Assembly: GCA_029856145.1 (NCBI GenBank)
Contig: JAHQWK010000028.1
Location: 1 to 64,000 of the forward strand
Reading direction: 5' to 3'
Origin: Promethearchaeia archaeon
GTDB taxonomy: Archaea; Asgardarchaeota; Lokiarchaeia; Sigyniarchaeales; SOKP01
Length of the DNA: 64,000 nucleotides
The notes beneath the pieces were generated by a model. That model made no database searches, was not told the origin of the DNA, and saw nothing but the letters and a program-made list of their open reading frames with translations. The position numbers and the translations under genes were made by a program. This document shows positions 1 to 64,000 of this stretch, piece after piece (positions within the stretch are counted from its first letter, which is position 1; the number at the start of each line of letters is the position of its first letter).

Positions 1-35
1 CTATTAAATTTAAAAATATTTCTTCTTATATTTCT

Positions 36-524
36 GTGAAAGATATTATAGCTCATGAGATAAGAATAATCAAAAGCAGGAATATAAATGTAGATAATTG
101 TAAGATCTTTAGATTAGATATCGTAGCATGTCATAAAATTACAGTTAAAAATAGTTCTATCTTCCACGGTTATTTGAAATACAATAGAGAAAATCTATTT
201 AAAGATAACATTTTTCATCAAGATTATGCTGCCTTGACATTTTCAGAAAAGGGAAGTAAATCTGGAGATCTTAATATGAAGAAAATTCAAATTGGAATGC
301 CAATTGCGCTATTTTTCCCAGTTTTAATAATAGTAATTTCATTTTATTTAATATCTGTGATAATAGGGCTCTTATCGATGCTTATATTTTCATTACTTTT
401 AATCCCAGTTATTGATATTGAAATAAAGAAGAAACTTGTAAAGGATTTCGGTCCAAACCAATTTGAGAATAATGGGTATGACACTTTGGATGATTTACAT
501 CCTCTTTTTTTAAAACCAAAATAG
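36..524 (+). CDS. Hypothetical membrane protein (may begin before the window)
   Basis: 162-aa ORF with a repetitive beta-helix-like N-half and a long hydrophobic segment; no family recognised. Confidence 0.5.
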   Translation: MKDIIAHEIRIIKSRNINVDNCKIFRLDIVACHKITVKNSSIFHGYLKYNRENLFKDNIFHQDYAALTFSEKGSKSGDLNMKKIQIGMPIALFFPVLIIVISFYLISVIIGLLSMLIFSLLLIPVIDIEIKKKLVKDFGPNQFENNGYDTLDDLHPLFLKPK

Positions 525-717
525 AGATAAATAATAAAGAACCAATAAATCTTTAAATAAGTTACTTTTTAAAATTATCAGAATTCATTGCTTAATTTAA
601 ACTAAAAAGTGTAGTGTTTTTTTAAATATATTGAAATTATTTTATCTCTTAAAAGATATAAATTGTATACATTCAGTAGGGATCCTCATAAGAATATTAT
701 GCTTGAGATAGGTACGA

Positions 718-1347
718 TTATAGTTCAGAGGCTTCTTTTAATCCAATATATTTATTCCAGGAGTTAAAGAAAGCATGCATATAGATATAAGAATTAATGA
801 GTTCAATTACATAGGATTTTCCTTCATCCGTTATTTCTATCGCATATCTTGGTCTAAACCGTTTATCCTTGAATTTTTTTTTTTGTAGGATCAATACATG
901 ACCACAATTTTCACAGAAATCAGGCAAATAATAAAAGGGAGTACCACAATGAGGACATTTTTCAATTTTAAATATTAATCCTTGTTCTCCTAATTTATCT
1001 ATAAGAGTTTTTGCTTCTTGAGTAGTACAAGGTTTTTGCCAGGACATTCGTTTAATTATGGTTTTAAGTGATATTGTATGGTTATTATGGGATTCCCTAA
1101 AAATCTCAAACATTATTTTCTCTTTGTTAGTTAATAATTTTTCAAGATAGAAAAGTTCCTTGAAAAGATCTTTTAGAGTGGTTTTTTTGGACACGAGAGA
1201 AAGCTTCATAACAAGTTTGCTTAACTCTAATGTTTTATCACATAATCTTTCAATAATATCTGGCACGCTGCTTGTTTTTATATTTAACTTGGAACTAACT
1301 AATCTTAATTTTTCGATTATTTTCGTATCTAAAGCAATGCGTGCCAT
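718..1347 (-). CDS. Winged-helix DNA-binding protein with inserted Zn ribbon
   Basis: CPHC...CENC motif inside a wHTH-like region ending in EITDEGKSY (typical wing/recognition end). Confidence 0.6.
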   Translation of the reverse strand: MARIALDTKIIEKLRLVSSKLNIKTSSVPDIIERLCDKTLELSKLVMKLSLVSKKTTLKDLFKELFYLEKLLTNKEKIMFEIFRESHNNHTISLKTIIKRMSWQKPCTTQEAKTLIDKLGEQGLIFKIEKCPHCGTPFYYLPDFCENCGHVLILQKKKFKDKRFRPRYAIEITDEGKSYVIELINSYIYMHAFFNSWNKYIGLKEASEL

Positions 1348-1588
1348 TTTCTTCTTTCCTAAATTAAATCTGAAAAATAAATTTGTGAATTTTTGTTATA
1401 ATATTGAAAAAAACTAAAAATTTCTATTAGATTTCTTTTTATAATAGTTATTGTAATTCTAACTCTGTATTTTTTTCTAACTTTATAAAATATCTTAGAA
1501 ATAATAAAAAAAGCTAAACATATAAACTTTCATCAATTATCCAACCAACATGGGACTGTAATTTAATGTTGTGGCTGCTAAAAATGAT

Positions 1589-1813
1589 TTAATCACTCCT
1601 TTCATCGAAAAACTTTTTAATGGATTTCTGCTCTCGAAGTTTTTCCAAGTGATAATGTTTGTCTATTAACTTTTCGATCCTAATTCTTATAGCTTCAATT
1701 ATAAATTCATGATGACTTCTATAACCGAAGTAAGGAAATAGAATGTACATATTTTCAACTAATATCTCTGGAATTTGTATATTCTTGTATTTTGTTTTGA
1801 GTTTTCCTGTCAG
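1589..1813 (-). CDS. Ribbon-helix-helix (CopG/Arc-like) regulator, 74 aa, probable CTG start; absent from ORF track
   Basis: Translates (L/M)TGKLKTKYKNIQIPEILVENMYILFPYFGYRSHHEFIIEAIRIRIEKLID...; matches the RHH pattern beta(NIQIP)-helix-GYxSxxEFIxxAIR; GGTGA SD-like motif 6 nt upstream of CTG. Confidence 0.75.
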   Translation of the reverse strand: MTGKLKTKYKNIQIPEILVENMYILFPYFGYRSHHEFIIEAIRIRIEKLIDKHYHLEKLREQKSIKKFFDERSD

Positions 1814-1864
1814 TTGGAATCACCATTTTCTTTAAATTTTTTCATAAAATTTTTCTTTTTCACC

Positions 1865-2530
1865 TTATAATTTATAATTTTTATACCATCTTTTTTGAAA
1901 GAGTAGACTTTCATTCAATAAACAATTTCTATTGTGGGAGATAATCTCGTCAAATTTTTGAGCATTGAATAATTGATTGACTAATTTGTTATTTCGAAAT
2001 AAGGAATCCCCTGTCAATATCGCTGAATTGGGATTTATTGAATAAAATGCTTCTGTTAGAGATTCATATCTATAGTTTTCTTTTTGAAGGTTGATTATTG
2101 GAAATTCTTTAATAAAACTAAATTCAGAGACATAATCTCCCTGTACTTGTAAGTAGTGATACATATTCAAAAGTTTGATTCGCTCATAATTACTAAATGC
2201 AAAAAAGGTGAGATCTTTTGCTAATTGTAGTACGTTAAATATTAATTTGTAAAACTTGATTTTATGACACCATTCTTCAATGTAATAAGTGAATATAATA
2301 TTTTGAATCATTATACCACACATAAAAACTGGAGAACCCTTAAAATCAATTATCGCAATTTTCAAATTCTTAGGCAAAGGATGATGTTCTTCTTCCAAAA
2401 GTTGTTTTTTGATGAATTTTACTTTTGGATCTCTCTCTACATTCTCTAAATTTATAATAATTGGAGTGAAATCATATTGACTATTAATTCGATATGCTAT
2501 ATTCCATTTTTGCATCTCATTTACCTCCAT
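1865..2530 (-). CDS. RNase H-like/DEDD (YprB-like) exonuclease-fold protein, probably catalytically degenerate
   Basis: IAIIDFK (ExoI-like DxE with E->K), FAFSNYE, IINLQ, EIISHNRNCL (HNxxD-like with D->C); inferred from motif spacing. Confidence 0.45.
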   Translation of the reverse strand: MEVNEMQKWNIAYRINSQYDFTPIIINLENVERDPKVKFIKKQLLEEEHHPLPKNLKIAIIDFKGSPVFMCGIMIQNIIFTYYIEEWCHKIKFYKLIFNVLQLAKDLTFFAFSNYERIKLLNMYHYLQVQGDYVSEFSFIKEFPIINLQKENYRYESLTEAFYSINPNSAILTGDSLFRNNKLVNQLFNAQKFDEIISHNRNCLLNESLLFQKRWYKNYKL

Positions 2531-3672
2531 ACTTCAGTTACCTTTTGTTCTTCACTTATTTGGTAGAATTCACGTATAAATTTTATTGAGGAAAAATATA
2601 ACTTACTGATAAAATGGATTGTTTTAATTAACTGTTCCTCTTTCCCTTCAGAACATTGCTCATGTGTGAGTTCACTTAGGTAATGACATACAAGATCTAT
2701 CAAACAGGAAGAATCCTTGTAAAATTCATTCACACGATCAATTTGCTCTATCGTAAGATGTGTCTCTTTATCTAAAATTACTTGACTCAATATGGTATAT
2801 CCCACTATATTGAAAATCTCTTGAGTTTGTTTAAGAAAGTTGCTAAATTGCATTTCATTTTGAAATAATTTAATTAAATTATCTTCATTTTCTCCCAAAA
2901 ATATTTCAGTTTTTAAGTTAAAGAAGAATTCAATGTAGTAGTACGTGTTAAGCAAGTGTTTGAATAGAGGAAAACTAATTTTTTTATGAACTAGGTGTAG
3001 TTCAATTAAATTAATCATCTCATCTCTATTTTCAATCTGTAATCTTATTGCCATATTCTTAATAAAATTAATAAAATTCTCTTTATCTTCACTTTCAAAA
3101 TGTTCCATAAGATCTTGGACATATGCATAAAAACATCTAAGTTCGAAGAATCGATACCAGAAGCTGAAACTTTTTGGAGATCTCATAATAGAATAAATTG
3201 TTCCAAATCTAAGTAACGTAGCTAACGCAGGAAGTAATTTGTCTGGGCGTAAAAGATTTTTTATATGAGCCCTTGTAATTATATTTGGTTTTTGTAAAAA
3301 AAGCTCAACATCATCATCTTTAAATTTCTGGATAACGTTTTCTAATTTCGCATCTTCTTTTACATTTTCATATTCCAAATATCTTTCACAAATTTTATTT
3401 ATTCTCATATCTGAAATTGGAATAGACACTAATTTGGAAGAGGGATGTGGACTAAATAACCGAAATACTCCTCTACTCATGCTTGAACAATCAAGAAGTA
3501 TTGCTAATCGATTCTTAGCATCAACTGATAAGCGAAATAGTTGATATGGATATAATATCCGTAATTTTCGGCGGATTTCTAAAGGTATTTCAATTTGCTC
3601 CCGATATACTGTATAAAGTAAGAGGGACTGAAGAAGAGATTTAGCGAACTTTTTGCCATAAATACTTCGCAA
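2521..3672 (-). CDS. Hypothetical all-helical protein, possibly 5'-truncated
   Basis: 383-aa ORF overlapping the next gene; TTG start only 27 bp from the divergent giant ORF. Confidence 0.55.
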   Translation of the reverse strand: MRSIYGKKFAKSLLQSLLLYTVYREQIEIPLEIRRKLRILYPYQLFRLSVDAKNRLAILLDCSSMSRGVFRLFSPHPSSKLVSIPISDMRINKICERYLEYENVKEDAKLENVIQKFKDDDVELFLQKPNIITRAHIKNLLRPDKLLPALATLLRFGTIYSIMRSPKSFSFWYRFFELRCFYAYVQDLMEHFESEDKENFINFIKNMAIRLQIENRDEMINLIELHLVHKKISFPLFKHLLNTYYYIEFFFNLKTEIFLGENEDNLIKLFQNEMQFSNFLKQTQEIFNIVGYTILSQVILDKETHLTIEQIDRVNEFYKDSSCLIDLVCHYLSELTHEQCSEGKEEQLIKTIHFISKLYFSSIKFIREFYQISEEQKVTEVWR

Positions 3673-3699
3673 GGAATTTATGATATTATTTGGAACCCA

Positions 3700-6600
3700 A
3701 TGTATTCAGGAGAGTATTATGACGCCTATACTGAGAACAAGGAAGACCTTACTGATCTATACGACTATTATCAACCCCATATTGCGAACTTCAGCTATCT
3801 TTACGTTTCATGGGCAGATGATAATGCGTGGAAAGAATGGCACACCATAGAAGCTCCAAATGTTGATATCAGCACCTTAGATATTATGTTTGAGTGGTAT
3901 GATGATACTTCGGAGGAGTACGATTCTGTATATTATAACCAGACGCTTAATGAATTTGAAGCCAGAAATATAGCTGTTGAGATTGTATACCCATATGATA
4001 AAAATATACAAACTGCAAATTTTACCTTATCACAGGACTACTCTAGCGCCCAAGACCTCGATATTATGCTGATTAAAGGGTACTTTTTCAACGAAACTGG
4101 GAAAGATTTTGATCCAGATAATGTAAATATATACTCAAGTGAAAAATTAATTGAAATTTCAGCTCCAAGTGGATATACATTAGATAATTTTGAGAAAATT
4201 ATTATTTATCTTAACTTCACAGAGGGGGCATATTCAGATTATACCCAATTTAGATTTTTACAAGCTGCTATTAATAATAATCCTGAAGTTCCATTATGGA
4301 CCAAGAATGATTCGCTCTATGTGGACTTTGAATACAATGATATTGATTACTTCCTCCTTATGGAAGAGTATGCAGTTGGATCTGAAGATTCTATGTTTGA
4401 ATATTTTGCTTACACGAGAAATAATAAGTTTGTAGATTATGATGATGTTGATACGACCTATTCATTAGATAAGATAGAGCAGTATCAAGATTTCGATAAC
4501 TTCACAAAAGTTAACGATCCAAAGACATTGCTAGAGTTCTTTGATTTTGATGAGGATTGTACCCATGAGCTCGTAATCCAGAAGGATGATATCACCCAGA
4601 ATGGAGTCTATGATAGTTTCAAATATGGCTACATCAACCCAGCGGGAGAGATTACGTTCCATACGCTTGTCCAAGAAGTAGCAACTACAGAAGTTCATAC
4701 TGATAAAGTAAATGATGTAAGAAAGACTGAGAGATACTCTATTGATAGTAAAGATCCCGAATATATAACGACTGCTCAGCGTACCATTATCACTAATAGC
4801 ACAATAACTTATAGAATACAGAAGCTAACCACTTTAATTCAAAAAGATGATGATTATGATGGATATATTGATCATGAAGTATCCTATGAGCAGACCTTTT
4901 ACAGCTCATATACAGTTCTTTACTCCACAGAAGTTACTTATATTCATTTCAAACTAAGAGACGGTTCTGAGAACTTAGAAGGTGGTCAAGAAGAATATGA
5001 GGGATACTTGACAGAATATAGGAATTCCACACATATTATTTCCGATTCAAGTATGTCCTATGCGTTTAGAGATTTCGAGTATGGTGAGGTTGTAAGCACC
5101 AGATATTATGATGATGTATTTCCAAACGAGTTATCGGAAGTATATAACTTAGACAATAATCTTGTGCCAGTTATCAATGATAATGGAGATGAAGATAGTT
5201 CCAATGATGTTATTACCTACGTTCCTGCCCTTGAGAATCTTTTATCCCTTTCCCATCCTAGAGATGGAATTCCAGCTATATTTGATAGAAGAATTATAAT
5301 TAACGGTTCTGTGGAATTTGATAATATTTTAGCAACTCAGAAAGTTATCTCAATTGCGGCTACTTATAATGAGGGTACAGGAATTAATGATTATTTAACC
5401 GAACAAAAGATTGTCGCTGATGTTATCGAGGTGGTTCCAGAAACGGGAGTATATTATGATAACGTCCGAGGATATGCTCCAGATAACCTTGAAGGGTATA
5501 GATACCTTTACTATGATGAAGATGGTGATGGTCTTCACAGTACAATCTTTATTGCCGACTCAGATGGCGAAGTGGTCGGAATTGGCTTCGATTACGATGG
5601 AAACTCCTATTTCGAGCCTCATAAGGTCATGATTACAGAGAAACATATTATTACAAGTGCGGCTACCGCAGATGATGACATAGCTTTGAAAATGACATTA
5701 AAATATACCGGTCATGAATCAATTAATTATCAAGATACTGACAGTTATGATGGCATGTTTGTAGAGCCTACATTCAGAGATTCTTTATTTGATATCTGGA
5801 AATCGCAATATACAGGGACGTCCAGTGATTTAATCAGATTTGCGATGCGACTTACGCATCAAGTATTTATAGAATCTCTTTCTGCTGAGAAAATCATTGG
5901 AGATATCGCATGGCAAGTAGTTTCACAATTAACGGCATTTGTAGTTGGAAAGGTCACGGGAATAGCTTTGACTGGTATAATAGGAGCATGTACTTCAATA
6001 GGCTCGGCGTGGCCAGGTTTCGGGACTGCAATTGGTTTTATTGTCGGTATGCTTATGTATTGGCTTTTAAACTCTGCTATGGCAGTTGCGCAGCAAAAAG
6101 AGATAAACAACTATTTAGCTTCTCAGACCACTTATAACGAGGAATATCAAGACACCAAGACGCTCTCGGATAAGTGGTGGATGGATAGATATTTTGGCGA
6201 TATCATGCCAAATACACTTCAAGGAAGTAAGGCAGGAGTCTATACTCCAGTAAAAGCTGAGACGGACAAGCATATATATGAGGGAGAGGTTATTCTTGCC
6301 CCTGCTCATATCGAGAAGACGACCGTTTTCGGCACTCAATTTAACCCACTATTATTAGATTATTCGCAGCAGACACGATCTTATCTGCAATATTCGGATT
6401 TTGATGATCCCCTGTTGATGTCATTCTTCAATCAAGATATAGAGGAATTTTATGGAATATCTATTGAGCAACTTCCAATATTAGATAGCTTAGATCTCAC
6501 TCAACCCCATGATCTGCGAGCCCTTTACATGAGAAATTCCATTATGTACTTAGAAGATGAGATTTATAAGGCAACTGAAAACGATCCTGAAGATAGTATT

Positions 6601-9600
6601 TCATATGATCGCATTATTCCGTACATGGTTGGCGTGAGACCCTCATTACAGTTTATCGATTCTGATACAGTTTTAGCTCCAGAGTTTTACCTTGACTATC
6701 CTATTTATGTAGATCATGAACAATATGGCGCTCTTGAAGAAGAATATTATCACATTTACAAAGTCTATAATGGCACTACAGATATCATACAGTTGATCCC
6801 CGAAGATACTGTGGAGAATCGCTTAATTATGTCAGATATCGTGAATATTGTGCCTTACTATGTAGATTCACTGGGAAATCAACTTCCACTTTTGGACATT
6901 GACTATATTCCGGAATTTATTTTTAATGCAATTACAGGAGAAGTAATTTTAAATTCAAGTTTTACAATACTTTTAGAAGAACGTCTTGCTGATATGGAAG
7001 ATCTATATAACAATGTTGAGGGGTACGAAGGTCATATTATTCTCGAATTTTGCATAGAAAAATATAGGGATATTTCCGTGGAGAGAGATGACATCACACC
7101 AGAAGAAGCTTATCAAATTGCGACCATGCAATCTGCCCACCAAGCGATTTTAGAATACACATACCAATTTACCATTGCGGAACAGACTCAGCAGAGACTT
7201 TCCGAGGCATGTTACACCATATTTGTCACTATTATTAGTACTCTTATTGTAATGGGCGCTACGATTGTAATTGACAAAGCATTTAGTAAATTAGCTAATA
7301 ATCTATTTGATAAGTTAGATGATGCGATTCAAGCAGGGACTGCTGGAAAAAGGCTAGCTAATCTTTATAATAATATGAATGCAGGAGAATTATTCAATAG
7401 CCTTCTTAATCCCGTATCTAGAGGTCTTGGATATAACATGTTTAAAATCACGAAAGCGCTGATTTCTGAAAGTATTCAAGAAGTATTTGTTGACCCCTGG
7501 ATTGAAGCCTACGTTACCAACGCGGTAGCAGATCTTGGTTGGGACGAGACAGCACAAATATACCTCAGTGGGCTTGCTGAGACCGGGCGTGAGTTCCTTT
7601 TCAGCGCAGTCACTCAGTTTATGTGGGCAAGTGTGAGGCCCCAAACTTCGCTGAACCTTCAGAATATAGCTGCTCAGCAGCAACTGACCATAGAGCAGAT
7701 GAATGAGATGAGGCAACAAACACAAGAAGCTCAAATTCAGAAAGATAATCGGAAAGATTATATCCGTGACAGCTTCTTCACGGTGATGATGTTTATGGGT
7801 GCGATGATGGGAGGCTTCGGTGGGTCAATCGGCATGACTATTGGAAATCTTATGATTGTCGGCGGTGATTCAGCTGACAGTTTATTTGAATTGAAGGATG
7901 CCGTTAAAGATATTTTAGAATCAAGACACCAAGAAGTTCGAGTCCACTTTGATGCTAAGATTGCTGACACACTTAGAGCAGAGATTGCTATGAAAAATTG
8001 GATTGATGAAGATCTGAGAGAAGCAATAGATTGGGCTACTCTTAGTGAACCGCAAAAGCAAGAGCAAATTGAGTATGAATATATCCCATCCAATTTTGAA
8101 GTATGGGCAGATATGGTAAGCCGCTCTCGATTGTTGGGTACACCAGTAGGAATGCACCTAATGCCAGGCGATCCAAATAATTATATCGCACAACGTTTCC
8201 CACGATTGCCCCAGTATTTAGGTGATAATGTCTTTAGATCTATATTAAGAGAAGTTCTGAACTTCCTAGATCAAGAGTCGGAGAATATTATGAGAGACAC
8301 AAATGGCATGACTGAACAAGAAGCATTAAATTATATTACTAGAAATGCAATGCAATACTTGCATAGTGAAAAAGCAGATTTAATGGACAGTTTATCTCGA
8401 CAAGATGAATCAAAGCCTAACAAGATCGCTCCCAAGGTGAAAATTTACATTTCTGTCATTTATTTATTAAAGTTCACTAACAAATTAGTGAATCAGATAC
8501 ATAGATCTATTTCGGGTGTTAAGCATCAATACATTAAATTCGTCAAGGATTATCTTGAACTTTCTGCTCCAGAGAGGTTCACTTATAATATTAAAAACAT
8601 CGAAGATATGTTAAATTCAATTGATTATGAATTGGTTTCACCATTGACTCAGAGGGAATTCGATTTATTGGAAGGTGATTCATCAGCCAAAAGAATTAAA
8701 ATAAAGTGCCCAGAAGGTCATGAATATTTTACAAATCCTTCAAGTATAAAAAACAAGATGCTTAAAGGTGAAGGATTATGTCAAAAATGTTATCATAAGT
8801 CAAGAAGGGTGTATACTTTTGAAAGTATAGTACAAGAAGTAGGTGAACGGGAAGATTTAATAATTTTTCCAAAGACTCAGGAAGATTGGGATTCAATAGG
8901 AGGATTTCCTTCTGACAGAAAGATTAAGGTTAAGTGTGGTCAATGTGGTGAGGAAAGAGAGTGTATGGCAAAGACATATTTCGAATATGAACGTTGCCCA
9001 AGTTGCTTTCATATAGACGCTTCGCTTTCTTATGAGACGGTTAGAGATAGGGGATTAAATGAAGGATTTAGGTTAAAGACTCCTAAAGTAAAGTTTAATA
9101 AGATAAAAGCTTCCTATGCTCTTGATGGTACTAAGACTTGGGCGACAGAAGGTTTAGAATGGAAATGTCTAGATTGTGAAGAAATTGTTAAAATAACTTT
9201 TCAAAGTATAAGAGATGCTAGAACTGGATGCCCTTCGTGTAAGATGTCAGAACATCAGAAACATAGTCATAAATATTTAGAAGCAACATTTGATTCACCA
9301 TTTGAATCAGAGAAGAGGTTAGGTGATATTGATTTAGATGAGATTGGGGTATCACCTTCAGGTTCCTTATTTAGTCCAAATCTTGTGTTTGACGGATATG
9401 CAATAGTTCGAATTCCAGGTTGCTCAACACCTATCCCAGTACTTTTTGAAGCTCGTGGTTATCAATATTGGCATTGGCCGAATCAGTACTTTAAAGGGAC
9501 ATATGAGGATTTTCTAGCTTGGCAGCATTATAGGGCAAATGCTGAGCAGAAAAATAGATTTGCTCATGAACATAAAATAGTACTTATTTCGATTTACGAG

Positions 9601-9756
9601 GAAAAATTATGGACTAGAGCCCAAGTCAGGTCAGAACTTATTCGTCAATTTAAATTGCAAACTAAAGCTTACGGATACTCTGAAGATGGAATAACCTTAG
9701 ATCCACCTGAATATAATAATTTTATTTTTAGGAGAAGATTCTTAGGTTTAATTTAA
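3700..9756 (+). CDS. Giant acidic protein with Ca-binding-like motifs, Gly-rich hydrophobic helices and C-terminal Zn ribbons plus Vsr/PD-(D/E)xK-like nuclease domain (polymorphic-toxin-like)
   Basis: 2018-aa ORF; DxDxDG-type motifs; three hydrophobic segments; C-terminal CPEGH/CQKC, CGQC/CPSC, CLDC/CPSC and FDGY...FEARGYQYWH. Confidence 0.65.
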   Translation: MYSGEYYDAYTENKEDLTDLYDYYQPHIANFSYLYVSWADDNAWKEWHTIEAPNVDISTLDIMFEWYDDTSEEYDSVYYNQTLNEFEARNIAVEIVYPYDKNIQTANFTLSQDYSSAQDLDIMLIKGYFFNETGKDFDPDNVNIYSSEKLIEISAPSGYTLDNFEKIIIYLNFTEGAYSDYTQFRFLQAAINNNPEVPLWTKNDSLYVDFEYNDIDYFLLMEEYAVGSEDSMFEYFAYTRNNKFVDYDDVDTTYSLDKIEQYQDFDNFTKVNDPKTLLEFFDFDEDCTHELVIQKDDITQNGVYDSFKYGYINPAGEITFHTLVQEVATTEVHTDKVNDVRKTERYSIDSKDPEYITTAQRTIITNSTITYRIQKLTTLIQKDDDYDGYIDHEVSYEQTFYSSYTVLYSTEVTYIHFKLRDGSENLEGGQEEYEGYLTEYRNSTHIISDSSMSYAFRDFEYGEVVSTRYYDDVFPNELSEVYNLDNNLVPVINDNGDEDSSNDVITYVPALENLLSLSHPRDGIPAIFDRRIIINGSVEFDNILATQKVISIAATYNEGTGINDYLTEQKIVADVIEVVPETGVYYDNVRGYAPDNLEGYRYLYYDEDGDGLHSTIFIADSDGEVVGIGFDYDGNSYFEPHKVMITEKHIITSAATADDDIALKMTLKYTGHESINYQDTDSYDGMFVEPTFRDSLFDIWKSQYTGTSSDLIRFAMRLTHQVFIESLSAEKIIGDIAWQVVSQLTAFVVGKVTGIALTGIIGACTSIGSAWPGFGTAIGFIVGMLMYWLLNSAMAVAQQKEINNYLASQTTYNEEYQDTKTLSDKWWMDRYFGDIMPNTLQGSKAGVYTPVKAETDKHIYEGEVILAPAHIEKTTVFGTQFNPLLLDYSQQTRSYLQYSDFDDPLLMSFFNQDIEEFYGISIEQLPILDSLDLTQPHDLRALYMRNSIMYLEDEIYKATENDPEDSISYDRIIPYMVGVRPSLQFIDSDTVLAPEFYLDYPIYVDHEQYGALEEEYYHIYKVYNGTTDIIQLIPEDTVENRLIMSDIVNIVPYYVDSLGNQLPLLDIDYIPEFIFNAITGEVILNSSFTILLEERLADMEDLYNNVEGYEGHIILEFCIEKYRDISVERDDITPEEAYQIATMQSAHQAILEYTYQFTIAEQTQQRLSEACYTIFVTIISTLIVMGATIVIDKAFSKLANNLFDKLDDAIQAGTAGKRLANLYNNMNAGELFNSLLNPVSRGLGYNMFKITKALISESIQEVFVDPWIEAYVTNAVADLGWDETAQIYLSGLAETGREFLFSAVTQFMWASVRPQTSLNLQNIAAQQQLTIEQMNEMRQQTQEAQIQKDNRKDYIRDSFFTVMMFMGAMMGGFGGSIGMTIGNLMIVGGDSADSLFELKDAVKDILESRHQEVRVHFDAKIADTLRAEIAMKNWIDEDLREAIDWATLSEPQKQEQIEYEYIPSNFEVWADMVSRSRLLGTPVGMHLMPGDPNNYIAQRFPRLPQYLGDNVFRSILREVLNFLDQESENIMRDTNGMTEQEALNYITRNAMQYLHSEKADLMDSLSRQDESKPNKIAPKVKIYISVIYLLKFTNKLVNQIHRSISGVKHQYIKFVKDYLELSAPERFTYNIKNIEDMLNSIDYELVSPLTQREFDLLEGDSSAKRIKIKCPEGHEYFTNPSSIKNKMLKGEGLCQKCYHKSRRVYTFESIVQEVGEREDLIIFPKTQEDWDSIGGFPSDRKIKVKCGQCGEERECMAKTYFEYERCPSCFHIDASLSYETVRDRGLNEGFRLKTPKVKFNKIKASYALDGTKTWATEGLEWKCLDCEEIVKITFQSIRDARTGCPSCKMSEHQKHSHKYLEATFDSPFESEKRLGDIDLDEIGVSPSGSLFSPNLVFDGYAIVRIPGCSTPIPVLFEARGYQYWHWPNQYFKGTYEDFLAWQHYRANAEQKNRFAHEHKIVLISIYEEKLWTRAQVRSELIRQFKLQTKAYGYSEDGITLDPPEYNNFIFRRRFLGLI

Positions 9757-9810
9757 AAGAATTTTATTGATTAAATAAATATTTATACTAAAAATAATCT
9801 AGTATACTAG

Positions 9811-10431
9811 ATGAAACCTATACAGTTTTCGAAAGATTTCGCATGTTGCCATCACAAATATCTTCCATGTCGGTTTGGATATCGTGATGATGATGTTTAT
9901 AGATGCAGTTATCATCGATTAATGGTGTTGGCTAAATGGATAAATAATGACGATTATACTGCAACCAAATTACTTAATCAAGCATGCCAACCTATTAGAG
10001 ATGAAGAATCCTTCTCAAAATATTTAGCGAAAATGCATAAAGAATATGCCAAAGATATTATAGAGAATGCAAGTATAGGAGATATGATTTTTTGCTTTGA
10101 TGAAACTAATAGCGAAGTTATTTTATTAGAAAAACCAGAGACAGATACAGGTCTTTGCGTTTATAGAGCTTGTACAGGAGAGATACGTTCTAGACCAGTT
10201 AGGCTTTTTCGAACAATCTCTCAAGGGAATTATATAGCAGAATATTTACTCGAAGGAGAAAAAAGCGAAATTGAATCCTTAATGATTAAACGCATGGCTC
10301 TTGAAGCTGGTTTTCGAGTTGAAATTCATAAGACTGATTCTGGACACATGGTAAAAATATTTGGAGATACCCAACGAGAAGTCGATGATTTTATGACTAT
10401 GTGTGTCTATAATAAATTCATGCTTTATTAG
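9811..10431 (+). CDS. Hypothetical Cys/His-rich protein; candidate immunity/partner of the giant protein
   Basis: 206-aa ORF 54 bp downstream of and co-oriented with the giant ORF. Confidence 0.55.
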   Translation: MKPIQFSKDFACCHHKYLPCRFGYRDDDVYRCSYHRLMVLAKWINNDDYTATKLLNQACQPIRDEESFSKYLAKMHKEYAKDIIENASIGDMIFCFDETNSEVILLEKPETDTGLCVYRACTGEIRSRPVRLFRTISQGNYIAEYLLEGEKSEIESLMIKRMALEAGFRVEIHKTDSGHMVKIFGDTQREVDDFMTMCVYNKFMLY

Positions 10432-10538
10432 TTTCAATTTATTTTTATTTAACCTTTTTTTACGGTCATTTTGAGTTCATTTTAGAATTTGGGAGTCTTT
10501 ATTAACTTTAAAGTTTAAAAAATATGAGGAGAATAACC

Positions 10539-12029
10539 CTAATCCATTCCGAGCATCGCTCTCATGCCAGGATATTGTGCCGCAGCGAGCTCTTTCGAAA
10601 TTTGTTCGGCATATTGGTGAATAATACCTATTGCTATAAGAAGACCCGTGCCAGAAGTCAACGCTCCTAGACTGTCTGCTCCAAAACTTAAACATGCTAT
10701 AATAAATCCGTTTAGAATGACGAGAGTCGGTATGTACCTTTTAAGAATTCTTTCAATTATTTTTGCAGAGCTTCTAAATCCAGGGATTTGCATTTTTGAA
10801 TCTAATATTTGTTGAGCTATATCACGCGGCGCGAGTCCTGAAACCTCAACCCAGACACGGCCGAGCATCACACATAGAAATATAAATATCACTAGATAAA
10901 TAACAGCTCGAAGAGGATTTGCTGCTAATTCTCCAAGTCCTATTGGGGGCGTGAGTAAATATATTAATCCTCCTGTTGGAACAAGCTGAGTGCCTTGAAC
11001 TGCCCCCCCCGTTACAGGATTAAATACGCCTATTAAATCAACCCAGAAATCGGGGAACGGGCCTCCGTTAATTGCACGTAGCGCAGAGTCAGGTCCAGCA
11101 AATAATTGTCCAAAGAATAGAATATTTGCGTACAATGCATTGACTAAAATGACAGGAATGTTGGAAACATAAAGTAATTTCATTGGATATTTACTTTTAA
11201 AGCCTCGACTACCACGATATGCAAGTGGTATCTCAACACGTGTTGACTCGAACCAAATTACGATCAAGAATATAGCTATAGTAGTAATTATACCTAGTAG
11301 CGAGGGATAATTAGCTCGGGTAAAAAGTGCTCCCAGTTGACCCAAGTTGTCGGGGTTGGCATCAAACAATGCCGTAAAGAAGGCTATGACAATTCCTCTG
11401 GGTAAACCATCTCCTCCATCAGCCACACTAGGTGTAGGAACAAAACTAAAACAATTCCAAAAGATTTGTCCAGCAACACCTGCAGCTATGAATAAGGATA
11501 CACCACTTCCAAGCCCCCAACCTTTCTGGAGGACTTCATCTAGTAATATAATAATTATTCCTGCGAACAATAATTGGAAAAAAACAAAGAATCCTTCTGC
11601 AAGGCCTAAAGAACCAAAAGCTCCACCAAAAATATAAGCTGTAGCATTGAAGATTGTTAAAAATATAGCAAGGACTTTTTGAGCTCCGCTAAACATCGCT
11701 CTATCGTATGGATCTGCCATGTTCACGTTTATTATTCGGGAACCCAGAAGTAATTGCATAATAAGACCAGATGTTACTATTGGTCCTATACCTAATTCTG
11801 TTAACATTCCCCTTTGACTAGCAAGAATAACTCTTAACCAATAAAAATAATCTGTGGATTCTTCAATCTTTATTCCATATAGCGGAATATTACTCATGAT
11901 CAAGTAAATTATCAAGACTATAGCGGTCCAGATAAATTTCTCTTTAAAAGCAACTTCGCGTTGTGGCTGTTTAATTTCCGGCATCACCTTTACAAATGGA
12001 GTAAAGAATTTAAGGAATTTTCCAGCCAT
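10539..12029 (-). CDS. secY: Preprotein translocase SecY/Sec61alpha
   Basis: ELGIGPIVTSGLIMQLL, KGWGLGSGVSLFIAAGV, YPMKLLYVSNIPVIL, IPGFR motifs. Confidence 0.98.
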   Translation of the reverse strand: MAGKFLKFFTPFVKVMPEIKQPQREVAFKEKFIWTAIVLIIYLIMSNIPLYGIKIEESTDYFYWLRVILASQRGMLTELGIGPIVTSGLIMQLLLGSRIINVNMADPYDRAMFSGAQKVLAIFLTIFNATAYIFGGAFGSLGLAEGFFVFFQLLFAGIIIILLDEVLQKGWGLGSGVSLFIAAGVAGQIFWNCFSFVPTPSVADGGDGLPRGIVIAFFTALFDANPDNLGQLGALFTRANYPSLLGIITTIAIFLIVIWFESTRVEIPLAYRGSRGFKSKYPMKLLYVSNIPVILVNALYANILFFGQLFAGPDSALRAINGGPFPDFWVDLIGVFNPVTGGAVQGTQLVPTGGLIYLLTPPIGLGELAANPLRAVIYLVIFIFLCVMLGRVWVEVSGLAPRDIAQQILDSKMQIPGFRSSAKIIERILKRYIPTLVILNGFIIACLSFGADSLGALTSGTGLLIAIGIIHQYAEQISKELAAAQYPGMRAMLGMD

Positions 12030-12341
12030 TTTTAATCAGGTCTATTAGTTTTTTCGATTACTCTATTTTAAATCTTCTTGAAATATTTTCAAATTTTAAA
12101 AATTGAAATGTAATTTAAAAAAAAATAGAATTTAAAAAAAAGTTTGCGATTTAGAGAGACATTTGATATGATAATGATTCAAACTATTATTAAAGAATTA
12201 TAAAATGTAAAAAAAGTAAATAAAAAAATTAATATATCCTTTAGGTTGAAAACCTAGTTAATACACGAAAACGATCTCATTGATTAAGATAACCCTCATT
12301 AACAACCAACTTCATAGAGATTGACGATCTATGCATTCTGG

Positions 12342-12635
12342 TTAAAATAATGAGCCAATCCCTGTAGGTTCCTCTTCTTCTTTAGCTTCCTCTTTTTTCT
12401 TCTTTTCTCCTTTTTTCTTCTCAGCAGTACCTCCTGCTGGAGCAGCAGTTACAGGTATAGTGCTAGCAGATTTTATAATATCCTCAATCTTTGTTCCTTT
12501 TAGACCAGCAATTAGTTTTGTGATTTCTGTTTTATCAACTTTCGCACCTGCGGCAGTTAATACCTTTTCTACGTTTGCTTCGGTAATTTTACCTCCAGTT
12601 TTATGGAGTAATAAAGCTGCATAAATACTTTCCAT
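12342..12635 (-). CDS. rpl12p: Ribosomal stalk protein P1/L12p
   Basis: MESIYAALLLH...EEEEPTGIGSLF. Confidence 0.97.
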   Translation of the reverse strand: MESIYAALLLHKTGGKITEANVEKVLTAAGAKVDKTEITKLIAGLKGTKIEDIIKSASTIPVTAAPAGGTAEKKKGEKKKKEEAKEEEEPTGIGSLF

Positions 12636-12712
12636 ATTATCTAACCTCTTTTTTATTTTTTTATCATTATATTTGTAATTTTAATTGAAATTTAAAAAAA
12701 AATCTTAATTTT

Positions 12713-13606
12713 CTATCCAAACAATCCTCCAATACCAACATCTTCCTTTTCTTCTTCCTTTTCAGGTTCTTTTTCTTCGACTTTAGGCTTTTCTTTCTTT
12801 ATTTGAACTTGGATTCCTTCCCCGAAAATAATAGAATTTAATACACTAGCTTCAGAAGCAGCTTTTCGAATATAATCCTCTTTCATATCTTCCAAGAAGA
12901 ATGGCATCTCGAATAAAATTGCAAGTGCTTCTCTATAAGCTGTAGCAACGTCTTGTTCAAATTTTTCTATATCCATGTATAATATTTCCTCAGGTATTAT
13001 TTCACCATCACACCATGCAAAGTGAATTTTAATTAAGGATTCTATTGGTGTAATTCCTAATTTTTTCAAAACTGCTGCTTGTTTAACATTAACTAAATCA
13101 CCAGTTTTATGTGTTCTTGTATCTTCTCGAATATATATAGTATCATTCATAATTCTCGTTGGCAATCGTAAAGTCATGTTTAATTCACTAATAACTTGTC
13201 CTGTTGGTAAACCTGTATCTCCCGCGGGGACCCAAATATCTACAGGGGTGATTTCGTTTGGCTTTGCTGGAACCATCCACTCATTTTTCATAAAGATCTT
13301 CTTTAATTCAAATAGATCAAGATTAGTAAAAACAAGACTTGATTGACCTGGGATGTGATCTGCTAATTCATCTAAACTTTTCTTTTTGGCTTCACTTTTA
13401 TATTGTTCTATTGCGCGGAGTTGAAGTGATTTTTTGGACATTCTGAATACTGCTTTTCCTCTTAAAATTTTACGCATAGTTTGAATTTGCATATCATTAA
13501 TATGTGCAACTTCAATAACAATAATATTTTTGTAATTTCTAAATAAATCAACTAAATGATTAATTTCATCAATTTTCCATTGTGGTATATGTTTATTTTT
13601 AATCAT
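12713..13606 (-). CDS. rpl10: Ribosomal protein uL10/P0
   Basis: IPQWKIDE, VPAGDTGLPTG, C-terminal GIGGLFG; operon context. Confidence 0.97.
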   Translation of the reverse strand: MIKNKHIPQWKIDEINHLVDLFRNYKNIIVIEVAHINDMQIQTMRKILRGKAVFRMSKKSLQLRAIEQYKSEAKKKSLDELADHIPGQSSLVFTNLDLFELKKIFMKNEWMVPAKPNEITPVDIWVPAGDTGLPTGQVISELNMTLRLPTRIMNDTIYIREDTRTHKTGDLVNVKQAAVLKKLGITPIESLIKIHFAWCDGEIIPEEILYMDIEKFEQDVATAYREALAILFEMPFFLEDMKEDYIRKAASEASVLNSIIFGEGIQVQIKKEKPKVEEKEPEKEEEKEDVGIGGLFG

Positions 13607-13610
13607 AAGT

Positions 13611-14339
13611 TCACACCTCGATAGTTTTTAGGAATTCTTCTGTTACATTTACAGATTTTCCCATTGTAGATTTAAGATACATCGATTTAAAATTATTGAA
13701 CCTATGAGGCATTTGATCTGCTATGAAATTTACGATAGTCTTCATGTTTTCAAATAATTTGTCTATACTCATAGTTTTCTTACCAATCTTAGCGAAAATA
13801 ATAGGTTGTTTTTTCATTTGAATTCTAATGATTTTTTTATATCGTTCATAAGCTGTTTTTAAATCTTCAGGACTAGAAATAATTCCATATCCCGTAGGGA
13901 AAGGTTTTGGCATTTTACCAACAGGTCCAAGAAATCTTGCTAAATATCGAGCAACATCTCTCATCATTTTATCTTCTACAACAAAGTAATCATATTTTTT
14001 AGCAAATTTTTTCTTGGATTTTTTCTCTTCACTATTTAATTTAACCAAACCGTCTGAATCGATAGTATCAACCCCTAGTTTTTTTGCTTCTAGTAATATC
14101 TCATCAGACGCAATCACACAAATATTTGGTTTATCATTCGTAACTATTTCATTCGATAAGATAATCTCTTTATCAATTCGGTTTTTTGGATCATTTAAGT
14201 TAACATCTTTAATATTGATGATAAGATCAATGGACTCATCAAATTTTCTTACTTTATCTTTAAAGCCTTCTTTTTTTATTACTGAAAAATCAATAGCAGC
14301 ATCTAATGATCTTCTTAATAATTTATCATCTACTTTCAA
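13611..14339 (-). CDS. rpl1: Ribosomal protein uL1
   Basis: RKFDESIDL, LGPVGKMPKP, KSTMGKS. Confidence 0.97.
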   Translation of the reverse strand: MKVDDKLLRRSLDAAIDFSVIKKEGFKDKVRKFDESIDLIINIKDVNLNDPKNRIDKEIILSNEIVTNDKPNICVIASDEILLEAKKLGVDTIDSDGLVKLNSEEKKSKKKFAKKYDYFVVEDKMMRDVARYLARFLGPVGKMPKPFPTGYGIISSPEDLKTAYERYKKIIRIQMKKQPIIFAKIGKKTMSIDKLFENMKTIVNFIADQMPHRFNNFKSMYLKSTMGKSVNVTEEFLKTIEV

Positions 14340-14345
14340 ATTCTA

Positions 14346-14868
14346 TTATTCACCTCTTATTTTATCGTCATATTGTCCATTATCAATTCGCTTTTGGATG
14401 ATCCTAGGATCTTCTCCTTCTACTGTTAGTCCTACTGATAATGCTGTTCCTAACACTGTCTTTACAGCTGTTTTATATGTCTTATCTAAAAATTTCTCTC
14501 TTTTGCCATCAACTACATTCTGAATTTGGTCAAGTGTCAAATTCCCAATTATTTGTTCTGAAGTGGCAGAAGTTCCTTTTTCAGCACCAACTTCTTTAAG
14601 TAATAATGATGCTGTAGAAGGTGTTTCAATGAATATTTCAAACTGTTTTGTTTCTGTATCACATTCAATTCTAACCGGTACAGTTAACCCCTTAAAGACC
14701 ATTGTCTGTTTATTGATCTCGTCTACTACATCTTTAATGTATGCATCGAAAATCGAAATAATTTTCGTTTATGCCAGTAGGTCCAACAGTAGGTCCAATT
14801 GGCGGGCCACCTGACGCACTTCCTCCGGTCACAAGAGCCTTTACAACAACTTTTCCTTTTTCACTCAC
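14346..14868 (-). CDS. rpl11: Ribosomal protein uL11, split gene: exon 1 14868-14769, exon 2 14740-14346 (164 aa spliced)
   Basis: GTG start after GGTGA; exon 1 encodes ...VTGGSASGGPPIGPTVGPTGI; exon 2 continues NIKDVVDEINKQTMVFKGLTVPV... The ORF track only caught 14346-14702. Confidence 0.95.
14741..14768 (-). other. 28-nt bulge-helix-bulge mRNA intron in uL11
   Basis: GCAU/AUGC 4-bp central helix, 3-nt bulges AAA and AUA, inner stem CGAAAAU/AUUUUCG; removal at canonical sites restores the frame. Confidence 0.88.
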
Positions 14869-14920
14869 ATACTCTCACCGTTTAATTTTTCTTATTATAA
14901 TTCAAAAAATATTCCTAAGG

Positions 14921-14996
14921 TTAAGAACGCGAAATTTTTATGAATAACTTATTCAATATCTATTATATATTGAAACCGCTTTAATTTGCGTCCTAA
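14921..14996 (-). promoter_or_regulatory. Long imperfect hairpin/palindrome upstream of uL11 operon
   Basis: UUAGGACGCAAAUU pairs with AAUUUCGCGUUCUUAA, enclosing the perfect IR TTCAATAT-N7-ATATTGAA. Confidence 0.35.
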
Positions 14997-15114
14997 GTTT
15001 CTTAGAAAAATATTGTTTTGAACTTAGTGTGATTTAGAATAAAACAACATTAAAAAATTTTATTAAAATTATTCAGTTTTGGAGTCTACAACAGAGTGGT
15101 ATAATTTTAGAAAT

Positions 15115-15702
15115 TTAAAACCATTTGACAATATAATTACATTGATTATCTCCATTATTCCTACAAAGTCCTGAATCATCATGCTCAACTCGTAGAAACT
15201 TTGAATTTTTTGGAACAAAAATTCTTGCTGTATTTGTAATTATCCCTCTATCAAAATCACACGGATAAGAGTTATTACATATCATTTTTACTTCTTTATC
15301 ATCAATTTTTTCAAACCTATAATGACCAATTCCTTCTTTCATAGTTCCTGTTTCCGGATCATAAAGAATTTTATCCTCTATTCTATGACTCATGTGAAAA
15401 GCAATATCTATAGATGCCAGAGCCTTTTCGATACTGTCAAATTCTCGTGGCCACTTTGTATTCTCAGAAATTTTATTTCCTACTACATAAAGTGTATTTG
15501 GCCCAAAGACTTCAAATATTGTTTTAAATGCATCTAACCAGTTTTGTTGAGGATACCATTTATCTTTTTGAGGATTTTCAATATTATTATCAATTAAAAT
15601 TTGTAATATTCTTTCCTTGACAGTAGGTAATCCTTCAACCATTCCTAATATAGACTTTCCACTAACTTCTACTTTTGGATTAATTACTTTAAATTGCACC
15701 AA
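15115..15702 (-). CDS. V4R/H-NOX-like small-ligand sensor domain protein
   Basis: WYPQQNWLDAF, SIDIAFHMSHR, YPCDFDRGII...CR...C.Y.V.W pattern. Confidence 0.65.
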   Translation of the reverse strand: MVQFKVINPKVEVSGKSILGMVEGLPTVKERILQILIDNNIENPQKDKWYPQQNWLDAFKTIFEVFGPNTLYVVGNKISENTKWPREFDSIEKALASIDIAFHMSHRIEDKILYDPETGTMKEGIGHYRFEKIDDKEVKMICNNSYPCDFDRGIITNTARIFVPKNSKFLRVEHDDSGLCRNNGDNQCNYIVKWF

Positions 15703-15846
15703 ACTTTTTCACAAAATTAAAATGACTTATAAGTAATATGGATATAGAAATATTTCATTTACTTATAATTTGAATTTTAAATTACTTTTTCGTAGCAACC
15801 TCTTAAACAATATTTTCAATTACAAGAAAAAAAAAATTAAAAAAAA

Positions 15847-16032
15847 TTAAAATCTACAACAAAGACTACGTCCATGATCAAGATTATATTTGAAATATTC
15901 CTCAGATAATGTTTTCATAACTGTATCATAATCCAAATTTACTTCTTTAGATATGTCCTCAATCCCAATACCAGGTGTTGAGATTAATTCACAGATTTTT
16001 TTCTTAACTTCTTCGCTAACTTCTATACTCAT
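15847..16032 (-). CDS. Small HTH-like protein
   Basis: IEDISKEVNLDYDTVMKTL HTH pattern, C-terminal CC. Confidence 0.55.
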   Translation of the reverse strand: MSIEVSEEVKKKICELISTPGIGIEDISKEVNLDYDTVMKTLSEEYFKYNLDHGRSLCCRF

Positions 16033-16064
16033 TATAATTAATTAATAGTTTTTATTAAAAAATT

Positions 16065-17207
16065 TTAACTAGTAAATTTGATCATTTCATCAATTATTTT
16101 ATAATTTGGTAATATTAAATCTGCAGCACCTGTTTCAGCAGCAACTTTTGGCATTCCATATAGTACGCTTGTATCTTTTGACTCCGCTATTGTCTTTCCA
16201 CCTCTGGATTTAATCGCTTTGAGTCCATCTACTCCATCTCTTCCCATTCCAGTTAATAAAATGCCAAGTGTTTTTTCTTTATATACTCTTGCTGTTGAAT
16301 AAAACAACACATCTACAGAAGGTCTACAGAAATTTACGGGTTCTCCTTCATACGTTCTTACACAAGGTTTATTATCTTTAGCAGTAACTTGCATGTGTTT
16401 ATCTCCTGGTGAGAGATATATTGTTCCAGATTTTATCTCTTCATAATTTAATCCAATTTTTACGTTAACTTTACAAATATTTTTTAAAGACGTGGCAAAT
16501 TGTCGCATGAAAAGATGGTTTAGATGTTGTACGACTAAAACGGGTGCTGGAAAATCTCGAGGGACATCACTTAAGATTGTTCTTAAAGTTCTCGGACCAC
16601 CTACACTGGCACCAATTACTATGATTTTTGTAGACACCTTCGTAATAGTAATTGGAGTAAGGTCTAAAAAATAATCTTCTGATCTATGCTCTATTGATGA
16701 TTCTAATATTTTATTAAATTGGACTTCTGGCTTTATTTTTACTTTTTGGCTTTGCTGAATAAAAATTTGTTTATTTAAAAAACGTATCTTGTTATCAATT
16801 TTATTATTTTTTCCAATATCTGCTAGAATCACTTTTGATATTAATTTATCTCCAATAGTTGGAAGTACATCCTTCCAAACGCCGATAGGTTTAACAATAT
16901 AATCATAAGATTTTAGAACGAGAGGAACTTCAAGAGAATCCATATTTTTAGGATCTACATCTGTCAATACAATAGTAGTTATGTTGAATTGTTTTATTAT
17001 AAAATTAAAAGGTGTTAGCCAATCTTTATTTTCATATTCGATATCGAGAATTAAAACATCAGGATTCTTACTTTTTATGATATTAATAGATTCTTGTCCA
17101 TTTCGTGCAACATCTGCTATTCTTATCCCTTTATGAGGAGAAAGCATATCAGATAATAAAGTTCTACGGTAGGCGGATTGAGAAGCTATTAATACAGTTT
17201 TTAGCAT
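16065..17207 (-). CDS. cheB: Chemotaxis methylesterase CheB (REC + methylesterase)
   Basis: GASVGGP, VVQH, RPSVDVLF, LTGMGRDG, VLYGMP. Confidence 0.95.
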   Translation of the reverse strand: MLKTVLIASQSAYRRTLLSDMLSPHKGIRIADVARNGQESINIIKSKNPDVLILDIEYENKDWLTPFNFIIKQFNITTIVLTDVDPKNMDSLEVPLVLKSYDYIVKPIGVWKDVLPTIGDKLISKVILADIGKNNKIDNKIRFLNKQIFIQQSQKVKIKPEVQFNKILESSIEHRSEDYFLDLTPITITKVSTKIIVIGASVGGPRTLRTILSDVPRDFPAPVLVVQHLNHLFMRQFATSLKNICKVNVKIGLNYEEIKSGTIYLSPGDKHMQVTAKDNKPCVRTYEGEPVNFCRPSVDVLFYSTARVYKEKTLGILLTGMGRDGVDGLKAIKSRGGKTIAESKDTSVLYGMPKVAAETGAADLILPNYKIIDEMIKFTS

Positions 17208-17316
17208 TATTTTTCTCGTTGTCTTCTACTGAAAATAATGAAATTTCTTGTTTATATATATTCTGGTAATAAAACTAAATTGAAATTAAAAAGAATCAAA
17301 TAATTATTACTTAAAA

Positions 17317-18012
17317 TCATTCTTCCAGAATAACTTTATGTGTGATTTTTCCTATTTGTTCTATTGACGCTTCAATAAGATCTCTTGGTTGGATTGGGCC
17401 TACTCCGCTTGGTGTGCCTGTTGCTATAATATCGCCAGGGACTAATGTAATAAACTTAGATAGAAAAGCCAAAGTTTCAGGAATTTTGAAGATCAAATAT
17501 TTTGTATTTGAATGTTGACGAACTTCCCCGTTTATCTTCAATTGAAGTTCCAAATTATGAGGATCTTCAATCTCACTACAAGGAGTTATTCTTGGGCCTA
17601 TAGGTCCAAATGTATCGAAATTTTTGCTTCTGTACCATGGTAAGTTAATATTTCTATCACTTATCTGCATTTTCCTAGCAGTAATGTCAAGAAAAATAGT
17701 ATAACCTTCAATATATTCATATGCATGCTCACTTTGAATATTTTTACATGTCTTTGATACAATAAAAGCCAATTCTACTTCATGATCCACTCGATTATAT
17801 TCTTGCGTATTGTAAAGTAATTTAGGATAAATTATTGGATTCCCATTAGTTACCAATGTATTTAATGTCTTTACAAAAAAAATTGGTTCTTTTGGAATCT
17901 TTGCTTTCATTTCTTTTGCATGTTCCACATAATTTCGTCCTAAGCATATAATTTTTGTTGGTTTTATACTATGATCTCCAAGCTTCATACTTTTTCTCTT
18001 ATTTAGGTACAA
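17317..18012 (-). CDS. Fumarylacetoacetate hydrolase family protein
   Basis: KIICLGRNYVEHAKEM, DHEVELA, KNFDTFGPIGP, GDIIATGTPSGVG. Confidence 0.95.
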   Translation of the reverse strand: MYLNKRKSMKLGDHSIKPTKIICLGRNYVEHAKEMKAKIPKEPIFFVKTLNTLVTNGNPIIYPKLLYNTQEYNRVDHEVELAFIVSKTCKNIQSEHAYEYIEGYTIFLDITARKMQISDRNINLPWYRSKNFDTFGPIGPRITPCSEIEDPHNLELQLKINGEVRQHSNTKYLIFKIPETLAFLSKFITLVPGDIIATGTPSGVGPIQPRDLIEASIEQIGKITHKVILEE

Positions 18013-18113
18013 TTTTTAAATTAATTTAAAATATGATTAAACTTTAAAGAAATTTATCTTTCAGATTATTGTAAACTAAATGGAAAAATAGATATCTCAA
18101 AGAGTAGAAAAAA

Positions 18114-18683
18114 ATGAATGAAACAAATTCTAATACAAAACTGGATGAAAAAAAAGGGAAATCTCTAATTCAAACTAATCTAACAAAAAGAGTAGCAACA
18201 GCTGCTATATTTATAGCCGTTGGGATTGTATTAGCATTTTTCAATCCTTTTGCCTTTGTTGAAATTTTAGGAGGCCCTAAAATTTTTCCTATGGCGCATT
18301 TTATTAATGCTATAACTGGTGTTCTAATAGGCTTAACTTTCGCATGTACAACTTCCCTAGGTATTGCTATTTTTAGATATCCTCTAGGAATTGGTTCAAT
18401 TCATGCTTTTCATGGAGGTATCTCAGGCGCCTTAATTGTTGGAATCATGGCTTATATTTTACGGAAAAAAAAACCTGATTATGTAGAATATGCTGCTTTA
18501 ACAGATCCAATAGGGACGGTATTTATCGCAGCAACAATCGCTAATTTAATTTCACCAGTTAATCTCTTCTATTGGTGGGGATTATTCGCGGCTTCAAGTA
18601 TACCTGGCTGTATTTTAGGCTTTCTGATGTTGAAATTTCTGAAGCGTCAAGGATTTTCCTGGACGGATTTTTTTCAAAAATAA
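18114..18683 (+). CDS. thiW: ECF transporter S component, ThiW family
   Basis: PMAHFINAITGVLIG, GSIHAFHG, DPIGT, SSIPG. Confidence 0.8.
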   Translation: MNETNSNTKLDEKKGKSLIQTNLTKRVATAAIFIAVGIVLAFFNPFAFVEILGGPKIFPMAHFINAITGVLIGLTFACTTSLGIAIFRYPLGIGSIHAFHGGISGALIVGIMAYILRKKKPDYVEYAALTDPIGTVFIAATIANLISPVNLFYWWGLFAASSIPGCILGFLMLKFLKRQGFSWTDFFQK

Positions 18684-18695
18684 TATTTTTGGCTT

Positions 18696-19283
18696 ATGTT
18701 ATTTCTAAATAATTTTAACTTTGAAAATTGTATTGGAAATCACACTCTCTTATATGGAGAAACTGATACAAAAAAGACTTATTACACTGCTAAATTTGTC
18801 CAATTTCTAATAGAAACAAAAAAAATGAATCCAAAGGAAATTAGTATTTTAGATTTTGCCCCTCCAAATGAATGGATTAATAATATTAAAATTGGAGGTA
18901 AAATCGTGGATTTTTATGAAAATAGTATTATCTGCAATAATTTTTACTTTAAAGGAGATATCATTCCACCTCGCCTTAATGCAAGAAATAAGAAAGAACT
19001 TTATAAAAATGCATGTAAGAATTTTAAAAAAACTTTCAATATATTAAAGATTTTCTCTAAAAAACCAACAAAAATATTAATTATTAATGATATATCTATT
19101 TATCTTCACATAGGAAATAAAAAACTATTATTAGATTCAATAAAAAGATCAAATACCTTTTTTGGGAATTCATACTATGGTTCTTCTATAAAAAGCGATT
19201 TTAATAATGTATTTAGCTTAAGGGAAAAGCGATTAGTTGAATATTTTTCTAAAAAGATAGAATATTCATATTTTACAGGATAG
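18696..19283 (+). CDS. P-loop-like protein with atypical Walker A
   Basis: TLLYGETDTKKT, ILDFAP, LIINDISIYLH, NSYYG. Confidence 0.6.
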   Translation: MLFLNNFNFENCIGNHTLLYGETDTKKTYYTAKFVQFLIETKKMNPKEISILDFAPPNEWINNIKIGGKIVDFYENSIICNNFYFKGDIIPPRLNARNKKELYKNACKNFKKTFNILKIFSKKPTKILIINDISIYLHIGNKKLLLDSIKRSNTFFGNSYYGSSIKSDFNNVFSLREKRLVEYFSKKIEYSYFTG

Positions 19284-19360
19284 AAATATTAATATCTTTT
19301 AGGACAAAATAATTTTAATTAATGCCCTATTTAATTATCTACAAATTAAAATAGAATTTT

Positions 19361-28305: not shown

Positions 28306-29595
28306 TTGAAAACTGGAACTCCCTCACAAGAACAATCTTTTAATGTTGATAGGCTATATAATTATGTTAAGATTTTTAGCTTTCCTCGCTTAGTTGGGAC
28401 AAGTGGAGAAAAGAAAGCTGTTGAATTAACAATAAAAACTTTTAAAGATATTGGATTTAATGAGATACAAATCCAAAAAGAACCTTTTAAATTTTCTGAT
28501 TTTTATTCTACTACACTCATAAAGCTAATTATGGTCATTAATTTAACCTTTTCCTTGTTTATCTTGATGTTTGTATATATTAATTTATTTATTACGATCT
28601 TTATAGGGGGAATCATGGCAATTTTTCTTTTTTTACTCGTTAAAGGGCTAAAACATCCTGAAATTCCTGGTTTTTGGGGCGAATATTATGGAAAGATTAT
28701 TTCAGCCACTAATGTTTTTATAAAAATACCAGCCAAGAATCTAACAACTGAAGATGCCGGAAACATTATAATTTCAGCACATTTAGATTCTAAATCTCAA
28801 ACGTTTAAGACATATTGGAGAGTATTTTTTTATAAAGTGTGGTTATATAGTGGGATTTTTCTTGGAGGATTTTTTATAGCTCTATTTATTCACGCCTATA
28901 CTATAATAGAAATAGATCTATTGATATTAGGACTTGGTGTATGGATTTTTACTATATTAATCTCAATTTCAAATATATTTTTAATGTTTTTAAATACTCA
29001 TAATTATTCTCCCGGAGCATTAGATAATGCTTCTGGAATGTCAGTCGTATTTGAATTAAGCAAAAGATTTAAAGAAAACCCACTTGATAACTTCAACGTC
29101 TGGATTTGTCAATTTTCTGCTGAAGAACTGGGAACAATGGGTTCCAGAGTTTTTGTAAACAATCACGAAGGTGAATTTATAAAAGGCAGAATATTTCAAA
29201 TTAATTTAGATATGATTTCTTGCATAAACGAATCCAGAAATCAAATAGAATATCTGAAATCATATGGGATTTTACCTCGAAAGAAAATTGCACCCCTCCT
29301 TAGTAAATACTTAGAAAAAGCTGCTATTGCTGAAAAAGTGAATATAAAAGGATTTCATTTATCAACAGGAGCACATACTGATTCTGTTCCTTTTCATCTA
29401 AGAGGATATGATTCTGTTGACATTGTCACAAGAGCTGGTGCTAAATATACCCATAATAAGGTTGATAGACATGATAAAGTTGATCCTCAAGTATTATTAG
29501 AAGCATGTTTAATAGTTTGGAGAGTAGTTCTTTCTTTAGATAAGGATTATGAAATATTATGTAAAAATCAGGAACTAATATGTGACTTTAATTAA
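28306..29595 (+). CDS. M28-family metallopeptidase with inserted TM hairpins
   Basis: SAHLDS, GALDNASG, AEELG, NLDM, TD, YTH. Confidence 0.88.
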   Translation: MKTGTPSQEQSFNVDRLYNYVKIFSFPRLVGTSGEKKAVELTIKTFKDIGFNEIQIQKEPFKFSDFYSTTLIKLIMVINLTFSLFILMFVYINLFITIFIGGIMAIFLFLLVKGLKHPEIPGFWGEYYGKIISATNVFIKIPAKNLTTEDAGNIIISAHLDSKSQTFKTYWRVFFYKVWLYSGIFLGGFFIALFIHAYTIIEIDLLILGLGVWIFTILISISNIFLMFLNTHNYSPGALDNASGMSVVFELSKRFKENPLDNFNVWICQFSAEELGTMGSRVFVNNHEGEFIKGRIFQINLDMISCINESRNQIEYLKSYGILPRKKIAPLLSKYLEKAAIAEKVNIKGFHLSTGAHTDSVPFHLRGYDSVDIVTRAGAKYTHNKVDRHDKVDPQVLLEACLIVWRVVLSLDKDYEILCKNQELICDFN

Positions 29596-29627
29596 TCAGT
29601 TAAAGAAGAAATTATTGAATTAAGTCG

Positions 29628-30164
29628 TTACATTAACTCTTCGATTTCTTTTTGAATTTTTTCAATTCTGTTTTTGGATTTTTCAAGTAATTTTGTTTTT
29701 CCATATTTACCAAACCATCTATTAAATCTTTCTTGAATTGATACTTCTCTGGTACCAGCCATATGTTTATCTGCTAGACATATGATTTTTTCTTCTAAAG
29801 TCGAAGGTAAATAATCTCTTTCAGGTAAACCTACTTTTTTCGCATCTTCTTTATCTAAACCACCTAATATATGAGTCTCACAGATTCTAGCAAGTTTAAC
29901 TGAAAGTCCTCTATGTTTTAAGATTTTACCCCCTATTAATGCATGTTTAAAACCATGAGTTTTTGTTCTTCCAATATCATGCAGTAAGGCGCCAATTTCA
30001 ATTAAATTCATATCTACTTTAACTTTTTTTATTTTTTGAGCAATTTCTATAGCTTTATCAGCAACTTTTTCTGAATGGCGTCTAACAGAAAGCGGAATTT
30101 TCAAAATCTTTAATAAATCTAATGCAAACTCTCGATCGGGTAAAATCTCTTCTTTATTAACCAT
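29628..30164 (-). CDS. HDIG-family HD-domain protein
   Basis: RRHS, LLHDIGR, CETH, EEKIICLADK. Confidence 0.9.
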   Translation of the reverse strand: MVNKEEILPDREFALDLLKILKIPLSVRRHSEKVADKAIEIAQKIKKVKVDMNLIEIGALLHDIGRTKTHGFKHALIGGKILKHRGLSVKLARICETHILGGLDKEDAKKVGLPERDYLPSTLEEKIICLADKHMAGTREVSIQERFNRWFGKYGKTKLLEKSKNRIEKIQKEIEELM

Positions 30165-30299
30165 TAGTTTTTATAATTTACCAATTAACTTTAAGTTTTA
30201 GATATGTGAAAATTCATTCAGTGGCAATTCTAGCCAAGAACTCTACAATTATAAAAGTGTAAATATCAATATGTGAAAAGAGCAAAGTGGAATATTTTC

Positions 30300-30785
30300 C
30301 TAGAATTCCTCATAAGGCCCGCTTATTAATCCACCAACTGATCCTCCTATTAATACCCCTATTAAAGCGCTAATTATACCTCCTAAAGTCTCAATTAACT
30401 GATTTTCTGTGAATAAAGCCATTAAATCCACCTGAGAAAAAATGCTTAATATAATCCAAATTGATAAAACTATAACAACCACTAATGAACCTGCAATTAC
30501 GCCTCGTCTTAAACCCTTTGCAATTGTACCTGAGATATAACCAATGAAAATCCATGCTAAAATCTCTGGTGCAAAAAAGCCGAGGATGGAAGGAGATCCA
30601 GTGATAAATGAAATCATATCAAAATCAAAATTTGCTCCAACTAATAATGCAGCTATTCTTAATACATCACTTCCAGCATGTAACTCAATTTGATTTAGAA
30701 TAACCATCATATTAAAGAAAAAGGCTGAAAAAAAACTTAATATGACCCCAATGATAATGCTAATAACTAATCGATAGGAAGTCAT
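30300..30785 (-). CDS. Hypothetical Gly-rich membrane protein
   Basis: 4 TM segments with GxxxG. Confidence 0.7.
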   Translation of the reverse strand: MTSYRLVISIIIGVILSFFSAFFFNMMVILNQIELHAGSDVLRIAALLVGANFDFDMISFITGSPSILGFFAPEILAWIFIGYISGTIAKGLRRGVIAGSLVVVIVLSIWIILSIFSQVDLMALFTENQLIETLGGIISALIGVLIGGSVGGLISGPYEEF

Positions 30786-31016
30786 TATTAATACAACTTT
30801 AGAATTAAAACCATGTTTGATAATTATATTCTAAGAATTATAATAATAATAAAAATCATTTTGCCATATTAATACTTTAGTTCTTAAGGTTTTACAAAAA
30901 TCTACTCAATAAAATATTAAAGTTATCATGTATTCAATAATATATTCTTGAATTCGTTGAATTCTAAAATATTTTAATTACATTTACGTCAGAATAAAAT
31001 AAATAAGGCTACAATT

Positions 31017-31844
31017 TTGGCTCGAAAGAAAAAGAAAACCGAAGAAACGGAAGATAAGAAAAAGATCGAAACTATAGAGGATTTTAGCGAAGATCTTGAT
31101 ATCGATTTTGAAGATGATCTTGATCTGGAAGAAGAACTTAACTTATTAGATACTGAAGATATTGAAGCTGGCCTTGAAGTAAAGGATAAACTAATCGATA
31201 AAGATGAAGAAAGAAAACAACTTTACTTAAGTTGTGGTATTCATATTGGAACAAAGTTATTAACGGGGGATGCAAGACGATTTATTTATAGACAGACTAA
31301 TTATGGATTATATGTTATCGATTTAACACAAACAGATGAACGACTTAATATTGCAGCAAAATTTTTAAGTAAGTATGTTGAAGAAGGAAGTGATAGAGTT
31401 ATCGTTACTTCAGTTCGGCGATATGGGAAAGAACCAGTTAAAAAATTTTGTGAGGTACTAGGGTGTAGAGCAATCACTTCGAGATTTATACCAGGCTCCC
31501 TTACAAATCCTATTATTGATACTTATATCAAAGATGCAAGTGTAGTTTTAATTGTAGATCCTCACGCTGATAAAGTAATTTTACATGAAGCTAAATTAGC
31601 TCGAATTCCTGTAGTATCTTTATTTGATACTGATGATACTCTTGATGGGATCGATCTTGCGGTTCCAGCAAATAATCGAGGTAAAAAAGCATTAGGCTTA
31701 GCATTTTGGCTATTAGCAAGGCATATAATGTTAGATCTAGGTAAAATATCGAGTGAAGAAGAGTTTCCCTATACTTTAGAAGAATTTACTTCAAAAATTG
31801 TTCCCGTATATCGTCAAGAACAACAAAGTCAAGCAAGAAGATGA
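31017..31844 (+). CDS. rps2: Ribosomal protein uS2 with acidic N-terminal extension
   Basis: GIHIGTK, RFIPGSLTNP, DTD, PANNRGKKAL. Confidence 0.97.
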   Translation: MARKKKKTEETEDKKKIETIEDFSEDLDIDFEDDLDLEEELNLLDTEDIEAGLEVKDKLIDKDEERKQLYLSCGIHIGTKLLTGDARRFIYRQTNYGLYVIDLTQTDERLNIAAKFLSKYVEEGSDRVIVTSVRRYGKEPVKKFCEVLGCRAITSRFIPGSLTNPIIDTYIKDASVVLIVDPHADKVILHEAKLARIPVVSLFDTDDTLDGIDLAVPANNRGKKALGLAFWLLARHIMLDLGKISSEEEFPYTLEEFTSKIVPVYRQEQQSQARR

Positions 31845-31987
31845 TTTATTAAATATTAATATCTCACTTAATTAAATTTCAATTTCTTATAATAATCCTT
31901 TCACTTTTGAATTATGTATATTAAATTTTTAACATAAAATCAATTATCTTTACATGAAGAATAAACACTCATCATAAACGGATTTTC

Positions 31988-32764
31988 ATGAAAAAAATAA
32001 TAGCGTTTAGTGGTAAGGGCGGTGTTGGAAAAACTACCAGTTTAGCACTTTTTTTAAAATATATTTTAGAAACTAAGAATAAATTGGATATTTTGGTAAT
32101 AGATTCTGACCCTGATGCGAATATTGCTGATGTTATTGGAGAAGAGGTTCAATTCTGCGACACAATTGGCGGAAAGATGAAAATTTTAAAGGATAAAATT
32201 CAAAAAAGACAACTACCTTTAGATGTACCAAAAAACCAAATTATTGAGGGGGATGTCTACAAATGTCTAATAGAGATGAATGAATTTGATCTTTTAGAAA
32301 TGGGTCGCCAAGAAGGAGAAGGATGTTATTGTTATATAAATTCAGTATTAAAGAATGTAATTGATACACTTTCTAAAAATTATGATATTACGTTATTAGA
32401 TTCTCCTGCGGGATTAGAACACTTTGCGCGAAAAACAGGTCGGGATGTGACAGATTTAGTCATTGTTACAGATCCTTCTAAAATGGGGATCCATACGTTA
32501 ACACGCATATTAGATATCACAAAAGAATTAAATTTAAAATTTGAAAATATATGGGTGTTAGGAAATCGCTTTCCAGAAAATTTAAGGGGAATATTAGAAA
32601 AAGAAGTTGAAAATATTAATCAGCAAAACTTGAAATTATTAGGTTTTATTTCAAACAACGATGAGATTAGTACGATTAACTTAACTGGTGGTAACTTGCT
32701 AGATTTATCACGAGATAATTATTCATATCAGGAAGCTAAAGAAATATATGCGAAAATAATATAA
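31988..32764 (+). CDS. cooC: CooC/AcsF-type nickel-insertion ATPase
   Basis: GKGGVGKTT, DSDPDAN, GEGCYCYIN, AGLEHF. Confidence 0.9.
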   Translation: MKKIIAFSGKGGVGKTTSLALFLKYILETKNKLDILVIDSDPDANIADVIGEEVQFCDTIGGKMKILKDKIQKRQLPLDVPKNQIIEGDVYKCLIEMNEFDLLEMGRQEGEGCYCYINSVLKNVIDTLSKNYDITLLDSPAGLEHFARKTGRDVTDLVIVTDPSKMGIHTLTRILDITKELNLKFENIWVLGNRFPENLRGILEKEVENINQQNLKLLGFISNNDEISTINLTGGNLLDLSRDNYSYQEAKEIYAKII

Positions 32765-32766
32765 AA

Positions 32767-33429
32767 TTAAAGATAATCATTAATCTTTTTATTCCGAAAA
32801 CGTTTTTCTACTCCACCTCTCATCCCGGGTAGTTCAAAACACTTGTCAGGAATCATCTTTTTAAAGAAATCCTTATTTTCTCGTTCAGCAATAAATTGTG
32901 AACCGTATAGGGTCTCAAAAATTTGTTCACCAGAAAATTGGATATCTTCGAAATATGGAATAATTGGACGCTCTTTACTAACTCTTTCTACAACTTTTTT
33001 AAAGGGAGATTTAACTTCTTGAATTACTCCTTTTTCATTAATTATCCCAGTTTTGCCAGAAAGTTCATTATGTAAGCAAATTATACCCTGAGGAAATCTT
33101 TCGTGAAAGTAATTTAATATAAAGTCCATTACTCGATGTTTAAGAGCAACAATTCCATATAATACACCTTTATTATTTATTTCTGTTCGTGTAAATTGTT
33201 TCGCACGATATGCTTCAGTAGACACCTCTCTCATCATATGATTAACTTTCTTTGCTAATGGAGTACCTGAATTACGTAGGATTACTTCAGGAGTTCTCTT
33301 AACTTGTCGGATTAGATCAGGAGAAAATTTACAATGTCGGGGAAGATTATTAATCAATTCTTCATGTGAATGTCCTCTGGCACACCCAACAACTTCTAAT
33401 GGATCTTTTTCATTTGCTCCCTTTCTCAT
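32767..33429 (-). CDS. DUF4130-like partner of the DNA-modification/repair radical SAM protein
   Basis: REVSTEAYRAKQFTR, HRVMD..YFHERF, Y..QFI.ER.N; overlaps upstream rSAM gene by 4 bp. Confidence 0.7.
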   Translation of the reverse strand: MRKGANEKDPLEVVGCARGHSHEELINNLPRHCKFSPDLIRQVKRTPEVILRNSGTPLAKKVNHMMREVSTEAYRAKQFTRTEINNKGVLYGIVALKHRVMDFILNYFHERFPQGIICLHNELSGKTGIINEKGVIQEVKSPFKKVVERVSKERPIIPYFEDIQFSGEQIFETLYGSQFIAERENKDFFKKMIPDKCFELPGMRGGVEKRFRNKKINDYL

Positions 33430-34766
33430 ATAATCTCCTTATGGGAAATTTTACTATTATTGAGATCGATAAAATTATGAAGAGTTTTTTGGTTTTGTCC
33501 ATTTATTAAGAGATAAGGATCAGCCCGTTTTAACACTACACCAACAGATTTTAGATCTTGTCGACGTCTAAATGAAAATTTTTGAGATTGCAGATTAATT
33601 ATCCGTTTAGCAGATATTGGACCAATTCCAGGAACTCGGAGTAATTCTTGGTAAGTTGCTTGGTTTGGATCTACTAGTCCATGATCTTTAAAATATTTCC
33701 TTGCTAAATGAATCTTCGGATCTCCCTTAGGTAAATTACCCTCTTCTGTTATAATATCTTTCAAATCATTTAATTTATAATGATATATCCGTAGGAGCCA
33801 ATCACTTTGATATAACCGATGTTCCCTTTCTAATGAAGCCGCTTGTTTACCCGCTAATGGTGTACCTTCGATTGGAATAAAAGCAGAAAAATAAGCACGC
33901 CTTAGATCAATTTCTCGATATCCCCAATCGATTCTTTTGAGTAAGTCATAATCACTTTCATTTTCGGCAGCCCCCACTACAAATTGGGTTGTCTGACCAC
34001 TATTGAGAATTGGAGCACCATCCCATCGAAATTTTTTATACCCATTTTCTCGTCGATCCTTAATCTTTTTTTGTTGGAATTTCAGTTGATTATCTTGCTT
34101 TAAATCTTTCATAATTTTAAGGGTATCTTCATTGTGTCTAATACGAATCTGTTTTAACCAGCGCTGTCGTGTTATAATATCATTGTTGAAATCTTTTTGT
34201 TCTGCGATCTCTGCAAGGTAAGCTTTAGAGGAGGCCTCCATATTTATTGAAATACGATCAGAAAGAGAAATCGCTTCTTTAAGAAGATATTGGCTCACAC
34301 CAGGTAAACACTTAAAATGTACATATCCTCGAAAATTATATTTGAATCGAAGGAGCCTAATTGCTTCTAGCATTTCTTCGGTTGTATCATCTGCACTTCT
34401 ACAAACTCCTGATGAAATGAACACGCCCTCAGCTACATTCATCGAATAGAGCTTCATGAATGTACGAGCATATTCTTCTGGTGTAAAGCTCATCTTTCGC
34501 TTACAACTATGAGAAAAGCAATATTTACAATTGTAGATACATTTGTTAGTATAAAGAGTTTTAAAAAGACTCATGCAACGCCCATCAGGAGTATAACTAT
34601 GACAAATCCCGGCACTTGCAGTAGCCCCAATCCATTTTTTTGAATCTCCAAAAAGTTTTGGATATTTATTTGTACGACTTGAAGCGGTACTGGCACAAAT
34701 ATCATATTTAGAATTTTCTCCTAAAATTCGTATCTTTTCTAAAACAGAAGGCACTTTACCCATCAA
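33426..34766 (-). CDS. Putative DNA modification/repair radical SAM protein with HhH
   Basis: GICHSYTPDGRC, CIYNCKYC, REHRLYQSDWLLR, LLRVPGIGP. Confidence 0.93.
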   Translation of the reverse strand: MMGKVPSVLEKIRILGENSKYDICASTASSRTNKYPKLFGDSKKWIGATASAGICHSYTPDGRCMSLFKTLYTNKCIYNCKYCFSHSCKRKMSFTPEEYARTFMKLYSMNVAEGVFISSGVCRSADDTTEEMLEAIRLLRFKYNFRGYVHFKCLPGVSQYLLKEAISLSDRISINMEASSKAYLAEIAEQKDFNNDIITRQRWLKQIRIRHNEDTLKIMKDLKQDNQLKFQQKKIKDRRENGYKKFRWDGAPILNSGQTTQFVVGAAENESDYDLLKRIDWGYREIDLRRAYFSAFIPIEGTPLAGKQAASLEREHRLYQSDWLLRIYHYKLNDLKDIITEEGNLPKGDPKIHLARKYFKDHGLVDPNQATYQELLRVPGIGPISAKRIINLQSQKFSFRRRQDLKSVGVVLKRADPYLLINGQNQKTLHNFIDLNNSKISHKEII

Positions 34767-34889
34767 TTAAGTAGATTAACATACCCTAATAAGGTATATA
34801 TGTTTAACTCTTGATATTTACCTTATAAAAAGAGGGGGATATAGAATTTTCAAAACAATTTTTATTATCTGAAAAACTTACTAAATTTT

Positions 34890-35309
34890 TTAGGATTTTT
34901 TTAATTCTTTAAGAATGTCACTTCTAATATTTTTAAAAGTTTCTCCTTTATCTGCGAAGGTTGGGATATCCCCATGAGCGGGTTTATAAGAATCTATTCT
35001 TATTCGAAAATATGTACGAATGATATCAATAATTGCATCAGAATAATCCGTCCAGATCCCTGCTTCAATATTTTCATTTAAAAGATCAAGCCAAAAATTT
35101 GGAATTGAAAAAATAATTCTTGATGTATTTGCTACTGACTTGGTAAAAGGGATAATAGTAGTAGGTCTTCCTTCTTTATCCCATTGTTTAGCTGCTGAAA
35201 TTGTCCCATAAGAGCATTTTTCATCAATTACAATAGAAGATTGTTTTTCTCCTTTTTCAAGTCTTTCAATTATACGTGAATATTTTTCTTTATCAATTTT
35301 TCTAGGCAT
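34890..35309 (-). CDS. HTH + RHH DNA-binding protein
   Basis: N-terminal HTH-like segment; IFSIPNFW...YSDAIIDIIR RHH-like segment. Confidence 0.55.
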   Translation of the reverse strand: MPRKIDKEKYSRIIERLEKGEKQSSIVIDEKCSYGTISAAKQWDKEGRPTTIIPFTKSVANTSRIIFSIPNFWLDLLNENIEAGIWTDYSDAIIDIIRTYFRIRIDSYKPAHGDIPTFADKGETFKNIRSDILKELKKS

Positions 35310-35469
35310 ATTAATTTCACCTACTACTATAATATCTACTATTATATTTAAATATTTGTAGTAGAAAAATAGTAGATTTTTGTTAAATTATCTTTATGAA
35401 AAAGGATTAATTTCGTAAAAACATCAAATGATATTTCGAATACTATTAATATAAAAACTAAAATTTATT

Positions 35470-37011
35470 CTATACTATTTTATAAACTGAAAATACCCTA
35501 TTTAATTTTCGTTTTAGTCTATCTGAAAGGTTAAATTTCTCAGAATATAAATTGAAAATGAGCTCATCAATTTTTTTTTGTTCTTGAATGTAATCATAAT
35601 TCATATCTTGCATTTTGTTTTTAATGATTTTTTCTACTAATATCTCAACTTGATTTTTCGTATTTTCGTTCGGTAAGATAAAAGGTAAAGCATGGATTCC
35701 TGTAATTTGTATACTACTAGTATTATTTATAATTCCTTTCGCTAAATAATTATATAAAGAACTATTTAGCAGACCTAAAACATATGGAATCGAGATTGAT
35801 TTATTCTTAAGTATAAATCCAATAGCTTTATTAGAATCCCAATAACATCCTTTTGGCATATAACGCGCTGCTAATCTTGAACTTACTCCACTTATTATAA
35901 TACCTTCTTTTTCAAATGGTACATTTTTAGGAATATCATAATTTTTTATTGACTCTTTTCTCCAATCTAAAGCTTCCATTATTGGTCTATAATATTGATC
36001 TGAGCCACCTCTTTTCAAATAAGGTTTCCACTGATTTGATTCTAAATTTTCACGATTAACAATATTATATTTTTTATCAGGGTTAGTTATTTTCACATTT
36101 CTCCTTTTAAAAATATTCGCAAGTTCTGTACCTTCAATGGCAGCTATGAAACTCTTGTTATTATGTGTGTGCATCCCAATAAATCCTTGTATATAATCAT
36201 CTGATTTAGGGGCCTTTTCAAATAAATCAAGAACTTCTTCTTCAATATCGTTAAAAAAGATGTTAAATGGTAAAGAGTTATATTTAGATTGCTTTATTTC
36301 ATTAACAATCTTAGGAGCTTTGTAATCATTTTCGCTTTTTACTCTAGGGATTATCCTCATAGTACTATTTTCTCTGTTCTTTTTATTTTTATGACCAGAG
36401 CATTTTGTTAAAATAATAATGACAGGACTTGTACTTACATTTTGATTGGAGAACAAGTTTTTTGGTGCTAAAAGAATTTCATTTATTTTACAATTATTAA
36501 GAATAAATTTCCTTAACTTTTTATGGGTACTTAGAGTTAAGAACGAATCACTAGTGATAAATCCTAATTTTCCTCCTTCTTTTAACCTCCAAATACTATT
36601 AATAATAAACATTGCATACGTTTCATGAGCATTTATTTTCCCATAAATTTTTCTTAGTTTTAATTTATTTTTACGGACATAAGTACTTGCCTTGTTTAAA
36701 TATGGTGGATTTCCTACAACAAAATCAAATTCATTATATGTGTTAGGATATAAAGCGAAGAGTGTATCCTGTTCTTTAAAGGAGACCCCTAACTCCTCAA
36801 TTTCATTTTTGAAATTTGGATTGATATCATAAGCTATTATCTGATTCCTATCAATACCAGATTCTAATAATTTCATTATAAAGATTCCAGGACCTACACA
36901 TGGGTCTAAAATTTTGTGGTTTTCTTCAATTTCTCCTAATCTTGATACTATATATTCTGCTGTTTTAGAAGGGGTTAAAACTACTCCTAATTCTTTACTT
37001 TTATATTCGAT
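35470..37011 (-). CDS. N6-adenine DNA methyltransferase (gamma group, TaqI/Eco57I-like); start extended upstream of the ORF-track ATG
   Basis: GVVLTP and ILDPCVGPG (motif I) are in frame upstream of 36876; VVGNPPY; LGLLNS C-terminal target-recognition region. Confidence 0.88.
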   Translation of the reverse strand: MEYKSKELGVVLTPSKTAEYIVSRLGEIEENHKILDPCVGPGIFIMKLLESGIDRNQIIAYDINPNFKNEIEELGVSFKEQDTLFALYPNTYNEFDFVVGNPPYLNKASTYVRKNKLKLRKIYGKINAHETYAMFIINSIWRLKEGGKLGFITSDSFLTLSTHKKLRKFILNNCKINEILLAPKNLFSNQNVSTSPVIIILTKCSGHKNKKNRENSTMRIIPRVKSENDYKAPKIVNEIKQSKYNSLPFNIFFNDIEEEVLDLFEKAPKSDDYIQGFIGMHTHNNKSFIAAIEGTELANIFKRRNVKITNPDKKYNIVNRENLESNQWKPYLKRGGSDQYYRPIMEALDWRKESIKNYDIPKNVPFEKEGIIISGVSSRLAARYMPKGCYWDSNKAIGFILKNKSISIPYVLGLLNSSLYNYLAKGIINNTSSIQITGIHALPFILPNENTKNQVEILVEKIIKNKMQDMNYDYIQEQKKIDELIFNLYSEKFNLSDRLKRKLNRVFSVYKIV

Positions 37012-37040
37012 TAGTAATCAACGCTTTTTTTTATAATATA

Positions 37041-38207
37041 TTAACAACTAAATTCATCTAATATATGATCATCGACTTCTTTTAAAATATCTGTTATAAA
37101 TATACATAGTTTTTTTAAAAGATTCGTGTCGACCTTATCTATAGTATCATTAACAGAATGGACATACTTATATATCTCTAAATCCCCAAATCCAAATCCT
37201 CGGAATCCTTGGCTTTTTAGATATAACCCATCGCTTCTGATGCCAAATGAACTTTTTTTATAGTGAAATCTTAAATTTAATTTCTCAGCACTTTTCTGAA
37301 ATGTATTATACAGATTAATATTTTTATTTGGATTGATAGAACTGCTGAAATATGCTAAACTCTTACCTATGGAATCAAAATTGATAATAATCGATTTAGT
37401 TTTATCTAAATCCCCACATTCATTACAGAAGTGGCGAATTCCCATTGTCCCACATTCTTCAGCACCAGTAAAAACAAACCATAAATTATAATTTTTAAGC
37501 CTTAACTCAGGATTTAAGTAGTAATTTAATAGTTCCAAAACGCTAACAACCCCCGATGCATTGTCTAGTGCGCCATAAGACTTATTGTTAGTGGTATTAA
37601 TCATAAACAGAAAAGTTGTAAAAAAATTGATTCCCACGAAAATTGCACCAATTATATATAACCAAGAGACAATCTGAAGAAAAATTATATAATAAAGAAT
37701 AATAACTATCATAGCAATAACATATGATGTTAACCAGATTCTAATAGTCCAAATTCTAATACTTATAGATAATCTTTGTCCTTTTGAATCTAAATGAGCG
37801 AATAACAAAATTCCTTTTGAGGTATTTTCTTTTTTTTTTGAGGGATATTTTACCACTAAGTTTTGAGAAGGAAGAACTCTTCCAAACTCCAACCTCTCTG
37901 GATTTTTCACAAATAAGAATAGGATAACGAATGCTATCCCAACAGATATCAGGGTTATCTGTTTAAAATATCCCTCAATATTTAAAAAAATTATGAATAG
38001 AAGCCAAAAAGCTAAAGAAAATGCTATTCTAGGATAAACTCTTGAATAAAAGGTGGAAAAGACAAACTCTTGGATCGAGAACGGTAAATTTAGCTCATCG
38101 ATGTCCTTTTTTATTATATTAAAAGCTAAATTCTCTTCTTTAGTTCCAGAAAGTCTTGGAAATGATAACTTTTCCAGATTTTTCCTTATGCTATTACTAT
38201 CAATCAT
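37041..38207 (-). CDS. M28-family metallopeptidase with inserted TM hairpins
   Basis: FAHLDS, GALDNASG, GAEECG, NFD, SD, VHS. Confidence 0.88.
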   Translation of the reverse strand: MIDSNSIRKNLEKLSFPRLSGTKEENLAFNIIKKDIDELNLPFSIQEFVFSTFYSRVYPRIAFSLAFWLLFIIFLNIEGYFKQITLISVGIAFVILFLFVKNPERLEFGRVLPSQNLVVKYPSKKKENTSKGILLFAHLDSKGQRLSISIRIWTIRIWLTSYVIAMIVIILYYIIFLQIVSWLYIIGAIFVGINFFTTFLFMINTTNNKSYGALDNASGVVSVLELLNYYLNPELRLKNYNLWFVFTGAEECGTMGIRHFCNECGDLDKTKSIIINFDSIGKSLAYFSSSINPNKNINLYNTFQKSAEKLNLRFHYKKSSFGIRSDGLYLKSQGFRGFGFGDLEIYKYVHSVNDTIDKVDTNLLKKLCIFITDILKEVDDHILDEFSC

Positions 38208-39117
38208 AATCTTCAGCTATAGGATTTTTATCCATGCATGGAACTTCAAATTGACAAAACGCACATCCGACCGGAAAGCTCGCAAATCTTATTTTCCAAT
38301 TAACACGACGATTATGAGGATTTAAAATTGGACCAATACGAGTTAACATTTTTCTTGCTATTCTTTGACCATATTCGTGACATTTAATTTTATTATGGCC
38401 ATTTGCATCAATAGCATTGGCGGGGCATCTCTCTTCACATTTTCTACAAGTACCCTTTGAATAGTATAAGCAATTTCCATATGGATTTTCACTTTTTCTT
38501 GGAGTAATTTCTAATGGTGCATTAGTCACTACCGAAGCTAATCTGATATTACAACCGATCTCGGTAATCAACCCTTCGTGTAAACTAAAGGTTCCTAAGC
38601 CAGTAGCAAACGCAATGTGACGTTCTGACCAAGTTGAGTAAAATTTTTCCTTTACCAATATACTAAAAGAATCACTTAACATTCCCGCTATCGTTTTATA
38701 ATTTTTTTTCTTAAGATATTCAATAACCTGCCTACATGTATCCTCTTTAAAAGCATTAGCATAATTACGTCCTATACAATATATTTCAGCAGGAAGAGTA
38801 ACTCGTAAAAACTTTTTCACATTCTTGCTTTCTTTACGAATTTTATCATTAAATGGAAAGACGATCGAAATAACTCTTAGATTTGAAGCTGGTAAATTCT
38901 CATATCCTTCTGCTACCCATAATTCAAGTGGAGTTAAATGTTCTGACCCTACAATCTCTTTGTATTTCTGAAAAATTGGGTCATCTCCTTGAGCAACACC
39001 TATTATTGGGGAAGAAAATATTCTATCTCCTCCAAATTTCTCAGGAAGTTGATTAAGTTTACTTGTCTCGAAATAATTTTTTAAAAATTGAGTTAATTCA
39101 GCATTCATAATTATCAA
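38200..39117 (-). CDS. Epoxyqueuosine-reductase-like 4Fe-4S protein
   Basis: WSERHIA, GLGTF, RLASVVT, CRKCEERCP, GCAFCQFEVPC. Confidence 0.82.
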   Translation of the reverse strand: MIIMNAELTQFLKNYFETSKLNQLPEKFGGDRIFSSPIIGVAQGDDPIFQKYKEIVGSEHLTPLELWVAEGYENLPASNLRVISIVFPFNDKIRKESKNVKKFLRVTLPAEIYCIGRNYANAFKEDTCRQVIEYLKKKNYKTIAGMLSDSFSILVKEKFYSTWSERHIAFATGLGTFSLHEGLITEIGCNIRLASVVTNAPLEITPRKSENPYGNCLYYSKGTCRKCEERCPANAIDANGHNKIKCHEYGQRIARKMLTRIGPILNPHNRRVNWKIRFASFPVGCAFCQFEVPCMDKNPIAEDYD

Positions 39118-39155
39118 TAATTTAAAAACATTATATTAACTAAAAATCTAATTAA

Positions 39156-40439
39156 TCAAGTCTGATTGTTTATTTCATTCATCAGGAAAACAATGCAGAT
39201 TTTTAAGGCATTCTCTAGAGTTCCTTTCCTAATTTTATCTGGTGTATCAGTATTTTGATGATAATAACTTGAACGATGTTTCCAATCAGCTGAATTTAAA
39301 AACCCCGCCTTAATATTTGCTTTTGAAAATGATGCAGCATCTGATCCACCGCTTAATCTGCCAAGTGTTTTTTCTAATTTTCCTGCACCAAACCTTTTAG
39401 CTTGAATCCCAGCTAATTCTGCTGCTTTTAGCAGTTTTTGAATTACTTCTTCTGAGTGTCTTGTCCGAGTTGTAGGCTCATATTCTATGACATGGAACCC
39501 ATCTGGAGTCTCTAAGCCATCCATATTTACGACAACTGCATCATAATTTTTCAATTCTTCTAGATGAGCAGAACAGTAACGATGCGACCCACGTAATCCA
39601 CTCTCTTCACAACCGAAACTAATTAACCTAATTTCAGTATTTTTAGGAATTAATTCTTTATGGTTTTTTATATATCTTCCTAGACCTACTATTACTGAAC
39701 AGCTACTTAAGTTGTCAACTGCCCCAGGAACAACATTTCCCTTATCTCCTAGTGGTACAAAAAAAAACAAAAATATGAAACAAGGAGTTCCGATTATTAG
39801 TAACCAAATTGTAACCCATAAAAATATCCCCTTAAGGGTTAAGAATCCTATCAAGATTAATATCAAATTAATAAATGAGAGGACTAACCATGTTAATATT
39901 ACCAATATCCCTAGAAATGCAAGCGGGATAAAACCCCAACCAATCAATTTAAGTAAATTAAATTGAAGAGCAGAATCAATATGACTTGAAAATATTATTA
40001 TTCTCTTTTGCTCCTCTTTTGTTTTAACCTTACCGATAACGTTCTGTGATGTTTTTTTACGAAATAAAGGGTCGATAAACTCATTATAATTGAAAAATTC
40101 CTCCCACATTATTAAAAAGGACAGAAAAGTTAATAAAAAAGAGATTAAACTAAAAATTATTAATAGTAGATCAGATACCCACTGCATAAATAGGTAGAAC
40201 ACCATTGAAACAAATGTCATAATTAAAATTATCTTAATCCATCCAAGAAATGCTTTTGGATGACATGTAAAGGATTCTACAACTATTTCATCGCAAGTTT
40301 GTTCAAGTTCATCTTTTATAACTTTTGACCCCTCAGCTTCTTGTGGACTACACGACATACGTGGCCCTACTTCCTCAACTATTTTTTCCACTAAATTATA
40401 CATATAATCCGCATCTTCTTTTGAAATTTCTAAATCCAT
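39156..40439 (-). CDS. M28-family metallopeptidase with inserted TM hairpins
   Basis: SSHIDS, GAVDNLSS, GCEESGLRGS, GGSDA, YYH. Confidence 0.88.
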   Translation of the reverse strand: MDLEISKEDADYMYNLVEKIVEEVGPRMSCSPQEAEGSKVIKDELEQTCDEIVVESFTCHPKAFLGWIKIILIMTFVSMVFYLFMQWVSDLLLIIFSLISFLLTFLSFLIMWEEFFNYNEFIDPLFRKKTSQNVIGKVKTKEEQKRIIIFSSHIDSALQFNLLKLIGWGFIPLAFLGILVILTWLVLSFINLILILIGFLTLKGIFLWVTIWLLIIGTPCFIFLFFFVPLGDKGNVVPGAVDNLSSCSVIVGLGRYIKNHKELIPKNTEIRLISFGCEESGLRGSHRYCSAHLEELKNYDAVVVNMDGLETPDGFHVIEYEPTTRTRHSEEVIQKLLKAAELAGIQAKRFGAGKLEKTLGRLSGGSDAASFSKANIKAGFLNSADWKHRSSYYHQNTDTPDKIRKGTLENALKICIVFLMNEINNQT

Positions 40440-40588
40440 TTTTATCGATCTCTATTCATCGCTTTTTTTTAAATGAGATTTGTTCTTAATAAATATAAAT
40501 GCATCTAAAGGACAAAAATATTAATTATAAATGCTTACCTAACAAATAATTTATTATACTTCAAAAAGACATAGGAAGTTGATTCTCT

Positions 40589-41512
40589 TTGAGTTTAGAA
40601 ATTTATCAAGTTATTCTTTTAATATTAATCGGGGCACTTGTAGGAATAAGTATTAGTTTTATTGGTCAAACAGGTCAAGGTGTTGTACTTCCGATTGTAC
40701 TTCTAATAACAGGTGATGCTTTTCTGGCAATTGCTATAAATTTATTAAATGATTTAATTACGTCTGTTTTTGTTAGCATTGGATACATAAGAAAAAGAGA
40801 GTTTAAAATAAGGAAAGATACTTTAATAATTATAATTGTAGCTTTGTCAATTTCACTTTTAGGTGTTTTTATATTATTAATTACACCGATAGGCAATATT
40901 TATGGATGGTTTATACCACTATTTATAACATTCTTGGGTTTTATTTTTCTTTATCGTGGTTTTCCTACAACAGAAAAATTGAAAAATACCGCACATAATT
41001 TATCTCAAAAATTTTTAAAAAAAAGTCGCAAAACTGAAATTTTTGATAAAAAAGAAAAAAAGGTTGATGAAGAATTTGCGATTAGAGGAGAGGATATACA
41101 AGGTTTTATACCTGGTGGATCACGCCTGTTTTATATTTTAGCACTTGTTTTTGGAATTGTTATTGGACTTAATTCTGGTTTATTTGGAGCAAATTCAGGC
41201 TTTATAATTGTGCTTGCCTTGGTTATAATTTATGGATATCCAATCAAAAAAGGTGTTGGTACAGCTTTAATCTTAAGCATTGTAATGTGTCTAGGTACAT
41301 TCATAATTTATCAAATTTTAGGAATTATGATTAAAGGTCAATTCTTTTTTGATTTAGAAATTTCTCTTTACTTAGCAATAGGATCAATTATAACAGGAAT
41401 AATAGCATCGTTATATGTACAAAGATTGTCTGCTAAAACTATGGGAAGAAGTGTGGGAATTGTTATATTTATGTTAGGTATAATATCTTTAATATTTTAT
41501 TTTATCTCGTGA
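40589..41512 (+). CDS. TauE/SafE (TSUP) family membrane transporter
   Basis: Two internally repeated GxxG-rich TM halves. Confidence 0.75.
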   Translation: MSLEIYQVILLILIGALVGISISFIGQTGQGVVLPIVLLITGDAFLAIAINLLNDLITSVFVSIGYIRKREFKIRKDTLIIIIVALSISLLGVFILLITPIGNIYGWFIPLFITFLGFIFLYRGFPTTEKLKNTAHNLSQKFLKKSRKTEIFDKKEKKVDEEFAIRGEDIQGFIPGGSRLFYILALVFGIVIGLNSGLFGANSGFIIVLALVIIYGYPIKKGVGTALILSIVMCLGTFIIYQILGIMIKGQFFFDLEISLYLAIGSIITGIIASLYVQRLSAKTMGRSVGIVIFMLGIISLIFYFIS

Positions 41513-41564
41513 ATTTAATATTTTTGTTAGGCTTTAATATATGGTAATATTATGGGGTCTCAGC

Positions 41565-41640
41565 ATGGAAAAATTATAAGTAGGGATTATAGGAACAGGG
41601 GTTATATTTAACCTTAATATTTTAGTGTACTACTTTTTCA
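41565..41640 (+). pseudogene. Remnant of Gfo/Idh/MocA-type oxidoreductase N-terminus
   Basis: MEKL*VGIIGTGVIFNLNIL: Rossmann start with in-frame TAA, then truncated. Confidence 0.55.
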
Positions 41641-41752
41641 ATAAAGTAAAAATAAAGAGTTGTAAGAATAAACTTTTTATCAATTATTTTACTAAAAGAC
41701 ATGGTTGTCATAGATATAAAGGTAAAAAGTATTCCTTTAAAAAATTGCTGCC

Positions 41753-42880
41753 ATGGATCCTTTCTCGTTATTAATAAAACCTGTTTCTGCAGATTGCAAT
41801 CTAAGATGTGATTACTGCTTTTACATTGATCACCTAGAAAAAGTAGAGAAGAAGCCTCGAATGTCAGATAAAGTCTTAGAGATCATGATAGCAAGTTATT
41901 TACAAACAAATCAAAACAATAGATTTAGCTTTGGATGGCAAGGTGGAGAACCTACATTATTAGGGTTGAAATTTTGGGAAAAAGTAATAAATCTCCAGAA
42001 ACAATACGCTCCTAAGGGAGCTGTTATTAGTAATGGCCTTCAAACAAATGGAACTCTTATTACTGGTGATTTAGCAAAATTTTTTGCTGAATATAAGTTT
42101 CTTCTTGGTGTCAGCCTTGATGGCCCTTCTTATTTACATAACTATTATAGGAAAACAATTGGTCAAAAATCGACTCATGATTTAGTTATGCGTGGTATAG
42201 AACTCCTAAGAGAGCATAGTGTAGAGTTTAATATTCTAGTTTTAGTTAATAATGAATCTGTTAAGAAAGCTAGCGAAATTTATCATTATTTGCGAGATGG
42301 GGGCTTTAATTATCATCAATATATCCCATGTGTAGAATTTGATAAATATAATAATCCGGAGTCTTTTTCAATAAAGGGAGAAGAATGGGGAGATTTTCTC
42401 TGTGATTTATTTGATCAATGGATAAAAGAAGATATCAATCAAATATCTATACGACTTTTTGATTCAATCTTGGAATATTTAGTCTATGGAAGATATAATG
42501 TATGCTATATGGGAATAAATTGTTGCCAATATTTAGTTGTTGAATATGATGGAAGTATTTATCCATGTGATTTCTTTGTTCGAGAAGATCTATTATTAGG
42601 AAATATACTTGAAGATAAATGGGAAGATATCCTAAATTCACCAATTTATCATAAATTTGGTCAAAATAAATCTAATTGGCATGATAATTGCAGAAGCTGT
42701 TCATTCATTAATTTATGCCATGGAGACTGCCAGAAATATCGCACTAGAATTCCTCAAAACTCACAAATTTCGAGTGTTTTGTGTAAGGGTTGGAAAAATT
42801 TTTTTACACATGCTTTACCTCGGTTAAAAATAATTGGAGATAAAATAAGAAACGGAAATAAAATAGCTTCCTCAACCTAA
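41753..42880 (+). CDS. Anaerobic sulfatase maturase-like radical SAM/SPASM protein; SEC-C motif stranded after the stop
   Basis: CNLRCDYC, WQGGEPTL, YPCDFFV, C..C.....C.G.C. Confidence 0.93.
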   Translation: MDPFSLLIKPVSADCNLRCDYCFYIDHLEKVEKKPRMSDKVLEIMIASYLQTNQNNRFSFGWQGGEPTLLGLKFWEKVINLQKQYAPKGAVISNGLQTNGTLITGDLAKFFAEYKFLLGVSLDGPSYLHNYYRKTIGQKSTHDLVMRGIELLREHSVEFNILVLVNNESVKKASEIYHYLRDGGFNYHQYIPCVEFDKYNNPESFSIKGEEWGDFLCDLFDQWIKEDINQISIRLFDSILEYLVYGRYNVCYMGINCCQYLVVEYDGSIYPCDFFVREDLLLGNILEDKWEDILNSPIYHKFGQNKSNWHDNCRSCSFINLCHGDCQKYRTRIPQNSQISSVLCKGWKNFFTHALPRLKIIGDKIRNGNKIASST

Positions 42881-43136
42881 ATAAAATCAAAAAAGATTGG
42901 ACCTAATTCTTTATGCCCTTGTGGGAGTGGAAAGAAGTATAAAAATTGTTGTATGAAATAACCAAGTGCTATTTATATTGTCTTTTTCAAAAGTAATGTT
43001 AATAGAAGCTCTATAGTAGATTCCCGCTAATATAAGAATTTTCATATTCTTATTTGTAATAAAACCTTACGTGTTAATAAAGTCTTTAAAGCAAGAATAC
43101 TTTTTTGCTTTATTAAGTAAATGAATTGATACTAAA

Positions 43137-43886
43137 ATGAGTAACATTTTCACTGACCTTGGAATTGTTGGTATTACGTACTTCTATGTAATTTTAACAA
43201 TTTTTATCCCACTGATATTATATAAAAAAGAAAAAATCTCTAAGTTTTCTGCAAGAAAGATAGTTCATATGTTTGCTGGTTTAGCAATTCTGAGTTCACC
43301 ATTTTATTTTTGGCCATTTTGGGCTACTATTATTGCGGGCACTTTAACTCTGTTTGTATATTTTAGCTCGAAAGAATCAAAAGTGAAGCAGCTAAAAGAT
43401 TTATATGATGCAATCTCTGAAGAACAAGAGGAAGGTTTAAAGAGAGCTTTCCTTCAAGGTCCATTTTTTTATTGCATTTCAATTACCTCTTTAGTTCTTA
43501 TTTTTGGAATATTTGCTCCAGACCAATTTTATTTTCCAATCGCAGGAGTGTTAATAATGATAGTTGCTGATACATTAGCTTCAGTAATAGGAAAACGCTG
43601 GGGAAAAATAAGCCTTAGCTTATCATGGACAAATTCAAAGAGGACCCTTGAAGGTTCTTTAACTTTCTTTTTTACTGCATATTTATTATGCTTTCTCTCG
43701 TTTTTTCTATTTGGTTTATTAATTCCCACTTTTCAAGAACCATTATCCGTTCCTACTATTTTAATATATTCTTTAATTACCAGCGCAATTGCAACAGTAA
43801 TCGAACTAATTTCTCCAAGTACTTACGATGATTTAACAGTTCCTTTGGGTAGTACGTTAATTATATACCTTTTAACTTTACTTTAA
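43137..43886 (+). CDS. Phytol/dolichol kinase-like (CTP-dependent) membrane protein
   Basis: RKIVHM, GP..Y, ADTLAS.IG.RWG, RTLEGS, DDLTVP. Confidence 0.85.
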   Translation: MSNIFTDLGIVGITYFYVILTIFIPLILYKKEKISKFSARKIVHMFAGLAILSSPFYFWPFWATIIAGTLTLFVYFSSKESKVKQLKDLYDAISEEQEEGLKRAFLQGPFFYCISITSLVLIFGIFAPDQFYFPIAGVLIMIVADTLASVIGKRWGKISLSLSWTNSKRTLEGSLTFFFTAYLLCFLSFFLFGLLIPTFQEPLSVPTILIYSLITSAIATVIELISPSTYDDLTVPLGSTLIIYLLTLL

Positions 43887-43929
43887 CAGGAAAACCTTTG
43901 TAATTTTATTTCAATTAATTATCAAAATT

Positions 43930-45339
43930 ATGAGATCACTTATCATGGAAAATATACAAAAATCCTTTGATGTAATAGTAGTTGGGGCTGGTACTGGTGG
44001 TACTACAGCTGCTAGATTTGTTGCTAAGAAGGGTTTAGATGTATGTTTAATTGATAGAAAACAAAAGGCAAAGATTGGAGATAAAATATGTGGTGATGCA
44101 GTAGGAAATGAAATCTTTGAGATTTTAAAGATAAACCATCCAAAAAATGAAGAATTATCTTGTCATATAAAAGGAGCGAAATTATATTCACCAAATCTTA
44201 AGAAATGTATCACTTTATTAGATCCAAAACAAACAGGGTATGTAGTAAATAGAATAGAATTTGGACAAAGATTGTTGAATGAAGCTCTCGATGCCGGTGT
44301 AAAACAATTCTTAGATAAAACCATGGCTTTAGATTTATTATACAAAAATGGAACGGTTAATGGACTTCAAGTTAAATTAAAAAATGGAGAAAAAGTAAAT
44401 CTTAATGCTAAAATCGTAATTGATGCTAGTGGTTTTTATTCTCCTTTAAGAAAAAAAGTAAAAAGTTCTTTGATTGAAAAACAAGTTCTAAAGGAAGATA
44501 GCATATTATGTTATCGTGAAATCGTAAAATTTTCACCTAAAGATCAAGAAGTTAAAGATCCTGAATATATTACAATAATTCTCGATCAAGAAAAAGCTCC
44601 AGGAGGATATATTTGGTATTTCCCAAAAAATGAGTCGACTATTAATATAGGAATTGGAACATTTATGGAATATCGAGGTAAAGTAAAAGATCTCTATAAA
44701 AAAAATGTATTTCAAGAATATGTTAAAACTCGCAATGTCGACATTCTTTCGTCAGGTGGCGGTGTTGTTCCTGTTAGAAGACCATTATGGTCATGTGCTG
44801 ACAACGGATTTATGCTTGTCGGTGATGCAGCATGCCAAGTTAATCCTCTTCATGGTGGCGGGATAGATCCCTCTATGAGAGCTGGATATCATGCAGCAAA
44901 TTCAGCAATTCACGCTATAGAAATTGGTAACAATTCAATAAATGAATTGTGGGATTATAATTATAAAGTAATGACAAGTTTTGGAGCAGAATTTGCCTCA
45001 TTAGATTTATTAAGAATTGTACTTCAAACCCTTTCAAATGATGATTTGAATTTTGGTTTAGAACGTGATTTATTAAGTGGCGAAGATGTCTTAGAAATTT
45101 CTTCAACCGGTAGTTTAAATTTATCTTTAGTTGATATGGCAGTCAAAGCTTTTAAAGGGATTTCTCGTCCAAATTTGTTATTAGATCTAAATTTTCTTAG
45201 AATAAAAATGAAAGAGATCTCTAAATTTTATAAAAACTTTCCCCATAAATTGACACAATTTCCGGAATGGAAGGAAAAAATTATTGAAATTTATGATAAA
45301 ATTAATAAAATGATTGTAAATAAGAAAAAAAGCAAATAA
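43930..45339 (+). CDS. Digeranylgeranylglycerophospholipid reductase (GGR)
   Basis: GAGTGG, KICGDA, PGGYIWYFP, VGDAA..VNPLHGGG. Confidence 0.92.
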   Translation: MRSLIMENIQKSFDVIVVGAGTGGTTAARFVAKKGLDVCLIDRKQKAKIGDKICGDAVGNEIFEILKINHPKNEELSCHIKGAKLYSPNLKKCITLLDPKQTGYVVNRIEFGQRLLNEALDAGVKQFLDKTMALDLLYKNGTVNGLQVKLKNGEKVNLNAKIVIDASGFYSPLRKKVKSSLIEKQVLKEDSILCYREIVKFSPKDQEVKDPEYITIILDQEKAPGGYIWYFPKNESTINIGIGTFMEYRGKVKDLYKKNVFQEYVKTRNVDILSSGGGVVPVRRPLWSCADNGFMLVGDAACQVNPLHGGGIDPSMRAGYHAANSAIHAIEIGNNSINELWDYNYKVMTSFGAEFASLDLLRIVLQTLSNDDLNFGLERDLLSGEDVLEISSTGSLNLSLVDMAVKAFKGISRPNLLLDLNFLRIKMKEISKFYKNFPHKLTQFPEWKEKIIEIYDKINKMIVNKKKSK

Positions 45340-45358
45340 GCATGAAGATGTGAAATAA

Positions 45359-46177
45359 ATGGTTGATATCATAATTGATGAATATATTGAAAGAAGTATA
45401 TATGAATACATAATTAAAAAAATCAACAATGAAGGAGCCCTGCATTTTTCTTTAATAGACCCAGATCCATTAAGACAAAGTCCAAGTAAAGCAGCAAAAA
45501 TGGCAAAATATGCTGAAGATGCTGGAACTGATGGGATCTTAATTGGGGGTAGCACTGTTTTTGATCAAAGTTTTGTAGATAAAACTATTCAAGCAATAAA
45601 AAGCAAAGTAGAAGTACCGATAATTATTTTTCCTGGAGGTATTAGTAATATATCTCAATATGCTGATGCCATTTTTTTCATGTCATTATTGAACTCCTCT
45701 GATCCTTATTTTATTATTGGTCAACAAGCCCTTGCTTCCTATACAATTAAATCCTATAATTTAGAATATATTTCAATGGCATACTTAATAATAGAACCTG
45801 GAGCGACTGCAGGCTGGATTGGAAATGCAAACTTATTACCAAGAAAAAAACCTAAATTAACAGCTGCGTATGCTTTGGCAGCTGAAATGATGGGTTTTAA
45901 AATCCTGTATTTAGAAGCAGGGTCTGGTAGCGAAAAAATTCCAATCGAACACGTTAAAACATGTTCATCAGTTTTAAATATTCCAATAATCACTGGAGGT
46001 GGAGTTGAGAATAAAGATGATGCGAGAGCATTTATTGAAGCAGGAGCCGACATTGTCGTTATGGGTACTTTCATAGAAAATAATGCCTTAAAAGATAATG
46101 GAAACTCATTAAAAGTTATAATTGATGAGATTAAAAAAACTGGTAAAACCCAGAAAAAAAATCATTCAATAAAATAA
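45359..46177 (+). CDS. Geranylgeranylglyceryl phosphate synthase
   Basis: LIDPD, IGGS, FMSLLNS, YLEAGSG, GGG. Confidence 0.95.
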   Translation: MVDIIIDEYIERSIYEYIIKKINNEGALHFSLIDPDPLRQSPSKAAKMAKYAEDAGTDGILIGGSTVFDQSFVDKTIQAIKSKVEVPIIIFPGGISNISQYADAIFFMSLLNSSDPYFIIGQQALASYTIKSYNLEYISMAYLIIEPGATAGWIGNANLLPRKKPKLTAAYALAAEMMGFKILYLEAGSGSEKIPIEHVKTCSSVLNIPIITGGGVENKDDARAFIEAGADIVVMGTFIENNALKDNGNSLKVIIDEIKKTGKTQKKNHSIK

Positions 46178-46190
46178 ACTTGGAATTATC

Positions 46191-47060
46191 ATGAAATTTA
46201 AAGACGCTATCGAAATTCTTCGTCCGATTAATGATATTATGGGAAGCTTAACTGTTATTATAGGTATTTTAAATACTAGAAGTAATGATCCAATTATCCT
46301 AACTTGGAATATAATTTTAGGTGTTATTACATACTTCTTTTTAGCAGGTTCAGGAATGGTTATAAACGATTACTATGATATAGAAATCGACAAAATAAAT
46401 CGTCCTGAAAGACCGATACCTAGAGGTGCAATAACATTAAAACAAGCAAAGATTTTATGGATCGCAACATCTCTAATCGGGATTACTATCGCAATACTTC
46501 ATAGCTTCTTATTTAATATTGGATACCTGAACGTTATTATAGCTGTTCTTTTTGCTTTTATGGGATGGTTATATGCAGCTTGGGGTAAAAAAAGTGGATT
46601 TATTGGAAATATAATTGTTAGTATATCCTTTTCGATTGGACTTATTTACGGAGCTGTTTTAAACAATTCGAATGTACCTCCGTACATATATTTCTTCTTT
46701 TTAACGTCATTTTTCCTTTTACTTTCTCGAGAAGTTATTAAAGGTTGTGAAGATATTGAAGGAGATAAAAATCAAGGTGTAAAAACATTAGCAATTCAGA
46801 TTGGGGTTAAAAAATCAACAATTTTTTCTCTGATATTTGCATTATTAGCAATAGTTTTCTTTATACTACCATGTTTCACTAATATTTTAAATCGCTTGTT
46901 GTTTTTGATTTCTATGGCTTTTGGTTTGGCTATAGTTTTATATGCTATCGTATTAATGTTAAAACGCAATTTAGAGAGAAAAGATTTTAAAAAAATTAGT
47001 CTAATATTAAAAATTGCTATGTTTCTCGGGTTAGTTGCTTTTATCTTTGCAAGCTTTTAA
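46191..47060 (+). CDS. Digeranylgeranylglyceryl phosphate synthase (UbiA family)
   Basis: NDYYDIEIDKINRPERPIPRG, REVIKGCEDIEGD; adjacent to GGGPS. Confidence 0.92.
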   Translation: MKFKDAIEILRPINDIMGSLTVIIGILNTRSNDPIILTWNIILGVITYFFLAGSGMVINDYYDIEIDKINRPERPIPRGAITLKQAKILWIATSLIGITIAILHSFLFNIGYLNVIIAVLFAFMGWLYAAWGKKSGFIGNIIVSISFSIGLIYGAVLNNSNVPPYIYFFFLTSFFLLLSREVIKGCEDIEGDKNQGVKTLAIQIGVKKSTIFSLIFALLAIVFFILPCFTNILNRLLFLISMAFGLAIVLYAIVLMLKRNLERKDFKKISLILKIAMFLGLVAFIFASF

Positions 47061-48485
47061 CAATTCTAAAAGATCGTCGAAATCTTTCTTGTAGATTAAA
47101 TCATTTAATTTACCTTTGAATTCCTCATTGATTTTATTATAAGGGAAAGTTTGAATTAATTTTCTAACTTGAGTTAAACCTAGATATTTTCTTGTATACT
47201 CTGCTTCAGAATATTTATAGGTTGTGAGGAATTCACTATCCAATTTCTCCCTAAACACTTCTAATATAAAATTGAAATAATTTTTTAGTAATATCTGTTC
47301 ATTTGTTGTAATGATTGGCTCCAAAAATATTTGAATTGGATGAGTTCGATATGTATTCCCTGAAACGTAAATTCCATCAACTTTAAAATTTTCAGCGATT
47401 ATTCCTAATCCAACTCTTCCATCAAAAGACCCAGTATCAACTGTTCGAATATATAAAATGTTTGACTGGACCTTATCTTTTAAATTATCATTAATGTGTA
47501 GAATTAGACTCTTGTATTCATTATTCTGATAGTTATTAGCATCAATCACTAGAATCTCATTGTACCCTTTATTTTTCAATACATCTTCCCTTAATAAGTA
47601 ATAATTTACAATTAAGGGTTTTTGGGTTGGGTATTCAATAAGAAATTCCTCAAATTCAGAACCTGCACGATATTTAAATTCTGGTTTAAGAATGTATCTT
47701 TTTTCAATTAAATTATCTTGCTTTTTTATTTTAATTCCCTTAAATTCTATATTTTCAGACTTTGGAACTTTTTTTCTTTTAAAGATACTAATACAGATGT
47801 TTGTTCCTGTATATTCAAATATTTTTATTTCCAATATTATCATTTTAGTAATTTTATAGTATTTAAGGAAATCAGTGCGGAATTTATTGGAAACAGACGC
47901 ACCAAATAAGAAATTTGATGGAATAATATAAATTAAATTTTTAATCTCATTTCTCATATCATTTATCATGGCAATTTGGTATAAATCTTGATAACCTTCA
48001 TTTTTACCTTTAAAAAATTCTAAGTATTTTTGAGTTTCTTTGTGCTTTCTAATATAGCCTAAATATAAATATGGTGGATTTGTTATGTGAAATAAAGGAA
48101 ACGGTGCATTATTCAAAAATTTAGGGAAACTCTCTAAATTATCTCGTAATTTAATATTCTTTTCGGCAATTTTTGAAGGGATACCATAATTTTTAGCATT
48201 AAAGATGCATTTATGAACCATTTCTGGTTGAATGTCAAATAAAAAAATATGTTCCTTAAAAAATTGAATTCTTTTTTCAACTGAAATTAAATTTAAAATA
48301 GGTAAAATTAAATTTCCCTCTCCAGCATATAAATCAATCCATGTATATTCCCATAATTTCTCTTTTATTTCAGGAAATATATATTTTAAAAAAATGTCTC
48401 TTGAAGTTAAATGAACCCCTAAAGTTCTTCGATGTTTATTATTTTTAAAGTCTTGTAACTTATTTCCCATATGAATTTGACTCAC
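47031..48485 (-). CDS. N6-adenine DNA methyltransferase, orphan
   Basis: GVHLT, IDLYAGEGNL, ITNPPY, IIPSNFL. Confidence 0.85.
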   Translation of the reverse strand: MSQIHMGNKLQDFKNNKHRRTLGVHLTSRDIFLKYIFPEIKEKLWEYTWIDLYAGEGNLILPILNLISVEKRIQFFKEHIFLFDIQPEMVHKCIFNAKNYGIPSKIAEKNIKLRDNLESFPKFLNNAPFPLFHITNPPYLYLGYIRKHKETQKYLEFFKGKNEGYQDLYQIAMINDMRNEIKNLIYIIPSNFLFGASVSNKFRTDFLKYYKITKMIILEIKIFEYTGTNICISIFKRKKVPKSENIEFKGIKIKKQDNLIEKRYILKPEFKYRAGSEFEEFLIEYPTQKPLIVNYYLLREDVLKNKGYNEILVIDANNYQNNEYKSLILHINDNLKDKVQSNILYIRTVDTGSFDGRVGLGIIAENFKVDGIYVSGNTYRTHPIQIFLEPIITTNEQILLKNYFNFILEVFREKLDSEFLTTYKYSEAEYTRKYLGLTQVRKLIQTFPYNKINEEFKGKLNDLIYKKDFDDLLELLKACKDKSN

Positions 48486-48636
48486 TAGAACTTACAGATA
48501 ATTTTATTAATAACTTAGTCTCAATATAAGTTTATGATTAATTGGATTATAATTTTATTTCTGTTAATCTGTTCTAATACCTACTTTTAAAAAAAAATTA
48601 AATAAAAAAGTAAAAAAAAAAAATTGAATTTAATCC

Positions 48637-49686
48637 CTAAATTTTGTACTTTTCAGCCTTATAGATTTTATAGAAGTCTTCAATCGTACTAAGTGCTACT
48701 AAAGCTATTATCAAGCCTGCAATTCCTCTAAAAATCCCATAAAATTCTGGTGCAATTCCTATATTTATAAGAGCATCCCCAGGTTCGTTAACGACTAATA
48801 TTGGAAATATATCCGGTCGATTCATCATCAAGATTACTACTGAAATTGAAGCGAGTTTTATACCTATCGTTATACCATGTATTATTTGATGAGCAAACAT
48901 TTGTCTATTTCCTATTAGTCCTCGACTTAAATCTAAGATCCCTTCAATTAAAATGAATAACCCAGCGAATTGTAAATATAAAAGAAATTCTGGGTCAATT
49001 AAACTTGTTATGGCAGGAATTGGCTGTGCTATAAAGAAAACCCCAACCGCAAGTGCGATTGCTCCACCAATAATTTCTCCTATAGGTTTTATAAATGGTT
49101 TTGTTGGTTTTTTCTTTATCTCTGAAATTGGAATTCCTTCTTCACGAGCGATTTCAAGTTGTTCTTTATACTTTTCACGTTCTTTTTTCGATTTAAAATC
49201 CTCAGGAAAATATCCTTCCATTGATAGTGCAACGAATATTATGGTTATTATAGCAAAAGATGAAAGACATCCAATTTGTATTCCTTGAATTATGCCACCG
49301 ATTAATTCACCAAAATCAACATTACCAAATATAAAATTTACTACTTGGGTTATGATAGAAATCCCAATTATAACAGAAAATACAATAACTAAAACCTTAA
49401 TAAAAACAGGCCACATCTCCTGGGTAATATAGAATTTTGGCGTTCCTCGACGTTTGTATTCCTTTGCAATACTCTCTGGTTTTCCCATATGAGTAATTGC
49501 CATCCGAATAGAATTTATTGAGGGTTGGCCAGTTTCAGACAATTCTTCTGCTTTGCTCCAAATGTGTTCTTCAAGCTCAGCCAAGATTTCCTTATGCTCT
49601 TTTTTATCTTTTAGCCATTCAGGTAATTTTGATTTGACTTCCTTCAAATATTCTTTTACTATATTTTTCATTTCTTTTTCACTCAT
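48637..49686 (-). CDS. HAAS-domain membrane protein (PadR-associated)
   Basis: EYLKEVKSKLP...ELEEHI...MGKPESIAKEY followed by TM helices. Confidence 0.8.
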   Translation of the reverse strand: MSEKEMKNIVKEYLKEVKSKLPEWLKDKKEHKEILAELEEHIWSKAEELSETGQPSINSIRMAITHMGKPESIAKEYKRRGTPKFYITQEMWPVFIKVLVIVFSVIIGISIITQVVNFIFGNVDFGELIGGIIQGIQIGCLSSFAIITIIFVALSMEGYFPEDFKSKKEREKYKEQLEIAREEGIPISEIKKKPTKPFIKPIGEIIGGAIALAVGVFFIAQPIPAITSLIDPEFLLYLQFAGLFILIEGILDLSRGLIGNRQMFAHQIIHGITIGIKLASISVVILMMNRPDIFPILVVNEPGDALINIGIAPEFYGIFRGIAGLIIALVALSTIEDFYKIYKAEKYKI

Positions 49687-50221
49687 TTTTTAAACCTCTT
49701 CCTTTTAATTCTTTTTCAATATTATGCCCACATACATCACAAAAGCGAAGTTCAAGATTTATGAGCTCGATTTTGTTAGCACACATAGGACAAAATAAAT
49801 ATTTTTCCGATTTTAAGTTAACACTTACATCAAACAGCGGTGCAATAGCCTCAGTTAATTTACTATAAAATCCCGCAAGATGATTAAAAATTTTCTTCCC
49901 ATACTCAGTAACACTATAAAATTTTCTCCTTCTACCTGATTCTTCTCTTTCTGATTTTATTATATTATCGTCCTCTAATTTTCTCAAGATAGGATAAAGT
50001 GTTCCTTCTTCAATAACTAACATTTCATTTGTATGATCTGTTAAATCTTTCAAGATTTTATAACCATGTAGACCATTCTCACCTGCTTGAATTAGTATCG
50101 ATAATATGCAAAGTGAACTTATACCCCTATTAATCTCAGTTTCTTGTTTTTCTACAAAATCTCTGAAATCTTTTGAAGCTATCAATGCATTTGAATCTAA
50201 TTCTCTTACACGTTTTATCAT
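49679..50221 (-). CDS. PadR-family regulator with C-terminal Zn ribbon
   Basis: HGYKI, EGTLYPILRKLE, RRKFYSVTEYG, CPMC...CDVC. Confidence 0.9.
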   Translation of the reverse strand: MIKRVRELDSNALIASKDFRDFVEKQETEINRGISSLCILSILIQAGENGLHGYKILKDLTDHTNEMLVIEEGTLYPILRKLEDDNIIKSEREESGRRRKFYSVTEYGKKIFNHLAGFYSKLTEAIAPLFDVSVNLKSEKYLFCPMCANKIELINLELRFCDVCGHNIEKELKGRGLKNE

Positions 50222-50407
50222 ATTTTATAGCTCCTTTTTTTTATTTTTCGTATTTTTTAATAATATAGTATTTTATGAATACTATACTATACATAGTATT
50301 TAAAGTTTACTATTCTTTGCAAAGTATACTTTTTTTAAAGGTTTAAATTTTCACCAATTTTTACTAACTAAAACCTAAATTTTTAGGAATAGAATTTAAA
50401 TCTAAAT

Positions 50408-51913
50408 ATGAATTATAAAAACACTCCCATCATTGTAGGAGCCGCTCAAATCACACAGCAAAGAGATGTAGTTCAACCTCTTGATCCTCTTAATTTGATA
50501 GCAAAGGGAAGTCAAAATGCTCTTGATATGTCCGGAGTAGACGGTTTACGAAATGTTATTGACACAATATATATGTCGACTATTTCTAGCTGGATTTATG
50601 ATGACGCTCCAAGTAAACTTAGTATGCTTCTTGGTATAGAACCCAATCAAAAATATTCTGCACCCATAAGTGGTAACACACCTCAATTATTAGTCAATAA
50701 AGCTGCTAAAGCGATATTCTTAGGTGAGAGTAAAGCAATTCTTATTGCAGGAGGAGAAGCATCTTATTCTAAATATCGTGCAAAAAAAGGCGAAATTACA
50801 TTAAATTGGCCAAAACCACCTCCAAGAGCAGTAAATAAAGCTCGAAGAGCAATTATATTTTACTTAAGCCAGTTTGAAAATCATTATAGATTTACTAACC
50901 CTACATATACATACGCTTTAATTGAGACGGCCTTAAGAGCATCTTCAGGTAGAAGTTTAAAAGAACACTTAGATTATATCGGCAAACGCTATGAACGCTT
51001 CTCAATCATTGCTTCTAAAAATATTTATGCTTGGGAGCAAAAAAAATTTAATGCCGAAGAGATTATTACTCCCAGTCCTGATAATCGAATAGTATGCCAT
51101 CCATATACTAAACGTATGGTCGCTAACCTTTATGTAGATCAATCTGCGGCTTTAATAATGACAACAGAAGATATTGCTCAGAAACTAGGGATTGCGCGAA
51201 AATTCTGGGTTTACCCAATGGGAGGTGCTGATCTTATAAATATTTTTTATTTATCTCAACGTCCTCAGCTATATAATTCACCTGCGATTAGAAAAGCATC
51301 ACGACTAGCATTGGAGCAGGCAGGTCTCAAACTAAATGACATCGATGTTTTTGATCTTTATAATTGCTTTCCTTGTTTGGTTGAAATTGCTAGGCAAGAA
51401 ATTGGTATTCCTGAAGATGATCCACGTGATTTAACCGTAACAGGAGGACTTTCTTTTTTTGGTGGACCTTTTAGCAGCTATTCTATGCATTCAATTGTAA
51501 CAGCAGTTGATCTCATCCAAAAAAAGCCATCAATGAAAATAATGATCTTAGCAAATGGAGGATATAATACAGCGGAGTCAATTGGGATTTATGGAAATGA
51601 ACCTCCCGCAAAACCTTGGAATGAATTTAATTATACCAGCTTCCAAAAAATAATTGAAGCAAAAGCTTTACCTAAACCGATTGAAAAAGCAAAAGGAAAT
51701 CTTATAGTTGAAGCATATACAATTATATATGATAGAAAGGGGTTACCAGAATGGGGTGTTGTTATGGGACGCTTAGATAGAGGGGAACGCACTCTAGCTT
51801 TTATCATGGCAGATCCAGAAACATTTTTAAAATTAGAACAACAGGAACTTATAGGACAAAAATTTTTGGTAAAATATAACTATGAATTAAAATATAATGA
51901 GCTAATCTTTTAA
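50408..51913 (+). CDS. Thiolase-like protein (TLP-type, lacking the nucleophilic Cys)
   Basis: SGNTPQ, AGGEA, VDQSAA, DLYNCFP, TVTGGLSFFGGP, C-terminal extra domain. Confidence 0.85.
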   Translation: MNYKNTPIIVGAAQITQQRDVVQPLDPLNLIAKGSQNALDMSGVDGLRNVIDTIYMSTISSWIYDDAPSKLSMLLGIEPNQKYSAPISGNTPQLLVNKAAKAIFLGESKAILIAGGEASYSKYRAKKGEITLNWPKPPPRAVNKARRAIIFYLSQFENHYRFTNPTYTYALIETALRASSGRSLKEHLDYIGKRYERFSIIASKNIYAWEQKKFNAEEIITPSPDNRIVCHPYTKRMVANLYVDQSAALIMTTEDIAQKLGIARKFWVYPMGGADLINIFYLSQRPQLYNSPAIRKASRLALEQAGLKLNDIDVFDLYNCFPCLVEIARQEIGIPEDDPRDLTVTGGLSFFGGPFSSYSMHSIVTAVDLIQKKPSMKIMILANGGYNTAESIGIYGNEPPAKPWNEFNYTSFQKIIEAKALPKPIEKAKGNLIVEAYTIIYDRKGLPEWGVVMGRLDRGERTLAFIMADPETFLKLEQQELIGQKFLVKYNYELKYNELIF

Positions 51914-52132
51914 AATTAAGTTTTTTTATTCTTTTATTTTATCATTAGAATTTGTACTTTATATTATTATATTTAGATACGGAATTAATGGAAAAGGAAA
52001 CAAATAAAAAGATATAATTTATAATTTTTATAAAAGGAGACGGGATAAGAATAATTTGAATTCAGTTTCTGGGTAAAGAATAAATTTAATATTTATAAAA
52101 TGTTAATAATATAATAAGAAGGGTAATATGAT

Positions 52133-52912
52133 ATGGGCAATAAAAGTTCATATAAGGAATTCGTAGATCCTATTTTCATAAAAATGAAAAAAAACAGTAA
52201 ATATATATATTATACACTCACGAAGCCTAAAATTGTTAAGATTTCTATATATATTAGTCTACTCACTTTTTTTCCAGGATTGATCTTGGGATTAATTATT
52301 GCAATTAATTTTGGTTCTCTTGAATATAGTGTTTTGTATAATTGGATAAGTGATTTAGGATCTTTTATATATACCCCTGCACCCTTCATTTTAGATTTAA
52401 CATGTATATTAAGCGCAATTTTCATTGTTCCTTTAATCTTGAATTTAAGTCGATTGTATAGTTCACATCAAAATCATGAATTAGATAACTCAAAGAAGGA
52501 GCATTATACTATATTGTTTCGAAGAATATTTGGATATATTGGTGTTGTGTGCCTTTTTGTTGGTGTTATTGGAATGTTTTTTATTGGAGTATTTAGTTTA
52601 GATCGTTCTCCTTTTGATTTACATTTTTATTTCTCAACTTCGGCGTTTGGTGGATTTATATTTGGTGCTTTTTTTACAGGTTTAGCAATCGTATTAAGGA
52701 AAAGATTATTTCCTAAAACTGTTGGTTTTTTTATGATCTTTGGTCCATCAACAGCCTCTATATTATATTTACTTTGTCCAGCACCGTTAACAAGACAGTT
52801 TCTTGAATGGATACTGATGTTTAGCTCACTAGCATGGTATTATGTCATTGTTTTCATTACACTACAAAAACTAAATACGCTCCTCTTTTTTAATCCTGAT
52901 TTTAAATGGTAA
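52133..52912 (+). CDS. DUF998-like membrane protein
   Basis: NWISDLG, GVF, LH, LEW motifs. Confidence 0.7.
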   Translation: MGNKSSYKEFVDPIFIKMKKNSKYIYYTLTKPKIVKISIYISLLTFFPGLILGLIIAINFGSLEYSVLYNWISDLGSFIYTPAPFILDLTCILSAIFIVPLILNLSRLYSSHQNHELDNSKKEHYTILFRRIFGYIGVVCLFVGVIGMFFIGVFSLDRSPFDLHFYFSTSAFGGFIFGAFFTGLAIVLRKRLFPKTVGFFMIFGPSTASILYLLCPAPLTRQFLEWILMFSSLAWYYVIVFITLQKLNTLLFFNPDFKW

Positions 52913-53108
52913 CAATATGGATTAATACAAATCTCTCTTTTTTTCCTTCGGAAGTAATTGAAGTAAATATCTAAATTCTTCTTTTATGTTTTAGTATAAT
53001 CTCATTAATACAATTGAAAAATGGACTCCATTAGTTTTAATAGCATTTTAAAATTAATTCTAATCAATATAGAAAAATCATTTATATTCAAATCAAATAA
53101 ATAAAGGA

Positions 53109-54398
53109 TTGAAAATGAGCTATTCTGAAAATGAAATAATAAATAATTATCTCACTCAAGTATATAAAAAACTTCCTGAATGGCTTAAACTAAAAAAGGA
53201 AGATGCTGATAAAATTTTAAAAGATTTGGAAAACCAAATTTTAAGTGAATCAAGAAATATTGCTGAAGGTCAAGAACCCTCTGATGCTGATATACAACAA
53301 ACTTTATTCCAAATTGGAACTCCTGAAAGTATTGCTAAGATATATAAACTTCGAGGTACACCAAAATTATACATAACAGAAGAACTTTTTGACTTTTATA
53401 TAAGAACGATGCTTTTTTTCTTTATAATTGTCATTGCAATAAATGTTATTGTATCAATTTTTCAATTTTTCTTCCAACCATGGTGGCAAGTTTTTGGGAG
53501 TATGTTTACAGGGATATGGATTGGGTGTTTGATAACGGCTATTGTTATTACAATTCTGTTCGTCTATTTTTCCATGCAAGGCTTTTTACCCGAAGATTTT
53601 GGCTTCATTCCCTCACGATTAGCGTTGATATTCCCTTTTCATATATCAGAAATGGGTTTACAAGAAACTAGAGAATATACTAAAGCAAAATTAGAGGAAG
53701 CAAGTCAAAAAACAAAGGAAACAATCACAGAAGCACGAATCCGTATGAAAGAAAAATTAACTGAAATAAAAGCTATCACAAAAGAAAAATTAGAAGCAAC
53801 AGAATTAAGGAGAGAACAAAAGCTACTAGACGCTAAAATTCGAAGAGAAGAGAAATTAGAAAGAGCCAAACAACGTAGAGAAGGAAGAAGAGAAGAAGCT
53901 AAGTTAAAAAGAGATTTAAAAAAAAAGCAGCCAGTTACTATTGGTGAATTAATTTTTGGTGCTATTGGAGGAATCGTATTTGGACTATTCATTATTATAC
54001 AGCCTTTTGCAGGGATTCCAGGATTATTTGTCACTGAATTCCTCGATTGGTTAAAATTATTCGGATTGCTTATAGTTATCAGTGGTTTAATTAACTTGAT
54101 TCGATTAGCAATTGGCGTTAGAAATCATACAGGTCAACAAGTAATGCTAGTGCTCGAAGCACTATATTCATTAGCATTCATACCTGTCTTTTTGATTCTT
54201 TTAAATAATCCTGAGATATTTCCAATTTCTCTTTTTTCAGGAGGTACTATCTCTGTCATTCCGTATGATACAAGCAATTTAGCTTACATTATTTATTTCT
54301 GGATAATAATTGGAATAATAATTGCAATTTTGGGCTCTATGATAGGGAACTTTTACAAAGTAAGTAAGCTTCAAAAATTAAAAGCAGAATTTTATTGA
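53109..54398 (+). CDS. HAAS-domain membrane protein paralog with charged coiled-coil insertion
   Basis: Shares KLPEWLK, RGTPK.YIT, SM.G..PEDF, GE.I.GAI, IFPI with 48637-49686. Confidence 0.8.
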   Translation: MKMSYSENEIINNYLTQVYKKLPEWLKLKKEDADKILKDLENQILSESRNIAEGQEPSDADIQQTLFQIGTPESIAKIYKLRGTPKLYITEELFDFYIRTMLFFFIIVIAINVIVSIFQFFFQPWWQVFGSMFTGIWIGCLITAIVITILFVYFSMQGFLPEDFGFIPSRLALIFPFHISEMGLQETREYTKAKLEEASQKTKETITEARIRMKEKLTEIKAITKEKLEATELRREQKLLDAKIRREEKLERAKQRREGRREEAKLKRDLKKKQPVTIGELIFGAIGGIVFGLFIIIQPFAGIPGLFVTEFLDWLKLFGLLIVISGLINLIRLAIGVRNHTGQQVMLVLEALYSLAFIPVFLILLNNPEIFPISLFSGGTISVIPYDTSNLAYIIYFWIIIGIIIAILGSMIGNFYKVSKLQKLKAEFY

Positions 54399-54456
54399 TA
54401 TCTTTATAATAAAATCAAATTTTTTTTTCTTATTCTCTTATATTTATATACTAATA

Positions 54457-54594
54457 TCAACCAAAAATTCCGCCACCGCCACCATTACTAGGAATAACAT
54501 TAATACCCGCCAACGGCAAAATAACAAAAAGTAAAAGTACAACAAATATTATTACTACAGCAGCACTAACAATAATTATTATCTTTTTTTCCAT
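54457..54594 (-). CDS. Small single-pass membrane protein (45 aa); absent from ORF track
   Basis: MEKKIIIIVSAAVVIIFVVLLLFVILPLAGINVIPSNGGGGGIFG; AGGT upstream, T-rich tract downstream. Confidence 0.7.
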   Translation of the reverse strand: MEKKIIIIVSAAVVIIFVVLLLFVILPLAGINVIPSNGGGGGIFG

Positions 54595-54781
54595 AATATT
54601 ACCTATCATTTTTTGTATTTAAAAAGGTTTGTTAAAATAAAGGGGAGTAATGTCTTTTTTTTTAGCATTCGCACTTAGACTATTAATATTTTTTTAGAAT
54701 TTCTTATTAATTAAAATTGTTAAGTTATAAACTTAGTTTTCATTTTATTTGATATTAACCTCCATTTTGTAAGAATTAATT

Positions 54782-55606
54782 ATGAATTTACCTAACATTC
54801 TGGAAAAAAAGTTAAAGAGTGTTATTGCTTTTTTAGAAGGAAAAAAGGTTATAGTAGCTTTTTCGGGAGGTGTTGATAGTTCACTTCTAGCATTTCTCTC
54901 AAAAAAATATGCAAAAGACACTCTTCTTATAACTGAAAGATCAATTCTTTATCCTGAAGAAGAAATCGATGAGGCATCTCAATTTGCTAAAAAACATGGC
55001 ATAAATCACACGATTGTTGAACGAGATCCCTTAAAAGATGAACAGTTCCAGTGTAATCCCTCAAACAGATGTTATATATGTAAAACTGGATTGTATAATG
55101 ATATTCTTGAAATAAAAAATTCAAAAAATTATGATGAAATATTAGATGGTTCGAATACAGATGATCTTTCGGATTATAGACCTGGAATGCGAGCCCTAAA
55201 AGAGTTACAAATAAATACTCCTTATATAGATTTCAATATTAATAAGAATGAGATAAGAGAGATAAGTAAATTTTATGAACTAGATGTTCAATCTAAACCA
55301 TCGATGGCATGCTTTTCATCTCGAATTCCTTATGGACAAATCATTAATGAAAATAAATTAATAATGATTAGGGAAGCAGAAAAATTTCTTAAAGATAGAT
55401 TTAATCTAAAACAATTAAGAGTGAGAGTACATGAAGAAAAACTTGCACGGATTGAATTCTTACCTGAAGATTTATCCAATATTTTAACAGCAAGTAACAT
55501 AGAACTAATTAGGAACAAATTAAAGGAACTTGGGTTTATTTATGTCACAATTGATATTGAAGGCTTTCGATCAGGCTCAATGAATGAGGTTTTAGATTTA
55601 AATTAG
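54782..55606 (+). CDS. larE: ATP-dependent sacrificial sulfur transferase LarE
   Basis: AFSGGVDS, RCYICK, DYRPG, ACFSSRIPYG, GFRSGSMNE. Confidence 0.93.
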   Translation: MNLPNILEKKLKSVIAFLEGKKVIVAFSGGVDSSLLAFLSKKYAKDTLLITERSILYPEEEIDEASQFAKKHGINHTIVERDPLKDEQFQCNPSNRCYICKTGLYNDILEIKNSKNYDEILDGSNTDDLSDYRPGMRALKELQINTPYIDFNINKNEIREISKFYELDVQSKPSMACFSSRIPYGQIINENKLIMIREAEKFLKDRFNLKQLRVRVHEEKLARIEFLPEDLSNILTASNIELIRNKLKELGFIYVTIDIEGFRSGSMNEVLDLN

Positions 55607-55618
55607 TGCTTAAAATTT

Positions 55619-57022
55619 CTAGTTCAGGTTTTTTATGTATTTAATTATCTTCTTTCGCTTATTTAACGCTTTTAAGGCTGAATTTTCAATGTTTTTTTCC
55701 ATATTCTTAAGAGATTCAGGTGTTTCTTCTCCAATTTCTTGTTTTATTTTTGTATAAGCAGATTCTCTAAATTTTGGAAGGATTTCTTTTTTTTTTTTCT
55801 CTTCATAGGTTAGAAATACTTGGTTTGAATCATCCACATAACCTATTTCATCACATCTAATATTTTTTCTTTTAAGATCGCCGATAATTTTCTCTGACAC
55901 AGATTCAGAACAAAATATTAAAAGTGCATCTAAAGAAACTCCTAAATAATCCACTCCAACTTTTTCTAACATATCTAAAACAATAGGATTTACAAGATTT
56001 CTTACTTTTTCCTCAAAGATATTAACTCCACAATTAGCTTCATAATTAATTTCATATAGATCTCCTCTTAAACCACCATTTGTAACATCGCACATAGCTC
56101 TAATTTCATTTATGTAATTAGAGTTTAAAACGATTTCACAAGCTTCAAGGAATTTAATATTCATAGTTTCTTTTACAACTTCATGATTTCCAGAATAAAT
56201 TGCTGTGGTTGTGATTGTTCCACCTCCTCCACCTTCCGTCATAAGTATTCTATCCCCATTTTTTATGTTCCTTCTAGCAAGTAATTTTCTCTTAGCAAGA
56301 CCAACTGCTGCAATTCCTCCTACAAGTCTATTTCCAATAACCATATCACCTCCAATTCTTAAAGTTGAACCTGCCGTGATAGGGACATTAGTAAGTTCTG
56401 CGATTGTTGAAACTCCTGACATAAAATCAAATAATTTTCCAACATCTGCATCATCCCCTAAATGAACATCGACCATAATTGAAATTGGTTTTGCTCCCTT
56501 AACATACAAATCTCTTAATGCGGCACGTGTAACATGAAATCCACAAATAAAGGGAAAATCACTTAATCTGGAATGAATCCCCTCCATTTTAGAGGCTACA
56601 ATTAAATCATAATGGCCATATCTTTTTCCATTAAAACTAGTAATACTTGATAATCTTATTGCACCAGCATCATCTAATGACGTAGGTGCTAAGAATGGTT
56701 TTTTATCAGTCTCAGATAATTCTGCAATTAATTTATGTACAAAAAAATCACCTGCACCTCGACACCCTACTCCTTGCTTCCCTATAGTAACATTAGCATT
56801 ATTTATATCTAATAATTCTTTTATAAAAGGGTTAGCAACTGAACTAATATCACTTTTCTGACATTCTTCAAAAATTGCTTTTGCATATTTAATTGCTAAA
56901 GAATTATCAATATCTTTAAAATCATGATACTCTTGTACTATTCTATCAATAATATCTTGTTCAGAATATCCCTTTTTTATTAAATTCCGAGTTAATCCTT
57001 CTAAATCACTCAAATTGCTCAA
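55619..57022 (-). CDS. AIR synthase (PurM-like) family protein, archaeal
   Basis: GVGCRGAGDFFVH, GIHSRLSDFP, CDVTNGGLRGD. Confidence 0.85.
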   Translation of the reverse strand: MSNLSDLEGLTRNLIKKGYSEQDIIDRIVQEYHDFKDIDNSLAIKYAKAIFEECQKSDISSVANPFIKELLDINNANVTIGKQGVGCRGAGDFFVHKLIAELSETDKKPFLAPTSLDDAGAIRLSSITSFNGKRYGHYDLIVASKMEGIHSRLSDFPFICGFHVTRAALRDLYVKGAKPISIMVDVHLGDDADVGKLFDFMSGVSTIAELTNVPITAGSTLRIGGDMVIGNRLVGGIAAVGLAKRKLLARRNIKNGDRILMTEGGGGGTITTTAIYSGNHEVVKETMNIKFLEACEIVLNSNYINEIRAMCDVTNGGLRGDLYEINYEANCGVNIFEEKVRNLVNPIVLDMLEKVGVDYLGVSLDALLIFCSESVSEKIIGDLKRKNIRCDEIGYVDDSNQVFLTYEEKKKKEILPKFRESAYTKIKQEIGEETPESLKNMEKNIENSALKALNKRKKIIKYIKNLN

Positions 57023-57128
57023 ATCCTTCTAAATCACTAAGAACTATAAATAAAAGTTTATAATACATTTAAATTATTTTGAAAATTCTTATTTATAGTT
57101 TAGAGTTCCTAAGTTAAAAAAGAATAAA

Positions 57129-58139
57129 ATGACCTCTTTAAGAATAACAACCCCTTGTCGCATTCATCTTTCTTTAATAGACGAGAATGGATACACTGGT
57201 AGGGTTGATGGTGGTATTGGTCTTATGTTAGACCGTCCTAATGTAGTTTTTGAAGCCTCTAATAGTGCTAAAGAATTCAAAATTGAGGCTCATAAATATT
57301 ATCGAGAATCAATTGAAGTCATCAATGAAATAGCTTCTAAGGTATTTAAAAACTATAATATTAGTAATAAGAATTTTCATTTCAATCTTAAAAGATACTT
57401 CCCCTCACACGTGGGATTAGGCTCAAAAACTCAATTATCTTTAGCTATTGCTACAGCAATAATGCAGTTGAAGAATCTTAGTCATTTAACTCATAAGGAT
57501 TTAACTAAATTAGTAGAAAGAGGAGGAACCTCTGGAATTGGTTGGAGAGGTTTTAAAACAGGTGGATTTATTTTAGATGGTGGACATGATTTTGGACGAG
57601 GAAAAGAGAAAGAAACTTTTTTGCCTTCGTCTGCTTCAACTTCAGCTAACCCTGCATTAACAATCTTTAGACATAATATACCTGAAAATTGGAGATTTGT
57701 ACTTGTTATCCCTAATGTAAAAAAGGGCGCTTATGGTGATGAAGAAATCAGTGTATTTCAAGAATATGCTCCAATTCCTAGAAATGAAGTAAATGAAGTA
57801 TCGCATCAAGTAATTATGAAGATTTTACCAAGCATTATTAAAAATGATTTAAAATGCTTTGGAGAAGGATTGAGAAGAATTCAGAACATAGGATTTAAGA
57901 AGATCGAAATCGAATTACAGCATGACATCGTTAAAGATTTAATTAACTTTTATGAAGATTATGGGCTAAAGGCTTATGGTATGTCATCTTTTGGACCAAG
58001 TGTTGTTGGTATTGTAGAATCAGATATAGAAGCAGAAACGCTACTAAGAGAAGTTCAAAAGAATCAAAAAAATAGGGGAGGTCATATATATATTTGTAAA
58101 CCTAATAATACAGGAGCAAAAATTGAATTTATAGATTGA
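57129..58139 (+). CDS. mptG: Beta-ribofuranosylaminobenzene 5'-phosphate synthase
   Basis: RIHLSLID, HVGLGSKTQ, RGGTSGIG, ILDGGH, MSSFGP. Confidence 0.92.
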   Translation: MTSLRITTPCRIHLSLIDENGYTGRVDGGIGLMLDRPNVVFEASNSAKEFKIEAHKYYRESIEVINEIASKVFKNYNISNKNFHFNLKRYFPSHVGLGSKTQLSLAIATAIMQLKNLSHLTHKDLTKLVERGGTSGIGWRGFKTGGFILDGGHDFGRGKEKETFLPSSASTSANPALTIFRHNIPENWRFVLVIPNVKKGAYGDEEISVFQEYAPIPRNEVNEVSHQVIMKILPSIIKNDLKCFGEGLRRIQNIGFKKIEIELQHDIVKDLINFYEDYGLKAYGMSSFGPSVVGIVESDIEAETLLREVQKNQKNRGGHIYICKPNNTGAKIEFID

Positions 58140-58145
58140 GGTCAA

Positions 58146-58544
58146 ATGCCTATAACTAATGAAAATATTTATTTTTCATCTGATCTAAGTGGGAGAGAAA
58201 GAGCGTGTTTTGAGGCTGGTATCAAATTAGGAGCTCTTTATCACATTCTATGTGGTATTCCAATAACATCAGATGAGAAAATTATTAATTCTATTGAAAA
58301 CGGTATTGAAACAGCAATTTCTTGCCAACCGTATGTTCAATCTGTAAAAATAACATTAGATAAAGGGAATATTAAAGGAAATAAATCTACACAATTCGAT
58401 TATGATGAAATATCAGGGAAAATTATTCATGCTGAATTAACTGTAAAATATAATACAATTGAAGTATTAGCAAAAATCGATTGGATTGAAGATTTACAAT
58501 ACCCTCTTATGTTTATTGAAAAAATTCATGAGATCAAACGATAA
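58146..58544 (+). CDS. mptD: Archaeal dihydroneopterin aldolase
   Basis: RERACFEAGIKLGALYH, QPYV, YPLM. Confidence 0.88.
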   Translation: MPITNENIYFSSDLSGRERACFEAGIKLGALYHILCGIPITSDEKIINSIENGIETAISCQPYVQSVKITLDKGNIKGNKSTQFDYDEISGKIIHAELTVKYNTIEVLAKIDWIEDLQYPLMFIEKIHEIKR

Positions 58545-58633
58545 AAATTGAATTCTTTGATACTTCATGAAACTGGTTAAAAAAACATTTTTGTTATATA
58601 TATATTAAAATTTACTTATGAGAATATAATTAA

Positions 58634-58885
58634 ATGAAGACGAAAAATATAAGTGTTAATATTAAAAAAGATGAGAAAATCCCATTTAAGGAAACATACA
58701 TAGCATTTTATAAAAGTAAAAATAAAATAAAAATTGATCAAAAATTTATAGATAAAACTAAAAACCAATCAATAACCTTAAACTTCAAAGAATGTGAACG
58801 GTTGATAAATTTACTCACTTTATTTGTTTTTAATGGGAAATTTGAGCCATATAAAGGAAAAATGCTTAAGTTTGAAGAAGATTAA
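58634..58885 (+). CDS. Hypothetical protein
   Basis: 83-aa ORF only. Confidence 0.35.
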   Translation: MKTKNISVNIKKDEKIPFKETYIAFYKSKNKIKIDQKFIDKTKNQSITLNFKECERLINLLTLFVFNGKFEPYKGKMLKFEED

Positions 58886-59580
58886 TACTTTAAACTACTA
58901 ATGTATTTGTTCACAAGGTAAATTGCTTTTAGTGCTCTTCTATTTTTTCCAAATCTTTCAATATTCTCTATAAAATCTTTTATTTTTTCATGAATCTTAG
59001 AAAATAAAGCTTGGTTTTGATTCTCTCTAGCAATCTTTAAACGAGTTGCTAATATTATTGCTTCTAGAGCTAGATTTTCCGCCCTATTAAATAGTTTATG
59101 AGTTTCTTGAAGTTTTTCAGTAAAAATAACATCTAATTTAAACACGGGTATAATAACTTCTCCTAAATCATCGTTTTTAGTTTTTTGAAATTCTTGTGAA
59201 ACTTTCCCTATTAAAATTCCCCATGCTTTTCTTATATAAGGTACATCCTTAGCATGAGATTCTAGATATTTAAAATCATAATATTTTGAGGGAAAATCCG
59301 TCAAACTAATAGGAGAATCTAGTTCTTTTAAAGCAGCTAGAGCATATAAATATACGTCATCAACGAAATTAATCGCAATTGTACTATAATCTTTCAAATT
59401 TTTATAAGTAATTGTACTATAGAAAGGAGATATTTGTATTTGTCCGCCTTCTATCATTCTAATGCCCATACAAGAAGCATTAGGCTTAATTTCCTTGCCA
59501 CTTTTTGTTATAGAATAAGTTGTGGCTATGATTTCATATAAATTATCTTTTTTTAGTCCGAAATCTTGATAATTAAACAT
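58882..59580 (-). CDS. DUF447-family protein
   Basis: YEIIATT, PNASCMG, T..NL, NRA..L.LEAII.ATRL; next to mpt genes. Confidence 0.78.
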   Translation of the reverse strand: MFNYQDFGLKKDNLYEIIATTYSITKSGKEIKPNASCMGIRMIEGGQIQISPFYSTITYKNLKDYSTIAINFVDDVYLYALAALKELDSPISLTDFPSKYYDFKYLESHAKDVPYIRKAWGILIGKVSQEFQKTKNDDLGEVIIPVFKLDVIFTEKLQETHKLFNRAENLALEAIILATRLKIARENQNQALFSKIHEKIKDFIENIERFGKNRRALKAIYLVNKYISSLKY

Positions 59581-59654
59581 TGTGATTCAACAGAGGGACT
59601 TTTTAGATTACTTCTAACTTAACATTAATTGATTCTTTAATTGAGGAATAATAA

Positions 59655-60533
59655 TTAAAGAGAAAATTTATCTACTTTGGGTCGTGTTTCAATTTTTGGG
59701 TAAATTTTACCAATAATTGGGGGAGAACTATTATAAATTTCTTCAATATCTATTAATCCATATTGAATATCTTCGATTTTTTGAATACTAGTAAAGGTTC
59801 CTTTCACAACTTGACTGGCCATATCGAAATTAGCACCAATGACAGCAACTTTAGAATTAACAGGTATTTGTAAAAAATCTTCCCTTAAAGCAGTTAATGG
59901 GAAATAAAGCCTATTATGATCAACAGCATTTAGTTGAAGATGTGGAATAATTACGGGATACCCATCAGAAGGATCGATATAAGCTATCGCTCTTACACCT
60001 ATTTTATTTGTAAATAGTTTATACCCTATAACATTTAACCTCTTTTCCTCTAGATTGGTTTTAGATTCTTTTGCAATAGCTTTGAAAATTTTTCTTGGGA
60101 TATTACCAGGTGGTAAATCTCTAATGGGAGTTACAGCAATAACATTATTATAAAAGACTTTATAAACATTAATATACGTTAAATATCGGAAAAAATCTAA
60201 TTGATTGAAATATTCAAGGTCTTCTCCTTCGGTTTTTATATGAGTAAAATCAGTTTTTACTTGAATGAACTTAAATGGAGCTTCCGGAGTCATATAAAAA
60301 ATACCTTGTTTTGGATTTTTTTGCACATTTTCTTTACTTGTACCTGCAAAAAATTGCCCCCATACTATTTGATCTCTGCTTTTCGCCCGATTTGACGTAA
60401 TAATTGTAATATGGGGCCAACCCCTTGAATCTATTGTAGAAACCAATTTTACCATTATTTCTGGTTGAGTAAATTCAATAAGTTCACCAGAAAATTCAGA
60501 ATCCCAACCAGATTTATTATTATCTTCAGCCAT
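59655..60533 (-). CDS. Tandem pyridoxamine-5'-phosphate-oxidase-like (split-barrel) protein
   Basis: LVSTIDSRGWPH and IAYIDPSDGYP duplicated motifs. Confidence 0.7.
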   Translation of the reverse strand: MAEDNNKSGWDSEFSGELIEFTQPEIMVKLVSTIDSRGWPHITIITSNRAKSRDQIVWGQFFAGTSKENVQKNPKQGIFYMTPEAPFKFIQVKTDFTHIKTEGEDLEYFNQLDFFRYLTYINVYKVFYNNVIAVTPIRDLPPGNIPRKIFKAIAKESKTNLEEKRLNVIGYKLFTNKIGVRAIAYIDPSDGYPVIIPHLQLNAVDHNRLYFPLTALREDFLQIPVNSKVAVIGANFDMASQVVKGTFTSIQKIEDIQYGLIDIEEIYNSSPPIIGKIYPKIETRPKVDKFSL

Positions 60534-60578
60534 ATTTTATCAAGTTTTTTATCTTATATAAATTCTTAATGGATATTA

Positions 60579-61580
60579 TCAACAAGATGGTGTTGTTGAT
60601 TTTTTACTGATTTTGGTATTTGTATCTTTATCCTCTGATCTCTTTGTCAATCCTGACCAACATGGGTTTTTAACACCTGTTTTTTCTGCAATTCTAAGAA
60701 AATGTTCCATATCTTCTTTTTTCATTAATGGTTCTTCCTTTAAGGACCATTCCATATCTAATCTTTCATATTTTGAGCTACAAAGATTATTAAAAGAAAG
60801 AAGATCCCATCGTTCAGGAAAATTGTCTAATTTATTGACAATAAACTCACCAATTCCTTTAAGATTTTCCTCAGTAGCAGTATAATGTGGAATAATTGGA
60901 GTTCTAATCCACATTTTTTTACCATTTCTTTTCAAATTATTAGAAATCCAAATGGCGTTTTCTAAGATAACTTCATTGGGGACTCCTGTAAATTCTTTAT
61001 GCTTATCAGAATTTATCTGTTTTATATCTAAAAGTACTAAATCTACATGGGGCAGAATACGTTCATAAACCATTTTGGATGCATATCCACATGTGTCAAT
61101 AGCAGTAGATATTCCATTTTCTTTACATTTTTTCAAAAACTTAATAACAAATTCAGGTTGTTGGGTAGGTTCACCACCAGAAACTGTTATTCCTCCATTA
61201 GACTTAGTATAATAAACCTTATCTTTTTCTATCTCATAGAAGAGATCTTCTAAATTCCACCATTTACCTAAAATTTTTAATGCAGTAGAAGGGCATTCCT
61301 CTACACACTCTCCGCATCCATTACATATTTCTCTATCAATAATTAGTCCAATTTTGTTAAAAGATAATGCATTTTGTTGACATGTTTCTATGCATGTCTT
61401 ACATCCAATACATTTATGTTTAAACCATTCAATTTGAGGAATTTTAAGTAAAGATTCAGGATTATGGCACCATATACACTTTAATGGACAATTTTTAAAA
61501 AACACAGTTGTTCTGATACCTGGACCATCTTCAGTTGAAAATTTCTGAATTTGGAAAATTAAAGCTTCAGATAATACCAT
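60579..61580 (-). CDS. Glycyl-radical enzyme activating protein with 2x[4Fe-4S] insert
   Basis: DGPGIRTTVFFKNCPLKCIWCHNPE, CxxCxxC ferredoxin motifs, SGGEP. Confidence 0.95.
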   Translation of the reverse strand: MVLSEALIFQIQKFSTEDGPGIRTTVFFKNCPLKCIWCHNPESLLKIPQIEWFKHKCIGCKTCIETCQQNALSFNKIGLIIDREICNGCGECVEECPSTALKILGKWWNLEDLFYEIEKDKVYYTKSNGGITVSGGEPTQQPEFVIKFLKKCKENGISTAIDTCGYASKMVYERILPHVDLVLLDIKQINSDKHKEFTGVPNEVILENAIWISNNLKRNGKKMWIRTPIIPHYTATEENLKGIGEFIVNKLDNFPERWDLLSFNNLCSSKYERLDMEWSLKEEPLMKKEDMEHFLRIAEKTGVKNPCWSGLTKRSEDKDTNTKISKKSTTPSC

Positions 61581-61631
61581 TTTCTTAAATTTTTTCTTTT
61601 TTTTTAAAATTTGGAAAATAAATAAAAATTT

Positions 61632-63992
61632 CTAAATTCTATGAGATTCTCTGGCAATTATTTCATCCTGTAATTCTCTCCCTATGGTGGTGAAGTATGC
61701 ATTATAGCCTGTTACTCTAACTAAAAGATTCTTATAATTTTCAGGATGTTTTTGAGCATCTTTTAACATTTCAGAATCGAGCATATTGACTTGTAAGGCA
61801 GTGCCTCCGTTTTCTATATAACCTCTTAAATAAGCTTTAAATTTCTCTTTATGCTCCGGATCTTCAATTATAGATGGATTAAAGGTAATTGTATGGCTTG
61901 CTCCATTGGGTAAATAATTAATATATTCTCCAGTTTCAGTTTTTCCTCCTAATACTTTACCAACAGAATTAGTAACTGCTGTAGGTCCTTTTTTATCAGC
62001 TCCATCAGTAGGACAGATTGCATTTGATAGAAATGATCCCTTATTTCGCCCATTTGGTGTTGCTATTGTATAACTAGCATCTGCTCCAGCCCAGTAGTTC
62101 CATGATAACATTCCAGGACGATATTGATAATTAGTTGGTGTTTTATATTTCCAACATTCTTCAGACCATATTTCCATTACTTTTTTAGAAAATTCATCAG
62201 CATCATCCTCATCGTTCCCATATTTAGGAGTTTTATTCATTAAGTAGGTTTGCATTACTTCGTTTCCCTTGAAGTCATTTTTAATAGCTTCTTTAATTAG
62301 TGCTATTGTATATTTCTTATCCTCATATACAAGCTTCTTAATTGATAGTAATGAATCTACTGTTGTAGCAAATCCCACTCCTTCAACAGTAACAAATTTT
62401 AATTCAGGACCCCCATTGATAATATCTAAACCTTGCTCTATGCATCCTCGAACAATAGATGATAAGTATGGAGTGCGAATAAAATCCCCTCGAAGTTCTT
62501 CGCACATATTATTTATATCCACAGTATACTTAATAATAAATTTAACTTGTTCTTTCCAAGCGTTATAAAATTCTTCCCATGTTTGAAAATTTTCAGCATC
62601 TCCCGTTTCTGGTCCGATTTGTTCTCCAAGTTTAGTAGCAATATCATTCCCAGGCATATTTTTGCCATTCCATAGTGTTAACTCTATAGATTTAGTTAAA
62701 TTAGGATTACAATTTACAGTTCCACTTCTATCATTACCTTGCATAGTATTTTCTAGACAACCTACTACTCCATAATTCCAAGCTTCTTCTTCAGGAATAC
62801 CTTCTTTAACCATTCCAGCAATACTTCTCTCGTCAAAATTCAGAATGAATGGAGCTCCTTGAGCTCTCGAAATCATATTTACTAATATATCCAAAAGTTT
62901 ATCCGGAGAATTTCTATGAATTCTTACGTTAGGTTTAGGCTCAAGACTCGGATACCATGAATCTATGACTTCAAGCATAATGTAGGTAAGTTCATTTGTT
63001 AAATCCTCTCCATTTGAGCCACATCCAGAAAGTGTTATAATTTGACCGTATCCGGATAATATTCCCTGATTACCAACTCTAATCATTGCATCATACACAG
63101 TATTACAATGAAACCAAAAACTACCTAAAATATCTCTTGTAAATTCTTTAGTGATTGCTTTTTGTTCAATAACATCCTTTTTATACAAATCCCATAAATA
63201 CTGATCAATTCTTCCAAAAGAGAGGCCTGGTCCGGGGTATGATTCTTCAGCCATTACTAACATGTGAGTGAGCCACACTGCTTGAACTCCTTGCCAAAAA
63301 GTCTCAGCCGGTTCCCATGGCACTCTTTCTAAATTCTTTGCCATTTGTTCAAATTCTTCAACAATTTCAGGCTTTTTTTCCTCCTTTTTTAACCTTCGAC
63401 ATTCTTCAGCGTATTTTTTTGCTAATTTCCTCGGAATTTCTGCTGAGATCATCATTGCCCTAAGTTCTTCCCCTTTTGGTCCCTTTTTTTCCTCTTTGCT
63501 AAGTCTTTCGTATTTCGTCTTAGCTTTTTCATAAATATATTTAAATCCTTTTTTAACCACAGTTTCATAATCAGGTATAATATGACCTGGAATTGCTCCT
63601 AGATTTCCGAAACCAGATTTATGGTACTTAAAAACAGCTTCTCTATTTCTTATATTTTTCTTCCAATATTCTTTTGTTTCTTCCTCATTAAAACATCTGC
63701 TTAATTGAGTATTAAATCTCCCACCTACAATTAAGTCATTTTCAGAAATAATTTCGTGAGGAATATAGTTAAGCATAACTTTTTCGAGAAAAGTGGCTCT
63801 ACGTTCTGTTAGAGATAATTCCCAAAAATTATCTGGTAATTCAACAGGTATAGCCATTGATCTAAAAGATGAAGCAAATACACCCTGATCATTTTTTCCC
63901 AATACCTGAATATAATAATATACTTCAGGATTAATATACCAATCTCCCTCATGGAAAACGATATCCCAATCTGTTCCTGTTGTAAATGACAT
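61632..63992 (-). CDS. Glycyl-radical enzyme (PFL-like); may extend past the window edge
   Basis: SFGRIDQYL, VVGCLEN Cys loop, LLVRVTGYNAYF Gly loop; frame open to position 64000. Confidence 0.93.
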   Translation of the reverse strand: MSFTTGTDWDIVFHEGDWYINPEVYYYIQVLGKNDQGVFASSFRSMAIPVELPDNFWELSLTERRATFLEKVMLNYIPHEIISENDLIVGGRFNTQLSRCFNEEETKEYWKKNIRNREAVFKYHKSGFGNLGAIPGHIIPDYETVVKKGFKYIYEKAKTKYERLSKEEKKGPKGEELRAMMISAEIPRKLAKKYAEECRRLKKEEKKPEIVEEFEQMAKNLERVPWEPAETFWQGVQAVWLTHMLVMAEESYPGPGLSFGRIDQYLWDLYKKDVIEQKAITKEFTRDILGSFWFHCNTVYDAMIRVGNQGILSGYGQIITLSGCGSNGEDLTNELTYIMLEVIDSWYPSLEPKPNVRIHRNSPDKLLDILVNMISRAQGAPFILNFDERSIAGMVKEGIPEEEAWNYGVVGCLENTMQGNDRSGTVNCNPNLTKSIELTLWNGKNMPGNDIATKLGEQIGPETGDAENFQTWEEFYNAWKEQVKFIIKYTVDINNMCEELRGDFIRTPYLSSIVRGCIEQGLDIINGGPELKFVTVEGVGFATTVDSLLSIKKLVYEDKKYTIALIKEAIKNDFKGNEVMQTYLMNKTPKYGNDEDDADEFSKKVMEIWSEECWKYKTPTNYQYRPGMLSWNYWAGADASYTIATPNGRNKGSFLSNAICPTDGADKKGPTAVTNSVGKVLGGKTETGEYINYLPNGASHTITFNPSIIEDPEHKEKFKAYLRGYIENGGTALQVNMLDSEMLKDAQKHPENYKNLLVRVTGYNAYFTTIGRELQDEIIARESHRI

Positions 63993-64000
63993 ATATTGGT

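Follow-up and report, generated by a model that had tools for sequence, protein, structure and literature searches.

Bacterial polymorphic toxins such as CdiA-CT/CdiI, and Rhs proteins with orphan cassettes, combine a very large conserved protein and a sharp boundary motif with unrelated C-terminal tails in near-identical paralogs (PMC3482391). LRR proteins are one class among their immunity proteins (PMC3482391), and the toxin Tox-REase-5, which goes with Imm52, bears the signature 'Y, FDG, EAK, Y, Q, W' (PMC3482391, Table 2). Zhang et al. 2012 counted only few such systems in archaea and took them as bacterial imports (PMC3482391), and those predicted in archaea were described as lacking experimental characterisation (PMC8416519). 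The VARTIG modules of Thermococcales, in which a large surface protein has Ig domains, were likened by their authors to polymorphic toxin systems (PMC8416519). The aloposons of Heimdallarchaeum carry the giant genes Otus and Ephialtes, of 3,000-6,000 aa, in tandem (Wu et al. 2022, PMC8813620); their integration site is a tRNA gene on the downstream side of the giant pair, and four conserved genes, one for a MinD/ParA-like ATPase, lie upstream (PMC8813620).

The locus studied here belongs to Promethearchaeia archaeon (assembly GCA_029856145.1; GTDB lineage Archaea; Asgardarchaeota; Lokiarchaeia; Sigyniarchaeales; SOKP01). We analysed a window of 64,000 nt, positions 1-64,000 of the forward strand of contig JAHQWK010000028.1 (contig 28, C28). 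Its giant protein, P0001, represents a family of which we found no description in the literature searched. The family shares with the bacterial systems the very large conserved protein, the sharp boundary and the unrelated tails, and in addition a small partner gene in the same orientation (for LRR and other soluble proteins) whose type changes with that of the tail, tail-plus-partner cassettes that lie detached or decayed at other places in the genomes, and a nuclease of the restriction-endonuclease fold among its tail types. It differs from them in that no homology to CdiA, Rhs, MafB, LXG or the Tox-/Imm- Pfam families is detectable, that its conserved module has four hydrophobic segments adjoining the tail, and that it is archaeal, with no T5SS, T6SS or T7SS context. 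As in VARTIG, an archaeal locus encodes a large surface protein with a recombination-driven, hypervariable C-terminal part and variable downstream genes, but the P0001 family is far larger, lacks Ig domains by Pfam and has nuclease-type tails, whereas no enzymatic tip is named for VARTIG.

The P0001 family and the aloposon genes are alike as giant genes of Asgard archaea with no assigned function. A likeness to the aloposons, proposed in the first-pass annotation, failed on all three features tested, and an aloposon identity of the locus was rejected: there is no tandem pair, no tRNA gene and no MinD/ParA-type ATPase. Only one giant ORF is present in the window, and each of the genome's four paralogs is on a contig of its own. 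No tRNA gene was found in window positions 1-30000, the downstream neighbour being secY, and no ATPase match was obtained for the three ORFs at 718-3672 or the ORF at 3-521. At the contig-7 locus, a ParB_N protein is encoded instead of such an ATPase. No integrase was seen at the P0001 locus.

Layout of the locus

The genes discussed below, and a junction next to them, are as follows.

2521..3672, minus strand: 383-aa ORF, truncated neighbour, equivalent to aa 403-778 (C-terminal half) of a 778-aa protein at 77% identity
3649..3651, no strand: rearrangement junction, ~3 bp microhomology
3700..9756, plus strand: P0001, 2,018 aa, truncated member of the giant-protein family
9811..10431, plus strand: P0002, 206 aa, soluble, pI 5.9, signal peptide absent
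10539..12029, minus strand: secY, convergent with P0002

The P0001 and P0002 ORFs were both verified and are separated by 54 nt. The 383-aa ORF has no Pfam family and is outside the toxin-like unit; the 778-aa protein that it matches is encoded 8.5 kb upstream of the contig-7 giant gene (12,736 aa).

Along P0001, all on the plus strand, the following regions were distinguished.

3700..5898: acidic Tyr/Asp-rich region, aa 1-733
5908..6090: TM1-TM2, Gly-zipper-like hydrophobic hairpin, aa 737-797
6097..7194: alpha/beta domain between TM2 and TM3, aa 800-1165, conserved motif PEFYEDYPI
7201..7272: TM3, aa 1168-1191, highest hydrophobicity of all segments (Kyte-Doolittle 2.4)
7285..7773: conserved helical region, aa 1196-1358
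7774..7866: TM4 or re-entrant, Gly/Met-rich hydrophobic segment, aa 1359-1389, low-confidence model
7870..7932: boundary motif SADSLFELKDAVKDILESRHQ, aa 1391-1411
7933..8706: largely helical beginning of the variable tail, aa 1412-1669
8707..9240: DUF4379-type zinc ribbons, three treble-clef units (CxxC...CxxC at 8707-8790, 8935-9006 and 9166-9240)
9235..9687: Vsr-like PD-(D/E)xK nuclease domain, aa 1846-1996

Much of this had been read from the letters alone and was borne out. The N-terminal ~730 aa, described as acidic and Tyr/Asp-rich, have a pI of 4.1 (D 11%, E 8%, Y 9%, K+R 6%) and no Pfam family, with the motifs DDDYDGYID, DEDGDGLH and DYDGNSY at aa 383, 606 and 631. The Gly/Ala-rich hydrophobic helices fall at aa 737-797, 1168-1191 and 1359-1389, and the zinc-ribbon units begin at ~8700 as noted. 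The tail is indeed less acidic, with a pI of 7.95 for aa 1601-1850, and somewhat AT-richer, with a GC of 0.31-0.36 against 0.35-0.45.

The alpha/beta domain was modeled with a pLDDT of mostly 85-95, and no solved fold was matched to it. The helical region holds the most conserved residues of the family (motif E..E..FxDP..E ... AE(S/T)GRE). The fourth hydrophobic segment has K/R-rich flanks on either side, so its topology as judged from flanking charges is ambiguous. For the core as a whole, Foldseek found no PDB match at E up to 1e-3, VIA-align returned only helical-hairpin matches with Z < 8, treated as uninformative, and the ESM Atlas held no usable neighbour for either the core or P0002.

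Pfam, NCBIfam, PHROGs and PADLOC scans were made of P0001 (whole and as three sub-regions), of P0002, and of the tail and partner of each of the three paralogs. They gave no match beyond a weak DUF4379, a PHROG 'endonuclease' on the zinc ribbons, LRR in the partner on contig 9 and LAGLIDADG in three of 30 tails. Pfam and NCBIfam assigned no secretion, release-protease or known toxin family to P0001 or its paralogs, nor did Pfam to three longer homologues of 2,457-4,099 aa, and PADLOC had no match among the four giant genes of this genome and their partners.

A family of giant proteins with exchanged tails

The genome has four family members, on contigs 7, 8, 9 and 28. At the DNA level, C28:3649-7931 shares 93.7% identity with contig 8, and C28:4937-7931 shares 89.8% with contig 9. 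Both identity blocks stop at 7931, just past the fourth hydrophobic segment, and beyond ...ILESxHQ the tails of contigs 28, 8 and 9 are unrelated. This agrees with the expectation of the first-pass annotation that a conserved N-terminal and middle region would be joined to variable C-termini, the paralogs being 94% and 90% identical up to the boundary. At the same spot, distant members have a weak version of the motif, S-x-[LI]-K-D-x-F.

Searching 1.8 billion proteins gave 136 family representatives. Within the order (Promethearchaeota), the core was found in 32 of 154 genomes, in frames of up to 14,833 aa; a related-loci search with the core protein as query found nothing. The tails are diverse: 43 tails from genome loci fell into 27 clusters, and 66 tails into 30 clusters, 27 of whose 30 representatives have no Pfam family while the other three match LAGLIDADG_3. 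The first part of the P0001 tail (aa 1412-1669) is common only to P0020 and P0004, at 45-50% identity, and P0020, a 2,457-aa protein of another organism, has the same core and tail type from end to end. Judging from these alignments, the P0001 family are giant membrane proteins of Promethearchaeia (Loki-type Asgard archaea) whose last ~600 aa are exchanged between copies.

The predicted nuclease tail of P0001

The AF2 model of the tail has a mean pLDDT of 81.7. Its best VIA-align match is E. coli Vsr (1cw0_A, Z 8.6, rmsd 2.8, 113 aa, model residues 246-388), in line with the Vsr/PD-(D/E)xK-like nuclease first suspected from its signature strings, which lie at aa 1894, 1914 and 1951. The next matches are also Vsr-like, namely the RAP domain of FASTKD4 (9gek_A, Z 8.3), the homing endonuclease I-Bth0305I (3r3p_B, Z 7.4) and NGO0050 (3hrl_A, Z 6.9). 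In the model, therefore, the last ~170 aa of P0001 have a predicted Vsr-like PD-(D/E)xK fold. This fold is shared with Vsr, DUF559/NGO0050, RAP and I-Bth0305I without a sequence-level Pfam match: Pfam nuclease families, Vsr and DUF559 included, gave no hit to the 168-aa domain (E up to 10) or to any of 20 homologues (E up to 0.05). Foldseek gave nothing below E 1e-3 against the PDB for the tail model, and PDB sequence searches with the tails of P0001, contig 8 and contig 9 gave nothing usable. Unlike Vsr-like nucleases, the domain lies behind three zinc ribbons and forms part of a giant membrane protein.

The consensus of the nuclease family is FDGY..AFEYxGxQH..RDxxK, and its motif D...E-x-x-G-x-Q-H...RD is one that we take to resemble the DUF559 type. 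P0001 keeps the family-invariant D1898 and E1917 as well as Q1922 and K1951. The caution voiced earlier about its QH and RD residues was justified, as Y1923 replaces the histidine (QY for QH) and N1947-A1948 replace RD; R1919 stands at the lysine position of a D...ExK motif. P0001 thus departs from the classical ExK in its arginine, and from the family in Y for H and NA for RD. These derived residues are invariant across relatives of 45-61% identity. The subfamily string FDGY ... FEARGYQYW resembles the Tox-REase-5 signature, and the restriction-endonuclease fold is also that of this polymorphic-toxin tip; in contrast to Tox-REase-5, P0001 has R in place of K and P0002 is not matched to Imm52. 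HMMs of Tox-REase-5 (PF15648) and other Tox-REase families matched neither P0001 nor 20 homologues.

DUF4379 (PF14311) scored 17.1 bits in P0001, against a cut-off of 24.5 (E 0.006); with E up to 0.05 allowed, it also matched 9 of 20 homologues, the best of them at 4.8e-5. A profile search retrieved DUF4379 mitoribosomal proteins from the PDB (E 0.004), and a PHROG 'endonuclease' family matches the ribbons with an E-value of 2.6e-9.

Partner genes

At 34 of 43 loci, an ORF of 100 aa or more begins within 500 nt downstream of the giant gene and in the same direction, and nearly all of these ORFs are without signal peptides and TM segments. LRR proteins make up 19 of the 34 and go with 14 different tail clusters, so a generic cofactor fits them as well as a specific immunity protein does. 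Where the partner is not an LRR protein (15 loci), loci sharing a partner cluster always shared the tail cluster too (8 pairs vs 0; permutation p about 1e-4), as had been anticipated for a downstream gene that varies with the tail type. A first, pooled test that included the LRR partners was not significant (p = 0.07) because LRR proteins group together regardless of specificity. The contigs of P0004/P0151 and P0005/P0150 probably carry the same tail-partner pair as P0001 and P0002.

P0002 was initially taken for an orphan. This view had to be given up, since its family occurs in 29 of the 154 genomes of the order and the source genome itself has a second full copy. It matches neither Imm52 nor any other family. 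At 10 loci a P0002-family gene directly follows this nuclease domain; four of these are giant genes in three genera (the window, G098:C4, G139:C19 and G039:C153). P0002 is thus the partner that belongs to this domain. It is a candidate inhibitor or immunity protein and most likely binds and neutralises the predicted nuclease tail.

Glycosylation sites and proposed export of the tails

N-glycosylation sites (sequons, N-x-S/T) are nearly absent from the tails of the family, with 2 observed against 237 expected and, in a second set, 1 against 235. Control patterns in the same tails are normal (S/T-x-N ratio 0.93, Q-x-S/T 0.95), and so are sequons in the partner ORFs (77 vs 77 expected, ratio 1.00) and in all ORFs of at least 300 aa in the genome (ratio 1.04). 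The helical region at aa 1196-1358 has 1 sequon family-wide against 33 expected, and the depleted zone runs from ~aa 1200 to the C-terminus, that is, the tails and the preceding ~200 aa (ratio 0.01). In aa 1-300 of the family, by contrast, N-x-S/T is enriched 1.9-2.4 fold. P0001 alone has 0 sequons against 2.7 expected, too small a number for significance, so the result has weight only at the level of the family. Homologues of the same nuclease that are unfused to the core do have sequons (20 vs 35 expected), three of them at expectation.

The enrichment in aa 1-300 points to the acidic region as a glycosylated outer stalk. The purge of the tails, with partners and the rest of the genome normal, suggests that the tails are exported cargo. 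It would be a sequence-only marker of membrane-crossing segments that need to stay unmodified, and could be of use elsewhere.

We consider it reasonably probable (about 60%) that the family is built on polymorphic-toxin logic and that P0001 is a 5'-truncated copy with a swappable nuclease tail and the partner P0002. A full-length member, of 3,000 to > 14,000 aa, begins with a long acidic stalk in which glycosylation sites are frequent, continues with a conserved module of ~700 aa (four hydrophobic segments, the alpha/beta domain and the helical domain) and a short boundary motif, and closes with a ~600-aa tail that is swapped between copies by recombination. Every tail goes with its own small cytoplasmic partner gene, 10-200 nt downstream. 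The tail of P0001 comprises a helical linker, three DUF4379-type zinc ribbons for predicted DNA binding and the Vsr-like nuclease. Under this reading, such a tail would be exported past the oligosaccharyltransferase, released, and taken into a neighbouring cell to cut its DNA, while P0002 would protect sister cells. The membrane-translocation helices proposed in the first-pass annotation are putative, as are toxicity and immunity. Against this reading, no secretion, release-protease or known toxin family was detected, zinc ribbons are commoner in cytoplasmic proteins, the core has no solved structural relative, and the topology of the fourth segment is ambiguous and poorly modelled.

A more specific version, to which we give somewhat less than even odds, is a contact-dependent toxin-delivery weapon of Loki-type Asgard archaea. 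Its surface stalk of up to ~14,000 aa would be glycosylated, the sequon-free last ~800-1,000 aa (helical module, Gly-rich hydrophobic segment and tail) would be the cargo, which after its release would enter the neighbour's membrane by itself and bring the nuclease in, and P0002-type and LRR proteins would be the antidotes. If so, all parts of the weapon would be undescribed, and the sequon-free zone would mark the delivered part directly in the sequence. The family would then have its logic, but no detectable ancestry, in common with the polymorphic toxins of bacteria, and its tails would form a pool of mostly unclassified enzyme domains, each with a cognate binder. Asgard archaea are found in close physical contact with partner cells, and the biology of their surfaces is relevant to models of how eukaryotes arose.

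The same arrangement could serve the producing cell itself. The giant protein would be a surface receptor whose tail, nuclease or other, remains in the cytoplasm of the producer and acts there as an effector. Its partner would restrain it, antitoxin-like, until it is set free by a signal from outside, for instance a virus, cell contact or damage; the outcome would be defence, abortive infection or signalling. The partners are cytoplasmic, and Cys-rich zinc ribbons, more typical of cytoplasmic proteins, would suit that compartment. The charged flanks of the fourth segment would allow it to be re-entrant and leave the tail inside, no secretion or release domain was found, and a partner gene kept beside a decayed nuclease also fits toxin-antitoxin decay. 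However, a region retained in the cytoplasm has no known cause to avoid sequons, yet the tails are purged to a ratio of 0.01 when cytoplasmic partners and genome are not, and the same nuclease does carry sequons when unfused to the core. PADLOC matches are also absent. We regard a role within the producing cell as unlikely.

Status of the P0001 copy

The giant protein noted in the first-pass annotation belongs to a giant family, but it is not an intact copy, as the ATG at 3700 is an internal Met of the contig-8 paralog. Left of the junction at 3650, the DNA matches contig 7 (73%), and to the right it matches the contig-8 giant gene (93.7%); the genes on both sides are truncated there. Relative to its near-identical paralog, P0001 lacks at least 1,247 N-terminal residues, and the cut has left it without native N-terminus or promoter. 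Over 1,410 codons compared with the contig-8 paralog, dN/dS comes to 0.14. By these codon comparisons, P0001 is a still-open 5'-truncated copy kept under purifying selection.

Such a junction might also mean that the 2,018-codon frame is a dead rearrangement leftover or a misjoining of repeated giant genes during assembly, with P0002 a resident gene beside secY. The two truncated genes share ~3 bp, contigs 8 and 9 both terminate within the repeated giant gene, the secY-P0002 neighbourhood occurs without a giant gene in two species (G067 and G062), and key active-site residues depart from the family. We nevertheless think this quite improbable. The frame is open over 2,018 codons in AT-rich DNA, with a dN/dS of 0.14 against a 94%-identical paralog, and a 3 bp overlap would be too short for a join by a k-mer assembler. 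P0020 has the same architecture in another organism, the derived active-site residues are shared by all the relatives compared, and the complete homologues P0027 and P0023, of ~2,000 aa, begin near the start position of P0001.

Under the polymorphic-toxin reading, the 5' truncation and the derived active site mean that P0001 itself may not work as a weapon. It is probably a stored tail-plus-partner cassette, a working weapon being less likely, and its 4.3-kb homology arm would permit recombination with the contig-8 and contig-9 genes.

Cassettes outside the giant genes

Of the ten loci that join the nuclease to a P0002-family gene, one is a free-standing pair at C9:552610-554107 (a 273-aa nuclease with a 210-aa partner) and five are decayed (G067, G048, G050, G058 and G060), with nuclease remnants of 82-144 aa directly 5' of intact partner genes. 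The site next to secY holds a nuclease-P0002 cassette in two more species (G067, G062) and a short partner remnant in a third (L104); in total, the cassette is downstream of secY in just 3 to 4 of 66 species.

That distribution, the sharp recombination boundary at 7931, the free-standing copies of the zinc-ribbon nuclease in many related genomes, the PHROG 'endonuclease' match, the three LAGLIDADG_3 tails and the I-Bth0305I fold match would all suit selfish homing endonucleases lodged in frame at the 3' ends of giant genes and spreading by cutting alleles without them, with tail diversity a by-product and P0002 a passenger or regulator, but we judge this very unlikely, as 27 of the 30 scanned tail representatives have no Pfam nuclease signature, the tails are always in-frame fusions behind a single conserved boundary motif, a homing endonuclease needs no dedicated partner and yet P0002 follows the domain at 10 loci, and the sequon purge is left unexplained.

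One and the same nuclease/partner pair is thus seen fused to a giant protein, free-standing, and at several stages of decay.

Features of the window and the giant-protein family

The window carries an open frame of 2,018 codons, encoding the protein P0001, which is separated by 54 nt from a 206-codon frame encoding the protein P0002. The features relevant here are as follows.

2521-3672, minus strand: ORF for the C-terminal half of a 778-aa protein that is encoded near the giant gene on contig 7 of the same genome
3700-9756, plus strand: P0001
8707-8790, 8935-9006, and 9166-9240, within P0001: three CxxC...CxxC units
9811-10431: P0002

Residues 1-733 of P0001 are strongly acidic (pI 4.1, 11% Asp, 9% Tyr), with DxDxDG-like strings at aa 383, 606, and 631. 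Gly/Ala-rich hydrophobic segments are located at aa 737-797, 1168-1191, and 1359-1389, and the nuclease strings listed in the first-pass annotation were placed at aa 1894-1965. That annotation had described both ORFs, the acidic region, the hydrophobic segments, the three zinc units, and the nuclease strings; all coordinates were recovered and the observation is confirmed as accurate. Relatives of the SecY encoded on this contig all come from MAGs labelled Promethearchaeota or Promethearchaeia, which makes the placement among Loki-type Asgard archaea sound.

An exhaustive search with P0001 aa 300-1440 resulted in 136 representative proteins. Their core, a conserved module with four hydrophobic segments, is present in 32 of the 154 genomes of the order, and the open frames reach 14,833 aa. 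No family was assigned by Pfam to three long members. The AlphaFold2 model of P0001 aa 730-1440 (pLDDT 75, pTM 0.69) combines a hairpin of hydrophobic helices with a confidently modelled alpha/beta domain and very long helices; comparison with structures by Foldseek and VIA-align gave no convincing relative.

The tail was defined as all sequence beyond the fourth hydrophobic segment. With this definition, 66 representatives fell into 30 tail clusters and the 43 complete genome loci into 27, with a weak S-x-[LI]-K-D-x-F motif at the tail boundary that was also seen in distant members. The only Pfam match among 30 tail representatives was LAGLIDADG, in three of them. The genome of the window encodes three further family members, on contig 8 (at least 3,377 aa) and contig 9 (at least 1,676 aa), where both open frames run off the contig end, and on contig 7 (12,736 aa). 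Nucleotide identity is 93.7% to contig 8 over window positions 3649-7931 and 89.8% to contig 9 over positions 4937-7931, and both blocks end exactly at 7931. The three encoded proteins have the motif ...GGDSADSLFELKDAVK(D/G)ILES(R/K)HQ in common, and beyond it nothing is alike. The variable C-termini that had been put forward as a check are thus present both among the loci and among the paralogs.

About 70 aa past the swap point, the tail of the contig-8 protein has a strongly hydrophobic stretch of its own (aa 2722-2757), which suggests that some tails may be membrane-active instead of nucleases. The contig-7 protein has approximately 13 membrane segments at aa 200-1216, followed by a soluble region of approximately 10,000 aa; between its gene and that of the 778-aa protein lie genes for a 455-aa ParB_N-domain protein (contig 7, 12607-13971; L007) and a NosD/beta-helix protein. 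A 3,002-aa frame on contig 9 (264211-273216, minus strand) is made up almost wholly of hydrophobic helices, with predicted membrane segments running into the dozens, which marks it as a polytopic membrane protein of giant size.

The tail of P0001 as a predicted zinc-ribbon nuclease

Curated sequence libraries gave almost nothing for the P0001 tail besides DUF4379, which at 17.1 bits stayed below the threshold of 24.5, and one PHROG 'endonuclease' family matched by the zinc ribbons. The AlphaFold2 model of aa 1601-2018 reached a mean pLDDT of 81.7. Foldseek returned no match below E 1e-3, the weak matches being PD-(D/E)xK nucleases and DUF4379 mitoribosomal proteins. In an exhaustive VIA-align search the top match was E. 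coli Vsr (1cw0_A; Z 8.6, rmsd 2.8, 113 aa), followed by the FASTKD4 RAP domain (8.3), the homing endonuclease I-Bth0305I (7.4), the DUF559-like NGO0050 (6.9), and, further down, many other PD-(D/E)xK enzymes. Every match spans model residues 246-396 or so, corresponding to P0001 aa 1846-1996. Taken singly, the Vsr match at Z 8.6 is borderline; since the match list is uniform and the domain is covered, the assignment of a Vsr-like fold is nevertheless safe. The nuclease fold postulated earlier is therefore borne out in the predicted structure.

Alignment of 20 homologues, drawn from related genomes and protein collections, gave the family consensus FDGY...AFEYxGxQH...RDxxK, in which the D and E are invariant. 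P0001 and its closest relatives, namely P0004, P0005, P0020, and a nuclease remnant in the related genome G067, have FEARGYQY and NA instead. The caveat that the QH and RD residues deviate stands, as P0001 has QY and NA. The altered residues are themselves invariant within this subfamily at 45-61% identity, and an Arg occupies the Lys position of the classical D...ExK site. With FDGY and FEARGYQY, the string of the subfamily looks similar to the signature published for Tox-REase-5, 'Y, FDG, EAK, Y, Q, W' (PMC3482391); no HMM match placed the P0001 nuclease in Tox-REase-5.

Partner genes downstream of the giant genes

Of the 43 loci, 34 have an ORF of 100 aa or more that runs in the direction of the giant gene and starts within 500 nt of its stop, mostly 10-200 nt away, and nearly all of these partners are devoid of a signal peptide or membrane segment. 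LRR proteins, which are listed among the immunity proteins of polymorphic toxins (PMC3482391), make up 19 of the partners, including that of contig 9, and are spread over 14 tail clusters. At the 15 loci with non-LRR partners, a common partner cluster occurred only together with a common tail cluster (8 pairs vs. 0), with a permutation p of about 1e-4 that is overstated since related genomes are not independent. Among these 15 loci, the downstream gene thus co-varies with the tail as had been anticipated.

N-glycosylation sites and the location of the tails

K/R-rich sequence follows the third hydrophobic segment and flanks the fourth at both ends, and these charges leave the membrane topology of the core ambiguous. 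The tails of the 43 loci contain two N-x-S/T sites, while 237 were expected from shuffles, and those of the 66 representatives contain one, with 235 expected. Control motifs in the same tails were normal (reversed motif 0.93, Q-x-S/T 0.95), as were the N-x-S/T counts of the partner ORFs (77 vs. 77) and of own-genome ORFs of at least 300 aa (4,462 observed vs. 4,310 expected). Along P0001 coordinates, the family profile is approximately twofold enriched at aa 1-300, drops to approximately 0.1 at aa 700-1000, and is zero from aa 1200 through the C-terminus; the last 933-1,086 aa are site-free in each of the four own-genome paralogs. Eleven nuclease homologues unfused to the core, three of which are short fragments, do carry such sites, with 20 vs. 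35 expected, with three of the homologues at expectation.

We know of no reason for a cytoplasmic segment to avoid N-x-S/T sites. The most economical explanation would have the tail, together with roughly 200 conserved residues ahead of it, pass the oligosaccharyltransferase outside the cell, with strong selection keeping both unmodified. An unmodified exported tail would be expected of cargo that has to enter another cell later and fold into an enzyme there. The alternative, that the giant proteins are cell-autonomous effectors, is ranked lower than delivery, mainly because the tails are purged of these sites.

One other frame in the genome, on contig 31 (22882-29301, minus strand; 2,119-2,140 aa), has no N-x-S/T site where 5.8 were expected and is alone in this among 266 long own-genome ORFs. 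Strongly hydrophobic segments are absent from it, and BLAST showed no similarity to the giant-protein family.

A candidate polymorphic-toxin system and the window copy

Judged by sequence, the giant family is a candidate new form of polymorphic-toxin system. It resembles the bacterial systems in its variable C-termini, co-varying neighbour gene, and nuclease-fold tail, and has no detectable homology to them. In these three respects the polymorphic-toxin interpretation of the first-pass annotation holds; its comparison with aloposons does not. Tandem giants were not seen, searches for a MinD/ParA gene and for a tRNA within 30 kb found none, and aloposon identity was rejected on these grounds.

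At 3649-3651 similarity to contig 7 (73%) changes into similarity to contig 8, with an overlap of approximately 3 bp, and this junction cuts the genes on both sides. The ATG at 3700 corresponds to a Met inside the contig-8 protein, whose sequence extends upstream of this point for 1,247 aa or more in a part homologous to the contig-7 giant. Because of the internal ATG and the cut gene, P0001 is without its native N-terminus or promoter. The dN/dS relative to the contig-8 copy is 0.14 (dN 0.029, dS 0.204), so P0001 was under purifying selection through most of its divergence. Two seemingly complete homologues of approximately 2,000 aa, P0027 and P0023, begin near the start point of P0001. The most plausible view of the window copy is that of a truncated cassette kept in store, in which a derived nuclease and its partner are joined to a homology arm of 4.3 kb.

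A 210-bp stretch of the window (731-940) matches contig 7:89804-90013 at 93% identity and is a putative dispersed repeat or recent paralog; it falls within a minus-strand ORF (718-1347) for a 209-aa zinc-ribbon/HTH protein.

Cassettes of nuclease and P0002-type partner

P0002 had been called an orphan, which proved incorrect: its family was matched in 29 of the 154 genomes, and 20 close database relatives exist, all annotated as hypothetical. A P0002-family gene lies directly 3' of a Vsr-like domain in 10 loci, which are arranged as follows.

Behind giant-gene tails (four, in three genera): the window, G098:C4, G139:C19, and G039:C153 (genome:contig)
Free-standing pair in the own genome: C9:552610-553428, 273-aa nuclease followed by a 210-aa partner
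Nuclease remnants of 82-144 aa before intact partner genes: G067, G048, G050, G058, and G060

QH is kept in the three giant-gene tails outside the window and RD in two of them, G098:C4 having ND. Conflict cassettes typically lose the nuclease and keep the partner, and the loci with nuclease remnants are alike in this. The cassettes of G067 and G062 have secY on one side and a 204-aa gene on the other, and the window cassette likewise adjoins secY. At one further SecY locus (L104) a partner remnant of 40 aa is all that is left, and the cassette is absent at the remaining 62.

Gene clusters for ribosomal proteins or the translocon border two of the giant-gene cassettes. On contig 8 (30867-32297; L005:7868-9298), the ribosomal protein S3 gene string is immediately preceded by the giant gene and a 153-aa partner. 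In the window (9811-12029) the cassette and secY converge, the latter lying behind the L11-L1-L10-L12 genes; the 204-aa gene behind secY in relatives, of adenylate-kinase size, is absent from this locus. The GC content on the secY side near the cassette is 0.40-0.41 (10501-11500) vs. 0.36 at 11501-12000.

Zinc-ribbon and Vsr-like nucleases of 450-860 aa that are unfused to the core are common in this archaeal family. Those at loci L014-L017 and L022 (genomes G020, G054, G087, G096, and G076) have no P0002-type neighbour within 1.5 kb on each side. One unfused protein of this kind carries SAP and HTH domains.

What the first reader, a model, noticed from the sequence alone, without database searches (positions are those of the whole stretch)
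14741..14768. Bulge-helix-bulge intron interrupting the ribosomal protein uL11 mRNA
Seen in sequence (minus strand): ...CCUACUG GCAU AA^A CGAAAAU UAUUUCG AUUUUCG AUGC AU^A CAUUAAAGAU. It has a 4-bp helix (GCAU/AUGC), two 3-nt bulges on opposite strands, a 7-8-bp intron stem and a short exon-exon helix. Unspliced, the frame ends ...GINENYFDFRCIH*. Cutting after the 2nd base of each bulge, the established rule for the archaeal tRNA-splicing endonuclease, removes 28 nt. That yields GGC AUA AAC AUU AAA GAU (GINIKD) and an intact 164-aa uL11. Established: BHB introns occur mostly in archaeal tRNA/rRNA, and the classic protein-coding case is crenarchaeal cbf5. Inference: this core translation gene needs EndA/RtcB-type mRNA splicing, in what appears to be an Asgard lineage. 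I cannot check whether this case has been published.
Basis: partly seen in the sequence, partly recalled or inferred. Interest (0 to 1): 0.95.

Follow-up and report, generated by a model that had tools for sequence, protein, structure and literature searches.

The report
tRNA-type intron splits Asgard uL11 gene
The only gene for ribosomal protein uL11 in this Asgard (Loki-type) archaeon is broken by a 28-base insert shaped exactly like the introns archaea cut out of tRNAs, and 46 related genomes carry such inserts at four spots in the same gene, so the message is very probably spliced; in the papers I could search, splicing inside an archaeal coding sequence was confirmed only for the gene cbf5.

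Summary
Confirmed. Removing 14741-14768 from the genome's only uL11 gene restores a 164-aa protein. The junction folds as a canonical hBHBh' motif (4-bp helix, two 3-nt bulges, 8-bp intron stem, 2-bp exon stem; shuffle P about 2e-5).

In the same family (Promethearchaeota), 47 genomes carry 57 inserts of 28-38 nt at four uL11 sites. Every insert breaks the frame or carries a stop, and the BHB-rule cut restores the conserved protein. Of 55 distinct inserts, 47 have a fully paired central helix (3.8 expected by chance). Stems show compensatory changes, and exon codons are fixed only where they pair. Intron-less alleles exist; uL11 is intact in all 26 genomes of other families. The genome encodes a two-subunit EndA with the broad-specificity loop, plus RtcB, and at least five more candidate mRNA introns.

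Best reading: an EndA/RtcB-spliced mRNA intron (0.9). No RNA read covered the junction, so splicing is inferred, not shown. Ribosome hopping, restart and pseudogene readings failed tests. This scan already noted the same uL11 intron and class on other DNA. I found no paper reporting it.

The parts
14875..14879 (-). Shine-Dalgarno-like GGUGA, 6 nt before the GTG start
   Evidence: sequence; present in most congener leaders shown; function inferred
14769..14868 (-). uL11 exon 1 (GTG start; 33 codons plus the first base of Asn34)
   Evidence: Pfam Ribosomal_L11_N positions 1-26; pN/pS 0.10 in carriers, 0.085 in intron-less alleles
14771..14774 (-). exon strand of the central 4-bp helix (GCAU; Gly32-Ile33 codons)
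   Evidence: fold; GGC ATA in 30 of 32 carriers vs 11 of 95 non-carriers
14768..14770 (-). 5' bulge AA^A, predicted 5' cut between 14769 and 14768
   Evidence: BHB rule; first two bases fixed in 28 of 28 distinct site-C introns
14741..14768 (-). 28-nt BHB intron (site C, inside the Asn34 codon)
14747..14767 (-). intron hairpin h': 8-bp stem (7 Watson-Crick pairs and one U-G), 5-nt loop AUUUC
   Evidence: fold; 3 pairs with two-sided change, 96% of cells paired
14743..14746 (-). intron strand of the central helix (AUGC)
   Evidence: 4 of 4 paired in 27 of 28 distinct site-C introns, including the variant GUAU/AUAU
14740..14742 (-). 3' bulge AU^A, predicted 3' cut between 14741 and 14740
   Evidence: middle base (last intron base) varies A/U/C/G, outer bases fixed
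14346..14740 (-). uL11 exon 2
   Evidence: Pfam L11_N positions 27-58 plus Ribosomal_L11; pN/pS 0.15, same as intron-less alleles
12342..14339 (-). downstream stalk genes uL1 (13611-14339), uL10 (12713-13606) and P1/aL12 (12342-12635), probably co-transcribed; no insert found in them
   Evidence: ORFs; Pfam names of syntenic orthologues

Best explanation
The 28 nt are an intron in the uL11 mRNA. The pre-mRNA folds into a bulge-helix-bulge motif. The host's two-subunit splicing endonuclease (EndA) cuts after the second base of each bulge, and RtcB ligates the exons, rebuilding the Asn34 codon and a 164-aa uL11. The intron probably leaves as a small hairpin or circle. It is most likely a tolerated, rapidly gained and lost passenger that persists because the constitutive tRNA-splicing machinery removes it, not a dedicated switch. 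Shown: DNA anatomy, fold potential, conservation, covariation, and the presence of the enzyme genes. Inferred: folding in vivo, cleavage, ligation, product, and lack of regulatory role.
For: (1) Single uL11 copy, both exons under the same purifying selection as intron-less alleles. (2) 57 inserts in 47 genomes at four codons (Ser17, Ile24, Val28, Asn34). All break the frame (41) or hold a stop (16 of 16 in-frame ones). In 46 of 47 genomes the best BHB register is also a top-scoring protein restoration; the other is 1 point below. (3) Central helix fully paired in 47 of 55 distinct inserts vs 3.8 expected; at least 3 of 4 pairs in all 55. The inserts fall into four related groups, so this is not 55 independent tests. 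(4) Compensatory changes: UGGG/CCCA to AGGG/CCCU at Ser17, GCAU/AUGC to GUAU/AUAU at Asn34, three two-sided changes in the intron stem. (5) Synonymous exon positions are fixed only where they pair. (6) The genome has an EndA alpha whose best solved match is Aeropyrum-type EndA (3p1z/3ajv, E 1e-34) with the loop insert and the catalytic His, a second paralogue lacking that His, RtcB, and intron-bearing tRNAs. Asgard EndA is reported as (alpha-beta)2 with the L1 loop (PMC5829648). (7) A homology scan blind to BHB found further 30-32-nt frame- or stop-breaking hairpin inserts in this genome.
Against: No transcript evidence: RNA-labelled runs did not cover the junction, and an exact-pattern scan of JGI contigs found nothing. 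The exon-exon helix is only 2 bp and 60% paired across carriers. In a longer context a competing fold has lower energy. Site B introns often have only 3 of 4 central pairs. At this site the downstream frame is open across the insert, so a +1 frameshift is formally possible.
Confidence: 0.9

Rival explanations
1. Translational bypassing: the ribosome hops over the 28-nt hairpin, as in T4 gene 60 or yeast mitochondrial byps, and the mRNA stays unspliced.
For: Short hairpin insert of similar size; in the window the take-off codon AAC and the landing codon UAC share two bases.
Against: Take-off and landing codons are identical in only 1 of 28 distinct site-C inserts for the Asn option; the base that should match varies freely. 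No stop follows the take-off codon in the window. Hopping does not explain a conserved 4-bp exon-intron helix flanked by two 3-nt bulges at four sites.
Confidence: 0.03
2. Programmed +1 frameshift that reads through the insert, giving uL11 with about 9 extra residues.
For: The downstream frame is open across the 28-nt insert in the site-C carriers of the genus.
Against: Inserts at the same site are 28, 29 or 31 nt, which need different shifts, and 16 inserts at other sites are in frame with stops. The insert's encoded residues are not conserved while its pairing is. The extra residues would fall in a segment that is invariant in the family.
Confidence: 0.025
3. Broken or split gene: uL11 is lost, or made as a 44-aa piece plus a 118-aa piece restarting at Met47; the hairpin is incidental.
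For: Databases annotate the 118-aa piece as a protein. uL11 is dispensable in some bacteria (own knowledge). Met47 is present in 26 of 32 carriers.
Against: Exon 1 keeps pN/pS about 0.1. Six carriers have Gln, Thr or Val at residue 47. Tails of the unspliced peptide vary. Up to three inserts coexist in one gene, and all restore the same sequence.
Confidence: 0.02
4. Splicing is real but is a regulated switch that couples stalk-protein output to EndA/RtcB capacity.
For: The intron sits in the first gene of a probable uL11-uL1-uL10-P1 operon. A negative-regulator role was proposed for the cbf5 intron (PMC2738675).
Against: About half of the congeners have no uL11 intron. Sister genomes differ in site and number, and 16 carriers need 15 changes on the tree. 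Similar introns sit in unrelated metabolic genes.
Confidence: 0.12
5. Assembly artefact or DNA-level excision.
For: Several relatives' contigs end near this region, which may reflect strain mixtures.
Against: An independent DNA contig matches with zero differences. The same intron is in other genomes and samples, with covarying variants.
Confidence: 0.01

Closest known systems
cbf5 pre-mRNA intron of Desulfurococcales and Sulfolobales (Watanabe 2002; Yoshinari 2006; Yokobori 2009, PMC2738675)
   Same: Short BHB-bounded intron inside a coding sequence, splitting a codon; host has a hetero-oligomeric EndA; intron-less relatives exist.
   Different: cbf5 is one site in one gene, inferred as gained once and then lost in some lineages, and its splicing is demonstrated. 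Here the host is Asgard, the gene is a ribosomal protein with four sites within 17 codons and up to three introns per gene, presence is scattered on the tree, several other genes are affected, and splicing is not yet demonstrated.
Archaeal tRNA BHB introns, including the repeatedly gained introns of Asgard tRNA genes (bioRxiv 10.64898/2026.10.13.758758)
   Same: Same hBHBh' / HBh' / hBH geometry, similar size, repeated gains, patchy presence among close relatives.
   Different: That study covers tRNA genes only (no mention of mRNA or cbf5), its intron-rich classes are Jordiarchaeia and Atabeyarchaeia, and it notes that none of its new introns has been shown to be spliced.
Haloferax HVO_1309 5' UTR BHB intron (PMC7714728)
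   Same: An mRNA substrate of the splicing endonuclease, cleaved in vitro.
   Different: It lies in a 5' UTR, not in a coding frame, and in a euryarchaeon.
HAC1/XBP1 unconventional intron of eukaryotes (own knowledge; XBP1 intron mentioned in PMC12530127 abstract)
   Same: Small frameshifting mRNA intron removed by a protein nuclease and a tRNA ligase (RtcB in animals).
   Different: Cut by IRE1 at two stem-loops, stress-regulated and a single gene; no BHB motif and no homology tested.
Translational bypass elements (T4 gene 60; mitochondrial byps)
   Same: Short hairpin inserts that break a conserved frame.
   Different: They need matched take-off and landing codons, which are not met here.

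Membership tests
Archaeal BHB (EndA-type) intron | 4-bp central helix between exon 1 and the intron 3' end | tested here: met
   GCAU/AUGC, 4 Watson-Crick pairs; 27 of 28 distinct site-C introns fully paired
Archaeal BHB (EndA-type) intron | Two 3-nt bulges on opposite strands, cut after the second base | tested here: met
   AA^A and AU^A; this cut restores the conserved protein here and in 46 relatives. The position is predicted; three registers are equivalent in DNA.
Archaeal BHB (EndA-type) intron | Flanking helices h and/or h' of at least 2 pairs (rule as given) | tested here: met
   h' 8 bp with covariation, h 2 bp: canonical hBHBh' in the window; h is weak in relatives
Archaeal BHB (EndA-type) intron | Host encodes EndA and an RNA ligase | tested here: met
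   Two EndA paralogues, one with the loop insert and the catalytic His; RtcB E 1e-170
Archaeal BHB (EndA-type) intron | Spliced RNA exists in the cell | tested here: inconclusive
   No RNA contig covered the junction; full-length look-alikes traced to DNA contigs or could not be read
Archaeal BHB (EndA-type) intron | Cleavage by EndA in vitro | not testable with these tools
   needs bench assay
Translational bypass element | Matched take-off and landing codons | tested here: not met
   identical in 1 of 28 for the Asn option
Spliceosomal, group I or group II intron | GU-AG ends, or a ribozyme core of hundreds of nt | tested here: not met
   ends are AC..AU and variable, length 28-38 nt; no Rfam match
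Homing (mobile) archaeal intron | Intron-encoded or neighbouring homing endonuclease; co-conversion of flanks | tested here: inconclusive
   No ORF fits in 28 nt; no LAGLIDADG_3 match in the own genome (other nuclease families not searched); no clear conversion tract beyond the paired codons; the scattered tree pattern fits mobility or repeated loss

The most novel reading that the evidence does not exclude
One family of Loki-type Asgard archaea has tRNA-type mini-introns spreading through protein genes. There are at least half a dozen per genome, including core translation genes (uL11, and probably uS3 and aIF2-gamma), and they turn over between sister species. EndA/RtcB would thus act as a routine mRNA-splicing system in relatives of the eukaryotic host lineage, and many of their genes are mis-annotated as truncated.
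Probability: 0.75. Interest if true: 0.88.

Novelty: new variant of a known kind. Interest (0 to 1): 0.8.

Why it matters
Splicing inside an archaeal coding sequence is, in the literature I could search, established for one gene (cbf5). A ribosomal protein gene with four alternative intron sites, in a lineage close to the ancestry of eukaryotes, would show that protein-only mRNA splicing can become routine. It gives a natural system for watching intron gain and loss between sister species, which the Asgard tRNA preprint names as the open problem. It also matters in practice: uL11 is a phylogenetic marker, and carriers are annotated with N-terminally wrong 118-152-aa products. It is no evidence of ancestry of spliceosomal introns: the chemistry differs, and uL11 is intact in the other families of the class.

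Tried and rejected
RNA evidence. Runs X12, X13 (labelled RNA, probably DNA) and X20 (RNA) gave no contig over 14620-14860, which says nothing either way. Full-length 164-165-aa look-alikes came from contigs with genes on both strands or labelled METAG (P0001, P0132, P0142, P0143, P0150), from a contig of unstated type whose junction codons differ from carriers' (P0003), or from files that could not be read (P0029, P0114). No intron-less contig showed the carriers' GGC ATA AAC junction.

Genome scans. The intrinsic BHB-plus-ORF scan is swamped by chance hits in this 30% GC genome; only its top rank for uL11 is used. Two scripts timed out and one crashed after printing. Apparent inserts at alignment ends in distant families are artefacts, since those frames are open. 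The first hop and Met47 tallies used the wrong frame and were redone.

Other. Rfam: no match. The sigma-70 promoter scan is not informative for an archaeon. No clear co-conversion tract. Ten literature searches found no report of Asgard mRNA introns or an archaeal rpl11 intron; the library lacks most subscription papers.

Full report
Observation. On the minus strand, a GTG at 14868 preceded by GGUGA opens a uL11 frame that stops after 44 residues. Deleting 14741-14768 gives an open 164-aa frame; exon 1 matches Pfam L11_N positions 1-26 and exon 2 positions 27-58 plus the RNA-binding domain. Three deletion registers give the same product. No second uL11 is in the assembly (3.55 Mb, 97% complete). 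The junction folds as a 4-bp helix GCAU/AUGC, two 3-nt bulges, an 8-bp intron stem and a 2-bp exon stem, which is canonical hBHBh' by the published rule. Shuffling the intron reproduces this in 2 of 100,000. Relaxed BHB-like motifs are common in this genome (22,961), but this one ranks first when rejoining of coding frames is required. A DNA contig from another study matches the stretch without difference.

Organism and machinery. The nearest named homologues are Promethearchaeota (Lokiarchaeota) L11 proteins. The genome encodes two EndA paralogues and RtcB. The alpha subunit is closest to chains 3p1z_B and 3ajv_B among solved structures and keeps the loop insert and the catalytic His; the second paralogue lacks that His. 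This fits the (alpha-beta)2 enzyme with the L1 loop reported for Asgard archaea (PMC5829648). Several tRNAs carry introns.

Relatives. A Pfam L11_N search over 161 genomes of the class found the domain split only in the window's family (about half of its genus) and whole in all 26 genomes of other families with a match. A spliced alignment that uses protein similarity only placed inserts at four codons: Ser17, Ile24, Val28 and Asn34, the window's site. There are 57 inserts of 28-38 nt in 47 genomes, up to three in one gene. My sample outside the genus was chosen for being split, so frequencies there are not estimates. All inserts break the frame or hold a stop. The best BHB register was a top-scoring protein restoration in 46 of 47 genomes and one point below in the other. 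The central helix is fully paired in 47 of 55 distinct inserts against 3.8 expected from shuffles allowed three registers; the inserts form four related groups, so the true number of independent tests is small, but each group passes.

Selection on the fold. At the window's site 27 of 28 distinct introns keep all four central pairs, and one variant changes both sides (GUAU/AUAU). The intron stem has three pairs with two-sided changes, and the structure beats all slid controls (91% paired vs 25-41%). At Ser17 the helix switches between UGGG/CCCA and AGGG/CCCU. The Gly32-Ile33 codons are GGC ATA in 30 of 32 carriers and 11 of 95 non-carriers, while other third positions vary as in non-carriers. 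The last intron base varies freely. Both exons are under the same purifying selection as intron-less alleles.

History. On a uL11+uL1 tree of 71 genomes, 16 carriers of the Asn34 intron need 15 changes and are no more clustered than shuffled labels. One sister pair differing at 12% of third positions overall differs, in 20 codons around the site, only by the intron and the two paired third positions. This fits exchange of a very short DNA patch, or repeated gain and loss; direction is not resolved. No LAGLIDADG_3 nuclease was found in the genome, and no conversion tract beyond the paired codons is clear.

Other genes. Comparing 1,768 orthologues from a congener, without using the BHB motif, recovered uL11 and further 30-32-nt frame- or stop-breaking hairpin inserts. 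Two have a full central helix and a long flanking helix (a NifU-type domain, a B12-binding mutase subunit), one has a full central helix with short flanks (a GHMP kinase, by motif mevalonate kinase), and three are relaxed (uppS by motif, aIF2-gamma by motif, uS3). This is a lower bound, because shared introns and absent orthologues are missed.

Mechanism. Most likely the pre-mRNA folds the BHB motif, EndA cuts both bulges and RtcB ligates the exons (0.9). Ribosome hopping fails on codon matching. Frameshifting cannot cover inserts of three frame classes or in-frame stops. A split or dead gene conflicts with exon-1 conservation and the variable Met47. A regulatory role is possible but unsupported, given the patchy presence. 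The gap is direct RNA evidence, which I looked for and did not obtain.

Known context. Splicing within an archaeal coding sequence is established for cbf5 (PMC2738675); a 2020 paper names cbf5 as the only earlier mRNA case and adds a 5' UTR intron in Haloferax (PMC7714728). An October 2026 preprint describes repeated gains of BHB introns in Asgard tRNA genes but not in mRNAs. Ten searches found no report of this case. Earlier notes of this scan describe the same uL11 intron and class in other genomes; they are not independent support, and the tests above are my own.

Verdict. A real, very probably spliced BHB intron in uL11: a new variant of the cbf5 kind, because it is multi-site, multi-gene and fast-turning, in an Asgard lineage. 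Interest 0.8, held back by the lack of transcript evidence.

Noticed in passing
G000:C10:33334-33363 (+); C19:57732-57763 (+); C3:203065-203095 (+): 30-32-nt inserts with a full central helix in a NifU-type gene, a B12-binding mutase subunit (same GCAU/AUGC helix as uL11) and a GHMP kinase (mevalonate kinase by motif).
   Followed up: partly
G000:C8:31424-31453 (-); C5:34200-34229 (+); C3:195586-195615 (-): 30-nt stop- or frame-breaking hairpin inserts with relaxed BHB folds in uS3, aIF2-gamma (in the GHVDHGKT motif) and uppS; removal restores the orthologue.
   Followed up: partly
G000:C11:130098-130127 (-); C31:29239-29270 (-): Weak 30- and 32-nt candidates near the end of an OsmC-like gene and the start of a large TPR gene; poor BHB, probably not introns.
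   Followed up: partly
window 14865-14870 (-): An ATG-TGA start-stop overlaps the GTG start of uL11 (ATGTGA), also in several congeners; could be a by-product of the leader sequence.
   Followed up: no
window 14920-14980 (-): Conserved non-coding blocks upstream of uL11 in the genus (CGGTTTCAATAT, GATATTGAA, CGCGTTCT): promoter elements or a leader site such as a uL1 feedback site; not tested.
   Followed up: no
uL11 codon 34 across genus: Asn34 is AAT in all 28 non-carriers but AAC in 7 of 10 carriers, where that base closes the exon-exon pair.
   Followed up: partly
L287:1118-1145; L124:5630-5645: uL1 is broken in two metagenome contigs: a 28-nt insert flanked by a near direct repeat (duplication or intron), and a short frameshifting deletion (probably an assembly error).
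   Followed up: partly
G000 whole genome: ARAGORN finds only about 13 credible tRNA genes in a 97%-complete genome, including tRNA-Sec; many tRNAs may be multiply interrupted or unassembled.
   Followed up: no
G026, G120, G138, G141: Contigs of several relatives end inside or next to uL11, as expected if populations mix intron-bearing and intron-less alleles.
   Followed up: no
window 3700-9756 (+): A 2018-aa acidic, Asp/Tyr-rich ORF with several CxxC motifs in its C-terminal part; unannotated here.
   Followed up: no
window 15115-15702 (-): A 195-aa ORF just upstream of uL11 with no Pfam match, absent at this place in close relatives.
   Followed up: partly
G022:C1: The reference congener has two uL2 matches on one contig, so it may be a mixed bin; it was used only as a protein reference.
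   Followed up: no
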